Positions 1 through 64,000 of a stretch of DNA of 64,000 nt are shown here, one piece after another (positions within the stretch are counted from its first letter, which is position 1; each line of letters opens with the position of its first letter). The stretch comes from Terriglobales bacterium (lineage in GTDB: Bacteria; Acidobacteriota; Terriglobia; Terriglobales; Acidobacteriaceae). Below the pieces are notes generated by a model, which ran no database searches, was not told the DNA's origin, and was given only the letters and a program-made list of their open reading frames with translations. Location: assembly GCA_036271275.1 (NCBI GenBank), contig DATBAX010000355.1, positions 5,840-69,839 on the forward strand, read 5' to 3'. The position numbers and the translations under genes were made by a program.

Positions 1-251
1 AGCAAAGCCCCCAGGACACTGGCGCTCGGAAACGATAGTAGTACCCCGATTGCTGTTCTGCGGTTTTGTTGCCCAGCAAGCAAGCTCAACGCAATGATCG
101 GCAAGACACACTCGACCGAGATCATTGGATGCAACATGCCCGCGTAGAAATCTCCAACGCCTTTCATCGGATGCGCTAACGCAGACGATGGAAAAATCAG
201 GAATACGGATCCGATTGCACAAACGATCGAGAGTGTCCGCTTCATTTTCAT
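1..251 (-). CDS. HupE/UreJ-like membrane protein, N-terminal part only (gene runs off window start)
   Basis: Absent from the ORF track because it is open-ended. The reverse-strand ATG at 249-251 overlaps the stop of the upstream gene (tcat at 248-251). Translation is MKMKRTLSIVCAIGSVFLIFPSSALAHPMKGVGDFYAGMLHPMISVE.., a signal peptide followed by an AH..G..G..HP motif like the neighbouring HupE gene. Confidence 0.5.
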   Translation of the reverse strand, partial: MKMKRTLSIVCAIGSVFLIFPSSALAHPMKGVGDFYAGMLHPMISVECVLPIIALSLLAGQQNRRTAIGVLLSFPSASVLGAL

Positions 252-871
252 GAATGTGCGAGATTGACCAGCAGAAAAATTCCTACGATTGAGATTAATC
301 CGCCGGACAGGCGAAGAGCTCTGGCACCCGCAGGCCGGAAGTTAATCAAGCCAAACAAGATTCCTCCGACGTGCAACAATCCGGTGGCGAGTACAAAACC
401 CAAAGCGTAGGTCAACGGCGAGGCTGCCTTCGGAAGTTCCGTTCCGTGAGCGTGGCCGTGAAATATGGCAAACGCTCCTACGATCAACGCCGCCACCCAA
501 AGCGGAGGCCGTGCGGCGAACGCGATCATAATGCCCAGAACCAGTGCGGAAGCCGCCACACCAATTTCGACTCCAGGGATGGGAACCCCACGCACTCCGA
601 GAACTCCCCCAAACGACATCACCAGAGGAAACGCAACGGGAAGCACCCAGATTGCCGGGCGTCCCAACTGCGATCCCCAGATTCCAACGGCAACCATGGC
701 GAGAATGTGGTCCAGGCCTGAAAGGGGATGCAGAAAGCCAGTAATAAATCCATGAGCCTGGTCCGGAATCGTATGAGCGAAGGCGGGCGAGTCGAAGACG
801 GCAATTGCCGCAAGAATGGCAAGCCATCGCCGAGTCGCGATGTAGTTGGAGTCTAGAAAAAGATTGCGCAT
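248..871 (-). CDS. HupE/UreJ family metal permease
   Basis: C-terminal 207 aa of ORF 248..1135. Start moved to the ATG at 871 (MRNLFLDSNYIATRRWLAILAAIAVFDSPAFAHT..). Canonical motif HGFITGFLHPLSGLDHILAMVAVGIW and a C-terminal FHGHAHGTE. The start overlaps the stop of the upstream gene. Confidence 0.85.
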   Translation of the reverse strand: MRNLFLDSNYIATRRWLAILAAIAVFDSPAFAHTIPDQAHGFITGFLHPLSGLDHILAMVAVGIWGSQLGRPAIWVLPVAFPLVMSFGGVLGVRGVPIPGVEIGVAASALVLGIMIAFAARPPLWVAALIVGAFAIFHGHAHGTELPKAASPLTYALGFVLATGLLHVGGILFGLINFRPAGARALRLSGGLISIVGIFLLVNLAHS

Positions 872-1902
872 CGTTGTAGGAACCAGAAAGAGGCCAAAGA
901 GCCAATCGCATAGGCTGGAACTGGACGCGTCCAAACCGGCCAGCGAATCTCCAAAGTTCGCAGCGAATGAACAAAACCCAGGAATACTGCAACGAAGGCG
1001 AGTTGTCCCGCCTCCACGCCGAGGTTGAAAAACAAGAGAGCTTGCGGAATGTCTGCCGTCGGAATCCCGAGGCTGGATAAAGTTCCAGCAAAGCCAAAGC
1101 CATGCAGCAAGCCGAATGCAAACGCTACGATCCACGGCTGGCGATAGGTCAGACCATCTTTGCCTCGTTGATGTTGGGCCAGTTCAGCAGCAAGGAAGAC
1201 AATGCTCAATGCGATGACGGCTTCCACGGGGGTGGGCGCTACATGCACCACGCCGAAAACGGATAGGCCGAGCGTAATCGTATGCGCAACAGTGAAGGCT
1301 GTAATCGTTTTGAATAACAGACCTGACGTGCGAACGATCAACAGCAATCCCAATACGAAGAGAAGATGGTCAATTCCGTAAAGGATATGACCCACTCCCA
1401 GAGTCAAGTAGCCCCAGGCATCGATTCTGTTCTTTCCATCTTTGCGAACGACAAAGGAAGTTTCCAGCGGCTTGAGCATGTGCTGGACGCTGCTGCCGTC
1501 CACAAATGTGATCCGCACCAGCACATCAAGAATAGTGACAGTGAGGCCGGAAATTGAAATGGCCGCGCCATTGAGACCGGCGGGGCCGCATTGAATGCTT
1601 CCCCGCTCGAGGAGTGCGCCGGCTGTTCGTTCGGTAGTCAGCGATTTCGAGACAATGCAATTCGTTGGGAACACTGGATAAATGGCCGGGGGTGGGCCTT
1701 CTGCGGCTGGGACTTTCCAAACCAGATCGAATGATCCGCTGGTCGTTTCCTGCAAGGCCAGATACCCAGGCAAGCTGGTATGGGCTTGCGCCGGGATGGC
1801 GCCGAAGCATGCAATTAGCAGGCACAAGGTGCACCACAACATAATTCGTGATACTGTCGCGTCCTCCCCTATATCCATGCGAATATTCATGTCGAAAATC
1901 AA
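853..1902 (-). CDS. HupE/UreJ_2-type membrane protein with N-terminal periplasmic domain
   Basis: 349-aa ORF with a signal/anchor segment and a roughly 150-aa soluble domain. It then has GHILYGIDHLLFVLGLLLIV, TVAHTITL and LLHGFGFAG motifs typical of the long HupE/UreJ family. 4-nt overlap with the upstream PPIase gene. Confidence 0.8.
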   Translation of the reverse strand: MIFDMNIRMDIGEDATVSRIMLWCTLCLLIACFGAIPAQAHTSLPGYLALQETTSGSFDLVWKVPAAEGPPPAIYPVFPTNCIVSKSLTTERTAGALLERGSIQCGPAGLNGAAISISGLTVTILDVLVRITFVDGSSVQHMLKPLETSFVVRKDGKNRIDAWGYLTLGVGHILYGIDHLLFVLGLLLIVRTSGLLFKTITAFTVAHTITLGLSVFGVVHVAPTPVEAVIALSIVFLAAELAQHQRGKDGLTYRQPWIVAFAFGLLHGFGFAGTLSSLGIPTADIPQALLFFNLGVEAGQLAFVAVFLGFVHSLRTLEIRWPVWTRPVPAYAIGSLASFWFLQRCAIFF

Positions 1903-2924
1903 TCGATCTCTGGTGATAACGTGTCCTGAGTTCCAGGATTCATCGGTGTGGATTGCGTTGACGCAGGCGCCGAGAGAGCAGCTTTGTCGATTTCAATCTG
2001 ATAACGCTTTCGCACCCGATCGTAGAAGGCTTGGCTGACAACCTGTAAACGACGGTTTTGAAAATCCGTCAGTACCTGGTTTCGCACTTCAGGCAATTCT
2101 GGAATTCTGGACTCCAACTTCTGAGAAATACGCACCAGATGAAAGCCATATCCTGATTGAATCGGTCCGACCCATTCGCCTGTATCGACCAAGAACAATT
2201 TTCGCGCGAACTCGTCACCGAAAAGTTCTTTGATTTGTTGTTGAGTTTGCAGCGGATATTCGCTTTGTAGCATGAAAGAATCGCCGAGTCTGGAGACTGA
2301 CGCCAGGGGAATTGAACCTGCGTTCAGGCTGGCAAGCACACTCCGTGCATCCTTCTCGGAGTTCGCGCCGCGCTTCGAAGTGCTGAAGTAGATGTGTGAA
2401 AAAGCAACCTGCTTGGGGCTTCGAAACTTTTCGCGGTTCTGCAGGAAATAATCCTGGAGCTCATTCTCGGATGGCGCGGTGGAGGCTAGTTCCTGCGACA
2501 GGAACTCCATTTTTTCGACCAGGCGACGCCGGATGATGGTGTCGTCTTTATCTAGACCGGAAGCCAGAGCCTCCCGGTAAAGAACATCTTCGCGAAGGTA
2601 ATCGTCAACCAGGCTTTTCATCTGACTGGAATCTGGTGCATGCCCCCATTGACGTGTCCATACTTCACGAAGCCGCTGAATCTCGGGCGCTGTTACTTGG
2701 ATCAGGTTTCCATTGAATCCGGTTTTGTTGGAGCGATCAAAGAGTGTTCCGAGAGCGACAATCACAGCTCCAGCTATTAAGAAATGAAGTAGCGGCTCGC
2801 GAAACAATCCGCGAATGGTTTCGAATCTGCCCTGTTTCGCGAGCACATACCCGCTCCCTTTCGGGCCGTTGCGCACTACTTCCCGGAACTCCGTTGGAAG
2901 GTCGATTTGTCCGACTGAATGCAA
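1899..2924 (-). CDS. membrane-anchored parvulin-type peptidyl-prolyl isomerase (PpiC/PpiD-like)
   Basis: 341-aa ORF with an N-terminal TM helix (LLHFLIAGAVIVALGTLF). The C-terminal parvulin signature is GEWVGPIQSGYGFHLVRI. Confidence 0.75.
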   Translation of the reverse strand: MHSVGQIDLPTEFREVVRNGPKGSGYVLAKQGRFETIRGLFREPLLHFLIAGAVIVALGTLFDRSNKTGFNGNLIQVTAPEIQRLREVWTRQWGHAPDSSQMKSLVDDYLREDVLYREALASGLDKDDTIIRRRLVEKMEFLSQELASTAPSENELQDYFLQNREKFRSPKQVAFSHIYFSTSKRGANSEKDARSVLASLNAGSIPLASVSRLGDSFMLQSEYPLQTQQQIKELFGDEFARKLFLVDTGEWVGPIQSGYGFHLVRISQKLESRIPELPEVRNQVLTDFQNRRLQVVSQAFYDRVRKRYQIEIDKAALSAPASTQSTPMNPGTQDTLSPEID

Positions 2925-2942
2925 TTCGACTGTCTCCTAAAA

Positions 2943-4310
2943 TCAAACTTGGCGTAGGGGCGGTAATTTGTACGATCCGTTAAACAGCGCGGGTTTGGGC
3001 TGATAGGTCCGCAAAATAAGTTGGTAAGGGCCGGTTGGAGAAGGCAGCCAGTTCGCAGTTCCCTTCGCCGGCGCTTTATTTTGGAATTGAATCTCGAGCG
3101 AGCCATCCGGTCCGTAAACAAGCCCGGCTGTTCGATCGCCAATCGCATATCGCTTGATCGGATTTTCTACCAGGGCAAAGTCTGATCCGTAAAGCGTGAT
3201 GGACCAGAACGCGTCGACCGGGGGAAGGCCGCCGGCTGGGAATGTGAGAACGTATTTGTTCGCCCCGTTTAAGGGTCCACTCTCAGGCTTCGCACTGAAG
3301 TACAAGGCTTCCTGGGCAATGTGCGCGGCAGGTCCGTACTGGTTCACAGCGGCGCGAAGAAGCGGGTCTTTGATGAAGTTGGTGACTTTCGTATTCCCAC
3401 TCCAACCGTTGACCGTCGTGGAATAGTTCGCCTTTTTGATGCGGGCGTCGGCTGCCGGAACAGCGTCACGCAAGATGCTAATCGTCTTCTCATCTTTGAT
3501 CTGCGAAGGCCGACTGCCTGGCTTGATTCCAACCTTCGCGAACCGATTCAAACGGTCGAGATCGTATGTGGGCGGTGGCGCTGTTTCGAGGCCCGCAGTG
3601 AGTTTGTCATAGAAATCAATTCCCAGCGTGCCAAAGTGTGGCAGCGGGAAAAGACTAAGATTGGCGTCCGCAACTGAGGCCGGAGGCTGGATGTTTGGAT
3701 AAGCACTCAACGGCGCCAATGCATATTGCACGTGGATTGCGTTGGCTGCCGGAAGATCTGCCTCGCTCGTTACCAGGGTTCGAGTGAAGGCAATTGCCAA
3801 ATTGGTGGGGGCGTCGATCCGGCCCACACCCGTTGGAAGCGTTCCCTTCCACTTTGGTCCAACGATCGCATACGTCCCTTCCTTGGTGCCGGTGGCACGG
3901 CGGCCCACGTATGCAAATGTGTTCGCGTAGGCGTCGAGAAATTGAATTGAGTAGTAGCGATCATCCGCGTCAGGGACATGAAGAAGTTGCGGCCCGCCGC
4001 TCAGATCCAACCATGCATACCCATACAATGTGTCGATATTGGGGCCTGCAGTCCTATCCGCGGGTGTCGCCAGATGTTGCTTCGCAAAGAATAGATTTAC
4101 GGCGATGTTCTTTTGATGGGCCGACTCGAAGTACCACTCCATCAACACGAGAGGAAAGCCCCAGATGTAAGCATCCTGCGCAATAGTTGCGGGATCGTCT
4201 GCATCCGCCGCAAAAGCCGACGAAATAAATGACGTTGCACCAACAGCAGCCGCACCGACTCCGGTCAGCCAGAGGAATTTTCGTCGGTTCATTTCCGAAA
4301 GTTTGGACAT
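2943..4310 (-). CDS. DUF1254/DUF1214 domain protein, Tat-exported (paralog 1)
   Basis: ORF 2943..4334. Start chosen at MSKLSEMNRRKFLWLTGVGAAAVGATSFISSAFA by alignment with the paralog, which shows a twin-arginine RRKFL motif. Conserved blocks are AYIWGFP, DDRYYSIQFLD, YVGRRATGTKEG and FWSITLY. Confidence 0.85.
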   Translation of the reverse strand: MSKLSEMNRRKFLWLTGVGAAAVGATSFISSAFAADADDPATIAQDAYIWGFPLVLMEWYFESAHQKNIAVNLFFAKQHLATPADRTAGPNIDTLYGYAWLDLSGGPQLLHVPDADDRYYSIQFLDAYANTFAYVGRRATGTKEGTYAIVGPKWKGTLPTGVGRIDAPTNLAIAFTRTLVTSEADLPAANAIHVQYALAPLSAYPNIQPPASVADANLSLFPLPHFGTLGIDFYDKLTAGLETAPPPTYDLDRLNRFAKVGIKPGSRPSQIKDEKTISILRDAVPAADARIKKANYSTTVNGWSGNTKVTNFIKDPLLRAAVNQYGPAAHIAQEALYFSAKPESGPLNGANKYVLTFPAGGLPPVDAFWSITLYGSDFALVENPIKRYAIGDRTAGLVYGPDGSLEIQFQNKAPAKGTANWLPSPTGPYQLILRTYQPKPALFNGSYKLPPLRQV

Positions 4311-4337
4311 ATTTCTCTGCTTACGTTTTTCCATTCG

Positions 4338-5693
4338 CTAAACTTTGTGGAGTGCTGGGACTTTGTAGGTACCGTCAATCAGCTCAAGTCTGGGTTGGTA
4401 CATTCTCAAGACCAGATGAAACGGCCCGCTGGAAATGGGAAGCCAATTGGACGTTCCTTTTTCTGGGGTTTCTTTTTGTAGTTGTAGTTCGAGGGAGCCA
4501 TCGTCATGTTTCAATCCCGCCGTTACGGTTCCAATGGCATAGCGATCGATTGGATTTGGGATTAGCAGGAACTGCGGTCCTTCATACGCTGACAACGACC
4601 AGAAGGCATTCACGGGAGGAAGAGCACCCGCAGCAAATTTGAGCGTGTATTTATTCGCCCCGGTCAGAGGTTCGTCCGGCTTGCCAATGAAATACAGCGC
4701 TTCCTGTGCAACGTGTGTTCCTGGCCCGTAAAGGTTTGCAGATGCCTTTAGAAGCGGATCTTTAATGAAGTTGGTGACCTTGTAATTTACTGACCAGCCA
4801 TTCGTGTTGTCCGTAACATCTGCTTTAATGATCTGAGTATTCGCCGCAGGTACTGCTTTAATGAGGGCAGCACGCAGTGCTGGGTCAACCACCTGCGATG
4901 GATGGGCTCCAGCTTTGATCCCAACTTTCTCAAATCGACGGAGTGAGGCCGCATCTTGCGGAAGAATGGGCAACGTTGCCAGGGCTGCGCTCATTTGGTC
5001 GAAGAATTGAAGTCCCAGAGTACTGAAGTCCGGGATCGGGATTGTTTGGAGGAAGTACAGCTCTTCCGAATGAATGCGCGGATAGGCGCTGAGCGGCGAC
5101 AGAGCGTACTGTTTCTGAATCGCCTGCGCCGCCGGAAGGTCGTCGTCCCCTTTCACGAGCGTGCGAGTCAAGACCAGGATGCGGCTGGTCAGAGATTCGA
5201 TTTTCGTCAGGCCCGCTGGAACTTTCCCTTCCCACGTCGGCCCCACAATCAGATATTTGCCTTCTTTCGTGCCGGTAGCCCGCCGTCCCACATAAGAAAA
5301 ATCATTCGAGTACTCATCGATCAACTGGACGGAGTAGTACCGATCGTTCGTTTCTGGAACATGCAGGACGAGTGGTTCGTTCGCAACGTCCAGGAAGGCA
5401 AATCCATAAAGCAGATTCATGCATGGCCCGACCGCTTTGTCGGCGGGCAAGGACAGATTCGGATTTCCGGTGAACCGGTTGAGAGGGATATTGTTCTGGC
5501 GGGCCCACTCAAAATACCAGCGTATGCAAACCGCAGGCAGTCCCCAGATATAAGCTTCTTGTGCGATTGCGAGAGGGTCGTCGAAATCTGTAGCAAAGGC
5601 ATGGGGTATCAATGAAAAAGCCCCGATGGAGGCAGTGCCGATTCCGGCCAGCCAAAGAAATTTTCGCCGCGTCACTTCGGATAGATTGGACAT
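4338..5693 (-). CDS. DUF1254/DUF1214 domain protein, Tat-exported (paralog 2)
   Basis: 451-aa ORF starting MSNLSEVTRRKFLWLAGIGTASIGAFSLIPHAFA. Collinear with the downstream paralog over its whole length, roughly half identical by eye. Confidence 0.85.
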   Translation of the reverse strand: MSNLSEVTRRKFLWLAGIGTASIGAFSLIPHAFATDFDDPLAIAQEAYIWGLPAVCIRWYFEWARQNNIPLNRFTGNPNLSLPADKAVGPCMNLLYGFAFLDVANEPLVLHVPETNDRYYSVQLIDEYSNDFSYVGRRATGTKEGKYLIVGPTWEGKVPAGLTKIESLTSRILVLTRTLVKGDDDLPAAQAIQKQYALSPLSAYPRIHSEELYFLQTIPIPDFSTLGLQFFDQMSAALATLPILPQDAASLRRFEKVGIKAGAHPSQVVDPALRAALIKAVPAANTQIIKADVTDNTNGWSVNYKVTNFIKDPLLKASANLYGPGTHVAQEALYFIGKPDEPLTGANKYTLKFAAGALPPVNAFWSLSAYEGPQFLLIPNPIDRYAIGTVTAGLKHDDGSLELQLQKETPEKGTSNWLPISSGPFHLVLRMYQPRLELIDGTYKVPALHKV

Positions 5694-5730
5694 GCCTTCT
5701 CCTTATGATCTTTATGTATGAATTCCAGAA

Positions 5731-7728
5731 TTATCGTTTTGCGACGACCGATCCGCTTCCGGCCGGTGTAAACCAAATTGGAGAGCTCCAGGCGCGCTCT
5801 TGAACCGTTGCCGGAACGAATTCTGAAAGTTTTACTTTCAGATGGTTCGCATCGTACGTGCTCCATCGACAGGTCGGATTCTCAAATACACGCACGTAGT
5901 AGAAAGCTCGCTCTGTTGGTTTGAAATCAGGATCAGTCCACAATGCACTGAGCTCCGTTGCCCCTTTGCTTTTTGAATAGGTGCAGTCGGTCAAGTTGAC
6001 TTTGGCGTTATTGTCCGCGCACTGGTGAGTTTTCTTGTCTGGCTTCAATCCATCGGAGCAGACAACGTCGTAAACCGCTTCGTGTGTCTCCCCGGCATCA
6101 GTCCATCCCTTAATAATCTGAATTTTCTGAAGACCGGCGCTGTTGGGGTCTTTGGTAGCCCAGGCAACAAACTTCGGAGCTTTTAAGGGGCCGGAAGCTG
6201 AAGGAAGATCTCCGCCCATGGGCACTCCATTTCGGTATGCCTGTTGCACAAGGTCGCGGCTACGGGAGAGATCATGGCGATAGTTCCATCCCCCAAAGAA
6301 GCGGACCCGGATGCGGGTTCCACTGGTGGCAAAAGTCTCGCGGCGCTTTAGAGCGTCAAAGATAGACTCCCGCGTGTTTTCTTCTGCCCAGACGCCCGCC
6401 AGGCCGCCGGGATTATTCATTACGGTTCGCACCGGCATTTCCTTGCCCATATTACTGTTCAGGCGTTTTTCCGGCTCGTTATCCACCAAACCACTCATGC
6501 CATTCCAGTTATCTTCTTCAGTTGCCCCGGGAGTGCTTGAGTGGGAGTCGGTGCCGCCTACAAATCCATACTTGAAAGGATTAGTTCCAAATTTTTCCTC
6601 GAGACCTAATCCTCTCTTTAGCGCGTCGCGCACGTAGTTGCTGGCGACCGCGCAAAAGGCGGTTTCGCCCTCTTTGCATGGCCTAAAATCCTGTTCGAAG
6701 TTGCATTCTTCATCGTTGGTGCCAAGGCCGGTTGCGCATTCTGAAGTTCCCTTACTTTGGTAAATTTCGATTAGCTTTTCCAACTTTGCTCGCCGCGCCA
6801 AGCCTTCTGCCGTAAAGGGTGTGCCATCGCTATTGTTGGACGCCAGTACGACTCCCCATCCCCAGTTGGTGTTATGAGGGATCGACAATACCTGGCAATC
6901 GCCGGTGCAAGCTTTTTCCAGCCAGGTCCAGAGGCGTTCCGGCGAGTTGTTTAAGTCCGCCGAACTATAGACGGATTGTGGAACGCTGCCTCCGCGGAAA
7001 ATTACGTTGCGATGTAACATGCCCAGCCGTTTAAAGCCAGCCGTCCATTCATAACCGGCAAACGTCGTGAACTTTCCAGGCTCGTAGAATTCATCGGCGT
7101 TTTTCTGGATTTGCTGCCAGACATTTTGCGCGCGCTGAAAGCAGCGATTATTTTCGTCGGCCAGAGCGCTGCCGCAAATTTCAGGATTGCGTTCCGCAGG
7201 ATCTTTGAATAGATGAGAAACCAACCCCCACATGGAACCGAGCGCCGTTTTCAAGTCTTGATCGGATTGGCGCAAATCGCGGCAAATATCACTCTTGTAA
7301 ACCGGGTCATTGGGATCCAGGCAGAAAGACAGTTCTCCCAACCACATGTCGTGGTCCGTAACGGCGACAAAATCGAGTGGAGCTTTTAACTGATTAATCT
7401 TTCCGCCGGGCAATGTAATGGGTTCTCCACGGCCAAATCGATAAGCCGCCCTTGGATCGTTGCGTGTGCCTATCGCATATGCATCCAACGAGTAGCTGGT
7501 GTGAACGTGGATATCCCCGAAGTACGCATTGCGTAGGGGATTTGGAGCGGGGCGCGATGCGGCTAACGAATCCTTGGAAGCTGGGTCAGCCCCCCAGGAC
7601 AGGCAAGTTGGGAATATTGCCATGAACAGAAACAGACGAATAAAAGGTTTCAGATCGATCGCTGTTTCGAATTTACCTTTACCGTGGTTTGCCATGAGGA
7701 ATCCTTGTTGTCTTCTTTCACTTTTCAC
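5731..7728 (-). CDS. DUF3604 domain protein (secreted PHP-like metallo-hydrolase fold)
   Basis: 665-aa ORF with a signal peptide (FIRLFLFMAIFPTCLSWG). Has the GDIHVHTSYSLDAY and DFVAVTDHD metal-binding-type motifs near the N-terminus. The start may instead be the internal MANHGKG at 7695. Confidence 0.8.
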   Translation of the reverse strand: MKSERRQQGFLMANHGKGKFETAIDLKPFIRLFLFMAIFPTCLSWGADPASKDSLAASRPAPNPLRNAYFGDIHVHTSYSLDAYAIGTRNDPRAAYRFGRGEPITLPGGKINQLKAPLDFVAVTDHDMWLGELSFCLDPNDPVYKSDICRDLRQSDQDLKTALGSMWGLVSHLFKDPAERNPEICGSALADENNRCFQRAQNVWQQIQKNADEFYEPGKFTTFAGYEWTAGFKRLGMLHRNVIFRGGSVPQSVYSSADLNNSPERLWTWLEKACTGDCQVLSIPHNTNWGWGVVLASNNSDGTPFTAEGLARRAKLEKLIEIYQSKGTSECATGLGTNDEECNFEQDFRPCKEGETAFCAVASNYVRDALKRGLGLEEKFGTNPFKYGFVGGTDSHSSTPGATEEDNWNGMSGLVDNEPEKRLNSNMGKEMPVRTVMNNPGGLAGVWAEENTRESIFDALKRRETFATSGTRIRVRFFGGWNYRHDLSRSRDLVQQAYRNGVPMGGDLPSASGPLKAPKFVAWATKDPNSAGLQKIQIIKGWTDAGETHEAVYDVVCSDGLKPDKKTHQCADNNAKVNLTDCTYSKSKGATELSALWTDPDFKPTERAFYYVRVFENPTCRWSTYDANHLKVKLSEFVPATVQERAWSSPIWFTPAGSGSVVAKR

Positions 7729-7803
7729 TGCGTCTTCAAATTCGGCAATGACTGGCGCAACGAACGAAACGCCAGGACAAACGCCTGCGGGCGCCAGCCG
7801 TGT

Positions 7804-10800
7804 TCAGAACGTCAAATGCAAAGCCACCTGAATGATGCGGCTCTGGTTCCCGGACTGCAGTCCGGTCACCCGGCCAAATAATGGATTTCCAAACAATGTA
7901 TTTGGATTGGCCCAATTGCCGTGGTTCAGAACATTCAGCGCTTCCGCCCGAAACTGCAGGTTAGTGCTTTCATGCAGGCGAAAGTTCTTTAGCAGCGACG
8001 CATCCACTTGCGCTGTGCCTGGCCCCGTGCCAAATGTACGTGGCGCGTCGCCGAAGGTGTAAGCAGGGTTTTGCTGAAAGACTGCTGTGTTGAACCATTT
8101 CGCAGCCGATCTCTGACCGGTGCTAACAACCGGATCGCCCACCAGGTTCGGACGCACACCGTCAGAAAATGAACCGGTATTGTTGACTGCGTCCAGAGGG
8201 CTCAGAGGAGTTCCGGTATGCAGTTCCGCGATGGTCCCGAACGACCAGCCTCCGATAACCTGTTCCAGGATGGGCGATCCCGGAGCAAATCTTTTACCGC
8301 GCCCGAAGGGCAACTCGTATACGCCGCTCACAATCAAGCGGTGACGAATGTCGTTACCCGAAAGTCCCCAGCGGGAATTGGGATTGTAATAATCCGTGAA
8401 AGTGTTGTCGCCGGGATATCCGGCCAGCTCGATGTAACTTTCGGCGTTGTCCTCAAATTTTGAATAGGTGTAGTTAGCTTGCAGTTGAAGTCCATGCGAG
8501 TAACGCTTCTGAATGCCTACGTTCACACCGTTGTATTTTGAAGCTCCAATGTTGGGATCGAGAATCTGCACATTCTGATACTGAGGAAACGGTCGCAACG
8601 ATTGTGCAATTGCCGGATTCGCCGCTAACTGCGCGAGATCCGTATCCGGCACCTGATTGATGCTGTAGCCACCGCTGCCATAACTGTACACCGGCATGCT
8701 GTGCGCAAACGTTCCCAGGTAACCGATGTCAAGGATCAGATTGTTGCTGAGTTCGCGTTGAATATCGAAACTCGATTGATAGATATAACCGTTGACATGA
8801 TTTTGGTCCCAATAAGTAACCACAGTGTGTGCTGGTTGCCCCGGGGCGGCAGCGCCGAAGCCTGGCGTCAGGTCAGCGGTGGTTGGTGTGGTCCAGAACT
8901 CCGGAATCGAACTAAGTTGGAATGCGGGAGTCAGAATTCCGGTGTTGGCGTTATACACGCCGGTAGCCGTACCGCTGGTTCCGTAGCCGAGATTTCCCTC
9001 CTGTGGCGTTCCCGAAGCATATTCACCCGTATAGAGAACGCCGAACCCGCCGCGGACCACCCAGCTGTCCCGAGGAGACCACGCAAAACCGATACGGGGA
9101 CCAAAGTTATTCAGGTCCCACTGGTTTGCATAAACGCTAGTTCCGTTAATTCCGGAGAAAGTAACAATGCCCGGCGTTCCCGAGACTGGATTAATGGCCG
9201 TTGCGTCGAACGAATTCTGTTCGTTAGGATTCGTCTTGCGGGGCGAATCGATGTCCCAGCGAAGACCCAGATTTAGCGTGAGATGAGACGTGACCTTCCA
9301 GTCGTCCTGAATAAAAGCGGCATAAGAATCGGCGATTGAGTGGATCGTGTCGAAGTCATTGATCGAGCCGGTATAGACATTTCCCAGCAGAAGATTTACT
9401 AGAGAACCCGCTGCAGTGTTCGTGCTGGTGCCGTTGTTGTTGAACGAGAACACGCCACCCGCATACAAAGGGTAGGTCGAGTTCATGTACGAAGTTCGCA
9501 CCTCTCCGCCAAACTTGATCTGATGTGCGCCACGGACCCAGGAAAAATTATCCACGTAGGAATTGTTTACCGCAGGGGTCTGTGCCAGCCCCTGGTAGGG
9601 CGCTCCGAAGGTCTGCAGCCCAGCGACGTTGACCGTCGGGAAGTAGTTGTTGTCGAAAGTATTCAGGCCAATTTGTCCGTCGAGATCAGTGTGAGCGCCA
9701 GCCGAGTTAAACAGATATTGCCGGCGGGTATAAGTGAGCCGCAACTCGTTGATCTTGTTTGCCGCGAAATTATGAAACCAGGTGCCGGAGACGTTGTAGT
9801 TGTATTCCTTGAGCAATGACCCATAAGGATCGGTCCCTGCTGTAGGAAAAACCGAGGCAGTCAACGTGTGATCGGTTTGGCCGAGGAGACGTCCGAATAT
9901 ACGGTCTTTGTCTCCGAAAACATGGTCGATTCGCGCAACATACACATCCACCCCGGTGGTCGCTGGATCATTCACGACGTATTGGGCGGTGGGCGTTATG
10001 CCGGTGATATGCGGATAAAACGAGGCTAGGTTGAGGCCGACGGCGTCAATGCGACCGGTGGGAATTTGATTGCCGGCGAAGGCCACTCCTGTAGAAGGAT
10101 CTTTGACTAAGACCTGCACCCCAGTCTGCGGATCGATAATTCCGTTAAAGTCTCCCGTCAGCTCCTGGGCGGTTGGAACGGTCAACGAAAGCGGGTTTGC
10201 GATGGTTTGGCGCCGGCCTTCATAGTTGAAGAAAAACTGTGTCCGGTTTTTCTTGATCGGCCCTCCGAGGCTGGCCCCGAACAAGTTGTAACGAAGAGTC
10301 GGATTTTTTTTCACGAAATCCGGCACGGCTTGCAGCGCATCGTTTCGCAGATATTCATAAGCCGAACCATGAAATGAATTGGTTCCCGAGCGGGTGGACA
10401 TCTGGATCACTCCGCCGCCGGAGCGTCCCAGTTCCGCCGCGTAGTTGCTGATAGCTACGCTGAACTCCTGAACCGATTCGACTGGGGGATCGAATCCCGG
10501 CGTGGGCACACCTAACAGTAGGTTCTGTGCGTTACCACCATCGATGAAGTAGTTGGCGTTGTCACTGCGGCCACCGCCAATGGCGAATGAGGCGTTCGCA
10601 CCAGAGTTGGTCTGCACCACGAAGCCGTTTAACTTTTGCAACTGCTGGGAGCGACGGTCAATGAGCGGCAAGTCTGTAATACTGGCGTTGTCGACGACAT
10701 TAGCAATCGCTGAAGTTTCAGTTTGCAGCAGAGGAACGCTGGCATCGACGTTGACGGTTTGCTGCTCGGACCCGACCTTGAGGACTACGTCGACATTACT

Positions 10801-11100
10801 CACGGTGGCCGTGAGCACAACGATGCCGGAACGCGTCTCAGACTCAAAACCATCTTTCTCAACCTTCAACTGGTAGTGACCCGGAAGCAGGAGCGGGAAA
10901 GAGTAGTAACCTTCGCTGCCGGAAACGTTCTCCCGCTGATCGCCGCTTTCCACGCGCGTAAGCGTGACTCTAGCCCCGGCAATCACGGCCTGGCTGGTAT
11001 CGACGATCTGCCCTGAGACCTGTGTACTTTGCGCATGCAGCGCGACAGCCGTCGTCATCGCAACCCAGATGAATAGTAAGAAACGCCCCAACATTTTCAT
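7804..11100 (-). CDS. TonB-dependent receptor with N-terminal carboxypeptidase-regulatory-like domain
   Basis: ORF 7804..11154. Start moved to the ATG at 11100 (MKMLGRFLLFIWVAMTTAVALHAQ signal peptide) because the upstream GTG lies inside a terminator hairpin. The N-terminal domain reads VSGQIVDTSQAVIAGARVTLT..GYYSFPLLLPGHYQLKVEKDGF. A long beta-barrel ends in the terminal F (ALHLTF). Confidence 0.9.
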   Translation of the reverse strand: MKMLGRFLLFIWVAMTTAVALHAQSTQVSGQIVDTSQAVIAGARVTLTRVESGDQRENVSGSEGYYSFPLLLPGHYQLKVEKDGFESETRSGIVVLTATVSNVDVVLKVGSEQQTVNVDASVPLLQTETSAIANVVDNASITDLPLIDRRSQQLQKLNGFVVQTNSGANASFAIGGGRSDNANYFIDGGNAQNLLLGVPTPGFDPPVESVQEFSVAISNYAAELGRSGGGVIQMSTRSGTNSFHGSAYEYLRNDALQAVPDFVKKNPTLRYNLFGASLGGPIKKNRTQFFFNYEGRRQTIANPLSLTVPTAQELTGDFNGIIDPQTGVQVLVKDPSTGVAFAGNQIPTGRIDAVGLNLASFYPHITGITPTAQYVVNDPATTGVDVYVARIDHVFGDKDRIFGRLLGQTDHTLTASVFPTAGTDPYGSLLKEYNYNVSGTWFHNFAANKINELRLTYTRRQYLFNSAGAHTDLDGQIGLNTFDNNYFPTVNVAGLQTFGAPYQGLAQTPAVNNSYVDNFSWVRGAHQIKFGGEVRTSYMNSTYPLYAGGVFSFNNNGTSTNTAAGSLVNLLLGNVYTGSINDFDTIHSIADSYAAFIQDDWKVTSHLTLNLGLRWDIDSPRKTNPNEQNSFDATAINPVSGTPGIVTFSGINGTSVYANQWDLNNFGPRIGFAWSPRDSWVVRGGFGVLYTGEYASGTPQEGNLGYGTSGTATGVYNANTGILTPAFQLSSIPEFWTTPTTADLTPGFGAAAPGQPAHTVVTYWDQNHVNGYIYQSSFDIQRELSNNLILDIGYLGTFAHSMPVYSYGSGGYSINQVPDTDLAQLAANPAIAQSLRPFPQYQNVQILDPNIGASKYNGVNVGIQKRYSHGLQLQANYTYSKFEDNAESYIELAGYPGDNTFTDYYNPNSRWGLSGNDIRHRLIVSGVYELPFGRGKRFAPGSPILEQVIGGWSFGTIAELHTGTPLSPLDAVNNTGSFSDGVRPNLVGDPVVSTGQRSAAKWFNTAVFQQNPAYTFGDAPRTFGTGPGTAQVDASLLKNFRLHESTNLQFRAEALNVLNHGNWANPNTLFGNPLFGRVTGLQSGNQSRIIQVALHLTF

Positions 11101-11345
11101 GAATGCTTCCCCTTTAACTTTTTCGAAATCCGATTCAAAACACAAAAAGCCCACGGTTATTGCTCGTGGGCTCCGGAATTCTTAGAACTTGGCTACCGCA
11201 ACTTGCTCAACGCCGTTCCCAGACTCGGCCCACAGACACTAGCGCCGACAACGCGCGCTAGCTCTGGAACCACAACGAAGTCGAATGCAGCCGGGGATGG
11301 GCATAATTGGTTTCGCCTGCGCACATGCAACGCGGCTGAACTTGA
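11101..11345 (-). promoter_or_regulatory. candidate structured 5' leader (riboswitch/attenuator) or independent sRNA
   Basis: GC-rich, non-coding stretch of about 245 nt between the predicted promoter and the receptor ATG. It contains an internal hairpin (CTAGCGC..GCGCTAG, 11239-11261). A GTGGGC segment could pair with the terminator 5' arm GCCCAC, which would give an antiterminator option. Confidence 0.5.
11137..11172 (-). terminator. intrinsic terminator/attenuator inside the 5' leader of the TonB-dependent receptor gene
   Basis: Minus-strand RNA reads AGCCCACG-AGCAATAAC-CGTGGGCT followed by TTTTGTGTTTTG. This is an 8-bp GC-rich stem, a 9-nt loop and a U-tract that ends 37 nt before the ATG at 11100. 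Confidence 0.75.
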
Positions 11346-11347
11346 AT

Positions 11348-11372
11348 ATGGACAATATCCAAGTATGTCCAT
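11348..11372. promoter_or_regulatory. operator-like palindrome ATGGACA-N11-TGTCCAT overlapping the promoter spacer and -10
   Basis: Perfect 7-bp inverted arms at 11348-11354 and 11366-11372. Confidence 0.45.
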
Positions 11373-11380
11373 TAAGTCAA
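11352..11380 (-). promoter_or_regulatory. sigma70-like promoter, TTGACT-17 nt-TATTGT
   Basis: Minus-strand sequence is tctaTTGACTtaatggacatacttggaTATTGTccat. The -35 is at 11375-11380 and the -10 at 11352-11357, with a 17-nt spacer. It sits in the only AT-rich stretch upstream of the receptor gene. Confidence 0.55.
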
Positions 11381-11517
11381 TAGACTTTTCGATAATTATT
11401 TAAAACTTCACGATTCAAACTTTGAATTCAGGGAAAGTTGCAGACTTTTGCAGCAGCAATATTCGTGAGAGGCAATTAATTGAAATTTTCTTGCATCAGA
11501 AACGTGTGGTCGTCGCT

Positions 11518-12372
11518 TCAATTCGTGCTGGGGGCGTTTCCATGCGGAAGTATTAGGGTACCTATGATGTGATTGACCTGTTGTGCCCGGGGATCACCAG
11601 GATCCTGCTGAAGAAAAGCGCGAAATTCTTCCCCGGCCTCCTGGCTGCGTCCCAGACGCAACAACACATTTCCGCGAACCAGATGAGTGTCAGGAAAGTT
11701 AACAGGTTCTGAATCCAGTTCACGTAGTGCGAGAACAAATTCGCCCTGGCCGTAAAGGCTCTTGGCAAGTTCCAGCCGTCCTTGCCAGGATCCAGGGCTA
11801 AGACGGAGCGCCTGCCGCACGGCTTCCTCGGCTTTCTGAAACTCTTTCAGGGAGTTGTATGACATTGCCAGCGCTATGAAAGATTCTGCATCACCTGGAT
11901 CGAGAGCCATGGCACGGCGAGAATCCTCAGCCGCTCCGCGCAGATCTTTTGCTGCCAGCCTAATAAAGGCACGCATCGAAAATGCCTGCGCGCAGCCAGG
12001 GTCTGTGCGCAAAGCGACGCCGATATGTCTCAACGCTTCATCGACATTCATTTTGCTGAATTCTTTATGGGCGGCATCCAAATGTTTTCGCGCCTTGGCT
12101 GAAATGCCGAGTGTCTTCGCGGAAACGGTGTAGTTCTCTGAAGTAGCCGGGGCAGCGGCGGGAATGGAAGGCTGATTTGATATTCCAGTATCGGGAATCT
12201 GTGCTACTGCATCGGAGAACGGCAGGAAAAGAATAACGAACAGGGAAAGCTTAAGCGCTATGTTTCCCAGTAAAAGTCTATTAAGATGATTTAGATTTTG
12301 GTGATACCGCAAAAAGTCGTCAATATGTAGTGCATGGCTGATACGGCTATGGCAGCCTTGCGTCTTCACCAA
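11518..12372 (-). CDS. TPR-repeat protein, secreted/anchored
   Basis: 284-aa ORF with a hydrophobic N-terminal segment (LKLSLFVILFLPFSDAVAQ). The C-terminal two-thirds shows a 34-aa TPR-like periodicity (AxxxxxxALxxxP..). The start is uncertain: GTG at 12372 or an internal TTG. Confidence 0.65.
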   Translation of the reverse strand: MVKTQGCHSRISHALHIDDFLRYHQNLNHLNRLLLGNIALKLSLFVILFLPFSDAVAQIPDTGISNQPSIPAAAPATSENYTVSAKTLGISAKARKHLDAAHKEFSKMNVDEALRHIGVALRTDPGCAQAFSMRAFIRLAAKDLRGAAEDSRRAMALDPGDAESFIALAMSYNSLKEFQKAEEAVRQALRLSPGSWQGRLELAKSLYGQGEFVLALRELDSEPVNFPDTHLVRGNVLLRLGRSQEAGEEFRAFLQQDPGDPRAQQVNHIIGTLILPHGNAPSTN

Positions 12373-12576
12373 TCAGCCTCAGAAATATTTGCCCAGTCGT
12401 CGTAGAGAACGGCCCCCGTGATCAACGGCGAGTGTAGCACGAGATATCTGCAGGTGGAAGGCTATGATTGAGAAGTAATTCCCCGATATTTGCTCAGACT
12501 TGTTCTTTTAATGCCGCCGCATATCAAGAGTGCAAGCTATCCATCTCGAGAAAGCAATTGAGCACAATATCCATGG

Positions 12577-12860
12577 GTGCTGATTCTCTTCTTTTCGATT
12601 CCCGTGATCGCACAGGAGAAGACGCCGCTCGCCGCGAATGATCAGGAGCATTTTCCTCGGATGTCAGGAACTGTCGTTGATACGTCTGGCGCGGTGATCG
12701 CCGGGGCCACTTTGCAGCTTCGAAGCGTGAACGGCGCTACACAAGAAACTGTTCGGTCGAACAGGAATGGCTTCTTCATTATTTCTGGACGCTCGCCGGG
12801 CACTTATCGACTGCTCGTATATCATCCCGGTTTCGAGACCAAAGGCATTCCATCAACATC
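12577..12860 (+). pseudogene. remnant: N-terminal carboxypeptidase-regulatory-like domain of a TonB-receptor-type protein
   Basis: The first ~95 aa of ORF 12577..13269 (SGTVVDTSGAVIAGATLQLRSVNG..NGFFIISGRSPGTYRLLVYHPGFE) match the N-terminal domain of the receptor at 7804-11100. After ~12860 the frame runs antisense to another gene remnant and loses all similarity. Confidence 0.55.
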
Positions 12861-12864
12861 GAAG

Positions 12865-13116
12865 CTACCGAGTGCCGTCCGGCGACGTGTTTTCCAATCC
12901 ATGCACGCAGTACGTCCAGAAATTGTGGTATTTGCGCTGTTCACCGTCGGTAATGACGGGCGAACCGGTCGCTTCGAATTGCTCGATCGTATCCTTGATC
13001 GCCGCCTCATAAAGAGAATCGAGCGCGGGATCCTCGAACGATCCGGCTGCGGCGATCGCCTCGATCAATTTCAGCGGTCGCGGGATGCTTCCAATCGGCT
13101 CAGTCGGTATTCTCAT
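12865..13116 (-). pseudogene. remnant: N-terminal ~80 aa of a cobalamin-independent methionine-synthase-like (MetE/UROD-fold) protein
   Basis: The 83-aa ORF MRIPTEPIGSIPRPLKLIEAIAAAG..YEAAIKDTIEQFEATGSPVITDGEQRKYHNFWTYCVHGLEN resembles the N-terminus of ~370-aa MetE-like proteins. The rest of the gene is absent. Confidence 0.55.
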
Positions 13117-13308
13117 GGTTTTGGTTGGCAGTTTCGGTTTTCGTGTTCATTTAATACGATCCTGATTCACAAGGCCCAAACCGTCGAAGCGGTTATACCG
13201 AACGCCGAGAAAGAGATCAATCATCCATATGGATTGTCCGATATCGAACAGTTTCCGGGAGAATGCTAGGCTTCCCACATTCGACGCAATACCCTGGCAC
13301 CTCCCCCT

Positions 13309-13431
13309 TCACTTGTCACGTTTGCGGGAAGCCTTCTTTTTCGCGGCTCGGGATTTTCGGGCCTTAACGGCTTCGGCCTTGGCATCGGTGATGGGAATAG
13401 TTTTATAGTTCGTCTTTTTCGTCGCCATCAT
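13309..13431 (-). CDS. possible 40-aa Lys/Ala-rich basic peptide
   Basis: Below the ORF-track cutoff. Translation is MMATKKTNYKTIPITDAKAEAVKARKSRAAKKKASRKRDK. There is no clear Shine-Dalgarno sequence. Confidence 0.25.
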   Translation of the reverse strand: MMATKKTNYKTIPITDAKAEAVKARKSRAAKKKASRKRDK

Positions 13432-13669
13432 CCGGGAAATTTTAAATATCTCTGGATTGCCGGCAATACAGTAAATCAATTAAGAAGAAGGCTTAACGCT
13501 CTAAATAACCATCGAACGCTTCTATCGTCCGGTCACGAGCCATAAAAACGCCGCGGCCCATCAGGAAATTTCGCTGCCGAAAACTTCGGCCAACCCGTAC
13601 GTCCCTTGACGAATCCGAGACCAGTCAAACAAGCTTGAAGTCGCAACTCGATATTCAGGAGCTTCTCTC

Positions 13670-13933
13670 ATGACCGAACAAACCCCTGCGCCAGACCATG
13701 CCACCGTTACCCTTGCTGGAACCGTCGACAAGATTGTCCACACGCCGGGAATGCCCGACAAAGCCCAAATCACCGTCGAAAAGGCCGATCACCTATATCA
13801 GGAAATTCGGATCGAGAATGTCCTGCACACGGACCAGGGCGACACGGTCTCGCTGAAGCCGGGGGCGGATGTGGATGTCACGATCGCCGCCCCTGAAGAG
13901 AGCGTCGTTGTGCAGGGCGAGGATGAAGGTTAA
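13670..13933 (+). CDS. hypothetical small protein (87 aa)
   Basis: Clean ORF with an AGGAG 8 nt upstream of the ATG. Acidic composition. No family recognised. Confidence 0.55.
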   Translation: MTEQTPAPDHATVTLAGTVDKIVHTPGMPDKAQITVEKADHLYQEIRIENVLHTDQGDTVSLKPGADVDVTIAAPEESVVVQGEDEG

Positions 13934-14148
13934 GGACCGGGTTTCGTGTCGGCACCGGCGTCGATATCAGCGAGCCGGCGCCGCAATTCTGCGATCCGTT
14001 CGCGGGTTTCCCGCTGCTTAGTGGTCTCTTTGGTATTCGGGGCTCCCGCAGACGCAGCATCTGACGCGTCATTCAGCTGTTCGCGTGAGAGTTTACGGAT
14101 CTCGTCCTCTGTTTTCGAACGTTCTTGCTCCCGCTTCCGATCGCTCAT
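13930..14148 (-). CDS. hypothetical small charged protein (72 aa), paralog of 14759..14950
   Basis: Starts MSD and contains LSREQL and ERIAELRRRLADI. It lies 3 nt downstream of the DUF2231 gene on the same strand. Confidence 0.5.
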   Translation of the reverse strand: MSDRKREQERSKTEDEIRKLSREQLNDASDAASAGAPNTKETTKQRETRERIAELRRRLADIDAGADTKPGP

Positions 14149-14151
14149 CGT

Positions 14152-14676
14152 CTACGCAATCCTCTTCGCGGACGCTTTTCCGGTTCGTGGAATTTCGGCG
14201 GCCCTCGGGATCGATAGTGAACTCGCTGCATTCAGGTGCGCGCCATCGTCAACGCCCACGCCGAGCCGATCCGCCAGTTCGCCGCCCAGCCAGGCTCCCA
14301 CGAGCGAGAAGGTGACGCCAACAAAAGAAAACGCGAAGGCGACCGTCCCCGGGGCTTCAGGGCCACCACGGCGCAAGAACCAGCTGATCGCGAACAATAT
14401 AAGGACGGCGCTGTTGGCCAGCGCATGTCGCAGTCCGACGGCATTGGCGCGCGTGCCCGACGGAATCGCCAGCCAGTCGATCAGGCCAAAGACGGCCGCA
14501 ACCAACCCACTCAGCACGCCTACCGCGATCATCCAAAAGGCGGCATGAAACCAAAAAGGGTGAGCTTTCCACAGACCCACAACATCGAATAGTGCTGCGG
14601 TAGCGAGGAGCCCAAGCGGGAAGGCCACCAGCATCTTATGAATTGAATGTCCGAGGAACTTCGCTTTGCTTTCCAT
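14152..14676 (-). CDS. DUF2231 domain membrane protein
   Basis: ORF 14152..14685 with the start taken at MESKAKFLGHSIHKMLVAFPLGLL (GH..H..LV.FP.GLL motif). Four predicted TM helices. Confidence 0.8.
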   Translation of the reverse strand: MESKAKFLGHSIHKMLVAFPLGLLATAALFDVVGLWKAHPFWFHAAFWMIAVGVLSGLVAAVFGLIDWLAIPSGTRANAVGLRHALANSAVLILFAISWFLRRGGPEAPGTVAFAFSFVGVTFSLVGAWLGGELADRLGVGVDDGAHLNAASSLSIPRAAEIPRTGKASAKRIA

Positions 14677-14758
14677 TTTGCACATCCCCTTTGCCCCGCT
14701 TCGATGGCAGAAGCTTCGCCCCAGGTTGCCGGGGTGAGGCCCTCAGGAATTCAACTTT

Positions 14759-14950
14759 TTAGGCGAAATATTCGATGGTTGGGCCAATTTCGGCCAGCCG
14801 AGCACGGAGCAGGGCGATCCGTTTCACACGCTCGTCATAGGCGGCGGATTCCGTCTTGTCCCACCCCAGGAACGTGGCATCTTTGACAGCTTTGAGCTGT
14901 TGTCTTGACAGTTCGCTGAGTTCGGCCTGAATTTTTTCCTGGTCCGACAT
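14759..14950 (-). CDS. hypothetical small protein (63 aa), paralog of 13930..14148
   Basis: Internal start MSDQEKIQAELSELSRQQL...KRIALLRARLAEI within ORF 14759..14992. Confidence 0.5.
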   Translation of the reverse strand: MSDQEKIQAELSELSRQQLKAVKDATFLGWDKTESAAYDERVKRIALLRARLAEIGPTIEYFA

Positions 14951-15131
14951 GCGAAGCAAGACTACAGACTCAAAGGTTGTAGAACTGAGCACAATCGACC
15001 ACTTTGTAGATTTCGAAACGTAAACACAATTCCCTCGCCATCAGTGCGTGGAACGCGAACAATAATAAACCCCGTCATTCTTCACAGCATCTGAGAACCC
15101 GCAGTAGATTTTGGAGCAAAGGAGAAATACA

Positions 15132-15713
15132 GTGGCGGAAAAAGGCTTGAAAGAACTCTATATCGATGAACTCAAAGACCTCTACAACGCGGAAAACCAA
15201 TTGCTCAAGGCACTGCCGAAAATGGCGAAAGCGGCGACCTCGGAAGAATTGAGCGCCGGTTTCGAGGAACATCTGGAACAGACAAAGGGTCATGTCCAAC
15301 GCCTGGAGGATATCTTCAAGCAATTGGGTGAAAGCTCCAAGGGCAAGAAGTGCAAGGGGATGGAAGGCCTGATCGAAGAAGGCGCAGAAGCGATCGAGGA
15401 ATATGATGGCGAACTGCTCGATGCGGCCCTCATCGGTGCAGCACAGCGCGTCGAACATTATGAAATGGCGGGTTACGGAACAGTGATTGCATTCGCCGAA
15501 GAACTCGGCGAGTCCGAGCACATCGAACTCCTCAATCAGACGCTTGAAGAGGAAAAACAAACGGACGAAAAACTCACTGATTTGTCTGGCGATATCAATG
15601 CCCAGGCGAATCAGAACGAGGAAGATGCTGAAGGCGAGGAGGCCGAGGCGTCTGAGCCCGGCAAGCGCGACGCAACGAAAAGCAACAATAAGAAGTCGCG
15701 CAGCGCTGCCTGA
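15132..15713 (+). CDS. DUF892/YciE-YciF ferritin-like stress protein
   Basis: GTG start 7 nt after AAGGAG. Translation is (V)AEKGLKELYIDELKDLYNAENQLLKALPKMAKAA..EEHLEQTKGHVQRLE, followed by an acidic tail. Confidence 0.85.
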   Translation: MAEKGLKELYIDELKDLYNAENQLLKALPKMAKAATSEELSAGFEEHLEQTKGHVQRLEDIFKQLGESSKGKKCKGMEGLIEEGAEAIEEYDGELLDAALIGAAQRVEHYEMAGYGTVIAFAEELGESEHIELLNQTLEEEKQTDEKLTDLSGDINAQANQNEEDAEGEEAEASEPGKRDATKSNNKKSRSAA

Positions 15714-15738
15714 AGCACTCTAATCAAAGTTGAGAACC

Positions 15739-15778
15739 ACGGCGTCAATCCGAAAGGGTCGACGCCGTTTTAGTTTCC
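15739..15778. terminator. intrinsic terminator between convergent genes
   Basis: ACGGCGTC-14 nt-GACGCCGT followed by TTTTAGTTT on the + strand. Located between the DUF892 gene end (15713) and the minus-strand gene end (15850). Confidence 0.7.
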
Positions 15779-15849
15779 CGTAGCCAAGTTTGGGAGAAAA
15801 AATCGCCGGGCGGAGAGCCCGGCGAAATGGTCGTGCCAATGAAACTCGG

Positions 15850-16404
15850 CTACGCGACTTCGCGATCAGAGCGTTTGCCGTCCGACTTGGCTTCACCGGT
15901 CGACGAGACATCCTGAGCGCCCGTGGCTTCCAGTATCTTCTTAGCTTTCGAAGTCCACTCCGCGCCGTCCGAATGAACCGAGAGAAGGATGCCGCCATCC
16001 TTGACGCGGCCTTCGTAGCGCTTCGCTTCGTACTCCGGAATTCCCATCCCGATCAGCGCGCCCGTAATCCCGCCGATGGCGCCGCCGACACCGACGCCGG
16101 CAAGGGCCGCCATGATCGGGCCGGCCGCAATGAAAGGCCCGAGCCCAGGAATGGCAAGTGCGCCGATGCCCACCAGCCAGCCGAGACCGCCGCCCAGCAC
16201 CGCCCCGGTTCCCGCACCGGTTGTGGCGCCTTCAGGTGCCTTGGTTCCTTTTTCGTGGGCGAATGCCTTCGTGCCCTGGTTGTCAGAGAAGAGCACGGAG
16301 ACATCGGTGTACCGAAATCCTGCCGCCTCAAGAGCATCAACGCCGGACTCGACGCCGAGCTGAGTCTCGTAGATGCCAAATACCGCTGTATTTTTTCCCG
16401 CCAT
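15850..16404 (-). CDS. general stress protein, YflT-like N-terminal domain plus Gly-zipper membrane segment
   Basis: 184 aa. Contains AVFGIY..GVDALEAAGF..DVSVL, a G/A-rich hydrophobic core, and GIPEYEAKRYEGRVKDGGILLSVH. Confidence 0.7.
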   Translation of the reverse strand: MAGKNTAVFGIYETQLGVESGVDALEAAGFRYTDVSVLFSDNQGTKAFAHEKGTKAPEGATTGAGTGAVLGGGLGWLVGIGALAIPGLGPFIAAGPIMAALAGVGVGGAIGGITGALIGMGIPEYEAKRYEGRVKDGGILLSVHSDGAEWTSKAKKILEATGAQDVSSTGEAKSDGKRSDREVA

Positions 16405-16434
16405 GACGATCTCCTTTATATAGTTTAATGGTGT

Positions 16435-16830
16435 TCAATTCTTCGCTTTGACGTCGAGATTGCTCGTAACATTGCTGTCACCCGCGATTTCGGCAGCCTT
16501 TGCCTCCACAGCTTTTTTTTCATCCTCAGAACGCACCGGCCCTTTCAGCGTGACCATTCCGTTTCGAGTGATGATTTTGACGTTGTGAGCATAGGTTGAA
16601 AGTGTCTTGTCCTGAATTAAAGATTGCCGGATCTTCTGGGTTGTGGCGCGGTCAGCGGAAACATTTTTCTGCTGATCGGCCGTCGGCTCCGAAGCATTTT
16701 TGTCTCGCTGATTGATCTTCGTATTATCAGGCGCCGGGGTATTGTCCTGCGCCGCTAGAGATGGTGAACAAGTCATAAGCGCGCTCAGCACTACAATTCC
16801 GAATGCTCCTACGTAAGACCGATTTTGCAT
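16435..16830 (-). CDS. BON domain protein, secreted
   Basis: Signal peptide followed by VKIITRNGMVTLKGPVRSEDEKKAVEAKAAEIAG. AGGAGG lies 6 nt upstream of the ATG. 30 nt upstream of the YflT-like gene, so probably co-transcribed. Confidence 0.85.
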   Translation of the reverse strand: MQNRSYVGAFGIVVLSALMTCSPSLAAQDNTPAPDNTKINQRDKNASEPTADQQKNVSADRATTQKIRQSLIQDKTLSTYAHNVKIITRNGMVTLKGPVRSEDEKKAVEAKAAEIAGDSNVTSNLDVKAKN

Positions 16831-17156
16831 TTTACGATCCTCCTAATGATTACAGATCAGACTCTGTAATATTCGCTCGGATATCTTATTGTGGCCGCGC
16901 CGACCTCTCAATCGGGTCGAGGCCCTAGCGCCGCTTCGTGAATCCAGTAGGCACTCGCAATCCGTCGGAAATTGAGATAGGCAACTTGGTCTTGACTCCG
17001 CCAACGTGAATTCGGTGCCAACTCGAAAAAACGAAACCCGCAACATCCCCATCTCGTGCGCGTTCTCCTGATTATCTGTGCTGGAACCGCCCCTCAATCC
17101 GATGCAACCGGCAAGCTCGACTTGCATCCAAGCGCTTTATTGGAGGAAACAGAGAA

Positions 17157-17387
17157 ATGAAACAGAACACGGCAGGCCCAGAGTTGCGGAATCAGACCGA
17201 ATCGCAAAGCGACGGCTTTGGCGAGGCAGCTGGCGCAACCGCGGGGCATGAGAATACTGGCGATCGCAACGGCGATTTCACGGATCAGGACAAGGCAATC
17301 CGCGAGCGCCCTATCAACTTTATGAAGGAAGCAACCATCAGGATGGCAACGCGGATGAACACTGACTTCAGGCTGAACGTGAGCTAA
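17157..17387 (+). CDS. hypothetical small protein (76 aa)
   Basis: GGAGG lies 9 nt upstream of the ATG. Low-complexity and acidic, with no recognisable family. May be the first gene of the Mn-catalase transcription unit. Confidence 0.35.
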   Translation: MKQNTAGPELRNQTESQSDGFGEAAGATAGHENTGDRNGDFTDQDKAIRERPINFMKEATIRMATRMNTDFRLNVS

Positions 17388-17496
17388 GAAGCGGAAGAAG
17401 GTAAATGAGGGCGGCCACAGCGCGCAGGCCGTGTGCTTGTTTTGAACACCGAAGACAGTAGCAAATACATAAACGAAAAGGTAAAGGAGCGTCATC

Positions 17497-18321
17497 ATGT
17501 ACCACCATATTAAGAAGTTGATGTACACCGTCAATGTCGGCAAACCAGATCCCCGATTTGGCAATATGCTGCTGGAACAATTCGGCGGCGCGAATGGCGA
17601 ACTCGCCGCTGCGATGCAGTACTCAATCCAGGGCCTCAACTGCGACGATCCGGAACGGAAAGACCTGCTGATGGACATCGGGACTGAAGAACTCAGTCAT
17701 CTCGAAGTCGTCGGCACACTTGCGCGCATGCACCTGAAGCCGCTGAAATTCGGCCGCGATGCCGCCGAAATCGATCCGCTCATTGCCATTGCCGGCGGCG
17801 GAGGGGTCAATCTCTTCAATTCCATGGGCGATGCCTGGACTGCTGACTATTTAAAGATCACCGGCGAACTCGATGTCGACTTGCGCAGTAATATTGCCGC
17901 GGAGGCTCGCGCCAAAATCGTCTACGAACGGCTCATCAACTTCACCGACGATCCCGGAACGATAGAGACGCTGCAATTCCTGATGACGCGCGAAATCACT
18001 CACATGAAGGCATTCACGGCCGCGCTCGAAAGCATGGGTAAGGATCGGTTTTCGATCGGCAAGATCGCTCCCACGCCTGTACTAGTCGATCAGTATTTCA
18101 ACGACTCAACCGGCGTCGGCGACGAAGGCGAAACGGATGCGCGCGGCCCGTGGAACGAAGGCGGCGATTGGGAAATTGTCGATTCTCCTGCCCTGGAACA
18201 AGGCGTCGAAAACCTCAACGAAGATGGGGAGCTTAACAAGGAGGCCGCGGGCGAAGCGAAGAAGTCCGGCATTCGCAGGAAGGCTGCGAGAGGAAAGGCG
18301 AAGTTGCGCAAATCTGCTTAG
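17497..18321 (+). CDS. manganese catalase family protein
   Basis: Translation starts MYHHIKKLMYTVNVGKPDPRFGNMLLEQFGGANGELAAAMQYSIQG and includes GTEELSHLEVVG, the di-Mn ferritin-like catalase signature. AAGGAG lies upstream of the start. Confidence 0.9.
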   Translation: MYHHIKKLMYTVNVGKPDPRFGNMLLEQFGGANGELAAAMQYSIQGLNCDDPERKDLLMDIGTEELSHLEVVGTLARMHLKPLKFGRDAAEIDPLIAIAGGGGVNLFNSMGDAWTADYLKITGELDVDLRSNIAAEARAKIVYERLINFTDDPGTIETLQFLMTREITHMKAFTAALESMGKDRFSIGKIAPTPVLVDQYFNDSTGVGDEGETDARGPWNEGGDWEIVDSPALEQGVENLNEDGELNKEAAGEAKKSGIRRKAARGKAKLRKSA

Positions 18322-18493
18322 CTCAAAGTGTGCGGCGGTCGATCTCCGGTCGCCGCCACTCTTCTCATCATAATCTTTAGAACCCGTTCTCCTTCAGGCC
18401 TTTATTTCCGAAATGTGACAGGCTTCCCGGTGTTCCAAATAAACCAACCAGTGATCTTTCGCACGCATCAAGTTATGCGCAAAAGGAGGAGCC

Positions 18494-19036
18494 ATGGCAC
18501 GGAGAGATGTACGCAGCGATTCTTCACGATTGAAGGCGTTTGACACTAAGAATAAGAACCTGTTGCGAGTAGTTATTGAGACGCCCAAGGGCAGCCGCAA
18601 TAAATATGCTTTCAATGCGAAGGATCACGTTTACGAGTTGAAGACCGTACTGCCGGCAGGAATGGCGTTTCCCTATGATTTCGGATTTGTTCCATCCACT
18701 CAAGGCGACGATGGCGATCCGATTGACGTGCTGGTGCTCATGGATGAGCCCGCGTTCCCCGGCTGCGTCCTGCTGTGTCGCATCATCGGCGTGATCGAGG
18801 GTGAGCAGACAGAGAAGGGCAAGAAAGCGTTACGGAATGATCGCATCATCGCCATTCAGCAGGATGCGCACAGCTGGAACGATGTAAAAACGGCCAAGGA
18901 TTTGGAAGACCATTTCTGCAAGGAACTGGAGCAATTTTTCACGGATTATCACAAGCTTTCGAAAACCGACTACAAAGTTCTGGCACTTAAAGGTCCAGGA
19001 CGCGCGCTCAGGCTGATAAAGGCAGCGAAGCGCTGA
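18494..19036 (+). CDS. ppa: inorganic pyrophosphatase (family I)
   Basis: Contains VVIETPKGSRNKYAF and YPYDFGFVPSTQGDDGDPIDVLVL. AAGGAGGAG lies upstream of the start. Confidence 0.9.
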   Translation: MARRDVRSDSSRLKAFDTKNKNLLRVVIETPKGSRNKYAFNAKDHVYELKTVLPAGMAFPYDFGFVPSTQGDDGDPIDVLVLMDEPAFPGCVLLCRIIGVIEGEQTEKGKKALRNDRIIAIQQDAHSWNDVKTAKDLEDHFCKELEQFFTDYHKLSKTDYKVLALKGPGRALRLIKAAKR

Positions 19037-19049
19037 GGGTGTGTATTTT

Positions 19050-19397
19050 ATGGCGCAGATCCTTATCCGTTTTCTCATTGGCGGTACTGTGGTTACTTTG
19101 TTTGCGATCTTGGGAGATTTGTTCAAGCCGAAGAGTTTTGCCGGGCTTTTCGGCGCCGCGCCATCGGTTGCGCTCGCGACCCTCAGTCTTACGATAGCAA
19201 CTGAGGGGCCCAGCTATGCCAGCGTCGAAGCGCGCTCCATGATCGCTGGCGCGATTGCCTTCCTGGCCTATGCGTCGTGTTGCAGCTGGTCGCTCATGCG
19301 GCTGCCGTACAAGGCGTTACGGGTAACGATCTGGGCGATGCCGTTGTGGTTCGTCGTAGCGTTCGGACTTTGGTATGCGTGGCTGAGATCAACATAA
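19050..19397 (+). CDS. DUF3147 family membrane protein
   Basis: Translation is MAQILIRFLIGGTVVTLFAILGDLFKPKSFAGLFGAAPSVALATL. Confidence 0.7.
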   Translation: MAQILIRFLIGGTVVTLFAILGDLFKPKSFAGLFGAAPSVALATLSLTIATEGPSYASVEARSMIAGAIAFLAYASCCSWSLMRLPYKALRVTIWAMPLWFVVAFGLWYAWLRST

Positions 19398-19399
19398 AC

Positions 19400-19819
19400 A
19401 TGCGAATTAAAATTGACACATCTGCCCTGCGCGAAACAAGCTCGTATCACTACGCCATTCGCTTCCTTTTCGGAGGATGTATTACGGCGGCCGCCGGGAT
19501 GATTGCCAAACAGTGGGGTCCCGTAGTCGGAGGTCTATTCCTGGCTTTTCCGGCTATTTTCCCGGCGAGTGCTACGCTGGTTGAGAAACATGAGAAGCAG
19601 AAGAAAGAAAAGATCGGAGCGCATGGAACAGTGCGCGGAAGAAAAGCCGCCGGCGTGGATGCCGCGGGATCTACGTTCGGCAGTCTCGGACTGATCCTGT
19701 TCGGGCTTATCGTGTGGTGGCTCATACCATATCACCGGCCAGTCTGGGTATTGCCGGTCGCCACCTCAGTCTGGCTCATCGTTGCCGTGCTGGCCTGGTA
19801 CATTCACGAGATGCTCTGA
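19400..19819 (+). CDS. DUF3147 family membrane protein (second copy)
   Basis: Internal ATG of ORF 19277..19819, 3 nt after the previous stop. Contains IRFLFGGCITAAAGMIAKQWGPVVGGLFLAFPAIFPAS. Confidence 0.7.
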   Translation: MRIKIDTSALRETSSYHYAIRFLFGGCITAAAGMIAKQWGPVVGGLFLAFPAIFPASATLVEKHEKQKKEKIGAHGTVRGRKAAGVDAAGSTFGSLGLILFGLIVWWLIPYHRPVWVLPVATSVWLIVAVLAWYIHEML

Positions 19820-19833
19820 AAATTCCTTTGTCC

Positions 19834-19853
19834 CTCGTGGCTAATGCCGCGAG
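19834..19853. terminator. possible stem-loop terminator between convergent genes
   Basis: CTCGTGGC-TAAT-GCCGCGAG (one G-U pair) followed by TTTCAG. Confidence 0.35.
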
Positions 19854-19901
19854 TTTCAGAGATTTAATAGTTTTGGCGCAGTCGTAGTTCGTGCTGTCCG
19901 T

Positions 19902-20324
19902 TTACTCCACAAAGACGAACTCGCCGCCCGGCAATGCCGCTTCGATTGCTGAAATGAGCGCGTCGCCGGCGCGGCTCTTCGATACATAAGCCTGTGCCCC
20001 GGCTTTCTTCGCCTGTTTTACAAACTCTTCATCGGCATCGGACGACAATATGACGATCACCGTCGCGGGGAGCTTCGATTTAATAACTTTAGCCGCTTCG
20101 AGCCCGTTCAAGACAGGCATGACCACGTTCAGAACCACAACATCGGGTCTCAGACGGCTGGTTTCTTCAATGGCTGCAGCGCCATTGAACGCCTCTCCGC
20201 AAACTTCGAAGCGCGGGTCTTCTTCCAACACGGCCCGCACGGTCTTCCTGATGAGGGCATGGTCATCGGCAATGAGTATCCGAAGCTTCCGTTCAGTTGC
20301 CGTCAGCGCAGAGGTGGCGGACAT
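19902..20324 (-). CDS. stand-alone response-regulator receiver (CheY-like)
   Basis: Translation is MSATSALTATERKLRILIADDHALIRK..DVVVLNVVMPVLNG..ILSS..AYVSK. No output domain and no adjacent kinase. Confidence 0.85.
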   Translation of the reverse strand: MSATSALTATERKLRILIADDHALIRKTVRAVLEEDPRFEVCGEAFNGAAAIEETSRLRPDVVVLNVVMPVLNGLEAAKVIKSKLPATVIVILSSDADEEFVKQAKKAGAQAYVSKSRAGDALISAIEAALPGGEFVFVE

Positions 20325-20542
20325 AAGTTCAACGGTAAAGAACCGAATTTGCATCGCATATACCGTAAAGCACCTACTCCGCGACACCTTATGCTGGAGT
20401 TGGCCAATAGGGCGGTTTCGCCAGCATAGGAACGGAGCCGAGGGCCGTCTAAGTTCCGCACTGCGAGTTCATTTCGTATAAGTAATGATAAGGAGGTAAA
20501 AATAGATCGGCATTGCTCCATCGGAGCCCGGAATTATCCGTT

Positions 20543-20851
20543 CTAGCCTTTCGTGTGGGAGCGTCGAAGCTTCTGCGCGTGACGGTCCTTTTTCCGCTTA
20601 TACCGGCTCCGCCGCTTCTGAAATTCAATCCCGCGAGACGACGGGGCTTCTTCTGACACCTGCGATTTAGTTTTGCGCGTTTTGCCCACAGGGTCGGCTG
20701 CGACCGAATGACCGAGCACTTTGGCGGTTCCCCCGGCAATCGTGCCGAGCGTGGCGCCCACCGTGCGGGCGACAGCGTTAATCACGGTGTCAGTTGTAGT
20801 TGTGCGGTTCTCCGACTCTTCGCGTTGCGGCGTTACATCGGCACTTTTCAT
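20543..20851 (-). CDS. hypothetical protein (102 aa), basic C-terminus
   Basis: ORF only. No family recognised. Confidence 0.4.
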   Translation of the reverse strand: MKSADVTPQREESENRTTTTDTVINAVARTVGATLGTIAGGTAKVLGHSVAADPVGKTRKTKSQVSEEAPSSRGIEFQKRRSRYKRKKDRHAQKLRRSHTKG

Positions 20852-21028
20852 GTGAGTTCGCTCCGGTTATCAGGCTTTCTTCAGATGCCCTCAACGCCGT
20901 TCGCGTTTCGAACGCGCGACGGCGCGTTTATTCACGCCGTTAGTCCCTTAAGGGCCGTGATCCCCTCCGCGAAGCGTTGGGCCATCCCTGCGGATTGAAC
21001 GGCATCAAAAGAGGCTCTCATACTAATT

Positions 21029-22387
21029 ATGCCCGTCAAACCTCGCCGCGAACGCGAATCGCGCAATAAAATACCGGACATCGCGCCCGCCGGCGGGACC
21101 GCGTCGCTCGATGCTGCCGCGCCGTCGCGGCTTAGCGGCCTCCGACGATTTCTTAAGGTACTCGGGCCTGGCCTGATTACGGGTGCATCCGACGACGACC
21201 CTTCCGGGATAGGCACCTATGCCATTGCTGGCGCATCGTTTGGTTTCACCACGCTCTGGATGGCCCTGATCACTCTCCCGATGATGTCGTCGGTCCAGTA
21301 CATGTGCGCCAAGATCGGAATGGTCTCCGGACGCGGCCTGGCCGGCGTCCTCAAGTCGCATTACCCCAAGAAGCTGGTCTATGTCAGCGTCTTCAGCCTG
21401 GTCATCGCGAACTCGATCAATGCGGGTGCGGATATCGGCGCGATCGCAGCCGGTATCAACCTTTTGATCCCGATCCCTGTCTGTGCTTTGATCGTTCCCA
21501 TCGCGCTGGCGGTGATCGCCCTTCAGATCTGGGGTTCTTATCAGCTCATCGCCAATGTATTCAAGTGGCTCACCTTTGCATTGCTAGGCTATGTTCTCTG
21601 TGCGTTTTTCTCGAAGCCGGGTTTTACCGAGGTGATGCGCGGCACATTTATTCCAACCTTTCCCTGGAACCGCGCGTTTCTGGCGCTCACTGTCGGAATT
21701 CTGGGAACGACCATTTCTCCTTACATGTTTTTCTGGCAGTCCAGTCAGGAAGTGGAGGAAGAGATTGCTGCCGGCCGCAAATCCCTTCTGCAGCGAAAAG
21801 GCGCGACTGACGCCGAGCTCAAATACGCCGCCCTGGACGTGAACCTCGGCATGCTGCTCTCGAACGTCGTGATGTACTTCATCATTCTGACGACAGCCGC
21901 TACGTTGTTTAAAGCGGGCAAGACAGACATTCAGAGCGCGGCGGATGCTGCGCAGGCTCTGCGGCCGCTTGCCGGACGCGCGGCCGAGGCTTTGCTGGCA
22001 ATCGGACTCATCGGCAGTGGCTTCCTGGCAGTCCCTATTCTCACGGGGTCGAGCGCATATGCCGTAGCCGAGGCGTTCGGCTGGAAGCACGGTTTTGACA
22101 AGCATCCAAGCCGGGCAAAGGAATTTTACTGGCTGATCGCCGTTTCGACTCTGCTCGGCATGCTGGTTAACTTTGCCGGCATTAATCCGCTCAAGGCGCT
22201 GTTCATGACCGCCGTCATAAACGGATTCTTGGCGCCACCGCTTCTGATCCTGATTTTGAAAATCTCAAATGATCGGAATATTATGGGCGACCGCGTCAAT
22301 GGAGCTTTTCTCAATACTCTGGGCTGGTCCACCTTCGCGGCGATGTCGGCGGCCGCCATCGCATTGATCGCCACACGGGGGCACTAG
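21029..22387 (+). CDS. NRAMP-family (SLC11-like) transporter, non-canonical metal-site motifs
   Basis: 452 aa with 11-12 TM helices. Contains LGPGLITGASDDDPSGIGTYAIAG and GTTISPYMFFWQS in place of the canonical DPGN and MPH motifs. Confidence 0.85.
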   Translation: MPVKPRRERESRNKIPDIAPAGGTASLDAAAPSRLSGLRRFLKVLGPGLITGASDDDPSGIGTYAIAGASFGFTTLWMALITLPMMSSVQYMCAKIGMVSGRGLAGVLKSHYPKKLVYVSVFSLVIANSINAGADIGAIAAGINLLIPIPVCALIVPIALAVIALQIWGSYQLIANVFKWLTFALLGYVLCAFFSKPGFTEVMRGTFIPTFPWNRAFLALTVGILGTTISPYMFFWQSSQEVEEEIAAGRKSLLQRKGATDAELKYAALDVNLGMLLSNVVMYFIILTTAATLFKAGKTDIQSAADAAQALRPLAGRAAEALLAIGLIGSGFLAVPILTGSSAYAVAEAFGWKHGFDKHPSRAKEFYWLIAVSTLLGMLVNFAGINPLKALFMTAVINGFLAPPLLILILKISNDRNIMGDRVNGAFLNTLGWSTFAAMSAAAIALIATRGH

Positions 22388-22388
22388 A

Positions 22389-22808
22389 GTGGACTATTTG
22401 ACGACAATCGCGCTCAGGACGAAATGCTCGCACATAGTCCATGGTTCCGGCTATGGAGTATGGTCTTCGTTGCAGACCTGCGCCTCCAGTAATGCGACGG
22501 TCGACAGGGCTAGACGCTCTGCGAAAGGAAATGAGAAATGGCGAAAAAGAAAGCCGCTATTCCCCCGCCGGAAACTCACCAAAACTGAACAAGACCTGTT
22601 TTCACACATTCAGAATGGGTACCAGCTTGAAACCGATTCGCTCGGCGGCAACCCAGTTCTGCGACACTTGAAAAATAACGAAGAAATACGCCCTCTGTCC
22701 GCCAATCGCAATACAATCAAGGCGCTGGAACAGCGCGGACTCATTAGCCCCAACAAAGGCGGCGGCGCTTTCACTATTGTGTGGCGTGGGAAAGAAAAGG
22801 CAGAATAG
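22389..22808 (+). CDS. hypothetical protein with unresolved start or possible frameshift
   Basis: The conserved-looking part is the C-terminal ~90 aa (KLTKTEQDLFSHIQNGYQLETD..IKALEQRGLI). A good RBS+ATG at 22538 is in the -1 neighbouring frame and stops after 16 codons. A-run and C-run homopolymers lie between the two frames. Confidence 0.35.
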   Translation: MDYLTTIALRTKCSHIVHGSGYGVWSSLQTCASSNATVDRARRSAKGNEKWRKRKPLFPRRKLTKTEQDLFSHIQNGYQLETDSLGGNPVLRHLKNNEEIRPLSANRNTIKALEQRGLISPNKGGGAFTIVWRGKEKAE

Positions 22809-22871
22809 ATCACGTCTGCGTTCTGGCAAGATCCCATTGCTTACGCTGGAAGTACTGGTTTTTTGTTTTGA

Positions 22872-23153
22872 CTACTTCGACGTTGCTGGAGACCAGATTG
22901 TTGACTTTTTCTTTGTCTGCATGAAGTGAGTGCGCTCGCTCTCATCTTCCGAAAACAAGTGGAGCCTGGTCGTTTCACGCAATTTGAATTTATGAGGGTT
23001 TCCCGGCCGACAGGGGCAGAGCAATCTCTGCAATTCAGGCGCACCAGCCACATTTTCAATATATGCTCCATTGCTATACGTCAGTCCCCAATCCTTCATG
23101 AGATACTGCATGTGGCAATTCGGGCATTCGATATAGAGACGGGTTTTTTCCAT
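22872..23153 (-). CDS. hypothetical Cys-containing (CxxC...CxC) small protein
   Basis: Translation is MEKTRLYIECPNCHMQYLMKDWG...LLCPCRPGNPH. No family recognised. Confidence 0.4.
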   Translation of the reverse strand: MEKTRLYIECPNCHMQYLMKDWGLTYSNGAYIENVAGAPELQRLLCPCRPGNPHKFKLRETTRLHLFSEDESERTHFMQTKKKSTIWSPATSK

Positions 23154-23525
23154 TGTCTGCTGTGATCCCGACACCGGAGACGGTCATTCCGGAAGATAAC
23201 TCTCCCTTGAAAACTGCTCATCATTAGCCTACGACGCGATCCGGCCCCGCAGGAATGGCACGATTGGCTAGGCCTCAAATCTTGAGTAACGCAGAGCGAG
23301 TTACTGTTGGCACCCGACGCTTGATTTTCGCTGAGGTCGATTTTGCGTGACACCGTCGGTGACGCCACGAACACTGAGGGCCCGTATCATTACCGAATAA
23401 ATGCAGCGCCTCTCTGTGGATCATGAAAAATAGCATGTACACCAGCGATCAGATTGCTAATGTGTTGCCACGAATATCGGCTAAAATGCGAGTGCAGAGC
23501 CAGAAGTTGAAAGAAGTGGGCTTGC

Positions 23526-23879
23526 ATGATTGAAGAGGCTGTAACAATCTCACCCGGTTCCCGCTTTCGAGCCGCGATGGTCCTGGCCATCTTGGCAGAC
23601 GCGCTTCAAATTATCGTTTTCCCTTTATTCATCGAAGGCGCGGTTTCGCCCGCCGACGACGTACTCGATTTCGGCATTGGCGCGGTGCTGATTTATCTCC
23701 TCGGCTGGCACTGGGAATTTCTGCCATCGTTTCTCGGCGAACTCATACCCGGCGTGGATCTGGTTCCCCTCTGGACCCTCGCGGTCGCAAACGTCTATCG
23801 GAAATCGAAGAAGACGATCGTCATCGCGGAAGAAAGTCGCGAGAAGCAACCGCAACTCAGAGACCCGAAAAGTTCTTAA
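23526..23879 (+). CDS. hypothetical membrane protein (117 aa, about 3 TM)
   Basis: Hydrophobic segments AAMVLAILADALQIIVFPLF, FGIGAVLIYLLGW and LVPLWTLAVANV. Confidence 0.5.
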   Translation: MIEEAVTISPGSRFRAAMVLAILADALQIIVFPLFIEGAVSPADDVLDFGIGAVLIYLLGWHWEFLPSFLGELIPGVDLVPLWTLAVANVYRKSKKTIVIAEESREKQPQLRDPKSS

Positions 23880-23940
23880 GGAAATCAGAGCCGTCTGACG
23901 ACCGGAGTCGGCCGGGGCTGGGGATCATTCTGACAGTTAT

Positions 23941-24240
23941 TTACCCAAGACCCAGCATCTGGCGCAGTCGATTCTTTAATACGGTTTCCGCCGGGCTTTT
24001 GCAGCCCCGGTTCAGCCAGCTTTCAAATTCCTGTATCTGCACGACGTGGGTAATCTCCGGATTTCGGATTTTTACCGTGACGGATGTCAGGCCTTTTCCG
24101 ATTTCAGCGGCCCAGTCGTGGGCTTGGATTGCCGTGATAGCCTGTGCGACGGCTTCATAGAGCGTTTCTGCCGTCACATCGAACGAGTGCTCTGTCTTCG
24201 TCAGGTCGTGGATGATGACGGTGCAGCTCTTGAGTGCCAC
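23941..24240 (-). CDS. hypothetical protein (99 aa)
   Basis: GTG start at 24240. An in-frame stop lies 10-12 nt upstream (24250-24252), inside the target-site duplication, and the IS inverted repeat begins at 24253. No family recognised. Confidence 0.45.
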   Translation of the reverse strand: MALKSCTVIIHDLTKTEHSFDVTAETLYEAVAQAITAIQAHDWAAEIGKGLTSVTVKIRNPEITHVVQIQEFESWLNRGCKSPAETVLKNRLRQMLGLG

Positions 24241-24244
24241 GAGA

Positions 24245-24252
24245 GAAATTTA
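24245..24252. repeat. target-site duplication GAAATTTA (left copy)
   Basis: Identical 8-mer directly abutting both outer ends of the inverted repeats. An 8-bp duplication is the size reported for the IS1595 family. Confidence 0.8.
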
Positions 24253-24280
24253 GGTAATTATCCCTTGACAGTAGGTACGG
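24253..24280. repeat. left terminal inverted repeat GGTAATTATCCCTTGACAGTAGGTACGG
   Basis: 28/28 match to the reverse complement of 26941-26968. Confidence 0.9.
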
Positions 24281-24306
24281 AATTGTCTAGTTTCGTGGAT
24301 GTCAGA

Positions 24307-25314
24307 ATGGCTGGCGAGCCGAGGGTATACTTCTGTCCGCAGCCTGACATTCATATGCGAGTTCCCGATACCGTCCGCAAGTGTGTCCTAACAATCGGAT
24401 GCGAGGATGAAGGCGAAATCCACTATGGAGCGACGGCGTTCCTCGTGGGTGTTCCGGGAAAAATAAGGGAGTGGAATGCCACCTATGTGGTCACTGCGAA
24501 ACACGCTATCACGCAGATAGGTGACCGACGTACCGTCCTGCGTGTCAACACGAAGGATGGGCGATCTGTGAGCATGGATACCACAGGAATGCGGTGGTTT
24601 TATCATCCTGATCCTCTTGTAGATTTGGCGATAACTCCCTATTTGCCAAGGTTTCATTCCGTGATGGACATTAGAACGATTTCCTTGGATATGTTCCTCA
24701 CTCAGGCCAACATTTCCGATCATCACATCGGGGCAGGTGATGAAGTTTTTATGACTGGCCTTTTCACGAAATTCAAAGGCGAATCAAAAAACCTTCCCAT
24801 TGTGCGAATGGGAACTGTTGCGCTTATTTCCAACGAAAGAGTCCCCTTCGGGGACGATCCAGATGCCTTAATCGACGCATATCTAATTGAGGGGCGTTCG
24901 ATAGGTGGACTCAGTGGATCGCCCGCATTTGTAAATGAGACGGTACAGGTCGCCTACGATAATCCGAAAGTGAAATCCCAGCTTTTCTACTTTGCGCCTG
25001 GGCAAACATTTTTCATGGGACTTGTTATCGGCCACTGGGCCGTTCCGCCCAGCCGTTCTTTACTTGAGCAGGAAAAGGTTAATATGGGTATATCTGTGGT
25101 CGTTCCTGCATGGAAGATCAAAGAACTTTTGTTTTTGCCGGAGCATGTAGAGATGAGAAACGAAGCGGAGAAACTAGCTTTCACGAAGAGTGGAGTCCCC
25201 GTGCGGGATACTGCCTTTCCTAAAAATGAATCAAAGGAAGTCTTTACCAGTGAAGACTTCGAGGAAACGCTAAAAAAGGTTAGTCGGAAGATTGAGCAGC
25301 CGAACAAACGGTAA
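24307..25314 (+). CDS. trypsin-fold serine peptidase (S1-like), IS cargo
   Basis: Start moved to the first ATG inside the element (MAGEPRVYF..). The candidate triad is VVTAKHAI (His), VDLAITP (Asp) and GGLSGSPAF (Ser). 335 aa with no signal peptide. Confidence 0.8.
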   Translation: MAGEPRVYFCPQPDIHMRVPDTVRKCVLTIGCEDEGEIHYGATAFLVGVPGKIREWNATYVVTAKHAITQIGDRRTVLRVNTKDGRSVSMDTTGMRWFYHPDPLVDLAITPYLPRFHSVMDIRTISLDMFLTQANISDHHIGAGDEVFMTGLFTKFKGESKNLPIVRMGTVALISNERVPFGDDPDALIDAYLIEGRSIGGLSGSPAFVNETVQVAYDNPKVKSQLFYFAPGQTFFMGLVIGHWAVPPSRSLLEQEKVNMGISVVVPAWKIKELLFLPEHVEMRNEAEKLAFTKSGVPVRDTAFPKNESKEVFTSEDFEETLKKVSRKIEQPNKR

Positions 25315-25318
25315 ACTT

Positions 25319-25882
25319 TTAACCCAGTGCGTTCAGCACCTTAGTTCCGGCGGGAGGTGAAAACTCGCCGATCTCTTCGGCCATCCCGTAAGCAACCGCA
25401 TCTTTGCCAGTGAGGTAAACGTCATGAAAACGAAACTGAGTCCACAATTCTTCGGGCAGCCTGAGATGGTTGCGCAAAATTTCTTCCATTCGGATGTCAT
25501 CAATAGTGAGGTTGTCGGCAGCAGCTTTCAATTTATCAGCGCCCGACGCATTGGGGTTATAGGTACTCTTGTGGATCATGAAGACAGCATTGGCTGTGGT
25601 CTTGCGGGAATGAGCACCGAGGTAAGCAAGAGTGGCAGCAGAAGCAACTTGGCCAGCATTGTAGAGAATGATTTCAATAGATAGTTTCTTTAGAGCGTTA
25701 TATAGAAAGACTCCATCTCCAACGAAACCGCCCCAAGAGTGGAATAGGACATGAACCCGCCTAGTTCCGTTGCTGGCCACTACAGTGAGACCGTTAATAA
25801 GTTTAGCTACGTTTGCGGCGTTAATATCGCCGCAATAGGTTGCCCAGATTTCTTCTACAGGTTTCTTGGTCTCTTCAGACAT
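25319..25882 (-). CDS. ClpP-fold (S14-like) serine peptidase, IS cargo
   Basis: 187 aa. FHSWGGFVGDGVFLYNAL aligns with the ClpP INSPGGSVTAG block. GQVASAAT has the Ser position and MIHKS the His position. GAGAGG lies upstream of the ATG. Confidence 0.75.
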   Translation of the reverse strand: MSEETKKPVEEIWATYCGDINAANVAKLINGLTVVASNGTRRVHVLFHSWGGFVGDGVFLYNALKKLSIEIILYNAGQVASAATLAYLGAHSRKTTANAVFMIHKSTYNPNASGADKLKAAADNLTIDDIRMEEILRNHLRLPEELWTQFRFHDVYLTGKDAVAYGMAEEIGEFSPPAGTKVLNALG

Positions 25883-25964
25883 GCGGAATTTACCTCTCTT
25901 ACCCTAACGGTAGTCCCTGTCGGACTCTCTTAGTTTGCTTTCGGCCAAAGCGGCCAAAACCTAG

Positions 25965-26909
25965 TCAGAACGGTACCACTTCCGGTCTAGTTTGCCGCAC
26001 AACTACATCACGCTTCTCAACCTGTTTCAAGATGCTGAGAAACATCGGCTGAGTATCGAAGCGGCGATTGTAGCGAAATGAATATTCATCAAGGTAAGAC
26101 TGCAAATAGCTTTTGCCGACTGAATGATAAACGCCCCGAATTCCATTTTTTACTAGACCCCAAAATCCTTCGATAGAATTCGTATGAACATCACCCGCAA
26201 CATAAACCTTCTCGCTGTGATTGATTCGATGATGCGTATATCGACGATCACGGATGTGAGAAACGCCGTCATATGCTTTCAGTTCATCGGTAAAGACCGT
26301 GCTCTTGGGCAGAACGTGCTCACGAACGATAGGAAGCAACGTGGCCCCTGTCCGCGCATTCACTTCGGTAAAGGCTCGTACTTGTCCGCCACGTTCCGCC
26401 ATGCCTACAACCATCGTGAGATGCTTTTTGTTCCCGCTCCCAACGCGACGGGTACCGCCGATCCAAGTCTCATCGACTTCAACGCCACGGCTGCCCTTCC
26501 CGCCAATCGGCTTGCCCAGTCCATCGCCAAGCATGGAACGAATCTGCTTGAACATGCGCCACGCGGTTTTGTAGGTCACGCCAGTTTCCCGCTGAATCTG
26601 TTTTGCGGAGATGCCGCATCGGGTAGAGGCCATGAGATAGATCGCGTAGAACCAAGTGGTAAGCGGAGTCGAAGATTTGTGGAAAATCGTATTCGCGGTC
26701 GGGTGAACATGGTGGCCGCAATGGTCGCAAGAGTAAGACGGACGGCTAGCGACGCGGTGATGCTTGGTTGTCGCCTCGCACTTATTGCAGTAAATGCCGT
26801 CTGGGTACAGGTAGTTTCGCAGCCACTCAAGGCAGATCGCGTCATCGGGATATTTGGCCTGAAAATCCTTGAGGGTGAAGGGTTTCATCGCTGGTTTGCG
26901 GCTGCTCAT
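25965..26909 (-). CDS. IS1595 family transposase
   Basis: 314 aa. N-terminal zinc-ribbon CNKCEATTKHHRVASRPSYSCDHCGHH, an HTH (GISAKQIQRETGVTYKTAWRMFKQIR), and a DDE-type core (VEVDETWIGG .. VFTDELKAY .. TNSIEGFW). Confidence 0.9.
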   Translation of the reverse strand: MSSRKPAMKPFTLKDFQAKYPDDAICLEWLRNYLYPDGIYCNKCEATTKHHRVASRPSYSCDHCGHHVHPTANTIFHKSSTPLTTWFYAIYLMASTRCGISAKQIQRETGVTYKTAWRMFKQIRSMLGDGLGKPIGGKGSRGVEVDETWIGGTRRVGSGNKKHLTMVVGMAERGGQVRAFTEVNARTGATLLPIVREHVLPKSTVFTDELKAYDGVSHIRDRRYTHHRINHSEKVYVAGDVHTNSIEGFWGLVKNGIRGVYHSVGKSYLQSYLDEYSFRYNRRFDTQPMFLSILKQVEKRDVVVRQTRPEVVPF

Positions 26910-26940
26910 GTCGTTTGACCTGAGAAAAGCATACCGGAAA

Positions 26941-26968
26941 CCGTACCTACTGTCAAGGGATAATTACC
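26941..26968. repeat. right terminal inverted repeat
   Basis: Reverse complement is identical to 24253-24280. Confidence 0.9.
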
Positions 26969-26976
26969 GAAATTTA
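26969..26976. repeat. target-site duplication GAAATTTA (right copy)
   Basis: Identical to 24245-24252. Confidence 0.8.
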
Positions 26977-27011
26977 TCATATTCGCCTTTCGTTCGCCAA
27001 TCCCATGTTCG

Positions 27012-27551
27012 CTAGAATATGCTGCTCTGCGCTTGCAATGGCGGCGGTTCGGGGCTGTACACAGCGATGCACTCAGCATCATCGTTCTGCACTGAATTAA
27101 CCCGCGGACTGACACGCCAGCTTCGCATCAATTCCGGACGGTAGGGCTTTAGCCGATCGAGAAGGGGTTCCGTTTTTCTGAAACCGGGGTCGAGCCAGAG
27201 ATCGTAATTTTCGGGCTCCAAGATGACAGGCATCCGGTAGTGTGCTCCGGCGACGAGGGCGTTCGCTGATGTCGTGATGATCGAGCAAGTCTCAAGCACC
27301 TCTTCCTTCGGGCTTTTCCAGCGGTCCCAAAGGCCGGCGAACGCAAAGAGCGAATCGTCGGCGAGCGTAAAGCAAAAAGGCGACTTGTTTTTCCACTCCT
27401 TTGCCCATTCGTAAAAACCGTCCGCGGGCACGAGGCACCGTCGCGACTGTAGCGGCTCGCGGAAGGCTGGCTTGTGAGCGACCGTTTCCGCGCGAGCGTT
27501 AATCATCTTGTATCCGGCCTTGGGATCTTTCGACCAGGACGGAATCAGCCC
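27012..27551 (-). pseudogene. 5'-truncated SOS-response-associated peptidase (SRAP/YedK-like)
   Basis: Homology runs from ..GLIPSWSKDPKAGYKMINARAETV.. to the stop. The first ~70 codons, including the catalytic Cys2, are missing. Upstream in-frame sequence has no SRAP similarity. Confidence 0.75.
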
Positions 27552-27553
27552 CC

Positions 27554-28096
27554 CACCTGCATCAGGAAGATTTCTGCCAAGCGCAAGGCATTGTGTCGGA
27601 ATTGAAGTACCAGAAGGAAGGCGGGCCGTCGCTCAAGCAATGTTTTGCGTTACTGCGCGAGGTATCGAGCGCGCCCGTCCTCGACCTTGCACGCCTTCTC
27701 GACGCCGTCATCTATAACTATCTTGTCGGCAACAATGACGCGCATGGCAAGAATTTTTCTCTGCTCTATACGAGACATGGAAATGGCAACCTGGAAATCA
27801 CATTGGCACCGCTGTACGACATCGTGAGCACGGTGTACTATCCCGACCTGAGCCGTGACATGGCGATGAGACTTGGCCGCGAATATTCATCGGGAAAAAT
27901 CCTGCCGCGCGATTTCGAGCAGCTGGCGGAAGAGGCCGGACTGGGCAAGGCCCAGGTCAAGCGGCGCATTCCCGAGCTTGCAGACACTGTCAGCGGCGAT
28001 CTCGGAAAAATAGAGATCGCGCACCCGAAAGCGGAAAAGGTGGCCGCGCTGATAAGGGAACGCTGCGCGAAGACGCTGGACAGTTTCAAGAATTGA
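27554..28096 (+). pseudogene. 5'-truncated HipA-like kinase (C-terminal domain only)
   Basis: In-frame HLHQEDFCQAQGIVSELKYQKEGGPS .. NYLVGNNDAHGKNFSLLY .. LAPLYDIVST are HipA C-terminal catalytic motifs. The N-terminal ~240 aa are absent. Confidence 0.75.
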
Positions 28097-28132
28097 TCTG
28101 CCGGAGGACGGAACGAAACGGAGAGACAATCA

Positions 28133-28294
28133 ATGGCCGCCATTCCGAAAATAAACGATGCAAATCTGCAGGCGATATGCGACATCCTGGGCGCGACTGA
28201 TACAGGTCTGACCGGCTCGGAAATCGGCCGTTATTTGCATGAATGCGGATGCCCCGACCCGATGCCCCAGATGACGAAGCGTCAATCATTCTAG
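28133..28294 (+). pseudogene. possible N-terminal fragment of a TIGR02391/Abi-like protein (53 codons)
   Basis: Translation is MAAIPKINDANLQAICDILGATDTGLTGSEIGRYLHECGCPDP.., preceded by GGAGAG. It ends abruptly where a histidine-kinase fragment begins. The family assignment is from memory of similar N-termini only. Confidence 0.35.
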
Positions 28295-28544
28295 ACATCC
28301 GGGACCAAGGCAAGGGCATGTCCGCCGAGCGTTTGGCTGAGATTCAATTAGGACGCTCTGGTGTTGGCATAGGGGGAATGCGGAACGCTTGCGTCAATTC
28401 GAAGGGACTATGAAAATTGAATCGGACAGTTCCGGAACTCGCGTCTTCGCGACCATCCCGCTCCCCAAGGATGCATTATCAGAAGACCAGGGCAACGTGG
28501 ACTCATTGGGGAGAACCGTGCCAGATGTAATGAAGACAGTTTGA
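28288..28544 (+). pseudogene. frameshifted C-terminal fragment of a NarL-class sensor histidine kinase (HATPase_c G1/G2 boxes)
   Basis: Reads ILDIRDQGKGMSAERLAEIQLGRSGVGIGGMR. A 1-nt loss follows, then (E)RLRQFEGTMKIESDSSGTRVFATIPLP in the next frame. No N-box or HisKA part is present. Confidence 0.6.
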
Positions 28545-28785
28545 TCGGAGTGGCACTCGCCGAGACAATGATCTGGTCTCCTGCGGGATAACTAGACTTT
28601 AATCAGGCGATAAGGGAAGGAATCTGCGGCGAAGTCTCGAATACCAGGGAACTTCTACAAAAGTTGACGAGATCATTGCCCATTCTCATTCTGCTATCAC
28701 CTATCGGCTTCACCGTTCCCTTGTCTTCGGTACAAAACAGTCAGACCGAAGGAAACGAAGTGCATCTATTATTCATCTATAAGAA

Positions 28786-31380
28786 ATGGATTCATTTCAT
28801 TCGGCGAGTTCGAGCTTGCGCCGCCGCCCGTTGGGATTTTCCCGGGCTACAACAGACATCCGCCAGTTTGTCCGCGTGCGGGGCGCTCGGGAACACAATC
28901 TCAAGGATATAAGTGTCGACATACCGCGGGATGCTCTTGTGGTTTTCACCGGTGTGTCAGGGTCGGGCAAGTCATCTTTAGCGTTTGGTACGCTATACGC
29001 CGAGGCACAACGCCGCTATCTCGATTCAGTCGCTCCATACGCGCGCCGTCTTTTCCACCAGATAGGTATACCTGATGTCGATGAGATCGATGGGCTTCCG
29101 CCCGCCGTCGCGCTGCAACAACAGCGCGGATCGCCGACCACGCGCTCATCCGTTGGTAGTGTTACTACATTATCCAACCTGCTTCGAATGCTCTACTCTC
29201 GTGCCGGGAATTATCCTGGCCATCAGCCGCTTCTGTACGCGGAGTCATTCTCGCCGAACACTCCAGAGGGTGCCTGCCCTCAGTGTCACGGCCTAGGACG
29301 GATCTATGAAGTGACGGAACGATCGATGGTCCCCGATGATTCACTAACAATCCGCCAACGAGCGATTGCAGCCTGGCCGACGGCATGGCAAGGCCAGAAT
29401 CAACGCGACATTCTGGTTTCGCTCGGCTATGACGTCGATCGTCCGTGGCGAGAACTGCCGAAGAAAACTCGGGACTGGATTCTATTCACTGATGAGCAGC
29501 CAGTTGTTCCTGTCTACGCCGGCCTTGATCCGCCCGAGGCGCGGCAAGCGCTCAAACGCGAAGAGGAACCGAGCTATCAAGGCACGTTTACCAGCGCGCG
29601 GCGCTATGTGCTTACTACGTTTGCTAATTCGGAGAGTGCACTGATGAAGCGGCGGGTATCACAGTACCTGGTGACCGGCGATTGCCCGCTTTGCGGTGGC
29701 AAACGTCTGCGTCGGGAGTCTTTGTCGGTGACATTTTCCGGCTTCGACATCACTGATATTTCGCGATTACCATTAAAACTGTTGGAAGAGAAATTGGGTC
29801 CTTACGCGGACGGAACGGCGGCAGATCTGGAAAAAATCACGTTACAGCATCCGGAGAAAAAGGTTGTTGCGCAGCGAATTGCTCAAGACCTACTTGCGCG
29901 GCTCGCAGTCCTCCTCGATCTGGGTTTGGGTTACTTGACGCTCGAACGAAGCACGCCCACCCTTTCCCCAGGGGAACTCCAGCGTTTGCGACTTGCCACC
30001 CAGGTACGGTCGAACTTGTTCGGAGTAGTTTATGTGCTCGACGAGCCATCCGCCGGACTTCATCCTGCGGACACTGAAGCTTTACTCTCGGCACTCGATC
30101 GTTTAAAGGCATCTGGCAACTCGTTATTTGTCGTTGAGCACGAACTGGATGTCATCCGTCATGCGGACTGGATCGTGGATGTGGGTCCAGCGGCTGGCGA
30201 TCAAGGTGGCCGCATCCTTTATAGTGGTCCGCCCGAGGGTCTCAAGAACATCGAAGAGTCTCGAACGCGGCGTTATCTTTTCGGCGAATTCAATCTACCG
30301 AGCCGCACACCTCACTCGGCTAAAGACTGGTTGCGGCTTACCGGCGTGACGCGAAACAACCTGAATAAACTCGATGCTCAATTCCCCGTCGGAGTGTTCA
30401 CAACCGTGACTGGCGTGTCCGGTTCGGGCAAATCGAGTTTGGTGAGTCAGGCATTGGTCGAATTGGCGGCTAAAGAACTGGGTCACGAAATTCCTATCGA
30501 TGACGACGAAGGCGAAGAGCTGGAAAGAACTGCGGTCGTCACTGTCGGCGGACAAATTAGAGGTGGCATGAAGGGCATCAAGCGGCTGGTGACGGTTGAT
30601 CAAAAACCAATCGGACGCACGCCACGCTCAAATCTCGCTACCTATACAGGTTTGTTCGATCCCATCCGCAAACTGTTCGCAGCCACCAAAGAGGCACGCG
30701 TCCATCACTATGATGCGGGGCGCTTCTCCTTCAATGTTTCCAAGGGACGTTGCGAAACCTGTGAAGGTGAGGGCTTCGTGATGGTCGAGTTGCTTTTCCT
30801 ACCTAGCGTCTACACCCCTTGTCCAACATGCCATGGCGCGCGCTACAACACGAAAACTCTGCAAATAAAATATCGTGACAGGAACATCGCAGAAGTCCTT
30901 AGGTTGACGGTTGATGCGGCTTTCGACTTTTTCTCCGCCGAGCCGCAGGTTCTGCGTTCGCTGGACGTGCTGCGCCAGGTTGGATTGGGCTACTTGCGCC
31001 TTGGCCAACCTGCAACTGAACTTTCCGGCGGCGAAGCCCAACGCATCAAATTAGCAACCGAATTGCAGCGATCTCAGCACGGCAACACGCTCTATATTCT
31101 CGATGAGCCCACAACCGGGCTGCATCCAGAAGACGTTGAGAAGCTAATCGCACAATTGGACCGCTTGGTGGAAGCAGGCAACACGGTCATTGTGATCGAA
31201 CACGACATGCGCGTTGTGGCTGCAAGCGATTGGGTAATTGATATCGGCCCGGGCGCGGGAGACGAAGGCGGCGGAATCGTTGCGTCCGGACTTCCCGCCG
31301 ATGTCTCAACAAAAAAGATCAGTCGCACGGCGTGCTACCTCAAGCGATTTCTGGACTCCTACTCAGCCGCAGTGGCGTAA
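28786..31380 (+). CDS. UvrA paralog, class II type (lacks the UvrB-binding domain)
   Basis: 864 aa with two ABC ATPase modules (GVSGSGKSSL twice, LSGGE twice). After ..LLRMLYSRAG the sequence goes almost directly to FSPNTPEGACPQCHGLG, so the ~130-aa UvrB-binding insertion of canonical UvrA is absent. Confidence 0.85.
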   Translation: MDSFHSASSSLRRRPLGFSRATTDIRQFVRVRGAREHNLKDISVDIPRDALVVFTGVSGSGKSSLAFGTLYAEAQRRYLDSVAPYARRLFHQIGIPDVDEIDGLPPAVALQQQRGSPTTRSSVGSVTTLSNLLRMLYSRAGNYPGHQPLLYAESFSPNTPEGACPQCHGLGRIYEVTERSMVPDDSLTIRQRAIAAWPTAWQGQNQRDILVSLGYDVDRPWRELPKKTRDWILFTDEQPVVPVYAGLDPPEARQALKREEEPSYQGTFTSARRYVLTTFANSESALMKRRVSQYLVTGDCPLCGGKRLRRESLSVTFSGFDITDISRLPLKLLEEKLGPYADGTAADLEKITLQHPEKKVVAQRIAQDLLARLAVLLDLGLGYLTLERSTPTLSPGELQRLRLATQVRSNLFGVVYVLDEPSAGLHPADTEALLSALDRLKASGNSLFVVEHELDVIRHADWIVDVGPAAGDQGGRILYSGPPEGLKNIEESRTRRYLFGEFNLPSRTPHSAKDWLRLTGVTRNNLNKLDAQFPVGVFTTVTGVSGSGKSSLVSQALVELAAKELGHEIPIDDDEGEELERTAVVTVGGQIRGGMKGIKRLVTVDQKPIGRTPRSNLATYTGLFDPIRKLFAATKEARVHHYDAGRFSFNVSKGRCETCEGEGFVMVELLFLPSVYTPCPTCHGARYNTKTLQIKYRDRNIAEVLRLTVDAAFDFFSAEPQVLRSLDVLRQVGLGYLRLGQPATELSGGEAQRIKLATELQRSQHGNTLYILDEPTTGLHPEDVEKLIAQLDRLVEAGNTVIVIEHDMRVVAASDWVIDIGPGAGDEGGGIVASGLPADVSTKKISRTACYLKRFLDSYSAAVA

Positions 31381-31438
31381 TTGTCGTTTGACAACTATTG
31401 CCTGGTCCTTGTAATACGCATTGATGCATTGACTGTAG

Positions 31439-32554
31439 TTGAAGGCGAAATTTCCCGGTATGAACTTTTCTGAAGAGCCTTTGACAAATTCCCAGATCGC
31501 GGAACTACTGGCCGTTGCGGCCGAAGACGCACCTGCGCCACTGAATAAGGCCTATCGCCGTGCCTCCAGAAAAGCCTTGCTCTGGCCCGAGGAAGTTTCC
31601 ACGCTTCTACAGGAAGATCGGGCCCTAACCGAATTGCCGGGAGTCGGACCGTATCTCAATAAAATCATTTCGCGGTGGATGGAATGGTCCCCGGCCGTCG
31701 CCAAACCTCCCGATGTGAGGGCTAATTTTCTGACCAGGACGGAAGCGCGTTCGATCTTGCGAAAACATCCTTTGTGGGCTAGCGAGGTCAAAGGCGACCT
31801 TCAGATGCATACGCTTTGGAGTGACGGATTGGCTTCAATTCAGGAAATGGCGGAGACCGCAGAGACGCGTGGTTACGAATACATCGGAATCACCGATCAC
31901 TCTAAGGGATTGAAGATTGCCGGAGGCATCAACGAGGAGCAGTTGGAGCAACAAGGAAACGAAATCGCGGCCGTGAATGCAGCCTTCGAAGCAGCCGGTC
32001 GTTCCATTCGTGTTCTGCGCTCGATTGAAGTCAATCTGAGTCCAACCGGAGAAGTCGACATGAGCGCGCCTTCGCTCAACAAACTCGATCTTGTATTAGG
32101 CTGTTTCCATTCTTCGCTACGGAAGAAAGATGATCAGACCGAGCGTTATATCGCGGCCCTGCGGAATCCCGCGATACAGATACTAGGACATCCGCGCGGA
32201 AGGATTTATAACTTCCGTCTGGGACTAAGCGCCGACTGGTCGAGAGTCTTTGCAGTTGCCGCCGAATTGGACAAAGCGGTCGAGATCGATTGCTATCCAG
32301 ATCGGCAGGACATGAGCTTGGATCTCATCAAACTGGCGCGCAAAGCCGCGTGCAGGATCTCTCTTGGAACCGACTCGCACGGAGCCTCGCAGCTTGAATT
32401 CATAGAATTCGGCCTGGCTGCGGCGTTGAAAGGAAAAATAGATCCCGAAAGGATCTTGAATTTCATGGGTCGCGAGGACTTGGTGAACTGGGCAAAAAAG
32501 AAACGTTCACTGCCGAGCACGAAAATTGACTTTTCAATCCAAAACGTCGCTTGA
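31439..32554 (+). CDS. PHP-domain phosphoesterase with N-terminal helix-hairpin-helix (PolX-like without polymerase core)
   Basis: ELPGVGPYLNKII is the HhH element. GDLQMHTLWSDG, GITDHS and GHPRGR are PHP metal motifs. The start is TTG at 31439 or ATG at 31460. Confidence 0.75.
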   Translation: MKAKFPGMNFSEEPLTNSQIAELLAVAAEDAPAPLNKAYRRASRKALLWPEEVSTLLQEDRALTELPGVGPYLNKIISRWMEWSPAVAKPPDVRANFLTRTEARSILRKHPLWASEVKGDLQMHTLWSDGLASIQEMAETAETRGYEYIGITDHSKGLKIAGGINEEQLEQQGNEIAAVNAAFEAAGRSIRVLRSIEVNLSPTGEVDMSAPSLNKLDLVLGCFHSSLRKKDDQTERYIAALRNPAIQILGHPRGRIYNFRLGLSADWSRVFAVAAELDKAVEIDCYPDRQDMSLDLIKLARKAACRISLGTDSHGASQLEFIEFGLAAALKGKIDPERILNFMGREDLVNWAKKKRSLPSTKIDFSIQNVA

Positions 32555-32627
32555 TCGTCATTAACATGTGATCGCAGAATTCCGGGGAGTAACGACCGTC
32601 TTCTCGCCTTTGCTGGAAAGCACTCGG

Positions 32628-33284
32628 CTACGACTGCGAAGGAATGGGTGAGGTTTTTAGCAAAGTGAATCCGATTTGTGTACCCAGCCCAAGAAACCGT
32701 CCCAGTTGAATATTAAGCAAGGACAAAGGCTCCAAATAACGCGCATTTTCAAGCGGTCCGGCGTCCACCGCGTCGAATCCCAGCCGTACGATCAGTTCCC
32801 GGACCTTGGCCTTGGCTACAGCAGCGTCTCCTGCGAAGAAAATGGTAATGGCGCGTCCGTCGATTTCAGCATTTTGAGATTGGTAAACTTCCGCAAATAC
32901 TGCGTTAAACGCTTTCACCACATTCGCCGTGGGAAACTGTCGTGCGATCTCTTCCGCTCCCGAAGTTGTATGCCCGACGATGAGCCGTCGACGATCAGGA
33001 GTGATCGGATTCGTGACGTCAATCAGCGTTTTACCGGCGAGGGCCGGGCGAACCGGCTCAAGAACTCCATCGACCTCATCGTAGGGAACCGTCAACAGCA
33101 CTATATCGCAAATCCCTACTAAGTCGGCAATCGTCGCGGACCTGGCATCGTGTCCGGCACTCTGGGCTGCTTCCTTTGCATGTTCTTGATCGCGCGAAGT
33201 AAACAAAACTGGAAAACCCGCAGCTGCAAACCACGATCCAAGAGCTTTACCAACTTTTCCGCTGCCGATTATCCCGACTTGCAT
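32628..33284 (-). CDS. NADP-binding oxidoreductase, F420-dependent NADP reductase-like
   Basis: MQVGIIGSGKVGKALGSWFAAAGF is a Rossmann motif. About 218 aa. Confidence 0.75.
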   Translation of the reverse strand: MQVGIIGSGKVGKALGSWFAAAGFPVLFTSRDQEHAKEAAQSAGHDARSATIADLVGICDIVLLTVPYDEVDGVLEPVRPALAGKTLIDVTNPITPDRRRLIVGHTTSGAEEIARQFPTANVVKAFNAVFAEVYQSQNAEIDGRAITIFFAGDAAVAKAKVRELIVRLGFDAVDAGPLENARYLEPLSLLNIQLGRFLGLGTQIGFTLLKTSPIPSQS

Positions 33285-33328
33285 CTGAGCCTCCGGTCAT
33301 TGTTAATTTCGAAAGCAGTAGCCGGCTA

Positions 33329-33865
33329 TCAGTGCCTTAAGGTTGGGCGCTTATCATCTAAAGTGCCGCCCAGCGAACCAAGGACGACGCGTGCGCAATT
33401 CAGTCGTTCTTCCTCCATTCTCGCGTGCTGATTTTCCGCGCGCGCAATGAGACTCCCGAAATCTGTCCCGAATAGTCGAGAGTCGTAAGGGGCAACAGCC
33501 GCCAGGGCAAGCCAAAGCGCCCTTTTCCCATGGATCCCGAGCACGAGGAATTCGAGCGCTTCAAAGGTACCAAGACCGTCTCCTGAATCATGCTTCAGTT
33601 TCAAGCGACTAACTTTCTCTGCCAGCCAACTTGCCCATTCTTTCGGTCCGCCGGAGGCACCGCCTGTATTCTCCGTCAGCCTGGCTAGGACGTTGCGGTC
33701 AGCCTCGATGTCGATAAGCAACTCCGAGGCAAATTGTCCCAGCGGTTTTCCTGCGTAATGGTCGTGGATCGCTTTGAGGAGCTCAATCGCGTGCATGGCA
33801 CCCGCGAGGTGATCCTGAAGATATGTTGTAAGCGCCTTACCCAACGGTCCCCCTTTTAAACGCAC
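33329..33865 (-). CDS. hypothetical protein (178 aa)
   Basis: Clean ORF on the same strand and 44 nt upstream of the reductase gene. Helical composition. No family recognised. Confidence 0.55.
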   Translation of the reverse strand: MRLKGGPLGKALTTYLQDHLAGAMHAIELLKAIHDHYAGKPLGQFASELLIDIEADRNVLARLTENTGGASGGPKEWASWLAEKVSRLKLKHDSGDGLGTFEALEFLVLGIHGKRALWLALAAVAPYDSRLFGTDFGSLIARAENQHARMEEERLNCARVVLGSLGGTLDDKRPTLRH

Positions 33866-34039
33866 AAAGAAAAGATTACGTTTGGATGCCCCGGATATGA
33901 TTTGCGTCCAACAATTCGTTTAGAAACACAAGAAATGCTTCGGCACGAAACGCTAACCGATTTCTTGATGTCCCATTTGTCTTTATGGCAGCCCTCCTTT
34001 AGTTTTCGGCATCGAAGAAAAACGAATGGAGGAAATATC

Positions 34040-34828
34040 ATGGCGAAGCAATTTGCACTCATAACGGGAGCTTCCAGCGGAATCGGATTTTCACTGGCAA
34101 AAGAGCTGGCAAGTCGCGGTTATGACCTGGCAGTTTCATCATCCGGAGAGCGCCTGTCGGGCGCTTCAGAGAAATTACGCGCGATGGGCGTAGAGGTAAT
34201 CGACATCCAGGCTGACCTGGCCACACGTGAAGGCGTTAAACAACTTTGGGATCAGGTTACGACGCTTGGGAGGAACGTTGACGTGGCGTGCATCAATGCA
34301 GGTGTCGGCGTAGGCGGACTATTTGCCGAGACTGACTTGGAAGCCGAACTCAACATGGTCTACCTCAATTGCGCTGGAACGATCCATTTGGCGAAATATA
34401 TCGTGCAGCACATGAGTGCCCGTAATGAAGGTCGCATACTGTTCACCGCATCCATAGCCGGCGAGATGGTGGCTCCAAGAGAAGCTGTATATGCAGCCAC
34501 GAAAGCTTTTGATCTGTCCTTTGCACATAGTCTTCGATACGAATTGCGCGACACCGGCATTTCGGTAACAGCGCTACAACCTGGACCTACGGACACTGAT
34601 TTTTTCCATCGCGCTGGGATGGACAACACCGAAGTTGGGTCGGAGGGGAAGTCTGACAGCCAGCCTGATGACGTGGCTCGTCAAGGCATTGAAGCGCTGC
34701 TAGCAGGGAAAGATCACGTCTATGCTGCATCCACAAAGACAAAGGTCGAAGGGATGCTGGCCAACGTAACTCCCGGATCTGTAAAAGCCGCGATGCACGA
34801 AAAGATGGCTAGACCGAAGGCGAGTTAA
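34040..34828 (+). CDS. SDR family oxidoreductase
   Basis: Start at the ATG after GGAGGA. MAKQFALITGASSGIGFSLAKELASRGY has the TGxxxGIG motif, and YAATKAF has YxxxK. Confidence 0.9.
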   Translation: MAKQFALITGASSGIGFSLAKELASRGYDLAVSSSGERLSGASEKLRAMGVEVIDIQADLATREGVKQLWDQVTTLGRNVDVACINAGVGVGGLFAETDLEAELNMVYLNCAGTIHLAKYIVQHMSARNEGRILFTASIAGEMVAPREAVYAATKAFDLSFAHSLRYELRDTGISVTALQPGPTDTDFFHRAGMDNTEVGSEGKSDSQPDDVARQGIEALLAGKDHVYAASTKTKVEGMLANVTPGSVKAAMHEKMARPKAS

Positions 34829-34884
34829 GGTCGCGAAGCAGGATTACAGTCGTTTTCACTTAGGTTTTAGTTGGAGATAAAAAT

Positions 34885-35547
34885 ATGTCGGAAGCATTGC
34901 GTGAAAAGCCAAACGCGGAGCAATTGCCTGAATCGGCAAGTGCCGGCGTTATTCTCAACGGCCGTTATTTGCCACCGCCTGAAGACAAAGACGGCAAAAT
35001 ATGGATCAGGACAAGTGTTTTGATTCAAACCGAGGCCGAACAACTGTACGAAATGTGGCGTGACGTTGAGAGCGCACCGCTGTGGCAAGAACAGATTGCT
35101 CGTGTGACCCGCACCGGCGAAAAAACCTCGCACTGGGTTATGCGGTCAAGAGACAAAGAAAACGATAAGACCATTGAGTGGAATTCTGAAATTCTGGCTG
35201 ACGAACCAGGATGCCGCATTGCATGGCGCTCCGTCGGAGGCGATTCGGACAATGCCGGAGAAGTCGTTTTCGAACCGTCGCCCGGACGCAAAGCAACGCT
35301 AGTAACGGTGCTGCAAGAATTTCGCATGGGCAAGCTGGCGAATGCCTGGGAAACAGTCGTTGGGCGGAATCCAAAGCAAGCCGTTATTGAAAATTTACGG
35401 CACTTTAAGGCGCTTGCCGAGACGGGTGAAATCCCGCGGACAGAAGGACAGCCGCACGGTCCACGAGGAACCATCGCCGGAATCAAGGAATCCGTTTACG
35501 GCGAGAAGATCGCGACACCACCAGGACTGGAGCGGAAAGCAAGTTAA
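34885..35547 (+). CDS. SRPBCC (cyclase/dehydrase-like) family protein
   Basis: 220 aa. Contains IRTSVLIQTEAEQLYEMWRDVESAPLWQEQIARV. Confidence 0.75.
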   Translation: MSEALREKPNAEQLPESASAGVILNGRYLPPPEDKDGKIWIRTSVLIQTEAEQLYEMWRDVESAPLWQEQIARVTRTGEKTSHWVMRSRDKENDKTIEWNSEILADEPGCRIAWRSVGGDSDNAGEVVFEPSPGRKATLVTVLQEFRMGKLANAWETVVGRNPKQAVIENLRHFKALAETGEIPRTEGQPHGPRGTIAGIKESVYGEKIATPPGLERKAS

Positions 35548-35592
35548 CGCAGTTTCACGATTTATTACGCTTACGAAGAACGGAGTTCATTC

Positions 35593-36774
35593 ATGAAAGC
35601 CCTCTGCTGGATGGGAAGTGGCAAGGTTGAAGTGCATAGCGTCAGCGATCCCGCGATTCTGAATCCTCACGACGCGATTATCAGAGTCACGCGGACAGCG
35701 ATTTGTGGTTCGGATCTCCATTTATTCGACGGTTTCATACCGACGATGGAAGAGGGAGATATTCTTGGGCACGAGTTTATGGGCATTGTTGAAGAAGTAG
35801 GGAAAGAAGTGAATAATCTTCAACGCGGCGATCGGGTGGTTGTGCCCTTCACCATTGCTTGCGGAAACTGCGGATTCTGCCAGAAGAAGCTATGGTCCGC
35901 CTGCGACAACACCAATCCGAATGCGCACCTGATGGAAGCGGCATATGGATATTCAGGTTCAGGCCTTTTCGGCTATTCGCATATGATGGGTGGCTACGCC
36001 GGAGGGCAGGCGCAATACGTGCGGGTGCCGTTCGCGAATGTCGGCCCTCTCAAAATCGAGAGTGATCTTCCAGATGAGAAAGTACTGTTCCTATCCGATA
36101 TTTTTCCGACCGGTTACATGGCTGCGGAGAACGCCCAAATCCGGGAAAATGACACGGTAGCGGTATGGGGTTGTGGACCTGTGGGCCAGTTCGCTATCGC
36201 CAGCGCTTTCATGCTGGGCGCTGCGCGTGTTATCGCCATCGATCGGTTTCCCGAGCGCTTGGAAATGGCACGATCAATCGGCGCGATAACCGTGGACTAC
36301 TCCGAAGAAGATGTAAGCGTGTTGACTGCGTTGAAAGATCTGACAGGCGGGAGCGGTCCAGATTCCTGTATCGATGCCGTCGGACTCGAGGCTCATTCCG
36401 CACAACTCCAGGGACTCTACGACAAGGTGAAGACGGCGTTGATGCTGGAAACAGACAGGCCAAGCGTGCTGCGGCAGGCGATCCAGGCGGTTCGCAAAGG
36501 TGGCACGGTTTCCGTTCCGGGTGTTTACGGCGGACTTCTCGATAAAGTGCCATTCGGTGCAGCGTTCGGCAAGGGCATCACGATGAAGATGGGCCAGACG
36601 AACATGCACAACTACATGAAGCCGTTGCTTAGGAGAATCGAACAAGGCCAGATTGATCCCAGCTATATCATTTCTCATCGCATCAGCCTGGAACAGGCAC
36701 CGGAGATGTACAAAGTGTGGCGGGATAAGAAAGAAAACGTTACCAAAATTGTGATTGATCCATGGGCTGCGTAG
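35593..36774 (+). CDS. zinc-dependent alcohol dehydrogenase family (formaldehyde-dehydrogenase-like)
   Basis: [17 protein letters not shown] and [12 protein letters not shown] are the catalytic Zn motifs. [15 protein letters not shown] is the structural Zn motif. VWGCGPVG is the Rossmann motif. Confidence 0.9.
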
Positions 36775-36816
36775 GAGTGAGCGACCAGCCTCGAACTGGT
36801 TTGTCGCAGCCCGGTA

Positions 36817-37812
36817 TTATCGTTTGATCGGCTCTGTGGATACCATAGAGTGTTCACAGGCCGTTCTTTTCCGCTGGCTCTCCATCTTCGACACGTGGCC
36901 CAACGATTCCAAATCCCGCTCGGCATGCGATTGCCTTACGTACAAATCCACTTCCTGATAACGCCTGGAAATTTCTTCATTCATTGCCAATGGATGTGGT
37001 CCGTAAGCACGAGGGAGGCGTCGAAGAATATCGGTACATGCCTGCTCAACTAGATGCCGGACTGTGAGGGCGAGCTTGTGCGCTTTCGCCGGCGTGTCCG
37101 CGACTTCGTCGATCTCGTCGCCAGCGGCTTCAAGATAACGATGCAGAGCCCAGGTTGACGCCATCATAGCCCCGAGGTGAGCCATGGTGTGCGGATCGTC
37201 ACGATGTTGGATACTGGCGTAGTCCACCAATCCGACAGCACCGCCCGCCCAACATGCCGCCGGACCACAAGCCCCATGCCAAAAGCCCAGCCGGTTCAAA
37301 TACCAGCCTTCTTCTCCGATAACCTCTTGTGTCGTAATCGGAACATTCTTGAACGAAACGGTTGCCGTGCACGTCTCCTTGAAAGCGCCGGTCCTCCAGT
37401 TCGAGTAGTCGAATTGAAGATCGTTGCGATTATTTCGCAAGTCAATATCGACCAGGAGCTGCTTTGGGTTGCCAATCGTCACCAGCGCGTGGTCAATTAG
37501 TCCGGCGCCACTGCAAAATTTCTTCGAACCAGTCACCCGGAGACAGTCTCCGCCCGCTTTCAGACTTAAACTCTGCCCCGGGATTTCGGATGCCCACACG
37601 CCATAAAGTGTATCGGTTTCGGCCTGGCGCCCGGCCTCGGCGAGAATGGCTATGGCATCCCAATGTGCCTCAGCCAATCGTGCTAAGGAGACATTCTCGC
37701 GCCCGACCTCTATCAATTTTCGGTGCCGCTTTGCTGTCTGCCCGCTTCCGGGCAGGGGAATAGGATCTTTCCTGATTTCGCGAAGCCGCAGAACTAATTC
37801 GTTTTCGGTCAT
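36817..37812 (-). CDS. acyl-CoA dehydrogenase-like protein (short form)
   Basis: 331 aa with collinear similarity to the ACAD middle and C-terminal domains (..KKFCSGAG.., ..FWHGACGPAACW..). 4-nt overlap with the upstream GT2 gene. Confidence 0.65.
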   Translation of the reverse strand: MTENELVLRLREIRKDPIPLPGSGQTAKRHRKLIEVGRENVSLARLAEAHWDAIAILAEAGRQAETDTLYGVWASEIPGQSLSLKAGGDCLRVTGSKKFCSGAGLIDHALVTIGNPKQLLVDIDLRNNRNDLQFDYSNWRTGAFKETCTATVSFKNVPITTQEVIGEEGWYLNRLGFWHGACGPAACWAGGAVGLVDYASIQHRDDPHTMAHLGAMMASTWALHRYLEAAGDEIDEVADTPAKAHKLALTVRHLVEQACTDILRRLPRAYGPHPLAMNEEISRRYQEVDLYVRQSHAERDLESLGHVSKMESQRKRTACEHSMVSTEPIKR

Positions 37813-38522
37813 GTGGCGACCTCGTTGTGGGCGGCAAGCGTATCCGCGAATCCGTGCGGGGCCCGTCCAACGCGCCTTCCGCTGGTCAAAACTTGCAGTC
37901 GGCTGATAGAGATTCGATTTGCTCCAGTTTTCTCCAAACGATTCCAGAGGTCGTGGTCTTCAGCCGTCGCAATACTCTTCCAGCCGCCCGCTCGCAGATA
38001 GGCGTCAGCTCTCACTCCCAAATTTGCGCCGTGGACGTGTGAATGGGATCCATCAGGTCTCACGACATAAGAACTTCGAAACCTTTCCGCTACGACGCCA
38101 CTGTGTTCCTCGAATGAATCGACATCGACTGTGCCGGCAATGGCATCGATGTTTTCAGAGGCCAGAGTCAAGTGATCTGTCATCCAGTCGGCCGGGACGC
38201 TGCTATCGGCGTCGGTATTAGCCAGCCAACAACGACTCAACGCTCCTCGATATCGGCCCAGGGCAGTGCGAGCCGCGAGTCCCCTTGCTCGCCCTACAAT
38301 GCCGCTCTGCGTGGTAATTACGACGCCTCTTCCATGAATCATTCGCCTGGCTATTTCCAGTGTTCGATCCGAAGATCTGTCTACGGCGATGACGATATCA
38401 GCGGTTACCTCTGAAGGCAGCAGAGCGATCGCTGCCGCGATTGATTCAAGACATCTCGGCAGCAGTTGTTCTTCGTTGCGTGCCGGGATAAGAACCGCGA
38501 TATGCCAAGGTTGACGATTCAT
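37809..38522 (-). CDS. glycosyltransferase family 2
   Basis: IAVLIPARNEEQLLPRCLESI .. VIAVDRSSDRT .. ANTDADS is a GT-A fold with a DxD-like motif. 4-nt overlaps at both ends. Confidence 0.85.
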   Translation of the reverse strand: MNRQPWHIAVLIPARNEEQLLPRCLESIAAAIALLPSEVTADIVIAVDRSSDRTLEIARRMIHGRGVVITTQSGIVGRARGLAARTALGRYRGALSRCWLANTDADSSVPADWMTDHLTLASENIDAIAGTVDVDSFEEHSGVVAERFRSSYVVRPDGSHSHVHGANLGVRADAYLRAGGWKSIATAEDHDLWNRLEKTGANRISISRLQVLTSGRRVGRAPHGFADTLAAHNEVAT

Positions 38523-39094
38523 AGCCGCTCCCAGCGATCTAATCTGAACCCGGCGTGGCGTTCTGCATGAACGTTCCGTAATCCTGGGATCGACGCCAAT
38601 ACATCATGCACTTCGTCACCACTCAATAAATGATCAGACGATCTGCCCAGCCAATGCGCTGCCAGAAACGACCCTGACGGAGAAATTTCGGAAATCAGTC
38701 GATTGCCAAGTTCCAGCAAAGGGCCACGACGAAAGTAGTATCCAATTTCGCTAAACACGATCAAATCAAACTTCCCTGCTGGGATCGATTCGGGCAGCGC
38801 TCCGGACGAAACGTTTACATTCGCTAGCTCCCTACAGCGCTCACTCGCACGATTGACGGCCGTTGGCGAAATATCAATCGCTTCAACGCGATCACAAAGG
38901 GGCGCGAGTAGAACAGTGAGGATTCCGATAGAGCATCCGGGTTCGAACGCGCGTACATATCGCTGACCGCCAAGGGCATCGAGGATTCTTCTGTATCGGC
39001 CCTGCTCGTAGTCGCTGGCGGCAAAGTTCCAGGGGTCCGGAGCTTGCCGGTAGATACGTTCGAAAAAGTCGGCGGTGGTCGTCGCGTTTCTCAT
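38519..39094 (-). CDS. SAM-dependent methyltransferase, NodS-like
   Basis: FFERIYRQAPDPWNFAASDYEQGRYRRILDAL followed by FEPGCSIGILT (motif I). Confidence 0.8.
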   Translation of the reverse strand: MRNATTTADFFERIYRQAPDPWNFAASDYEQGRYRRILDALGGQRYVRAFEPGCSIGILTVLLAPLCDRVEAIDISPTAVNRASERCRELANVNVSSGALPESIPAGKFDLIVFSEIGYYFRRGPLLELGNRLISEISPSGSFLAAHWLGRSSDHLLSGDEVHDVLASIPGLRNVHAERHAGFRLDRWERL

Positions 39095-39828
39095 GCAAAC
39101 GCAAAGACCTCGAACGGTCTTCTCGCGGGACCGAGAAGGCGTTCCGGCAAGATCGGCTCTTCGCCGGTTCTGATGAGTTGTGATCGATGTCGAGAAAGCG
39201 CGATGCCTTTAGACCGAAGTCCTTCTTCATCCAGAGGAAAGCGGTACATGTTCATGCCTGCAAGCAAACTTGGCTCTCCTAGATGCCATGTCCAGAAAAA
39301 ATAAGAGACAAGGGTAGCGCCATTCCGCCGAGCAACTTCTTCCGCTGCGCGTCCGCACGCCTGATGATCGGGATGGAAATCCCCCTTCCAAGGTGCGATG
39401 AGATAGGTGTTTGCTGTCACCAACCGTGAGAGTTTCTCGGTCAGGTCTGACTCTCGGGACTCGACCGAACTGTCGGGCAATCCGAATCGAAAGATTTTTT
39501 GTTTCGGTACGCCGAGACATTTCAAGGCGTCTTCCTGTTCAACCTTCCTCAGCTTGCCGAGGCCCGGGCTACTCGAATACGCATTTTCCCCGTCCGTGAC
39601 TGCGACCACACAGACGTCGATTCCTCGCGCACGTTGGGACGCGATGAATCCGCCGGTACCCAGCGTTTCGTCGTCCGGATGCGGAGAAACAATCACCACC
39701 GGAGCTGTTGTCGGCAGCCAGGCAGGTAATGTCTGCAAAGCTTCCAACCAGGTATTTTCTTTCACCAAAGGCACGATCATAAGATAAAGACAGCCTTCTA
39801 CAGGCTGCTCGGCAAGTCTTGGATGCAA
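39091..39828 (-). CDS. PIG-L family (GlcNAc-type) deacetylase
   Basis: VVIVSPHPDDETLGTGG and a later HPDH. The start is TTG at 39828 or ATG at 39780. Confidence 0.85.
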   Translation of the reverse strand: MHPRLAEQPVEGCLYLMIVPLVKENTWLEALQTLPAWLPTTAPVVIVSPHPDDETLGTGGFIASQRARGIDVCVVAVTDGENAYSSSPGLGKLRKVEQEDALKCLGVPKQKIFRFGLPDSSVESRESDLTEKLSRLVTANTYLIAPWKGDFHPDHQACGRAAEEVARRNGATLVSYFFWTWHLGEPSLLAGMNMYRFPLDEEGLRSKGIALSRHRSQLIRTGEEPILPERLLGPARRPFEVFAFA

Positions 39829-39977
39829 AATCCGAATGGCGAGATGAGAATCTCTGCGTCATCGAACGAACGCAATGTCGACGAATGTAATTTCGTCGGT
39901 ACCGGAATTTCTACGGCTCCCTACAGGGTTTCGCCCATGCCGGCTTCGCAGACCAGATTGTATGTTCGGAAACACCG

Positions 39978-41081
39978 ATGGTAGGATTTCCCAAACCTTT
40001 TAGTAATGGGACGATAGCGGCGATACTTTTTCTCGTGCTGATTCTCACGGCCACCCGGGAGGCATTCTGTCAATCACTCGTCGAGGTTTATAGCAACCCC
40101 GATTTTCAACTTACGGGTGTAACTGTTTCAAAAACAAACCGCATTTTTAGCAACTTTCCTCGCTGGTCTGACCATTATCAAAATGCGGTCGTGGAAGTAA
40201 TGCCAGACGGCTCTGCCAAGCCTTTCCCTGATGAACACTGGAATCGTTGGTCTGGAAAAGCATCAGATGCGGGCGAACAGTTCGTTTCTGTCCAGAGCGT
40301 CGTTGCCGATGATCAGAATACGTTGTGGGTTGTGGATCCCGCGGCGCCTTTGCTAGGTCCAGTCGTCGAGGGTGGGGCAAAGCTTGTTGCTATTGATCTG
40401 CAAACCAATCGGATCAGAAGAATCTACGGATTCGGCCCCGGCGTGGTTAAGGCGAACACTTATTTGAATGACGTGCGCATCGATAATTCCCGGCACGTTG
40501 CTTATATGACGGACAGCGGAATTGGCGCAATCATTGTCTTGGATCTCGACAGTGGGAAGGCACGCAGATTGCTCGACGGTCATTCCTCCGTGCTCGCGCA
40601 AGCTAATGTCAAACTCACAATTGACGGCAAGCCGCTGCTCGGACCCGATGGAAGAGCTCCACAAATGCATTCTGACGGGATCGCGCTTTCCCCCGATGGA
40701 CAATATCTTTACTATCAAGCGCTCACTTCCGAAACCCTTTATCGAATAAACACTCAGGCGCTCAGAGATGTAAATATTGGGGATGCGAGCGCGGCCGTGG
40801 AACGCGTTGCGAAGACTTTTCCGGTGGACGGGCTATGGATCGACGAGAAGTCAAACGTTTATCTAAGTGCATTGGAAAAGCACGCCGTCGTAAGGATGTC
40901 ACCCGACGGCAAATTGACCACAGTTATGAAAGACCCTCGTCTACAGTGGCCGGATACGTTTAGTGAAGGACCTGACGGGTCAATGTATATTACGGCGTCC
41001 CACATCAATGAAGCGCCGCGTTTTAATGAGGGCAAAGACGTGCGGAAACAACCCTATGCGATTTATCGGTTCCATCCTTAA
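39978..41081 (+). CDS. major royal jelly/yellow-like beta-propeller protein, secreted
   Basis: 367 aa with a signal peptide. Contains NTLWVVDPAAPLLG .. AYMTDSGIGAIIVLDLDSGKARRLL .. DGIALSPDGQYLYY. Confidence 0.75.
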   Translation: MVGFPKPFSNGTIAAILFLVLILTATREAFCQSLVEVYSNPDFQLTGVTVSKTNRIFSNFPRWSDHYQNAVVEVMPDGSAKPFPDEHWNRWSGKASDAGEQFVSVQSVVADDQNTLWVVDPAAPLLGPVVEGGAKLVAIDLQTNRIRRIYGFGPGVVKANTYLNDVRIDNSRHVAYMTDSGIGAIIVLDLDSGKARRLLDGHSSVLAQANVKLTIDGKPLLGPDGRAPQMHSDGIALSPDGQYLYYQALTSETLYRINTQALRDVNIGDASAAVERVAKTFPVDGLWIDEKSNVYLSALEKHAVVRMSPDGKLTTVMKDPRLQWPDTFSEGPDGSMYITASHINEAPRFNEGKDVRKQPYAIYRFHP

Positions 41082-41191
41082 ATTCCAGCGCCCGCGAGTG
41101 ACCCATCCAACTTCTGAATGTGTTTGACAACTCTCCGGCTGACTAGAGCATCTCAGGGTCGCATTCGAGAACATGACACGGAGAGGTCGCT

Positions 41192-43057
41192 TTGGTAAGC
41201 CCTGACAAAACGTCCTACGTGGCTAACTGCACGTACTTCGCGATCTTAATTTCGCTTTTGCAGTTGTTTGGAATCGCACGCAGTGCTTCTGCTCAAACCG
41301 GCCAAACGCTTCAGCCAACAGTCGAGCAGAATTATCAAGCTCGCCCTTACCAAGGACACCTTGAGTCTGATGACGGCCAGTGGACCAGGCCGGCCAAAGA
41401 CTATGCGAGCACACGCTATAGCTCGATCGATCAGATAAACACGACTAACGCAAAAACCCTGCAATTGGCATTCACCTTCTCGACCGGCATGACTCACGGC
41501 CACGAGGCAGCGCCGTTGATCGTGAACAACACGATGTATATCGTGACGCCTTTTCCTAACAACCTGTACGCTCTCGACCTTACCAAGCCAGGCGCGCCAA
41601 TGAAGTGGGTGTACCAGCCGTTGCCAACGCCCGCATCTCAGGGGGTCGCGTGCTGTGACGTGGTGAACCGCGGTGCGTCTTACGACGACGGGAAAATCTA
41701 TTTCAATACATTGGACAACCAGACGGTCGCCGTAGACGCGGCTTCCGGACGAGAACTCTGGAAAACCCGCGTGGGTGATATCAACAAAGGCGAGAGCATG
41801 ACGATGGCTCCCTTGGTGGTCAAGGGCAAAGTCCTGGTTGGCAATAGTGGCGGGGAATTTGGGGTTCGCGGTTGGTTGACGGCTCTTGATGGAAAAACCG
41901 GAAAGATTGTGTGGCGCGCTTACACTGCAGGCCCCGACAAAGATGTACTGATCGGGCCTCGATTCAAACCATTCTATCCGCAAGATCGAGGCAAGGATCT
42001 GGGAGTAAAAACCTGGCCGCCGGATGCGTGGAAAATTGGCGGTGGAACAGTTTGGGGATGGATTTCATACGATCCGCAACTCAACCTTATTTATTACGGT
42101 ACGGCAAATCCGGGACCATGGGACGCGGACGCCCGTCCCGGAGACAATAAGTTCACCTCTGGAATCTTTGCACGCGACCCTGACACCGGTGAAGCCATCT
42201 GGTTCTACCAGTTGAGTCCGCATGATCTTTATGACTACGACGGGGTCAACGAAAACATTCTGCTCGATCTTCCAGTGAACGGGTACACCCGCAAGGTTCT
42301 CGTACATCCTGACCGCAATGGCTACGTCTACGTGATGGATCGCACCACGGGCGAGGTTCTATCGGCCTCCGCATTTGCACCAATCACCACCAGCCGCGGA
42401 GTGGATCTGAAAACGGGGCAGTTGCAGTATGTGGAGGAGAAACGCCCGATCACCGGAAAAGTTGTGCGCGACATTTGTCCCACAGCGCCGGGCGCTAAGG
42501 ACTGGCAACCTTCCGCCTTCTCTCCCCGCACCGGATTGCTATACATTCCGCACAACCACCTTTGCATGGACGAGGAGGATCTAACGCCGAACTATATTGC
42601 TGGAACTCCATACGTCGGCGCGAATGTGCGAATGTACGACGCACCTGGAGGTTATGGGGGCGAGTTCACCGCCTGGGACCCAGTCGAAGGCAAAGTGGTG
42701 TGGACGAATCCCGATCATTTCCCGGTGTGGAGCGGAGCGCTCGCGACGGCCGGCGACGTAGTTTTCTACGGCACGCTCGACGGATGGTTCAAAGCTGTCG
42801 ATGCGAATAAAGGGACGCTGCTTTGGCAGTTCAAGACTGGATCGGGAATTATTGGACAACCCACAACTTATAAAGGACCGGATGGGAAACAATATGTAGC
42901 TATCTTGGCAGGCGTGGGTGGATGGGCCGGCGCCATCGTCGCTGGAGGACTGGATGCTCGCGACGAATCCGCGGCTTTGGGCTTCGTCAACGCCATGAAA
43001 GACCTGCCGCACTACACCAATAAGGGAGGCATGCTTTATGTGTTCGCCCTTCCTTAG
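41192..43057 (+). CDS. xoxF: PQQ-dependent methanol/ethanol-family dehydrogenase, XoxF (lanthanide) type
   Basis: 621 aa with a vicinal disulfide (GVACCDVVNRG). The SPHDLYDYDGVNE block has Asp two residues after the catalytic Asp (DYD; MxaF-type enzymes have DYA). W-rich propeller repeats are present. There is no small-subunit gene nearby, and a MoxJ-like gene lies downstream. Confidence 0.85.
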   Translation: MVSPDKTSYVANCTYFAILISLLQLFGIARSASAQTGQTLQPTVEQNYQARPYQGHLESDDGQWTRPAKDYASTRYSSIDQINTTNAKTLQLAFTFSTGMTHGHEAAPLIVNNTMYIVTPFPNNLYALDLTKPGAPMKWVYQPLPTPASQGVACCDVVNRGASYDDGKIYFNTLDNQTVAVDAASGRELWKTRVGDINKGESMTMAPLVVKGKVLVGNSGGEFGVRGWLTALDGKTGKIVWRAYTAGPDKDVLIGPRFKPFYPQDRGKDLGVKTWPPDAWKIGGGTVWGWISYDPQLNLIYYGTANPGPWDADARPGDNKFTSGIFARDPDTGEAIWFYQLSPHDLYDYDGVNENILLDLPVNGYTRKVLVHPDRNGYVYVMDRTTGEVLSASAFAPITTSRGVDLKTGQLQYVEEKRPITGKVVRDICPTAPGAKDWQPSAFSPRTGLLYIPHNHLCMDEEDLTPNYIAGTPYVGANVRMYDAPGGYGGEFTAWDPVEGKVVWTNPDHFPVWSGALATAGDVVFYGTLDGWFKAVDANKGTLLWQFKTGSGIIGQPTTYKGPDGKQYVAILAGVGGWAGAIVAGGLDARDESAALGFVNAMKDLPHYTNKGGMLYVFALP

Positions 43058-43859
43058 GCTGTTTGCGGTTGTGAGCATCATGTTATCTGCAATCGCAGCG
43101 ATGGGACAAATGCGCGAACTACGCGTTTGCGCTGACCCTAACAACATGCCGTTTTCGAACATGAAGCAGGAAGGGTTTGAAAATCGGATCGCCGCGCTAG
43201 TCGCCAAAGATCTCCAAGCTCACCTGATTTACGTTTGGCAAAGAATGGGCCGCGGTTTTGTACGGGAGTATCTCGATAAGTCGCAATGTGATTTGCTTAT
43301 CGGTATACCCGGTAATTTCCGTCCGGTCCTCACAACCACCCCGTATTACCGATCCAGCTACGTGTTTGTTTCACGCCGCAGCCGGAAGCTACAACTTACG
43401 TCCGGATTCGACTCGCCAGCATTGCATCCACTGAAAATCGGCGTGCAGGTTCTCGACGAGGAATACACCCCGCCAGGTGAAGCCTTAGCCAGACGCGGTC
43501 TACAAGCGGCGATTGTGGGCTTTGATACAACCGGCAATAGTGCCAATTCAATCATCAAGGCCGTTGCGAATCATCAAGTGGATGTAGCTGTGGCTTGGGG
43601 ACCACTGGCCGGTTACTTCGCACAGAAATATCACGGGAGTCTCACTCTCACACCAATAGAACCGGAGATTGATCCTCCGGGATTGCCTTTTACTTTTGCA
43701 ATTTCCATGGGGGTCCGCAAAGGTAACTCCACGTTGCGGGACGATTTAGAGCAAATTCTGAACAAGCGGAATTCGGAGATAAGGGCCATTCTCGACCGAT
43801 ACGGAGTTCCGCAATTGCCTCTTGCGCCAGTTGTCAGTACATCAACCGTGGTGAACTGA
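43038..43859 (+). CDS. xoxJ: quinoprotein-dehydrogenase-associated periplasmic binding protein (MoxJ/XoxJ-like)
   Basis: LRVCADPNNMPFSN .. and the YYRSSYVFV pattern. Overlaps the xoxF end by 20 nt. Confidence 0.75.
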   Translation: MCSPFLRLFAVVSIMLSAIAAMGQMRELRVCADPNNMPFSNMKQEGFENRIAALVAKDLQAHLIYVWQRMGRGFVREYLDKSQCDLLIGIPGNFRPVLTTTPYYRSSYVFVSRRSRKLQLTSGFDSPALHPLKIGVQVLDEEYTPPGEALARRGLQAAIVGFDTTGNSANSIIKAVANHQVDVAVAWGPLAGYFAQKYHGSLTLTPIEPEIDPPGLPFTFAISMGVRKGNSTLRDDLEQILNKRNSEIRAILDRYGVPQLPLAPVVSTSTVVN

Positions 43860-44413
43860 TGCGTCTTCATTTACATATCGCCTTTCTGTTTGCGAGCACA
43901 CTATGGCTCGGATCGTGTTCGCGTGAAGACCGGATTTTGCGACAGCCTCCACCGGCAAATGACACCTTGAATACTGTACAGATCAGCGGTCTCAATCCGG
44001 GTGCGAACTCCATTCCGACTCCGCCGAATTCCAATATGTATCAGGAAAGCGCCTACGCCGTAGCGGAAGGCCAAAAACTTTACGAAGAATACAACTGCGT
44101 AGGTTGTCATGCGCATGGGGGCGGCGGAATCGGACCACCGCTAATGGATCGCGACTGGATTTACGGAAGCGAGCCCGGAAACGTCTTTGCGACCATCATG
44201 CAAGGCAGACCGAACGGGATGCCTTCGTTCCGAAATCGCATTCCCGAATACCAGGCGTGGGAGCTTGCTGCCTACGTCCGCTCGCTGGCCGGATTGTTGC
44301 CGAAAGGAGTGTCCCCAGACCGCCCTGACCGAATGAATGTGAAACCCTCCGAGTCCTCGACGCCTGAGCAAATACCCACCGGAATTACTGGTGTTCCGGG
44401 GCAGCCCAAGTGA
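43859..44413 (+). CDS. c-type cytochrome, lipoprotein-anchored
   Basis: The lipobox-like sequence LWLGSC and the single heme motif CVGCH. The start overlaps the xoxJ stop (TGATG). Confidence 0.8.
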   Translation: MRLHLHIAFLFASTLWLGSCSREDRILRQPPPANDTLNTVQISGLNPGANSIPTPPNSNMYQESAYAVAEGQKLYEEYNCVGCHAHGGGGIGPPLMDRDWIYGSEPGNVFATIMQGRPNGMPSFRNRIPEYQAWELAAYVRSLAGLLPKGVSPDRPDRMNVKPSESSTPEQIPTGITGVPGQPK

Positions 44414-45429
44414 ACCGGGAATTTGTTTTTGTGCCGGCGCGTTTCTCCGCTCAGGCCATGCCGCTCAATCCGGGACACCATAGCGTATTGCACCCCGCGG
44501 CTTCGCAAGCTGGCAACATCGAATGGTTGTATTGGGTGATCTTTTGGATTCTCTTCGCCGTTTTCGTTCTCATGGTTGCAGCGTTCGCGAGGGCTGGCGC
44601 AAAAAGCCGTGTTCTTGATGACGCTCCTCTTCCCATCATCGAAGATGACGACGGTGATCGTCGAGCCGGATGGGCGGTTGGTTCCGCTCTCGCCATCACC
44701 GTCTTAACCCTGTTCGTAGTTCTCGTGCTCAGCGTAATCACCGGCAAGCGTGTTGAAGGACTGACCTCCAAGAATCCGATCACGATCCAAATCACAGGCC
44801 ACCAGTGGTGGTGGGAAATCAGTTATCCAAATTCACAAGCGGACCAAACGGTTACGACCGCCAACGAAATTCACGTTCCGGTGGGTACGCCGGTGGTTGT
44901 GTTTACGAATTCCGCAGATGTGATCCACAGTTTTTGGGCGCCGAGCATTACCGGGAAGCGCGACTTGCTGCCGGGATATTCGTCTGCTTTCTCGTTCCAG
45001 GTAGATCGTGAAGGAACTTATCGGGGACAGTGCGCTGAATTTTGCGGACTTCAACATGCCCACATGGGATTTTCCATCATTGCCGAACCCGTCGACAAAT
45101 TTCAGTCGTGGCGGCAGCAACAACTGAAGCCGGCCATTGAGCCGGCGGCTTCCGAATCCAGTCGCGGACGCGAGGTGTTTCTCACCCACGCCTGCGTGAT
45201 GTGCCATACCATTCGCGGCACGGATGCGGGCTCGCGGGTAGGTCCTGATCTGACTCACATCGCGAGTCGAAACATGATCGCCGCCGAGACTCTTCCCAAT
45301 ACCGCAGGCGCGCTCGCCGGATGGGTTGTCGATCCGCAGCGCATCAAGCCAGGCACTCAGATGTCGCCGAATCCGTTGGCTCCGGATGAACTCCAGGCGC
45401 TGGTCGTCTATTTGCAAAGTCTTCAATAA
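44410..45429 (+). CDS. ctaC: cytochrome c oxidase subunit II with C-terminal cytochrome c domain
   Basis: CuA site HSFW...CAEFCGLQHAHM and C-terminal heme motif CVMCH. The GTG start overlaps the previous stop. Confidence 0.9.
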   Translation: MNREFVFVPARFSAQAMPLNPGHHSVLHPAASQAGNIEWLYWVIFWILFAVFVLMVAAFARAGAKSRVLDDAPLPIIEDDDGDRRAGWAVGSALAITVLTLFVVLVLSVITGKRVEGLTSKNPITIQITGHQWWWEISYPNSQADQTVTTANEIHVPVGTPVVVFTNSADVIHSFWAPSITGKRDLLPGYSSAFSFQVDREGTYRGQCAEFCGLQHAHMGFSIIAEPVDKFQSWRQQQLKPAIEPAASESSRGREVFLTHACVMCHTIRGTDAGSRVGPDLTHIASRNMIAAETLPNTAGALAGWVVDPQRIKPGTQMSPNPLAPDELQALVVYLQSLQ

Positions 45430-45441
45430 GGAGAAAAGATT

Positions 45442-47379
45442 TTGGCGGTCGCAGAACCCATCGTCGCGAATGATCAGGATGCCGGGCAATCGGGACTCGC
45501 CCGGCGTCTCGCTCATACCTGGCGTCAACCGAAAGGCTTTTTGGGATGGTTTTGCAACACTCACCACACTGACATCGGGATTCGTTTCATGGTGACCGCT
45601 TTCATCTTCTTATTGTTAGGCGGCGTGCTGGCGGCAATGATTCGGCTGCAGCTTATTCGGCCGGAGAATTCTTTGATGGGTCCGGATCTCTATAACCAGG
45701 TATTCACCATGCACGGTAGCACGATGATTTTCCTGTTTGCCGTCCCCATGATGTTCCAGGGATTCGGCGTGTATATCGTTCCACTTATGTGCGGTGCCCG
45801 CAATATCGCATTCCCTCGATTGAACGCCTTCAGCTATTACCTCTACGTGGGCGGAGCTTTGGTTCTCTGGGGCGGGTTCCTGACAAACACCGGTCCTGAT
45901 GTCGGTTGGTTCGCCTACGTTCCTCTTTCCGGACCTGCATATTCACCCGGACATCGCGCAGATATCTGGTCGCAAATGATCACCTTCACTGAAGTATCAG
46001 CGCTCGGCGTGGCCATATGCATCGCTACAACCATCCTACGGCATCGCGCCCCAGGAATGACTCTCAACCGCATGCCCATCCTCCTGTGGGAAAAGTTGGT
46101 GATATCGATCGCGGTCATATTTGCGATGCCGGCGGTCATGATTGCCAGTGGCCTGTTGCTGCTGGATCGTTTGGTTGGCACACATTTCTTCAATCCCGCG
46201 GAGGGCGGAGACGTTCTGCTTTATCAGCATTTATTTTGGTTCTTTGGGCACCCCGAGGTTTACATCATTTTCCTTCCCGGCGCGGCCATCATCTCGACGC
46301 TGGTGGAGTGCTTTTCGCGCCGCCGTATTTTCGGATATACGCCGATTGTTGTCTCCGTCGTAGCTACTGGTTTTATTGGCTTCAGTGTGTGGGTGCATCA
46401 CATGTTCGCCACCGGACTACCGCAACTGAGCGAGAGTTTTTTTACGGCCGCGAGTCTGATGATCGTGATTCCCACTGGTACGCAGTTCTTCTGCTGGGTG
46501 GCCACGATCTGGTACGGACGGCTTCAACTTCGGTTGCCCATGCTGTGGTGCTTCGGATTTTTTTTCGTTTTCTTGATCGGCGGGCTGTCGGGAGTGATGC
46601 TGGCTTCCGTCCCAGTGGATTTGCAGGTGCATGACACTTATTTTGTGGTGGCACACTTCCACTATGTGCTCATTGGCGGCGCTCTGTTTCCCATGTTCGC
46701 CGGCATTTATTTCTGGTTTCCGAAAATGACGGGGCGGATGGCAAGCGCCAAGCTGGGAGCTTGGCATTTCTGGCTCTTCTTCTTCGGCTTCAACATCACT
46801 TTTTTCACTCTTCATTTTCTGGGACTTCGCGGCATGCCCCGTCGCATCTACACCTACGGACCGGACATGCATTGGCAAGGGCTGAATATATTGGCATCGA
46901 CCGGTGTGATTTTCATGACGGCTGGACTCCTGGTATTCCTCGCGAATGTTTACCGCAGCATGCACACGGGAGAAATTGCGGGCAATAATCCTTGGGAAGA
47001 TGCTGGATTGGAATGGTCGGTGTCGTCTCCGCCTCCTCCCTATAATTTTCTTCATGTTCCTACAGTGAGTGGGCGCGATCCCCTATGGGAGGACCCACCT
47101 GACCAACCGGTTGTCGTTGGGTTGCGCGACGACATTCGCGAAACTCTGGTCACTCACAGCCTGGACGCGGACCCACAGCATAAAGACGAAGATCCCGGTC
47201 CGAGCATCTGGCCGTTCTTGGCCGCAGTTACAGTCTCCGCTGCATTCGTGGGATCGATCTTCACTGCCTGGGCCATTCCCATTGGAGCGCCGCCTGTGAT
47301 TGCCACTCTGATCGGGTGGCTTTGGCCACGCGGGCAATCGCCTACGCCTCTTCCCAATGAGGTGCCATGGATTCACTGA
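45442..47379 (+). CDS. ctaD: cytochrome c oxidase subunit I (with ~100-aa C-terminal 2-TM extension)
   Basis: Contains WFFGHPEVYI and HHMF. TTG start 8 nt after AAGGAG. 645 aa. Confidence 0.9.
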   Translation: MAVAEPIVANDQDAGQSGLARRLAHTWRQPKGFLGWFCNTHHTDIGIRFMVTAFIFLLLGGVLAAMIRLQLIRPENSLMGPDLYNQVFTMHGSTMIFLFAVPMMFQGFGVYIVPLMCGARNIAFPRLNAFSYYLYVGGALVLWGGFLTNTGPDVGWFAYVPLSGPAYSPGHRADIWSQMITFTEVSALGVAICIATTILRHRAPGMTLNRMPILLWEKLVISIAVIFAMPAVMIASGLLLLDRLVGTHFFNPAEGGDVLLYQHLFWFFGHPEVYIIFLPGAAIISTLVECFSRRRIFGYTPIVVSVVATGFIGFSVWVHHMFATGLPQLSESFFTAASLMIVIPTGTQFFCWVATIWYGRLQLRLPMLWCFGFFFVFLIGGLSGVMLASVPVDLQVHDTYFVVAHFHYVLIGGALFPMFAGIYFWFPKMTGRMASAKLGAWHFWLFFFGFNITFFTLHFLGLRGMPRRIYTYGPDMHWQGLNILASTGVIFMTAGLLVFLANVYRSMHTGEIAGNNPWEDAGLEWSVSSPPPPYNFLHVPTVSGRDPLWEDPPDQPVVVGLRDDIRETLVTHSLDADPQHKDEDPGPSIWPFLAAVTVSAAFVGSIFTAWAIPIGAPPVIATLIGWLWPRGQSPTPLPNEVPWIH

Positions 47380-47990
47380 TTGAACCAATTCGAAGGCCGC
47401 GTGCCCTGGACGTTTCCGGCCTGCCGAGCGTGGCGTTTGGTCATCGCAACACGACCTGGCTTGCCAACGTTTTCTACATGGCCATCGAAGGCATGATGTT
47501 TGCCCTCATGTTCGCGACATATTTTTATCTGCGAACTCGCTCCACGAACTGGCCGCCTGGACATTTGCCGCCCGCATTCACATTCGGTGCGGTCAACGCC
47601 GTAGTCCTTGTATTGAGCATCGTCCCGGCGTGGTGGATCAGGAAACGCGCTCCAGACGCGAATCGCCGCGCGGTTAGAAATGGGTTGCTCATACTCTCCT
47701 TCTTTGCACTGGCGGCCACGGCGCTCCGCGTCTTCGAGTTCACCGCCTTAAATTGTCGATGGACGGATGACGCTTATTCTTCCACCGTGTGGGTTCTTAT
47801 CGGGATGCATTCGGGACATCTGGCTACGGAATTGGTCGAAACGTTGGTCCTGCTGGCCATCTCCTTTACTTCGAAGATGGAAGGAACGCGGCTCGCAGAC
47901 GCCGCCATCAATTCCGATTATTGGTATTTCGTTGTCGTCACAGGTTTGATTGTTGATTCGCTGATTTACGGAACCACTCGGTTTCTATGA
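47367..47990 (+). CDS. ctaE: heme-copper oxidase subunit III family protein
   Basis: 207 aa with 5 TM helices, in the position after subunit I. Contains WVLIGMHSGHL. Confidence 0.75.
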   Translation: MDSLIEPIRRPRALDVSGLPSVAFGHRNTTWLANVFYMAIEGMMFALMFATYFYLRTRSTNWPPGHLPPAFTFGAVNAVVLVLSIVPAWWIRKRAPDANRRAVRNGLLILSFFALAATALRVFEFTALNCRWTDDAYSSTVWVLIGMHSGHLATELVETLVLLAISFTSKMEGTRLADAAINSDYWYFVVVTGLIVDSLIYGTTRFL

Positions 47991-48370
47991 GAACTGTTAT
48001 GGCAAGTTCTGAAAAAACTATCCAAGCCGGACGGACACCATGGGGGCTCTGGTGGAGTTTAGCTGCAGGCTTTGTCGCGTGGGGTTTCGATCTTGGATTG
48101 AGCTACATGCTCGAAAAGCACCGTTGCTCGACGGGTCACCATTATGTGTTGCATGGCATCAGCATTGCCTGTTTCGTCGCCGCCTTGAGTGGATTCGCAA
48201 CCGGTCTTGTTGAATTCAGACGTTTTTCCGGCACCACATCGGAAGAAGGCGGAAGCCGTTTCGATCGCGCTCATTTTCAGGCGCTTCTAGGAATGGCATT
48301 CAGTCTTTCTTTTGCTCTCATAGTGATTGCCGGCTCGGTGCCGCGCTGGATTCTTAATCCCTGTGAATGA
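47987..48370 (+). CDS. small membrane protein (possible oxidase subunit IV-like)
   Basis: 127 aa with 3-4 TM helices. 4-nt overlap with ctaE. No family recognised. Confidence 0.55.
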   Translation: MRTVMASSEKTIQAGRTPWGLWWSLAAGFVAWGFDLGLSYMLEKHRCSTGHHYVLHGISIACFVAALSGFATGLVEFRRFSGTTSEEGGSRFDRAHFQALLGMAFSLSFALIVIAGSVPRWILNPCE

Positions 48371-48371
48371 A

Positions 48372-49307
48372 ATGGAATGGATGAATTCTCAATTTGCAGT
48401 GCTGTCCTCGATTGGGACCTTCACGGCCACGTCATCTCTAACAGAAGGTGGCGCAGCATCTGCGATCAATTGGACATGGCCGCCATTGGTCGTAATTGCG
48501 TTGTTAATGACAGCGCTCTTTTACGGCCTTGGCGTAAGAAAAATGTTACGAAGATCCGGCGCTTCGAATTTGTTGGTGTTGCCAATACTCTGGTTCACTC
48601 TCGGCTGGATCTCCCTGGTGATCGCGCTCGACTCTCCACTCCACGAACTCGGCGAGCAGCTCTTTTGGGTGCACATGACGCAGCATGAAATTCTCATGCT
48701 GGTGTCGGCTCCTTTGCTGGTGCTAGGCCGGCCTCTTATTCCTTTTCTTTGGGCATTGTCTCCACCATGGCGTCAGCGCGTGACAAATCTTGGCCGTGCA
48801 AAACCCTTCAGAGCAATCTGGACTTCAATCTCGGTCCCAGTCTCGGCGTGGCTGCTATCGGCTGTGGCCTTGTGGGTTTGGCATGTTCCCTGGCTTTTTG
48901 ATCGAACGCTAAGCAACGACTGGATTCACGCTGCGCAACATACGACTTTCCTGGTGACGGCATTGATCTTTTGGTGGCCGGTAATGAACCGAATCCCTTC
49001 TTTCGGTTACGGCGGAAGCTTGATCTACATCTTTACGACGATTCTGCATACGAGCGTCCTGGGAGCATTGCTCACGTTCGCACCTCGGCCCTGGTATTCG
49101 TCTTATGTGATTACTGCTCCCACTTGGCATTTGAGCGCGCTCGAAGATCAACAGCTCGGTGGATTGATCATGTGGATTCCAGCCGGGACGCTCTTGCTGA
49201 TCGTTGCTCTCGCTTTGCTGGTTAAGTGGATGAACCAATCGCAAACTCGGTGGCAATACACACGCTTAGCGGAGTTAGCTCGCCCAATGGAGGGAGGCGC
49301 CGAATGA
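48372..49307 (+). CDS. ctaG: cytochrome c oxidase assembly factor CtaG (caa3 type)
   Basis: Start at the ATG 1 nt after the previous stop. Contains HMTQHEILMLVSAPLLVLGRP, HAAQHTTFL and ALEDQQLGGLIMW. Confidence 0.8.
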   Translation: MEWMNSQFAVLSSIGTFTATSSLTEGGAASAINWTWPPLVVIALLMTALFYGLGVRKMLRRSGASNLLVLPILWFTLGWISLVIALDSPLHELGEQLFWVHMTQHEILMLVSAPLLVLGRPLIPFLWALSPPWRQRVTNLGRAKPFRAIWTSISVPVSAWLLSAVALWVWHVPWLFDRTLSNDWIHAAQHTTFLVTALIFWWPVMNRIPSFGYGGSLIYIFTTILHTSVLGALLTFAPRPWYSSYVITAPTWHLSALEDQQLGGLIMWIPAGTLLLIVALALLVKWMNQSQTRWQYTRLAELARPMEGGAE

Positions 49308-49690
49308 GAACGATTTTGCTCTTACTTTTCGCTTTGTTCCTGTCGATGTTGAGCGCTTGCGAAGGCCCAAGTCACACCGAAGTGGTGCGGGCCGCAACCC
49401 TCACCGGCGGTGGAGATGCTCGCTCCGGACGAACTGAAATTCGCAAGTACGGGTGCAATACCTGTCACGAAATTTCCGGTGTTCCCGGAGCACAAGGCCT
49501 GATCGGACCGCGGCTCGACGGCATTGGCGGGCGCTACTACATTGCCGGGGAGCTGACGAATACTCCAAACAATCTCATGCTGTGGATTCAGCATCCGCGG
49601 CAAGTAGAATCCCATACGGCAATGCCAGAAATGGGAGTCACCGAGCAAGACAGCCGCGACATCGCGGCGTATTTGTACACCCTAAAATGA
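49304..49690 (+). CDS. c-type cytochrome, lipoprotein-anchored
   Basis: MRTILLLLFALFLSMLSAC has a lipobox, and CNTCH is the heme motif. The ATGA overlaps the ctaG stop. Confidence 0.8.
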   Translation: MRTILLLLFALFLSMLSACEGPSHTEVVRAATLTGGGDARSGRTEIRKYGCNTCHEISGVPGAQGLIGPRLDGIGGRYYIAGELTNTPNNLMLWIQHPRQVESHTAMPEMGVTEQDSRDIAAYLYTLK

Positions 49691-49708
49691 AACGAACAGG
49701 AGATTGCC

Positions 49709-50488
49709 ATGTTTATCGTATTCCCGCGAGCTGTCGCTGCTTTCATAATAGTTGTAGCTCTTTCGTCTCTTTCCTTAGCGCAGAATCCGCAGGATTGCTC
49801 GAAAGTCCCGGACTACAACAAACTTAAGGCGGCGCTAACCAGCGCGGTTAAAGAAGGAAAGGGGGCGAACGGCGGCCTTGGCAATCAGGAGTGGGGCGCC
49901 GTCGTGAATCGCGATGGCGTAGTTTGCGCCGTGGTGTTCACCGGTCCGAACCGAGGTGCGGAATGGCCCGGCAGCCGTCTCATCTCTGCGGAAAAAGCGA
50001 ATACGGCAAATGCCTTTAGCACTGACAATTTTTCGCTTTCCACCGGAAACGTATATGCCGCTGCTCAACCCGGCAATTCGCTCTACAGCATCGTGAGTGG
50101 CCCCGATCCAACTTTCGCCTTTGCTGGTGATCCGCAGAAATTCGGTCAGCCCGATGATCCTCTGGTGGGAAAGCCAATTGGAGGAGTGATTGTTTTTGGC
50201 GGAGGCCTTGCCTTGTACGACAAATCTGGAAAGATTGTTGGGGGGCTGGGAGTGAGCGGAGACACGTCGTGCGCCGACCATGTCGTTGCCTGGAGAACTC
50301 GGCACACACTAGGATTGAATGCCGTGCCGATGGGCGTGGCGCCCGGGCCCAGCGACAATCTCATTTTCGATATTCAAAATGGGGTCAGCAGCAGCGGTTT
50401 CGGCCATCCTGTTTGTAAGGGCGGCAATCCGAGTGAGGAAATCATCAAGAAACTTCCGCAGACTTATCCTGTAGGTCCTCATCGATGA
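49709..50488 (+). CDS. GlcG/HbpS-like (DUF336) heme-binding-type protein, secreted
   Basis: Signal peptide followed by WGAVVNRDGVVCAVVFTG..SRLISAEKANTANAFS .. GGLGVSGDTSCADH. Confidence 0.7.
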   Translation: MFIVFPRAVAAFIIVVALSSLSLAQNPQDCSKVPDYNKLKAALTSAVKEGKGANGGLGNQEWGAVVNRDGVVCAVVFTGPNRGAEWPGSRLISAEKANTANAFSTDNFSLSTGNVYAAAQPGNSLYSIVSGPDPTFAFAGDPQKFGQPDDPLVGKPIGGVIVFGGGLALYDKSGKIVGGLGVSGDTSCADHVVAWRTRHTLGLNAVPMGVAPGPSDNLIFDIQNGVSSSGFGHPVCKGGNPSEEIIKKLPQTYPVGPHR

Positions 50489-50521
50489 AACGCATTCAGA
50501 CCGCTTGAGAGAGCTTCAACA

Positions 50522-51148
50522 ATGCCGACGTCGCGCAAGCGTAAATGGTCCTCTATTGAGAAGAACGAAGATCTCCACGGCAACGCGCCCGACCAGGCAG
50601 AGGCAGTCCTTCTGCTAGTTGACGTCATTAACGATTTGAGCTTCCCACGCAACGACCAGCTTGTTCGTAAATCGGAGAGCCTCGGAAAGGCAATCGCACG
50701 CCTTAAGATACGATGTGAGCGCGCCGGCATTCCGGCAATCTATGTGAATGATAATCACGGCAAATGGCGATCGAACTTTGCTAGTGTTCTAAAACATTCC
50801 CTGCGCCCGGAGGCCCCCGGCGCGGCAATGGTGAAGCTTCTGGTGCCTAATGAAAATGATTACGTCATCCTAAAGCCAAAACATTCGGCTTTCTTCGGGA
50901 CGCCGCTTGAAACGATTCTGCAATACATAAAAGCTCGCACTGCCATTCTGACCGGCATCACAACAAACGCTTGCGTGATGCTAACCGCCGGAGAACTCTA
51001 CGTTCGAGATTTCCGGATCTTGGTTCCCCCAGACTGCGTGGCAGCGCTGACTGAGAAAGAACAGCGTCAGTCTCTTCAGATCATGAAGAGAAACTACGGT
51101 ATCCGTACAACCACGTCTTCGAAAATCCGGCTGTGCGACTTGAAATGA
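50522..51148 (+). CDS. isochorismatase-family cysteine hydrolase
   Basis: Contains AVLLLVDVINDL .. KPKHSAFFGT .. ILTGITTNACV (catalytic Cys). Confidence 0.85.
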   Translation: MPTSRKRKWSSIEKNEDLHGNAPDQAEAVLLLVDVINDLSFPRNDQLVRKSESLGKAIARLKIRCERAGIPAIYVNDNHGKWRSNFASVLKHSLRPEAPGAAMVKLLVPNENDYVILKPKHSAFFGTPLETILQYIKARTAILTGITTNACVMLTAGELYVRDFRILVPPDCVAALTEKEQRQSLQIMKRNYGIRTTTSSKIRLCDLK

Positions 51149-51163
51149 AATCCTAGGTCTTCC

Positions 51164-51973
51164 CTATGGCGTGGCGCGGGTGCCTTCGCCCGTTGCCCTT
51201 GAATTTGCTTTTGACTGTGTCTTTACAGACCGCATGATCGACCTCCCCGTTATCATGCCCCTCAGTTTCAAAGCATTCCGAGCGGCATAACCGGCCTGAT
51301 CGTTATCAAAATAGATATAGATAGCCGCCAGATCTTTCGCCCACGCCTCGATCTCTTGCTTCCAGCAACGAAGGCGGCCAGCGCTATAATTGGCTTGATA
51401 TTTCTCTACACCCGGCCCATGCAGACGCACATATGCAAAGTCGGCGGTGATCGTCAGAGGAGAACGGTAGCCGGCCAGTTCGTAAATGCAGAACGCAGCG
51501 TTGAATCTCGCAAGTAGTTTATTGATTTCCGGCTGAATCCAACTCAGGTCCCGGAATTCAACGGCAAATCGTAGATCGCGCGGTAGCGCCTCCAGTAAAG
51601 CTTCGAGACGACACGGGTTCACCCGCCACCTAGGGGGCAACTGGAAAAGGATTGGGCCCAATTTATTGGAAAGTCGTGATGCCCGCGGAAGTAACTTGTC
51701 TAAAGCGCTCTCTGGATCTTTAAGCTTTTTCTGATGGGTCAGGAAGCGGCTGGCTTTTACCGCGAAAACGAAGTTCGCCGGGACTGATTGTCGCCAATTA
51801 TCAAAGGCAGCTTCTGTGGGAAGGCGATAGAAGCTGTTGTTCAACTCGACTGTGTCGAAGCTTTGCGAGTAAAACTCCAGCATTTTATCCGCAGACATTT
51901 TATTTGGATAAAACGGTCCGCGCCAGTGTTTGTAGTGATATCCCGAGGTGCCGATGCGAATTTCACACGACAT
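51164..51973 (-). CDS. DUF72 (YecE-like) protein
   Basis: Contains IRIGTSGYHYKHWRGPFYP .. VELNNSFYRLP .. YIYFDND. Confidence 0.9.
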   Translation of the reverse strand: MSCEIRIGTSGYHYKHWRGPFYPNKMSADKMLEFYSQSFDTVELNNSFYRLPTEAAFDNWRQSVPANFVFAVKASRFLTHQKKLKDPESALDKLLPRASRLSNKLGPILFQLPPRWRVNPCRLEALLEALPRDLRFAVEFRDLSWIQPEINKLLARFNAAFCIYELAGYRSPLTITADFAYVRLHGPGVEKYQANYSAGRLRCWKQEIEAWAKDLAAIYIYFDNDQAGYAARNALKLRGMITGRSIMRSVKTQSKANSRATGEGTRATP

Positions 51974-51987
51974 GAGTAGTCGGTTTC

Positions 51988-52158
51988 TCAGCCTTTACCG
52001 CGGGCCATTCTTTTCTTCTTGGCTACAGACGCGGCTTGCTTGCCCAGGGGGGTTCGCACAGATTTCGGCAGGTGCGCGATCGTCCGTTTTTTCTTAGCGG
52101 CGGCCGCCGCCTTCTTGATATTTTTCTCTGCGGCGCTTCTTTGCTTCGTTGAGGCCAT
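51988..52158 (-). CDS. possible 56-aa Lys/Ala-rich basic protein
   Basis: Below the ORF-track cutoff. AAGGAG lies 7 nt upstream of the ATG. Translation is MASTKQRSAAEKNIKKAAAAAKKKRTIAHLPKSVRTPLGKQAASVAKKKRMARGKG. Confidence 0.45.
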   Translation of the reverse strand: MASTKQRSAAEKNIKKAAAAAKKKRTIAHLPKSVRTPLGKQAASVAKKKRMARGKG

Positions 52159-52186
52159 TTGTCCACTCCTTTAATTGCCAGCGAAC

Positions 52187-52423
52187 CTACGCCACCCTGT
52201 CGACCACGGCCGAAACTCCTGCCTGACGCTCGCAATTGGCGCAGCAATAAACCTGCCCGCCACCTTCGACTCCATGACCAATGATCCGGCAACGGCACTG
52301 TGAACACGCAGGCGCGAGCGCCTGGATGGCACATTCGAAACTGTCAAACACGTGCTTCCTGCCATTCGCTTCGACGCTGAAACTCTTGTCGTAATCATTC
52401 CCGCAAACTTCACACTGGGCCAT
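52187..52423 (-). CDS. small Cys-rich (10 Cys) protein, probable metal-binding
   Basis: Internal start MAQCEVCGNDYDKSFSVEANGRKHVFDSFECAIQALAPACSQCRCRIIGHGVEGGGQVYCCANCE within ORF 52187..52606. Confidence 0.6.
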   Translation of the reverse strand: MAQCEVCGNDYDKSFSVEANGRKHVFDSFECAIQALAPACSQCRCRIIGHGVEGGGQVYCCANCERQAGVSAVVDRVA

Positions 52424-52644
52424 AGAGCTTTGTCCTTCAAGACGTCCAGCAATATTGGTAATTGGATGGGAAACCGGCGTGCAGGTTTGTCTTCGCTCCG
52501 TGAAACGACGCTCCAGCCAACTTTTTCGCCAGACGACTTTACTTTTCCGAATTGATTGCCGGAATACGTTGGGGCCGACAACCGCTCCCATTCCATCGAC
52601 ATCCAAGGTTTAGTTCCAATCGAATTTTAGGTAAGGAGTTTTCC

Positions 52645-53238
52645 ATGTCCCGAATATCAAGAATCTCAGTAGCCGCAGTAGTTTTTGCCGCGCTAGCGAC
52701 CTGCGGTGTAGTCGCACAACAATCTAGTGATCCATCGAATTCATTGCCGACTGACAGCGCCACCGCCACAAAAGCGCCTGCCGGAACCGCTATGGCAGAT
52801 ACCAAATTCATGAAGGAAGCCGCCGAGGGCGGGATGGCCGAAGTAGCGCTGGGCCAACTCGCCGTGGAAAAGGCTTCGAGCAGTGACGTGAAGAAGTTTG
52901 GACAGCGCATGGTGGATGACCACGGAAAAGCCAACGACGACTTGAAGCAACTCGCTTCCCAGAAGAACGTCGATCTTCCGCAAGACTTGAACGCCAAAGA
53001 CAAGGCGACCAAGGCGTCTCTTGAAAAGCTCTCCGGCCAACAATTCGACCAGGCATATATGAAAGACATGCTAAAGGACCACAAGAAAGACATTGCCGAT
53101 TTCCGGCGGGAAAGCAGGTCTGCACGGGACCCGGATGTGAAGAAGTTTGCCAGTCAAACTTTGCCAACGTTAGAGGAGCATTTGAAACAGGCGGAGTCCA
53201 TCGCTCAGCCAGCTACCACACAAGCTTCGTCGCGTTAA
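52645..53238 (+). CDS. DUF4142 domain protein, secreted
   Basis: Start after AAGGAG, then a signal peptide. Contains DTKFMKEAAEGGMAEVALGQLA .. FGQRMVDDHGKANDDL .. QAYMKDMLKDHKKDI. Confidence 0.85.
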   Translation: MSRISRISVAAVVFAALATCGVVAQQSSDPSNSLPTDSATATKAPAGTAMADTKFMKEAAEGGMAEVALGQLAVEKASSSDVKKFGQRMVDDHGKANDDLKQLASQKNVDLPQDLNAKDKATKASLEKLSGQQFDQAYMKDMLKDHKKDIADFRRESRSARDPDVKKFASQTLPTLEEHLKQAESIAQPATTQASSR

Positions 53239-53252
53239 TTCAAACTTTAAGT

Positions 53253-53273
53253 GGGGCGGATCGCATCCGCCCC
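53253..53273. terminator. perfect 9-bp GC-rich stem-loop (GGGGCGGAT-CGC-ATCCGCCCC)
   Basis: Located 15 nt after the DUF4142 stop. The downstream U-tract is weak, so terminator function is uncertain. Confidence 0.45.
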
Positions 53274-53293
53274 AGAAAGTTCTCGTTCTGATT

Positions 53294-54307
53294 ATGGCGC
53301 ATCGCAACGTCACAGTGAGTGCCGGGATTGCACTGGGCATGGCGGCCGGTATGTTTCTCAAGCGGCGGAGGTCGATCTCTGTACAGAACAAAACTGTATT
53401 TGTTACCGGCGGATCGCGCGGGCTCGGATTGCTGTTGGCACAGGAATTTGCTCGTCGGGGGGCAAAGATCGCAATTTCGGCGCGCGATCGAACCGAACTC
53501 GAAAAAGCCGAAGCCCTGCTACACACAATCACTGACCAGGTACTCATTCTAGAAACCGATATGACGATGCGGGAAGAGGTGGACCTGGCCGTCGATAAAA
53601 TCGAGCAACACTTCGGTCCGGTGGACATTCTCGTAAACAACGCTGGAACTATCAGCGTCGGCCCGGTTGAGACAATGACCATTGACGACTACCGAGACTC
53701 GATCAACACACACTTTTGGGGACCGTATTTTGCCACCATCGCTGTCTTGCCGTCTTTTCAACGACGACGCCATGGACGCATCGTCAATATTTCCTCGATC
53801 GGCGGCAAAATTGGCGTGCCGCATCTCGTACCTTACAGCGTCGGCAAATTTGCGTTGACTGGGTTTTCGCAAGGCCTCCGTTCCGAACTCCTAAAAGACA
53901 ATATCTATGTGACCACTATCTGTCCGGGGCTTATGCGCACCGGAAGTCCGAGAAACGCCTCCTTCAAGGGCAACAACGAAGCCGAATACGCATGGTTCAG
54001 TATCAGTGACGCACTGCCGGTGATTTCCATGAGTGCGAAGCGCGCCGCTCGCCGAATCGTAAACGCGTGTCTTTGCGGCGACGCCGAAGTGGTTTTGTCT
54101 TTACCTGCCAAGGTCGCCGTGAAATTGCATGCCCTGTTTCCTGGCATCACGACTGATGTGCTCGGCTTGATGAATGTTTTCTTACCGCCTCCCGGGGGAA
54201 TTGGTAGCAGTATCCGCACTGGTAAGCAGAGCTCCTCGAGCATGTCGCCGTCCTGGCTCACAACTTTGAACGAAAGAGCAGCGCAGGAAAATAATCAGGT
54301 TCCATGA
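53294..54307 (+). CDS. SDR family oxidoreductase with N-terminal TM segment
   Basis: Contains VFVTGGSRGLGLLLAQEFARRGA .. NNAG .. YSVGKFAL. Confidence 0.85.
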   Translation: MAHRNVTVSAGIALGMAAGMFLKRRRSISVQNKTVFVTGGSRGLGLLLAQEFARRGAKIAISARDRTELEKAEALLHTITDQVLILETDMTMREEVDLAVDKIEQHFGPVDILVNNAGTISVGPVETMTIDDYRDSINTHFWGPYFATIAVLPSFQRRRHGRIVNISSIGGKIGVPHLVPYSVGKFALTGFSQGLRSELLKDNIYVTTICPGLMRTGSPRNASFKGNNEAEYAWFSISDALPVISMSAKRAARRIVNACLCGDAEVVLSLPAKVAVKLHALFPGITTDVLGLMNVFLPPPGGIGSSIRTGKQSSSSMSPSWLTTLNERAAQENNQVP

Positions 54308-54356
54308 CTCGATTTTTCCACTCAATCCGAAGCCCGCTAAAGAAAGGCAAAAGCAG

Positions 54357-55358
54357 ATGACTGACAATCCCTCCCATCCCGTGACAAGGCGCAAAATGAT
54401 TGGCAGTGTAGGCATGGGTCTAGCCGCAGCGGCAGTTCCCTCATTGTCCCAAGGTACGGTTTCCGCCTCTGACTTGCAGGCTCTGCAAGACCCGACCGGA
54501 AAGTATCCGAAGCCTCCATTTAAATCACAATCCCAGCCTTGGCCCGGGCTTGCTTCCCAAATGGATCCGCGCCCGGATCACGGAGAGACCAGCTACAAAG
54601 GCTCGGGACGCTTGAAAGGTCGCAAAGCTCTCATCACCGGCGGCGATTCAGGCATGGGACGGGCAGCGGCAATTGCATTCGCGAGAGAAGGTGCCGACGT
54701 AGCCATCAACTATCTTCCCGCCGAAGAACCGGACGCTCGCGAAGTTATCGCACTGATTAAAGCAGAAGGCAGGAAGGGGCTCGCCATTCCGGGAGATCTT
54801 CGCAGCGAGAGTTTCTGCCAACAACTGGTAGCGGATGCGGAGCGCGGCCTTGGGGGTTTGGACATAGTTGTAAGCAACGCAGGCCGGCAGCAAAGCCATG
54901 AGTCTATTGCCGAGATCTCGACCGAACAATTTGACTGGACGATGAAAACCAACATCTATGCGCCGTTTTGGATATTCAAAGCCGCGCTCCCACATCTTCA
55001 ACCGGGTTCAGCGATCATCGCGACAGCCTCAGTGCAAGCTTATGATCCTTCGGCCGACCTATACGATTATGCGCTCACCAAGGCGGCAACGATGAATTTT
55101 GTCAAGTCACTTGCCAAGCAGCTCGGTCCGAAAGGGATTCGCGTAAATGGCGTAGCGCCCGGCCCGATCTGGACGGCATTGCAAGTCAGCGGCGGAGCGA
55201 CGCAGGAGAAACTGCAGGAGTTTGGAGGCAACACTCCTCTCGGCCGTCCCGGACAGCCCGCTGAGCTTGGGTCAATTTACGTTCAACTTGCTGCGAACGA
55301 TGCAAGTTTCGCGACCGGCCAGATCTATGGATCGGCTGGCGGCAATGGTCAACCTTAA
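54357..55358 (+). CDS. SDR family oxidoreductase, YghA/general-stress-protein-39-like, with Tat-like N-terminal extension
   Basis: Contains KYPKPPFKSQSQPWPGL...MDPRPDHGETSYKGSGRLKGRKALITGGDSGMGRA .. YALTKAA. The N-terminus is TRRKMIGSVGMGLAAAAVPSLSQG. Confidence 0.85.
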   Translation: MTDNPSHPVTRRKMIGSVGMGLAAAAVPSLSQGTVSASDLQALQDPTGKYPKPPFKSQSQPWPGLASQMDPRPDHGETSYKGSGRLKGRKALITGGDSGMGRAAAIAFAREGADVAINYLPAEEPDAREVIALIKAEGRKGLAIPGDLRSESFCQQLVADAERGLGGLDIVVSNAGRQQSHESIAEISTEQFDWTMKTNIYAPFWIFKAALPHLQPGSAIIATASVQAYDPSADLYDYALTKAATMNFVKSLAKQLGPKGIRVNGVAPGPIWTALQVSGGATQEKLQEFGGNTPLGRPGQPAELGSIYVQLAANDASFATGQIYGSAGGNGQP

Positions 55359-55668
55359 GAAAGGACCGACGAGAATATTACACAGGGGAACGGCAATGCA
55401 AAGCTGGACAGAGAAACCCTGAGCATTTTTCTGTCGCGTTCGTGGGGGATTTCTTCCACTGCCCACTGCTTCCTTCCATGGGCATGTGGTGCAATTCCGT
55501 CCAACCTGCCGATAAGGACCGACTTACTGGACTTTTCGTTGCTTTATACCACTCGTTCTCGCTTTCGGTTCTTGTCGGAATGGGGCCGCAGTCCCACCTC
55601 CTTTATTTTTCGCAAAGCAAGACCTTATCTCAAAAGACGAACTCGAGGTCCTTCTCGCTTGCGTGAGT

Positions 55669-57420
55669 TTACACCAATTCGCGGACCTTATCGTGTGCAT
55701 TCGTCAGCGCGATCTTCATGCGATTCGGCTCGCCACGAAGTAACGCCTCTGCAAGTTTAAGGGCTTGCGATGCCTTAATCTTTGCCGGCATCGGAGGGGT
55801 AAATTGATCGACAACTGCTTCGATCAGGCAAGGTCCCGGACGCCCGACGACACTATCGATTTGAGCACCGCAGGTCACTGGGTCTTCGATATGGATGGCC
55901 TCAATTCCGGCACCTCGTGCAATTGTTACAAAGTCCGCGGGAAAGAGATCGCAGGCATATTCAGGATTGCCGAGGAAAACCATTTGTTCCCACTTGATCT
56001 GTCCCAAAGTGTTGTTCTTGATCACGATAATCTTGATATTGAGCTTATATGAGGCCACAGTAATCAACTCGCCCAGCAGCATGCTTAGCCCGCCGTCGCC
56101 AATAATGCAATAGACAGGCCGGTCAGGGAATGCGACCGCCGCGGCGATGGCGTATGGTAGGCCACATGCCATCGTAGCCAGATTTCCCGAGCAACTATGC
56201 TTTTGTCCACGCAAAGCGGGGACGTACCTAGCCCACCAGGTAGTAATAGTTCCGGAGTCCGAAGTGACGATTGCATTCGAAGGGATTCGTTTACCAAGTT
56301 CCCACCCCACTACCTGAGGCTTCATCGGCTTATCCGGTCGCGTTCCGCGCTCCTCCATGAGTTTCTGCCACTCTGCCTTGGCCCTCTGAGCTTTCTCAAG
56401 AAAGCCCTTGTCATGCTTTTTCAGAAGAGGAAGAAGGACACGGATTGTATTCTTCGCGTCTCCTACCAGGCCGACATTGGCGGGATGACGGAGACTGAGG
56501 CGCTGCGGATCGATATCGATTTGTACACACTTGATCGATCCTGGCTCAGGAAGAAACTCGATATATGGGAACGACGTTCCGATCATCAGAAGTGTGTCGC
56601 ATCCTTCAATGGCATCCTGCGAAGGTTCGGTTCCTAAAAGGCCAATCCCGCCGGTGGTGTAGGGACTGTCATCCGGCACGGCAGCTTTACCGAGCAGAGC
56701 TTTGACGACCGGTGCACCCAGCATTTCCGCCAGCTCTTCGAGATCTTGACTGGCGTGCAGAGCGCCTTGACCGGCAAGAATCACGATTTTCTTTCCGCGG
56801 TTGAGAATATCTGCGGCATGATTTAACTCGATTTGTGCTGGAACCTGTTCGAAGTAAGCTGGAATCGCGGAGCTATGGTGAATAGGGTTTCGCTCTGACC
56901 TTCCCTTCTTCATCTCCTGCACCTGCACATCCACCGGAATGGTAATGTGGGCCACACCTCGCGAAGCGAGAGCTGTTCGCATGGCCAAATCGGCTACGCT
57001 TTCCATATGGGCTCCGCTCATGACCCGCTCGTTGTAGACGGAGACATCGACGAAGAGCTTATCCAGCGCAACGTCCTGTTGAGTAAAGGTGCCAATCAGA
57101 TCGCTGTGCTGCATTCCTGTAATCGCTAGCACCGGCGCACGGTCCATCTTCGCGTCATAAAGGCCATTGAGAAGATGAATTCCTCCCGGACCAGAAGTTG
57201 CAATACACACTCCAAGTTTGCCGGTGAACTTCGCATATCCACAAGCCATAAGAGCTGCTGCCTCTTCATGTCGAACATGAATGAACCGTATTCGCTCTTT
57301 CTGTTTGCGGAGAGCCTCGAAGACTCCATTGATGCCATCGCCGGGAAGGCCAAATACAGTGTCAACGCCCCAGGCAAGCAGTCGCTCTACAAGTACATCC
57401 GACGCGTCATTCATCTTCAT
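55669..57420 (-). CDS. thiamine-diphosphate enzyme, pyruvate oxidase/YdaP-like
   Basis: Start at MKMNDASDVLVERLLAWGVDTVFGLPGDGING. The TPP motif is GDGGLSMLLGELITV..NN. The upstream 36 codons of the track ORF have no similarity. Confidence 0.85.
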   Translation of the reverse strand: MKMNDASDVLVERLLAWGVDTVFGLPGDGINGVFEALRKQKERIRFIHVRHEEAAALMACGYAKFTGKLGVCIATSGPGGIHLLNGLYDAKMDRAPVLAITGMQHSDLIGTFTQQDVALDKLFVDVSVYNERVMSGAHMESVADLAMRTALASRGVAHITIPVDVQVQEMKKGRSERNPIHHSSAIPAYFEQVPAQIELNHAADILNRGKKIVILAGQGALHASQDLEELAEMLGAPVVKALLGKAAVPDDSPYTTGGIGLLGTEPSQDAIEGCDTLLMIGTSFPYIEFLPEPGSIKCVQIDIDPQRLSLRHPANVGLVGDAKNTIRVLLPLLKKHDKGFLEKAQRAKAEWQKLMEERGTRPDKPMKPQVVGWELGKRIPSNAIVTSDSGTITTWWARYVPALRGQKHSCSGNLATMACGLPYAIAAAVAFPDRPVYCIIGDGGLSMLLGELITVASYKLNIKIIVIKNNTLGQIKWEQMVFLGNPEYACDLFPADFVTIARGAGIEAIHIEDPVTCGAQIDSVVGRPGPCLIEAVVDQFTPPMPAKIKASQALKLAEALLRGEPNRMKIALTNAHDKVRELV

Positions 57421-58245
57421 CTCCGGAAAACGGAAGGTTCCGTACTCAATCAATCTACGCTTGGACGCACGTTTGCTCGCCCGGGTTTGATACCGCAGCA
57501 GACAATCATAACGGCGATCTTCAGTCACCTAATACGCCCTTTTGCGTATTCTTGTCGCAATTTCGATACTTTCTAACACGAGATTGATTCGACTCCCCAA
57601 GCATCGCCTGACTTTCTAACGTGATACAACCGGCGCAAGTCTTGCAATGCCTCCGGTAAATTTTCCGCCCTCCGCATTCGGCTCAAGCGGATAGCCCTTT
57701 TGGGGAGTCTTCGCCCGGTTCACTCGCGCTCGTTTGCAAGTTTCCGCCCATTTGTAACAGGAAACACGAATTGGAATACCATGCACAAACGACGGTGCCC
57801 AAATCCGAGGGTTCAGACTTGCACATCGGTCCGGTGGAATTCTCGAGGGCGATTGTTGCGGTTTGGACCGCCGCATAAACGTTGGCTCGGAGCTTTCCCT
57901 GTATTGGGATCGAAGCGGTTTGATGGAGACCCCGGTACCTGGGTTTGCAAAATGAAAAGGCCCAAAACATCTTTCTTCTTATCACGCGTGCGTCTTGTCG
58001 CAAGCTTCTCTAATTGGTCGGTGTTGTCCTAAAAGGACAGTACCAATTGGTCCAGGTTAACAACAATGCGCGCATCTCATTTGCAGCGGCTTACCCGATC
58101 TGAATTGTGTATTGAGAGCCCGCAATCCTGAAGAAAGCACACTCCCAGCAACCTACATAATTGCGACGGCATCAGAACGACTCTTCGGGTAAGCAAATCC
58201 TGGAGCCAAGGTAGCGGATTCTAGAGAACGAGTATATGGTGCCCT

Positions 58246-61182
58246 GTGTGTCGGTCGGCTGTGGTTTTTGTTATGCTCTGTGCGATAGCCGCGTGGCCAC
58301 AGGTCGCGGTGCCAGGACCCCAGCCGATCTACGAAGGGCAGAACGTTGCTGCCATTGATCTGATTGGAAATCCTCATCGCGATTTGGAACCACTACTGGC
58401 TTTAGTCGAGCAGAAGGCGGGGGAACCTTACTCTGAAGCAAAAATACATGGAAGCATCGTCGCACTCGAAGGCTCGGGGCACTTTTCCAAAGTGAACGTG
58501 GAAGTGGTTCCGGACACTTCCGGACTGCGCTTGAATTTCCTGCTTGAGCCTGCCTACTATCTTGGCATGGTCAATTTTCCGGGGGCGACCAAACAGTTCT
58601 CTTACACCCGCCTGCTGCAAGTGGCGAACCTGGCCGACGAAGATCCTTATGACAAAGCACGGGTCGCCGTGGCGCAAAAGGCGTTGCAGACTTTTTTCCA
58701 GCAGAACGGATATTTTCAATCCAGTATTCAGGCGAGCTCCACAATCGACGACTCGCATCAATTGGTGGATGTCACGCTCGCAGTCGACCTCGGGAAACGA
58801 GCACGAGTTGGCAACATCCTTTTGCAAGGAACTGATGGGACCGAAACGGATCGATTGCTTCGTTCTGTGCGCTCGTTGCGGACACGTTTCACCGGAGGGG
58901 TTCTCAAGTCTGGAAAACCATACACTCCCGAGCGGATCTCGAATGCCCTGGCTGCGATTCGCCGGACATTGTCGCAGCAGCACCGGTTGGCCAGCCATGT
59001 TCAGGAAAACCACTCGCAGTATCACGCCGAAACCAACCGAGTGGATGTGTCGCTGAAGATCGAGGTGGGCCCGCTGGTCATCGTGAGAACAACCGGGGCG
59101 CGCCTATCAATTATTCCGTTCTTGTCGGACCGAGAGATCAAGAAGCTGGTTCCGATCTACTCCGAAGGGGCGCTGGACCGCGACCTAGTGCAGGAGGGCC
59201 GGCAAAATCTCATCGACTTCTTCGAAAAGAAAGGCTACTCCGACGTTCAGGTAAAAGCTGATCTCCAGCGCCAGCCAGATCAAATCCTGCTGGTTTATCA
59301 AATCGACAAGGGCAAGAAGCACAGGATTGGAAGCATAAGGTTTCAGGGAAATCACGATCTGTCAGAGAATGAGCTGGCCGCAGTAGTAAAGGTAAAGAAG
59401 GCTCACATCTGGTCGAATGGCAGCGTCAGCCAGGATCTTCTGAAGCAGAGTGAAAAAAATCTGGAAGGACTGTATCGAGACCGGGGGTACGAAGAAGCGA
59501 AGATCTCTTCCCAGTCGATTGATCATGAACCTCGGGTGGATGTCGTTTTCAGCATCACCGAGGGCGTGGAGACTTTGGTGAACAACGTTGAAGTCGCCGG
59601 GAACAGGAATGTTTCGCTCGATAAGCTCACCGCTCCAAAAGGTTTTCAGTTGCGACCGGGCACGCCGTTTTCGCCTCGCAGGCTTTCCGATGATCGGAAT
59701 CGAATTTCTTCTGCTTACCTCAATCTCGGATATTTGAACGCGGAGGTCAAGGCAAAGGTAAGGCGAGATGCGAATGATCCTCATCGCGTGGATGTCGCCT
59801 ACACAATCGACGAACATCAGATGGTGCGGATCGGCGAAGCCATCTATGCGGGACAGAATCACACGCATCTTTCGTTAATCCAGCGAACTGCCCAGCTCAA
59901 GAGCGGGGCTCCGATGGAAAAGAAAGACCTGCTGGAAGCCGAGAGCCGTCTCTACGACTTGAATGTGTTTGATTGGTCCAGTGTTGGTCCAACGAAACCG
60001 ATTACCGACCAAACCGAAGAAGCCGCTTTGGTGAAGGTGCACGAGGCTAAGCGAAACGAGATCACCTACGGTTTCGGATTCGAAGTTTCTCACCGCGGCG
60101 GGAACGTTCCTGCCGGCACGGTCGCCGTACCTGGCGGACCTCCAATACAACTCGGCGGCAACCAGATTGCTCCGAGCCAATCGACTTTTGCCAGTCCCCG
60201 AGGCTCCATCGAATTTAATCGGCGCAATATGCGAGGATTGGCAGAGACAGCCAGCGCCTCGCTCGTACTCTCACGCCTGGACCAACGCATTCTCGCCACG
60301 TATACGCAGCCGCATTTTTTCGGTTCGCAATGGAGTTCACTCACCAGCCTCTCGGCGGAACGCACCACGGAAAACCCGCTCTTCGCAGCTCGTCTGGGCG
60401 ATGTGTCATTCCAGTTGGAACGCATTCTCAGCCGGAAAAACAATACCCGCCTGCAGCTTCGATACGACTTCAACAAGACGTCGCTGTCGCAATTGCTGGT
60501 GCCTGAACTGGTTTTACCGGAGGACAGAAGCGTCCATCTATCCACTCTGTCGGGAACTCTGCTTCGCGATACGCGGGACAAGCCTCTAGATGCGCGCCGG
60601 GGTAAGTTTGGCACGTTGACGCTCGGCATCACGCCGAGCGAACTGGGCTCGAACGCCAACTTTGCCAAGCTTCTGGGGCAGTACGCTTTTTACCATCCAT
60701 TCCATTCCATCGTTTTTGCCAACAGTGTTCGGCTGGGATTGGTGAAATCCTTCGACGGAAGTTTTGTCCCGACCAGCCAGCTTTTCTTTTCCGGCGGTGG
60801 AAATTCGCTTCGTGGCTTTCCCATCGATCAGGCCGGCCCCCAGCGATTGGTGCCGTTTTGCAACGTTTTGCAGCAGCAAACAGGATGCGTGAACGTTACC
60901 GTACCGGTTGGCGGACGCCAGCTATTCATTCTCAACTCTGAAATGCGTTTTCCCTTGCGAATCAATAAGGCATTGGGAGGCGTTCTCTTTTACGACGGGG
61001 GGAATGTCTACAGCGCGATCAATCTGAGGAATTTTGCCGACAACTACAGCAATACCATAGGCCTTGGATTGCGCTACTCGACTCCAATCGGCCCGGTGCG
61101 ACTGGATCTCGGACGGAATCTCAATCCGGTTCCCGGCATCGATTCCACTCAGTACTACATCACGCTGGGGCAGTCTTTTTAG
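58246..61182 (+). CDS. Omp85-family outer-membrane assembly protein (BamA/TamA-like, multiple POTRA domains)
   Basis: 978 aa. Repeated POTRA-like units (I..I.F.GN......L) are followed by a C-terminal barrel ending ..YYITLGQSF. The start codon is uncertain (GTG 58246 or ATG 58273). Confidence 0.85.
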   Translation: MCRSAVVFVMLCAIAAWPQVAVPGPQPIYEGQNVAAIDLIGNPHRDLEPLLALVEQKAGEPYSEAKIHGSIVALEGSGHFSKVNVEVVPDTSGLRLNFLLEPAYYLGMVNFPGATKQFSYTRLLQVANLADEDPYDKARVAVAQKALQTFFQQNGYFQSSIQASSTIDDSHQLVDVTLAVDLGKRARVGNILLQGTDGTETDRLLRSVRSLRTRFTGGVLKSGKPYTPERISNALAAIRRTLSQQHRLASHVQENHSQYHAETNRVDVSLKIEVGPLVIVRTTGARLSIIPFLSDREIKKLVPIYSEGALDRDLVQEGRQNLIDFFEKKGYSDVQVKADLQRQPDQILLVYQIDKGKKHRIGSIRFQGNHDLSENELAAVVKVKKAHIWSNGSVSQDLLKQSEKNLEGLYRDRGYEEAKISSQSIDHEPRVDVVFSITEGVETLVNNVEVAGNRNVSLDKLTAPKGFQLRPGTPFSPRRLSDDRNRISSAYLNLGYLNAEVKAKVRRDANDPHRVDVAYTIDEHQMVRIGEAIYAGQNHTHLSLIQRTAQLKSGAPMEKKDLLEAESRLYDLNVFDWSSVGPTKPITDQTEEAALVKVHEAKRNEITYGFGFEVSHRGGNVPAGTVAVPGGPPIQLGGNQIAPSQSTFASPRGSIEFNRRNMRGLAETASASLVLSRLDQRILATYTQPHFFGSQWSSLTSLSAERTTENPLFAARLGDVSFQLERILSRKNNTRLQLRYDFNKTSLSQLLVPELVLPEDRSVHLSTLSGTLLRDTRDKPLDARRGKFGTLTLGITPSELGSNANFAKLLGQYAFYHPFHSIVFANSVRLGLVKSFDGSFVPTSQLFFSGGGNSLRGFPIDQAGPQRLVPFCNVLQQQTGCVNVTVPVGGRQLFILNSEMRFPLRINKALGGVLFYDGGNVYSAINLRNFADNYSNTIGLGLRYSTPIGPVRLDLGRNLNPVPGIDSTQYYITLGQSF

Positions 61183-61189
61183 GATAATT

Positions 61190-64000
61190 ATGAGCCGGAA
61201 AAAAATGATCGGCCGGACGCTAGCGGTGCTTGTAGTTCTAATTGTTATTTGCGCCGTCGGCGGCTACTACTACTTAAAGAGTGCCGGATTTCACGAATGG
61301 GCGATGCGCAAGATCGTTCAGGAAGCGAACCATGCCACCGGCGGCCGCACGGAGATAAAGACCCTGGATTTCAACCTCTGGTCGTTAACAGCGCATCTTT
61401 ATGGGATCACCGTTCGCGGCAAGGAGGCAGCGGGCCAACCCCCACTCCTTCAGATCGACAAGTTGACCGCTAGGTTGAAAATTCAGTCAGTGCTCCGGCG
61501 CAAGATCACGCTCGGTGAATTGATCATCGAGCATCCAGTGATACATTTCGCTGTAGATCAGCAAGGTAATAACAATCTTCCCCAAGCTCCGCAAACTACT
61601 TCGGGCACTCATGCCAGCGTTTTTGATCTTGCAGTAGGCCACCTGGCCCTTAGCCAAGGCGAAGTGAACTACAACGACCAAAAGACTCCACTCGATGCCG
61701 ATCTTCACGATCTCGGAACTGGTATCACATTTGAGTCACTGACAAGTCGCTATCGTGGAACGCTCTCTTACCGTGAAGGACGACTTCATTACGGTGAATA
61801 CCTGCCCATCTCCCACCGCCTAGAAATGAAATTCGCTGCCACGCCGGCGTTGTTTACTCTTGAGTCCGCGGTCGTGAGAGTGGCGTCTTCCACCATGAAA
61901 GTTCACGCGGAACTGACCAATTACGGCGACCCAACTGTCTCTGGCGAATACGATCTTCAAGTTCATACTCCGGATTTGGTCGCAATGAAGATTCCGATGA
62001 AAACCAGGGGCGATCTTTCGCTCACCGGTGGATTTCATTATCACGGCGAAAGCGGACGGCCTTTCTTGCGAAGCATCGTGCTACAGGGACAAGTCGGAAG
62101 TGACGAACTCATAGCCACAACTTCGGACGGGAGGCTTGAGGTGCGGAAATTCCGGGGTAGGTATCAATTGTCCAATGCCTCTCTGCGGGCCGACGCGATC
62201 GCCGCCGATCTGCTCGGCGGGCGCATCAACGCTGCAATCGATATTGACGACCTCGACAAGACGCCCAAGTCTCACCTGCGAGGCGCACTGCGCGGGATGT
62301 CACTGCAAGCGGCGCAGCAGTCGGTTCGTCACCCGGAGGCAAATTGCGTCGCCGTCGCAGGAAGTGTCGATGGCACGTTCGATGGACTCTGGACCGGAAG
62401 TATCCGCAATATTCGCGCGCGCTCGGATCTTACGATTCGTACTCCGAAGGCTGCATCCGAACAATCGAGCACGCGGATAGTGATCGAAGGGGCGATCCAT
62501 GCGGACTACGATGCCGCCAATGAAACACTTACTCTTCACCAAACCGTACTGCGGATACCGTCGACGACTCTGACTGCTGAGGGACAAATTAATAAACACT
62601 CGCAATTGCAACTTCAAGTGATAAGCACCGATCTCCATCAGTTGGCGACTCTCGCATCGGTGTTCAGCGCGAAGCCCTCGACACCCGTTGCGGTCTCGGG
62701 CTGGGGCCAGTTCGAGGCCAAGGTGCAGGGCGCCGTGCAAAGGCCCCAGATCTCTGGACAAGTCAGTGCGCGAGACTTAAAAGTGGAAAGGAGTGAATGG
62801 AAAAGCGTCGATTTCGCCTTTCAAGCCGATCCGTCACGAGTTGCGGTTTCAAAAGGCACAGTAGCAGGCGTACAACACAGTCAGGCGACGTTCTCCGGAA
62901 CTGTTGCTCTTAGCGAGTGGTCTTATCTGCCCGCAAATTCCATTCGCGCGAATCTTTCAATCCGGCAAATGTCGCTGACTGAGCTCGAACATCTGGCGGC
63001 GGTGCAATATCCAGTCAGCGGAGACCTCTCGGCGAATATTTCGTTTAGCGGCTCCCAGCTTGCGCCCGCGGGATCAGGTTCTCTGGAAGTCCGGAATACC
63101 CGCGTCTATGATGAGCCGGTTCAATCCCTGGCCGTCAAATTCCACACCGATCGTGGATCCGTTGTCAGTAGCCTGAATGTTGTCGCCGATGCGGGATCCG
63201 CGAATGCCGATCTCACCTTTACACCGAACACAAAGGCGTACACGATGCGGATAAATGCCCGAGCGATTGCTTTGCAGAAACTACATTCGCTGCAATCGAA
63301 GAATCTACCCGTAACTGGTACGGTCAGCGCTTCGGCAAATGGATCGGGAACACTCGACGATCCTCAACTCACGGCGACCGTCCAACTGCCTAAATTGGAT
63401 ATCGGCCAAAAGTCGATCACTGGAGTAAATGCCGATGTTCATGTGGCCAATAAGCAAGCCGACGTTTCGTTAACCACGCAAGTTGCGGAGGCTTCGGTCA
63501 AAGCGCGAGGTCACATAATCCTTACTGGAGATTATGAAGCCAACGCGTCCATCGATACCGGTGCGGTGCCGCTCGACGCGCTCATGGCGGCCTACTCCAA
63601 CGGAGTGCCCGAAGGCTTCTCGGCACAGACTGAATTTCACGCCACTCTGAAAGGTCCGCTGAAAGATAAATCGAAACTGGAAGCTCACCTCACGATCCCC
63701 ACGCTGACGGCAAAATATCAGTCATTGGAAATCGGAGCGGCGGCGCCAATTCGTATCGACTGCTCGCACTCGGTCGCGACTTTGCAACCTGTGGAGATAC
63801 GCGGTACCGGTACATCGGTCCGAATTCAGGGAAACATCCCCTTCGCGGGAAGCGCCGTCCCAAATCTCACGGCGCAAGGATCGATCGACGCCAGAGTGCT
63901 TCGCATTCTGGCTCCGGACGTCAGAAGTTCAGGAATTGTCGCACTTGACGTCCACGCGTCAGGGTCCGCAAGCAACCCTCAGTTGCAAGGCCAAATCCGG
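61190..64000 (+). CDS. tamB: TamB/AsmA-like translocation-and-assembly-module protein (partial, continues past window end)
   Basis: Absent from the ORF track because it is open-ended. ATG at 61190, 8 nt after the Omp85 stop. Translation starts MSRKKMIGRTLAVLVVLIVICAVGGYYYL (N-terminal anchor). Repetitive beta-rich sequence follows, and the frame still reads cleanly (GSASNPQLQGQIR) at the 3' window edge. It was spot-checked only at the start and near 63962, not along its whole length. Confidence 0.75.
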   Translation, partial: MSRKKMIGRTLAVLVVLIVICAVGGYYYLKSAGFHEWAMRKIVQEANHATGGRTEIKTLDFNLWSLTAHLYGITVRGKEAAGQPPLLQIDKLTARLKIQSVLRRKITLGELIIEHPVIHFAVDQQGNNNLPQAPQTTSGTHASVFDLAVGHLALSQGEVNYNDQKTPLDADLHDLGTGITFESLTSRYRGTLSYREGRLHYGEYLPISHRLEMKFAATPALFTLESAVVRVASSTMKVHAELTNYGDPTVSGEYDLQVHTPDLVAMKIPMKTRGDLSLTGGFHYHGESGRPFLRSIVLQGQVGSDELIATTSDGRLEVRKFRGRYQLSNASLRADAIAADLLGGRINAAIDIDDLDKTPKSHLRGALRGMSLQAAQQSVRHPEANCVAVAGSVDGTFDGLWTGSIRNIRARSDLTIRTPKAASEQSSTRIVIEGAIHADYDAANETLTLHQTVLRIPSTTLTAEGQINKHSQLQLQVISTDLHQLATLASVFSAKPSTPVAVSGWGQFEAKVQGAVQRPQISGQVSARDLKVERSEWKSVDFAFQADPSRVAVSKGTVAGVQHSQATFSGTVALSEWSYLPANSIRANLSIRQMSLTELEHLAAVQYPVSGDLSANISFSGSQLAPAGSGSLEVRNTRVYDEPVQSLAVKFHTDRGSVVSSLNVVADAGSANADLTFTPNTKAYTMRINARAIALQKLHSLQSKNLPVTGTVSASANGSGTLDDPQLTATVQLPKLDIGQKSITGVNADVHVANKQADVSLTTQVAEASVKARGHIILTGDYEANASIDTGAVPLDALMAAYSNGVPEGFSAQTEFHATLKGPLKDKSKLEAHLTIPTLTAKYQSLEIGAAAPIRIDCSHSVATLQPVEIRGTGTSVRIQGNIPFAGSAVPNLTAQGSIDARVLRILAPDVRSSGIVALDVHASGSASNPQLQGQIR

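Follow-up and report, generated by a model that had tools for sequence, protein, structure and literature searches.

A small insertion element that carries two unrelated serine protease genes raises the question of why they are there: do the proteases act together, do they serve the life cycle of the element, or are they separate passengers? We asked this of an element lying in a 64-kb stretch of DNA (referred to here as the window). The reading we favor, with a probability of about 0.72, is that the element is an intact copy of an IS1595 lineage in which a trypsin-like passenger and a ClpP-like cassette in a variable slot are independent modules, that insertion is targeted to LexA-type boxes, and that the cargo would have a conflict-type role.

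The element spans positions 24253-26968 of the window (2,716 bp) and is intact, with genes for a transposase and for two serine proteases, one of the trypsin fold and one of the ClpP fold. It is bounded by perfect 28-bp terminal inverted repeats, GGTAATTATCCCTTGACAGTAGGTACGG, found at 24253-24280 (plus strand) and as the reverse complement at 26941-26968 (minus strand). These are the only two matches to the repeat in the window, with none expected from shuffled sequences. Identical 8-bp target-site duplications, GAAATTTA, read directly from the sequence, lie immediately outside the repeats at 24245-24252 and 26969-26976. Both the repeats and the duplication had been described in an earlier sequence-only reading and are confirmed here. 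The same reading had an intact IS1595-family element moving as one piece, and the repeats, the duplication, and the transposase profiles described below all support this. The copy in the window has probably transposed recently. Given that 26 distinct examples of the element exist, the repeats and duplications are unlikely to be an assembly artefact.

Three open reading frames lie between the repeats, with the lengths previously given to them. The trypsin-like gene (335 aa, 24307-25314, plus strand) lies directly inside the left end of the element, whose repeat includes a TTGACA hexamer facing inward; position 24355 is a possible alternative start and matches the family-conserved MRVPD. The ClpP-like gene (187 aa, 25319-25882, minus strand) converges on it with 4 nt between the two stop codons, as had been noted, and lies downstream of the gene for a full-length DDE transposase that comprises zinc-ribbon, HTH, and DDE regions (314 aa, 25965-26909, minus strand). 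Both proteases are indeed passengers inside the element ends. A promoter-like site facing the transposase gene (TTGACA-17 nt-TATGCT, 26928-26956, minus strand) matches the consensus at 10 of 12 positions and may drive its expression; the TTGACA lies within the right repeat and the second hexamer just internal to it. The ClpP-like gene has the same orientation as the transposase gene and is probably co-transcribed with it. The surroundings of the element had been described as a decaying island with remnants of other genes. The HipA fragment among these is real, but the supposed Abi remnant is a weak AAA_21 match on a UvrA-like ABC ATPase. A truncated SRAP gene is also present in these surroundings.

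The transposase matches the Pfam families DDE_Tnp_IS1595 (PF12762, 1.1e-35) and Zn_ribbon_IS1595 (PF12760, 4.6e-06; 26.9 bits, cutoff 25.4), and the NCBIfam model transpos_IS1595 (NF033547) at 193 bits (cutoff 75). The zinc ribbon and DDE domain, together with the terminal inverted repeats and the 8-bp duplication, place the element in the IS1595 family. Homologues of the transposase number over 7,000 at E<=1e-60, and the closest are 81-85% identical. In plasmid records, the annotated transposase closest to it (40% identity) is labelled 'IS1595 family transposase' and bears no IS name. A BLASTN search with the whole element found no match in the plasmid records, and protein searches against plasmids and phages returned distant matches or none, with no named IS assignable from them.

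The element belongs to an abundant, uncharacterized lineage of the IS1595 family found mostly in Acidobacteriota of soil and in neighboring phyla. We identified 28 complete copies (26 distinct), 25 of which have perfect 8-bp duplications. The tally comprises 24 copies in the first loci fetched, of which 21 have perfect duplications, as well as L123/L124, L129, L130/L131, and L027; the copy of the window and L001/L002, which are identical to each other, are counted among the 24. An 18-bp core of the repeat, GGTAATTATCCCTTGACA, ends the 27 complete copies other than that of the window. The canonical layout consists of the left repeat, an inward-facing protease gene, a variable slot, an inward-facing transposase gene, and the right repeat. 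The slot ranges from 23 bp to 1.5 kb across elements, and in the window it is filled by the ClpP-like cassette; sister elements carry PIN/DUF433 or SocA_Panacea genes. The closest transposase relatives among the elements (82% identity) have the trypsin-like gene only, and its product is 38-39% identical to that in the window. Transposase identity and protease identity are uncorrelated among the elements (r = 0.01), in line with the shuffling of modules between related elements.

The trypsin-like protein of the window has no match in Pfam at threshold. It does match the PADLOC model PDC-S45 (7.9e-21), although only in part (model positions 16-218 of 293), and phrog_7688 (6e-16). The His, Asp, and Ser blocks proposed for it are real, and correspond to His66, Asp106, and Ser205, which are invariant in 27 homologues. 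An AlphaFold model (pLDDT 78.5) matches thrombin, 3C, and HtrA/DegS proteases with a Foldseek probability of 1.0, and the predicted double beta-barrel fold with catalytic residues in the order His-Asp-Ser assigns the protein to the PA clan. Searching a viral structure library gave generic 3C-like protease matches only. Katanin matches that appeared in a sequence-profile search of the PDB with this family are spurious, being confined to the C-terminal helix. The inverted repeat of the element lies upstream of the gene in 30 of 65 evaluable homologous loci, and a type-A transposase lies downstream in 14 of 33. About half of the homologues are outside the IS lineage, so the family is not IS-specific. 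Clustering of the neighbors of the non-IS genes revealed no conserved partner.

Insertion of the lineage is targeted. Among 76 unique flanks there are 12 perfect TTCGC-N6-TTCGC boxes, 10 of which are offset by 5-6 nt; the background is 1.4e-5 per position, giving a P of about 2e-34. The 10 insertions that share this geometry are independent, occur in either orientation, and are intergenic, and the genes downstream of the boxes include lexA and recA. Statistically, then, LexA-type operators mark a major class of insertion site, which is found 5-6 bp away on one side of the operator and shortly before SOS promoters; no fewer than two further classes of target exist. The window contains a single perfect box in its 64 kb, TTCGCCTTTCGTTCGC at 26982-26997 (plus strand), which lies in host DNA 5 nt past the right duplication and is the presumed target landmark. 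The region is decayed and no obvious SOS gene is found downstream of this box. We regard TTCGC-N6-TTCGC as a putative LexA operator here from its position before lexA and recA and from its fit to the LexA operator motif GTTC-N7-GTTC, as that motif is worded in PMC9578287 and in the title under which PMC3789691 cites Mazon 2006. No perfect box of this type was found inside the elements, where its presence would have placed the IS genes under SOS control. The flank of a LexA operator would be a safe landing place that is present in every host.

These observations bear on whether the trypsin-fold protease is an accessory of the element life cycle instead of serving host defense; its possible substrates would be the transposase or a host regulator (LexA, for instance), and transposition would in this way be linked to the SOS response. 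Elements with transposases 59-82% identical have kept the gene and its invariant triad, the gene lies directly inside one end where the repeat supplies the TTGACA hexamer, and the lineage lands beside operators of LexA, a protein that is controlled by proteolysis. However, the L027 and L130/L131 elements are intact and have fresh duplications without any trypsin-like gene, and L130/L131 is still found at a recA box. Neither transposition nor targeting therefore requires the gene, and targeting belongs to the transposase or the ends rather than to the cargo. Thousands of family members are also found outside the IS. We consider an accessory role doubtful, and the cargo most likely serves retention of the element rather than the chemistry of transposition.

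A related proposal takes the landing site as its starting point. A DDE insertion sequence would come to rest by LexA operators because it reads the box or contacts bound LexA, and the trypsin-fold passenger would be tied into this behavior, either by cleaving LexA or another repressor, which would couple transposition to DNA damage, or as an abortive-infection protease that would give the host a reason to keep the element. We think this combination unlikely. Its targeting part is statistically solid, but a tie between the protease and the SOS response is purely speculative.

The two proteases could alternatively form one conflict module carried by the IS, for example a protease/anti-protease pair, a two-step effector, or an addiction pair. 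Both lie within one element, both have kept their triads, and the short distance between their stop codons is suggestive. The sequence-only reading had proposed such a two-protease module, and had set independent occurrence of the two genes beforehand as a reason to reject it. Independent occurrence is what we found: a ClpP-like gene is absent from all 83 distinct trypsin-like loci, and a trypsin-like gene from all 21 ClpP-like loci. The ClpP-like gene is also missing from the closest sister elements. They already have a gap of 4 nt between the stop codons of the trypsin-like and transposase genes, so this spacing is a trait of the element backbone and not of a protease pair. In L027 the ClpP-like gene lies inside a second delimited IS (duplication ATTCCCCT) that has no trypsin-like gene, and its companion cargo there is PIN_10 and DUF433. 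A functional pair is thus very improbable. The proteases are independent, separately mobile cargo modules that were joined in the one element of the window and did not co-evolve, and the second, unrelated protease was acquired there by chance. A candidate for a second paired locus (P0002 and P0218, both from 2,392-bp contigs) was rejected as a coincidence, L032 having no trypsin-like gene.

The separate mobility of the ClpP-like gene is also apparent from its other contexts. DNA homology between the gene in the window and other loci ends at the borders of the ORF. The cassette adjoins three other transposase types, one IS1-like and two further IS1595 types, and such a transposase lies within 1.6 kb in 13 of the 21 loci. 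For the units with ClpP-like genes that are IS1-like, type-B, or convergent IS1595, searches by k-mer and local alignment for flanking terminal repeats or duplications returned nothing convincing; the mobile status of the IS1-like and type-B units is drawn from co-inheritance in different contexts. A segment of 48-71 bp common to L005, L010, and L031 was considered as an element end and rejected, because it reads as the 3' part of the coding sequence for an unrelated small protein.

The ClpP-like protein matches PF00574 (5e-16). The Ser and His positions that had been pointed out in it are genuine: Ser81 and His104 are invariant in the family, Asp154 is nearly invariant, and the three residues align with the catalytic triad of E. 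coli ClpP. The structural model (pLDDT 86) has Foldseek TM-scores of 0.70-0.82 to solved ClpPs. Alignment with E. coli ClpP shows that the N-terminal axial region (~30 residues) is absent. Members of the family are 47-89% conserved with an intact triad, and share the private C-terminal motif EFSPPxGxKVLNALG. The protein scores 30.1 bits against the ClpP model TIGR00493 (cutoff 308.6), is also far below the cutoffs of the PRK ClpP models, and reaches 64 bits against the head-maturation model NF045542 (cutoff 120). No Clp ATPase gene adjoins the ClpP-like gene in any locus, and no portal, capsid, or scaffold genes are found near it in 21 loci; the matches in a viral collection adjoin an integrase or a replication module. 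Although its best NCBIfam and PHROG matches are ClpP-related head-maturation proteases (1.6e-17 and 1.5e-16) and public databases label the gene 'ATP-dependent Clp protease proteolytic subunit', the scores far under both curated cutoffs, the lack of head genes, and the conservation of a family that recurs beside transposases make a functionless accidental capture, whether a prophage head-maturation remnant or a diverged housekeeping ClpP, extremely improbable. The evidence supports the conclusion that the protein is neither a housekeeping ClpP nor a prophage head-maturation protease, and this corrects the public annotation.

We therefore return to independent modules with a conflict-type cargo. 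Both proteases look catalytically competent and cytoplasmic. Given that the trypsin-fold family has a candidate anti-phage family as a relative, and that sister elements carry toxin-antitoxin-type genes, a conflict-type role is plausible for the cargo, which would provide a conflict, addiction, or defense function that favors retention of the element. The lineage as a whole keeps a catalytically intact protease and swaps putative conflict-type cargo via a defined slot. Insertion sequences with passengers blur the boundary between insertion sequence and transposon, and the elements of this lineage are minimal, at 2-3.5 kb. If their cargo acts in defense or addiction, they would be among the smallest vehicles spreading such functions in soil bacteria.

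The IS1595 family was reportedly defined by Siguier, Gagnevin and Chandler in 2009, a work listed among the references of PMC12561309. Like the known passenger elements of this family, the lineage described here combines a zinc ribbon and DDE_Tnp_IS1595 domain with terminal inverted repeats, 8-bp direct repeats, and non-transposase ORFs inside the ends. It differs from them in having a conserved serine-protease passenger and operator-adjacent targeting, neither of which we found in the literature searched. Within the family, members of the IS1016 subgroup are described as making duplications of 8 bp, in a range of 7-9 bp (PMC12561309).

The trypsin-like protein resembles PDC-S45, a hypothetical candidate described from Sinorhizobium prophages (PMC12429752), in that it matches the model and is encoded by a stand-alone gene without a conserved partner. 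However, the match is partial, and the trypsin-like family has a private C-terminal helical tail, FTxEDFExALKKASRKI. This indicates a family related to PDC-S45, itself a computational candidate only. The ClpP-like protein has the predicted ClpP fold and the canonical Ser-His-Asp of ClpP (peptidase family S14) and the head-maturation proteases. In contrast to these, it has no N-terminal axial-loop region, has a C-terminus of its own, and scores far under the respective cutoffs, and its family adjoins transposases rather than ATPases or capsid genes.

Transposons directed to a landmark are known from Tn7, which inserts at attTn7, and from IS1397 and ISKpn1, which insert in REP sequences. The lineage described here is similar in that its insertions keep a constant distance to a conserved host landmark and occupy intergenic sites that may be regarded as safe. 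However, the landmark in this case is the direct repeat of a LexA-type operator, other target classes are used as well, and the element has a single DDE transposase without a dedicated target-selector protein. Among simple insertion sequences, fixed-distance insertion near LexA operators in front of lexA and recA would represent a new mode of target selection, with relevance to how mobile elements locate safe sites and possibly to how they sense DNA damage.

The IS1595-family element of the window, which comes from a Terriglobales (Acidobacteriota) metagenome-assembled genome, is 2,716 bp long and is delimited by two copies of the 28-bp terminal inverted repeat GGTAATTATCCCTTGACAGTAGGTACGG, the left at 24253-24280 (+) and the right at 26941-26968 (-). 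A sequence match across the 64-kb window finds these two copies only, with zero mismatches, where chance would be expected to yield none. Both ends are flanked by the 8-bp duplication GAAATTTA (24245-24252 and 26969-26976). ORF calling identifies a 335-aa trypsin-like gene (24307-25314, +), a 187-aa ClpP-like gene (25319-25882, -) and a 314-aa transposase gene (25965-26909, -). Profile searches place the 314-aa product in the IS1595 transposase family, with a PF12762 match at 1e-35, a hit above threshold to PF12760 (zinc ribbon) and 193 bits against the NF033547 cutoff of 75. The sequence-only reading had described an intact element, and its perfect repeats, duplication, length and three ORFs are all confirmed. 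This is an intact DDE-transposase element that generates 8-bp duplications.

The right repeat contains an inward promoter-like site (TTGACA-17-TATGCT) facing the transposase gene, which it would drive. The ClpP-like gene lies 82 bp downstream of the transposase gene, and the two are probably co-transcribed. An identical -35 hexamer in the left repeat would serve the trypsin-like gene.

The surroundings are ordinary chromosome, with Mn-catalase, pyrophosphatase and Nramp genes on one side and an N-terminally truncated SRAP gene, a HipA C-terminal fragment, a UvrA-like ABC ATPase and a PHP-domain protein on the other. With the SRAP remnant on one side and a 99-aa ORF on the other, the element interrupts no gene. 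The SRAP gene lacks approximately 75 N-terminal profile positions, which we take to include the catalytic Cys. The flanking genes at 27012-27506 (-), 27593-28096 (+), 28786-31380 (+) and 31439-32554 (+) form a decayed stretch beside DNA-repair-type genes. What had been read as an Abi remnant is a weak AAA_21 match on the UvrA-like protein.

The trypsin-like gene is the regular passenger of this IS lineage. In 30 of the 65 loci that could be evaluated, the repeat core GGTAATTATCCCTTGACA precedes the gene by about 50-110 bp, and a transposase of the window's type (type A; 59-76% identical) converges on it in 14 of the 33 loci with enough downstream sequence. A first survey identified 24 complete copies, including the window copy and an identical pair (L001/L002). 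Perfect 8-bp duplications flank 21 of these and, the pair excepted, are mutually different. With the further copies L123/L124, L129, L130/L131 and L027, the total is 28 complete copies (26 distinct), 25 with perfect duplications.

The 335-aa trypsin-like protein has no match in Pfam or NCBIfam; it does match the PADLOC candidate defence family PDC-S45 (7.9e-21) and phrog_7688, a phage family of unknown function. Aligning 27 homologues shows no variation at His66, Asp106 or Ser205, and reveals a conserved C-terminal tail, FTxEDFExALKKASRKI. The AlphaFold model (pLDDT 78.5) is a double beta-barrel followed by C-terminal helices, and Foldseek matches it to thrombin, viral 3C proteases and HtrA/DegS with probability 1.0. 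The family is large: a threshold of E<=1e-3 collects 10,097 cluster representatives, of which 3,151 reach E<=1e-30, and each of the 150 best matches is a stand-alone protein about 240-400 aa long. In the public records of the window's genes (P0001, P0121), the trypsin-like gene appears as a 246-aa hypothetical protein, an annotation that is probably wrong, with a start placed too late.

The trypsin-like and ClpP-like proteases are not a pair. The sequence-only reading had proposed a two-protease module as a candidate conflict system. However, the ClpP-like gene occurs in 0 of 83 distinct trypsin-like loci (88 fetched) and the trypsin-like gene in 0 of 21 distinct ClpP-like loci, which leaves the module unsupported. 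The 4-nt gap between the two protease stops is real, but it is not specific to the pair. The nearest transposase relatives (82% identity; L123-L128 and L129) belong to minimal elements, 2,039-2,142 bp long and each flanked by a duplication of its own, in which the trypsin-like gene is the only cargo and converges on the transposase gene, again with 4 nt between the stops. The spacing is thus a feature of the backbone, and the window ClpP-like ORF takes the place where the transposase stop would otherwise be.

The slot between the protease and transposase genes measures 23 bp to 1.5 kb. It has no content in the minimal elements, holds the ClpP-like gene, co-oriented with the transposase, in the window, and contains unrelated small ORFs in other elements, mostly in that same orientation. 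Among the 25 complete elements carrying the trypsin-like gene, how closely the transposase resembles that of the window copy shows no correlation with how closely the protease does (identities, r = 0.01), and the elements with the nearest transposases have proteases just 38-39% identical to that of the window. The left (protease) and right (transposase) halves therefore recombine between elements. Two intact relatives lack the trypsin-like gene altogether, both with intact duplications. One (L027, 3469-6646) combines a ClpP-like gene with genes for a DUF433/HTH protein and a PIN-like (PIN_10) protein; the other (L130, the same as L131; 3942-6822) carries a SocA/Panacea-domain gene and about 1.1 kb of uncalled sequence. 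The cargo replacing the trypsin-like gene in these two is of toxin-antitoxin type. The cargo of the element is exchangeable.

The 187-aa protein passes PF00574 at 5e-16. The catalytic triad of E. coli ClpP aligns to its Ser81, His104 and Asp154, and the N-terminal axial region of ClpP is absent. In superpositions on solved ClpPs its model (pLDDT 86) reaches TM-scores of 0.70-0.82 at ~20% identity, and the family has a private C-terminal motif, EFSPPxGxKVLNALG. The public label, 'ATP-dependent Clp protease proteolytic subunit', is not supported by curated thresholds: the protein scores 30 bits against 308.6 for the ClpP model. An origin in a prophage head-maturation module, named in the sequence-only reading as something that would refute its proposal, is unlikely, as the score for the ClpP-related head-maturation protease model is 64 bits against a threshold of 120 and no head-morphogenesis module surrounds the homologues in the loci examined.

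ClpP-like homologues (47-89% identical) come nearly all from Acidobacteriaceae and Terriglobales. The transposase genes immediately upstream of them, or convergent on them, are of four types or more: type A, a second IS1595 type (type B, 32% identical to type A; L007, L030), an IS1-family type (PF03400; L005, L010, L017, L018, L020, L031) and more distant IS1595 types. A convergent IS1595 transposase is found in L016 and L019. A transposase of these types is within 1.6 kb in 13 of 21 loci and within 250 bp in 10 of 21, and at least three types other than type A lie 33-250 bp away in differing genomic contexts. DNA homology between loci ends at the ORF borders. In L005, L007, L010 and L016-L021 a promoter-like TGTAATAT box, which may be a leaderless or short-leader promoter, stands 7-8 nt before the ATG, and a conserved small inverted repeat (GTnTATCGrCATT-N8-AATGCAAyAG) follows ~40 nt after the stop. 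Both are kept whichever transposase adjoins, so the gene behaves like a cassette. The range of neighbouring transposases in different contexts suggests that one ClpP-like cassette has been repeatedly captured or exchanged among IS1 and IS1595 backbones. The gene is proven inside a delimited IS in the window and L027 only; element ends were sought for the remaining ClpP-like/transposase units and none were found. In a viral-collection contig (L121), a 74%-identical gene adjoins a tyrosine integrase rather than a transposase (5001-5567 and 5872-7323) and is placed at the edge of an integrated element. In L030, a tRNA-like 3' end, CGGGTTCGAATCCCG (4724-4746), lies just upstream of a frameshifted type-B transposase and ClpP-like pair, which could place the unit at the border of a tRNA-linked island.

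The element lands preferentially at fixed landmarks. In reconstructed empty sites a direct repeat recurs beside the insertions: perfect TTCGC-N6-TTCGC, a LexA-type SOS box, occurs in 12 of 76 unique flanks of element ends. Ten of the 12 boxes lie exactly 5-6 nt past the duplication, against a background of 1.4e-5 per position (binomial P about 2e-34). Read outward from the element, their orientation never varies, and either element end may face the box. The box is followed by lexA in four independent insertions (L035, L040, L043, L123) and by recA in L130; further box-adjacent elements are L129, L072, L073, L091 and that of the window, whose sole perfect box in 64 kb (26982-26997) is 5 nt from the right duplication. 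Gene positions on the P0242 contig likewise put the transposase gene about 150 bp upstream of recA. The L130/L131 element is box-adjacent although it lacks the trypsin-like gene, so the transposase or the ends must be responsible for targeting. Insertions also recur at a second target, the repeated intergenic sequence GCTAAGTCCTTA / TTCNGGAA / TATTTTGCA..., with the empty-site consensus GCTAAGTCCTTA / TTCNGGAA / TATTTTGCAnnTAAGTC from L033, L039, L057, L065, L069 and L104 (also L067 and L078). The duplication there is near-palindromic, of the form TTCNGGAA, and the repeat may be REP-like, MITE-like or an operator. The literature searched yielded no description of IS insertion directed by SOS boxes, nor of IS1595 elements with protease passengers.

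The window element is an IS1595 element with passengers. Its lineage is abundant and undescribed, and three of its traits merit experimental study: the conserved protease passenger, the swappable slot and the operator-adjacent targeting. The cargo probably helps the element to be retained, through defence, addiction or another conflict function, a role that fits the kinship with PDC-S45 and the PIN/DUF433 and Panacea genes that sister elements carry. As to the target, TTCGC-N6-TTCGC fits the SOS box of Alphaproteobacteria, GTTC-N7-GTTC (PMC9578287), and according to the title of a 2006 paper by Mazon et al., which PMC3789691 cites, the lexA gene of Acidobacterium capsulatum has an alphaproteobacterial origin. 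LexA binding to the boxes in these organisms is inferred.
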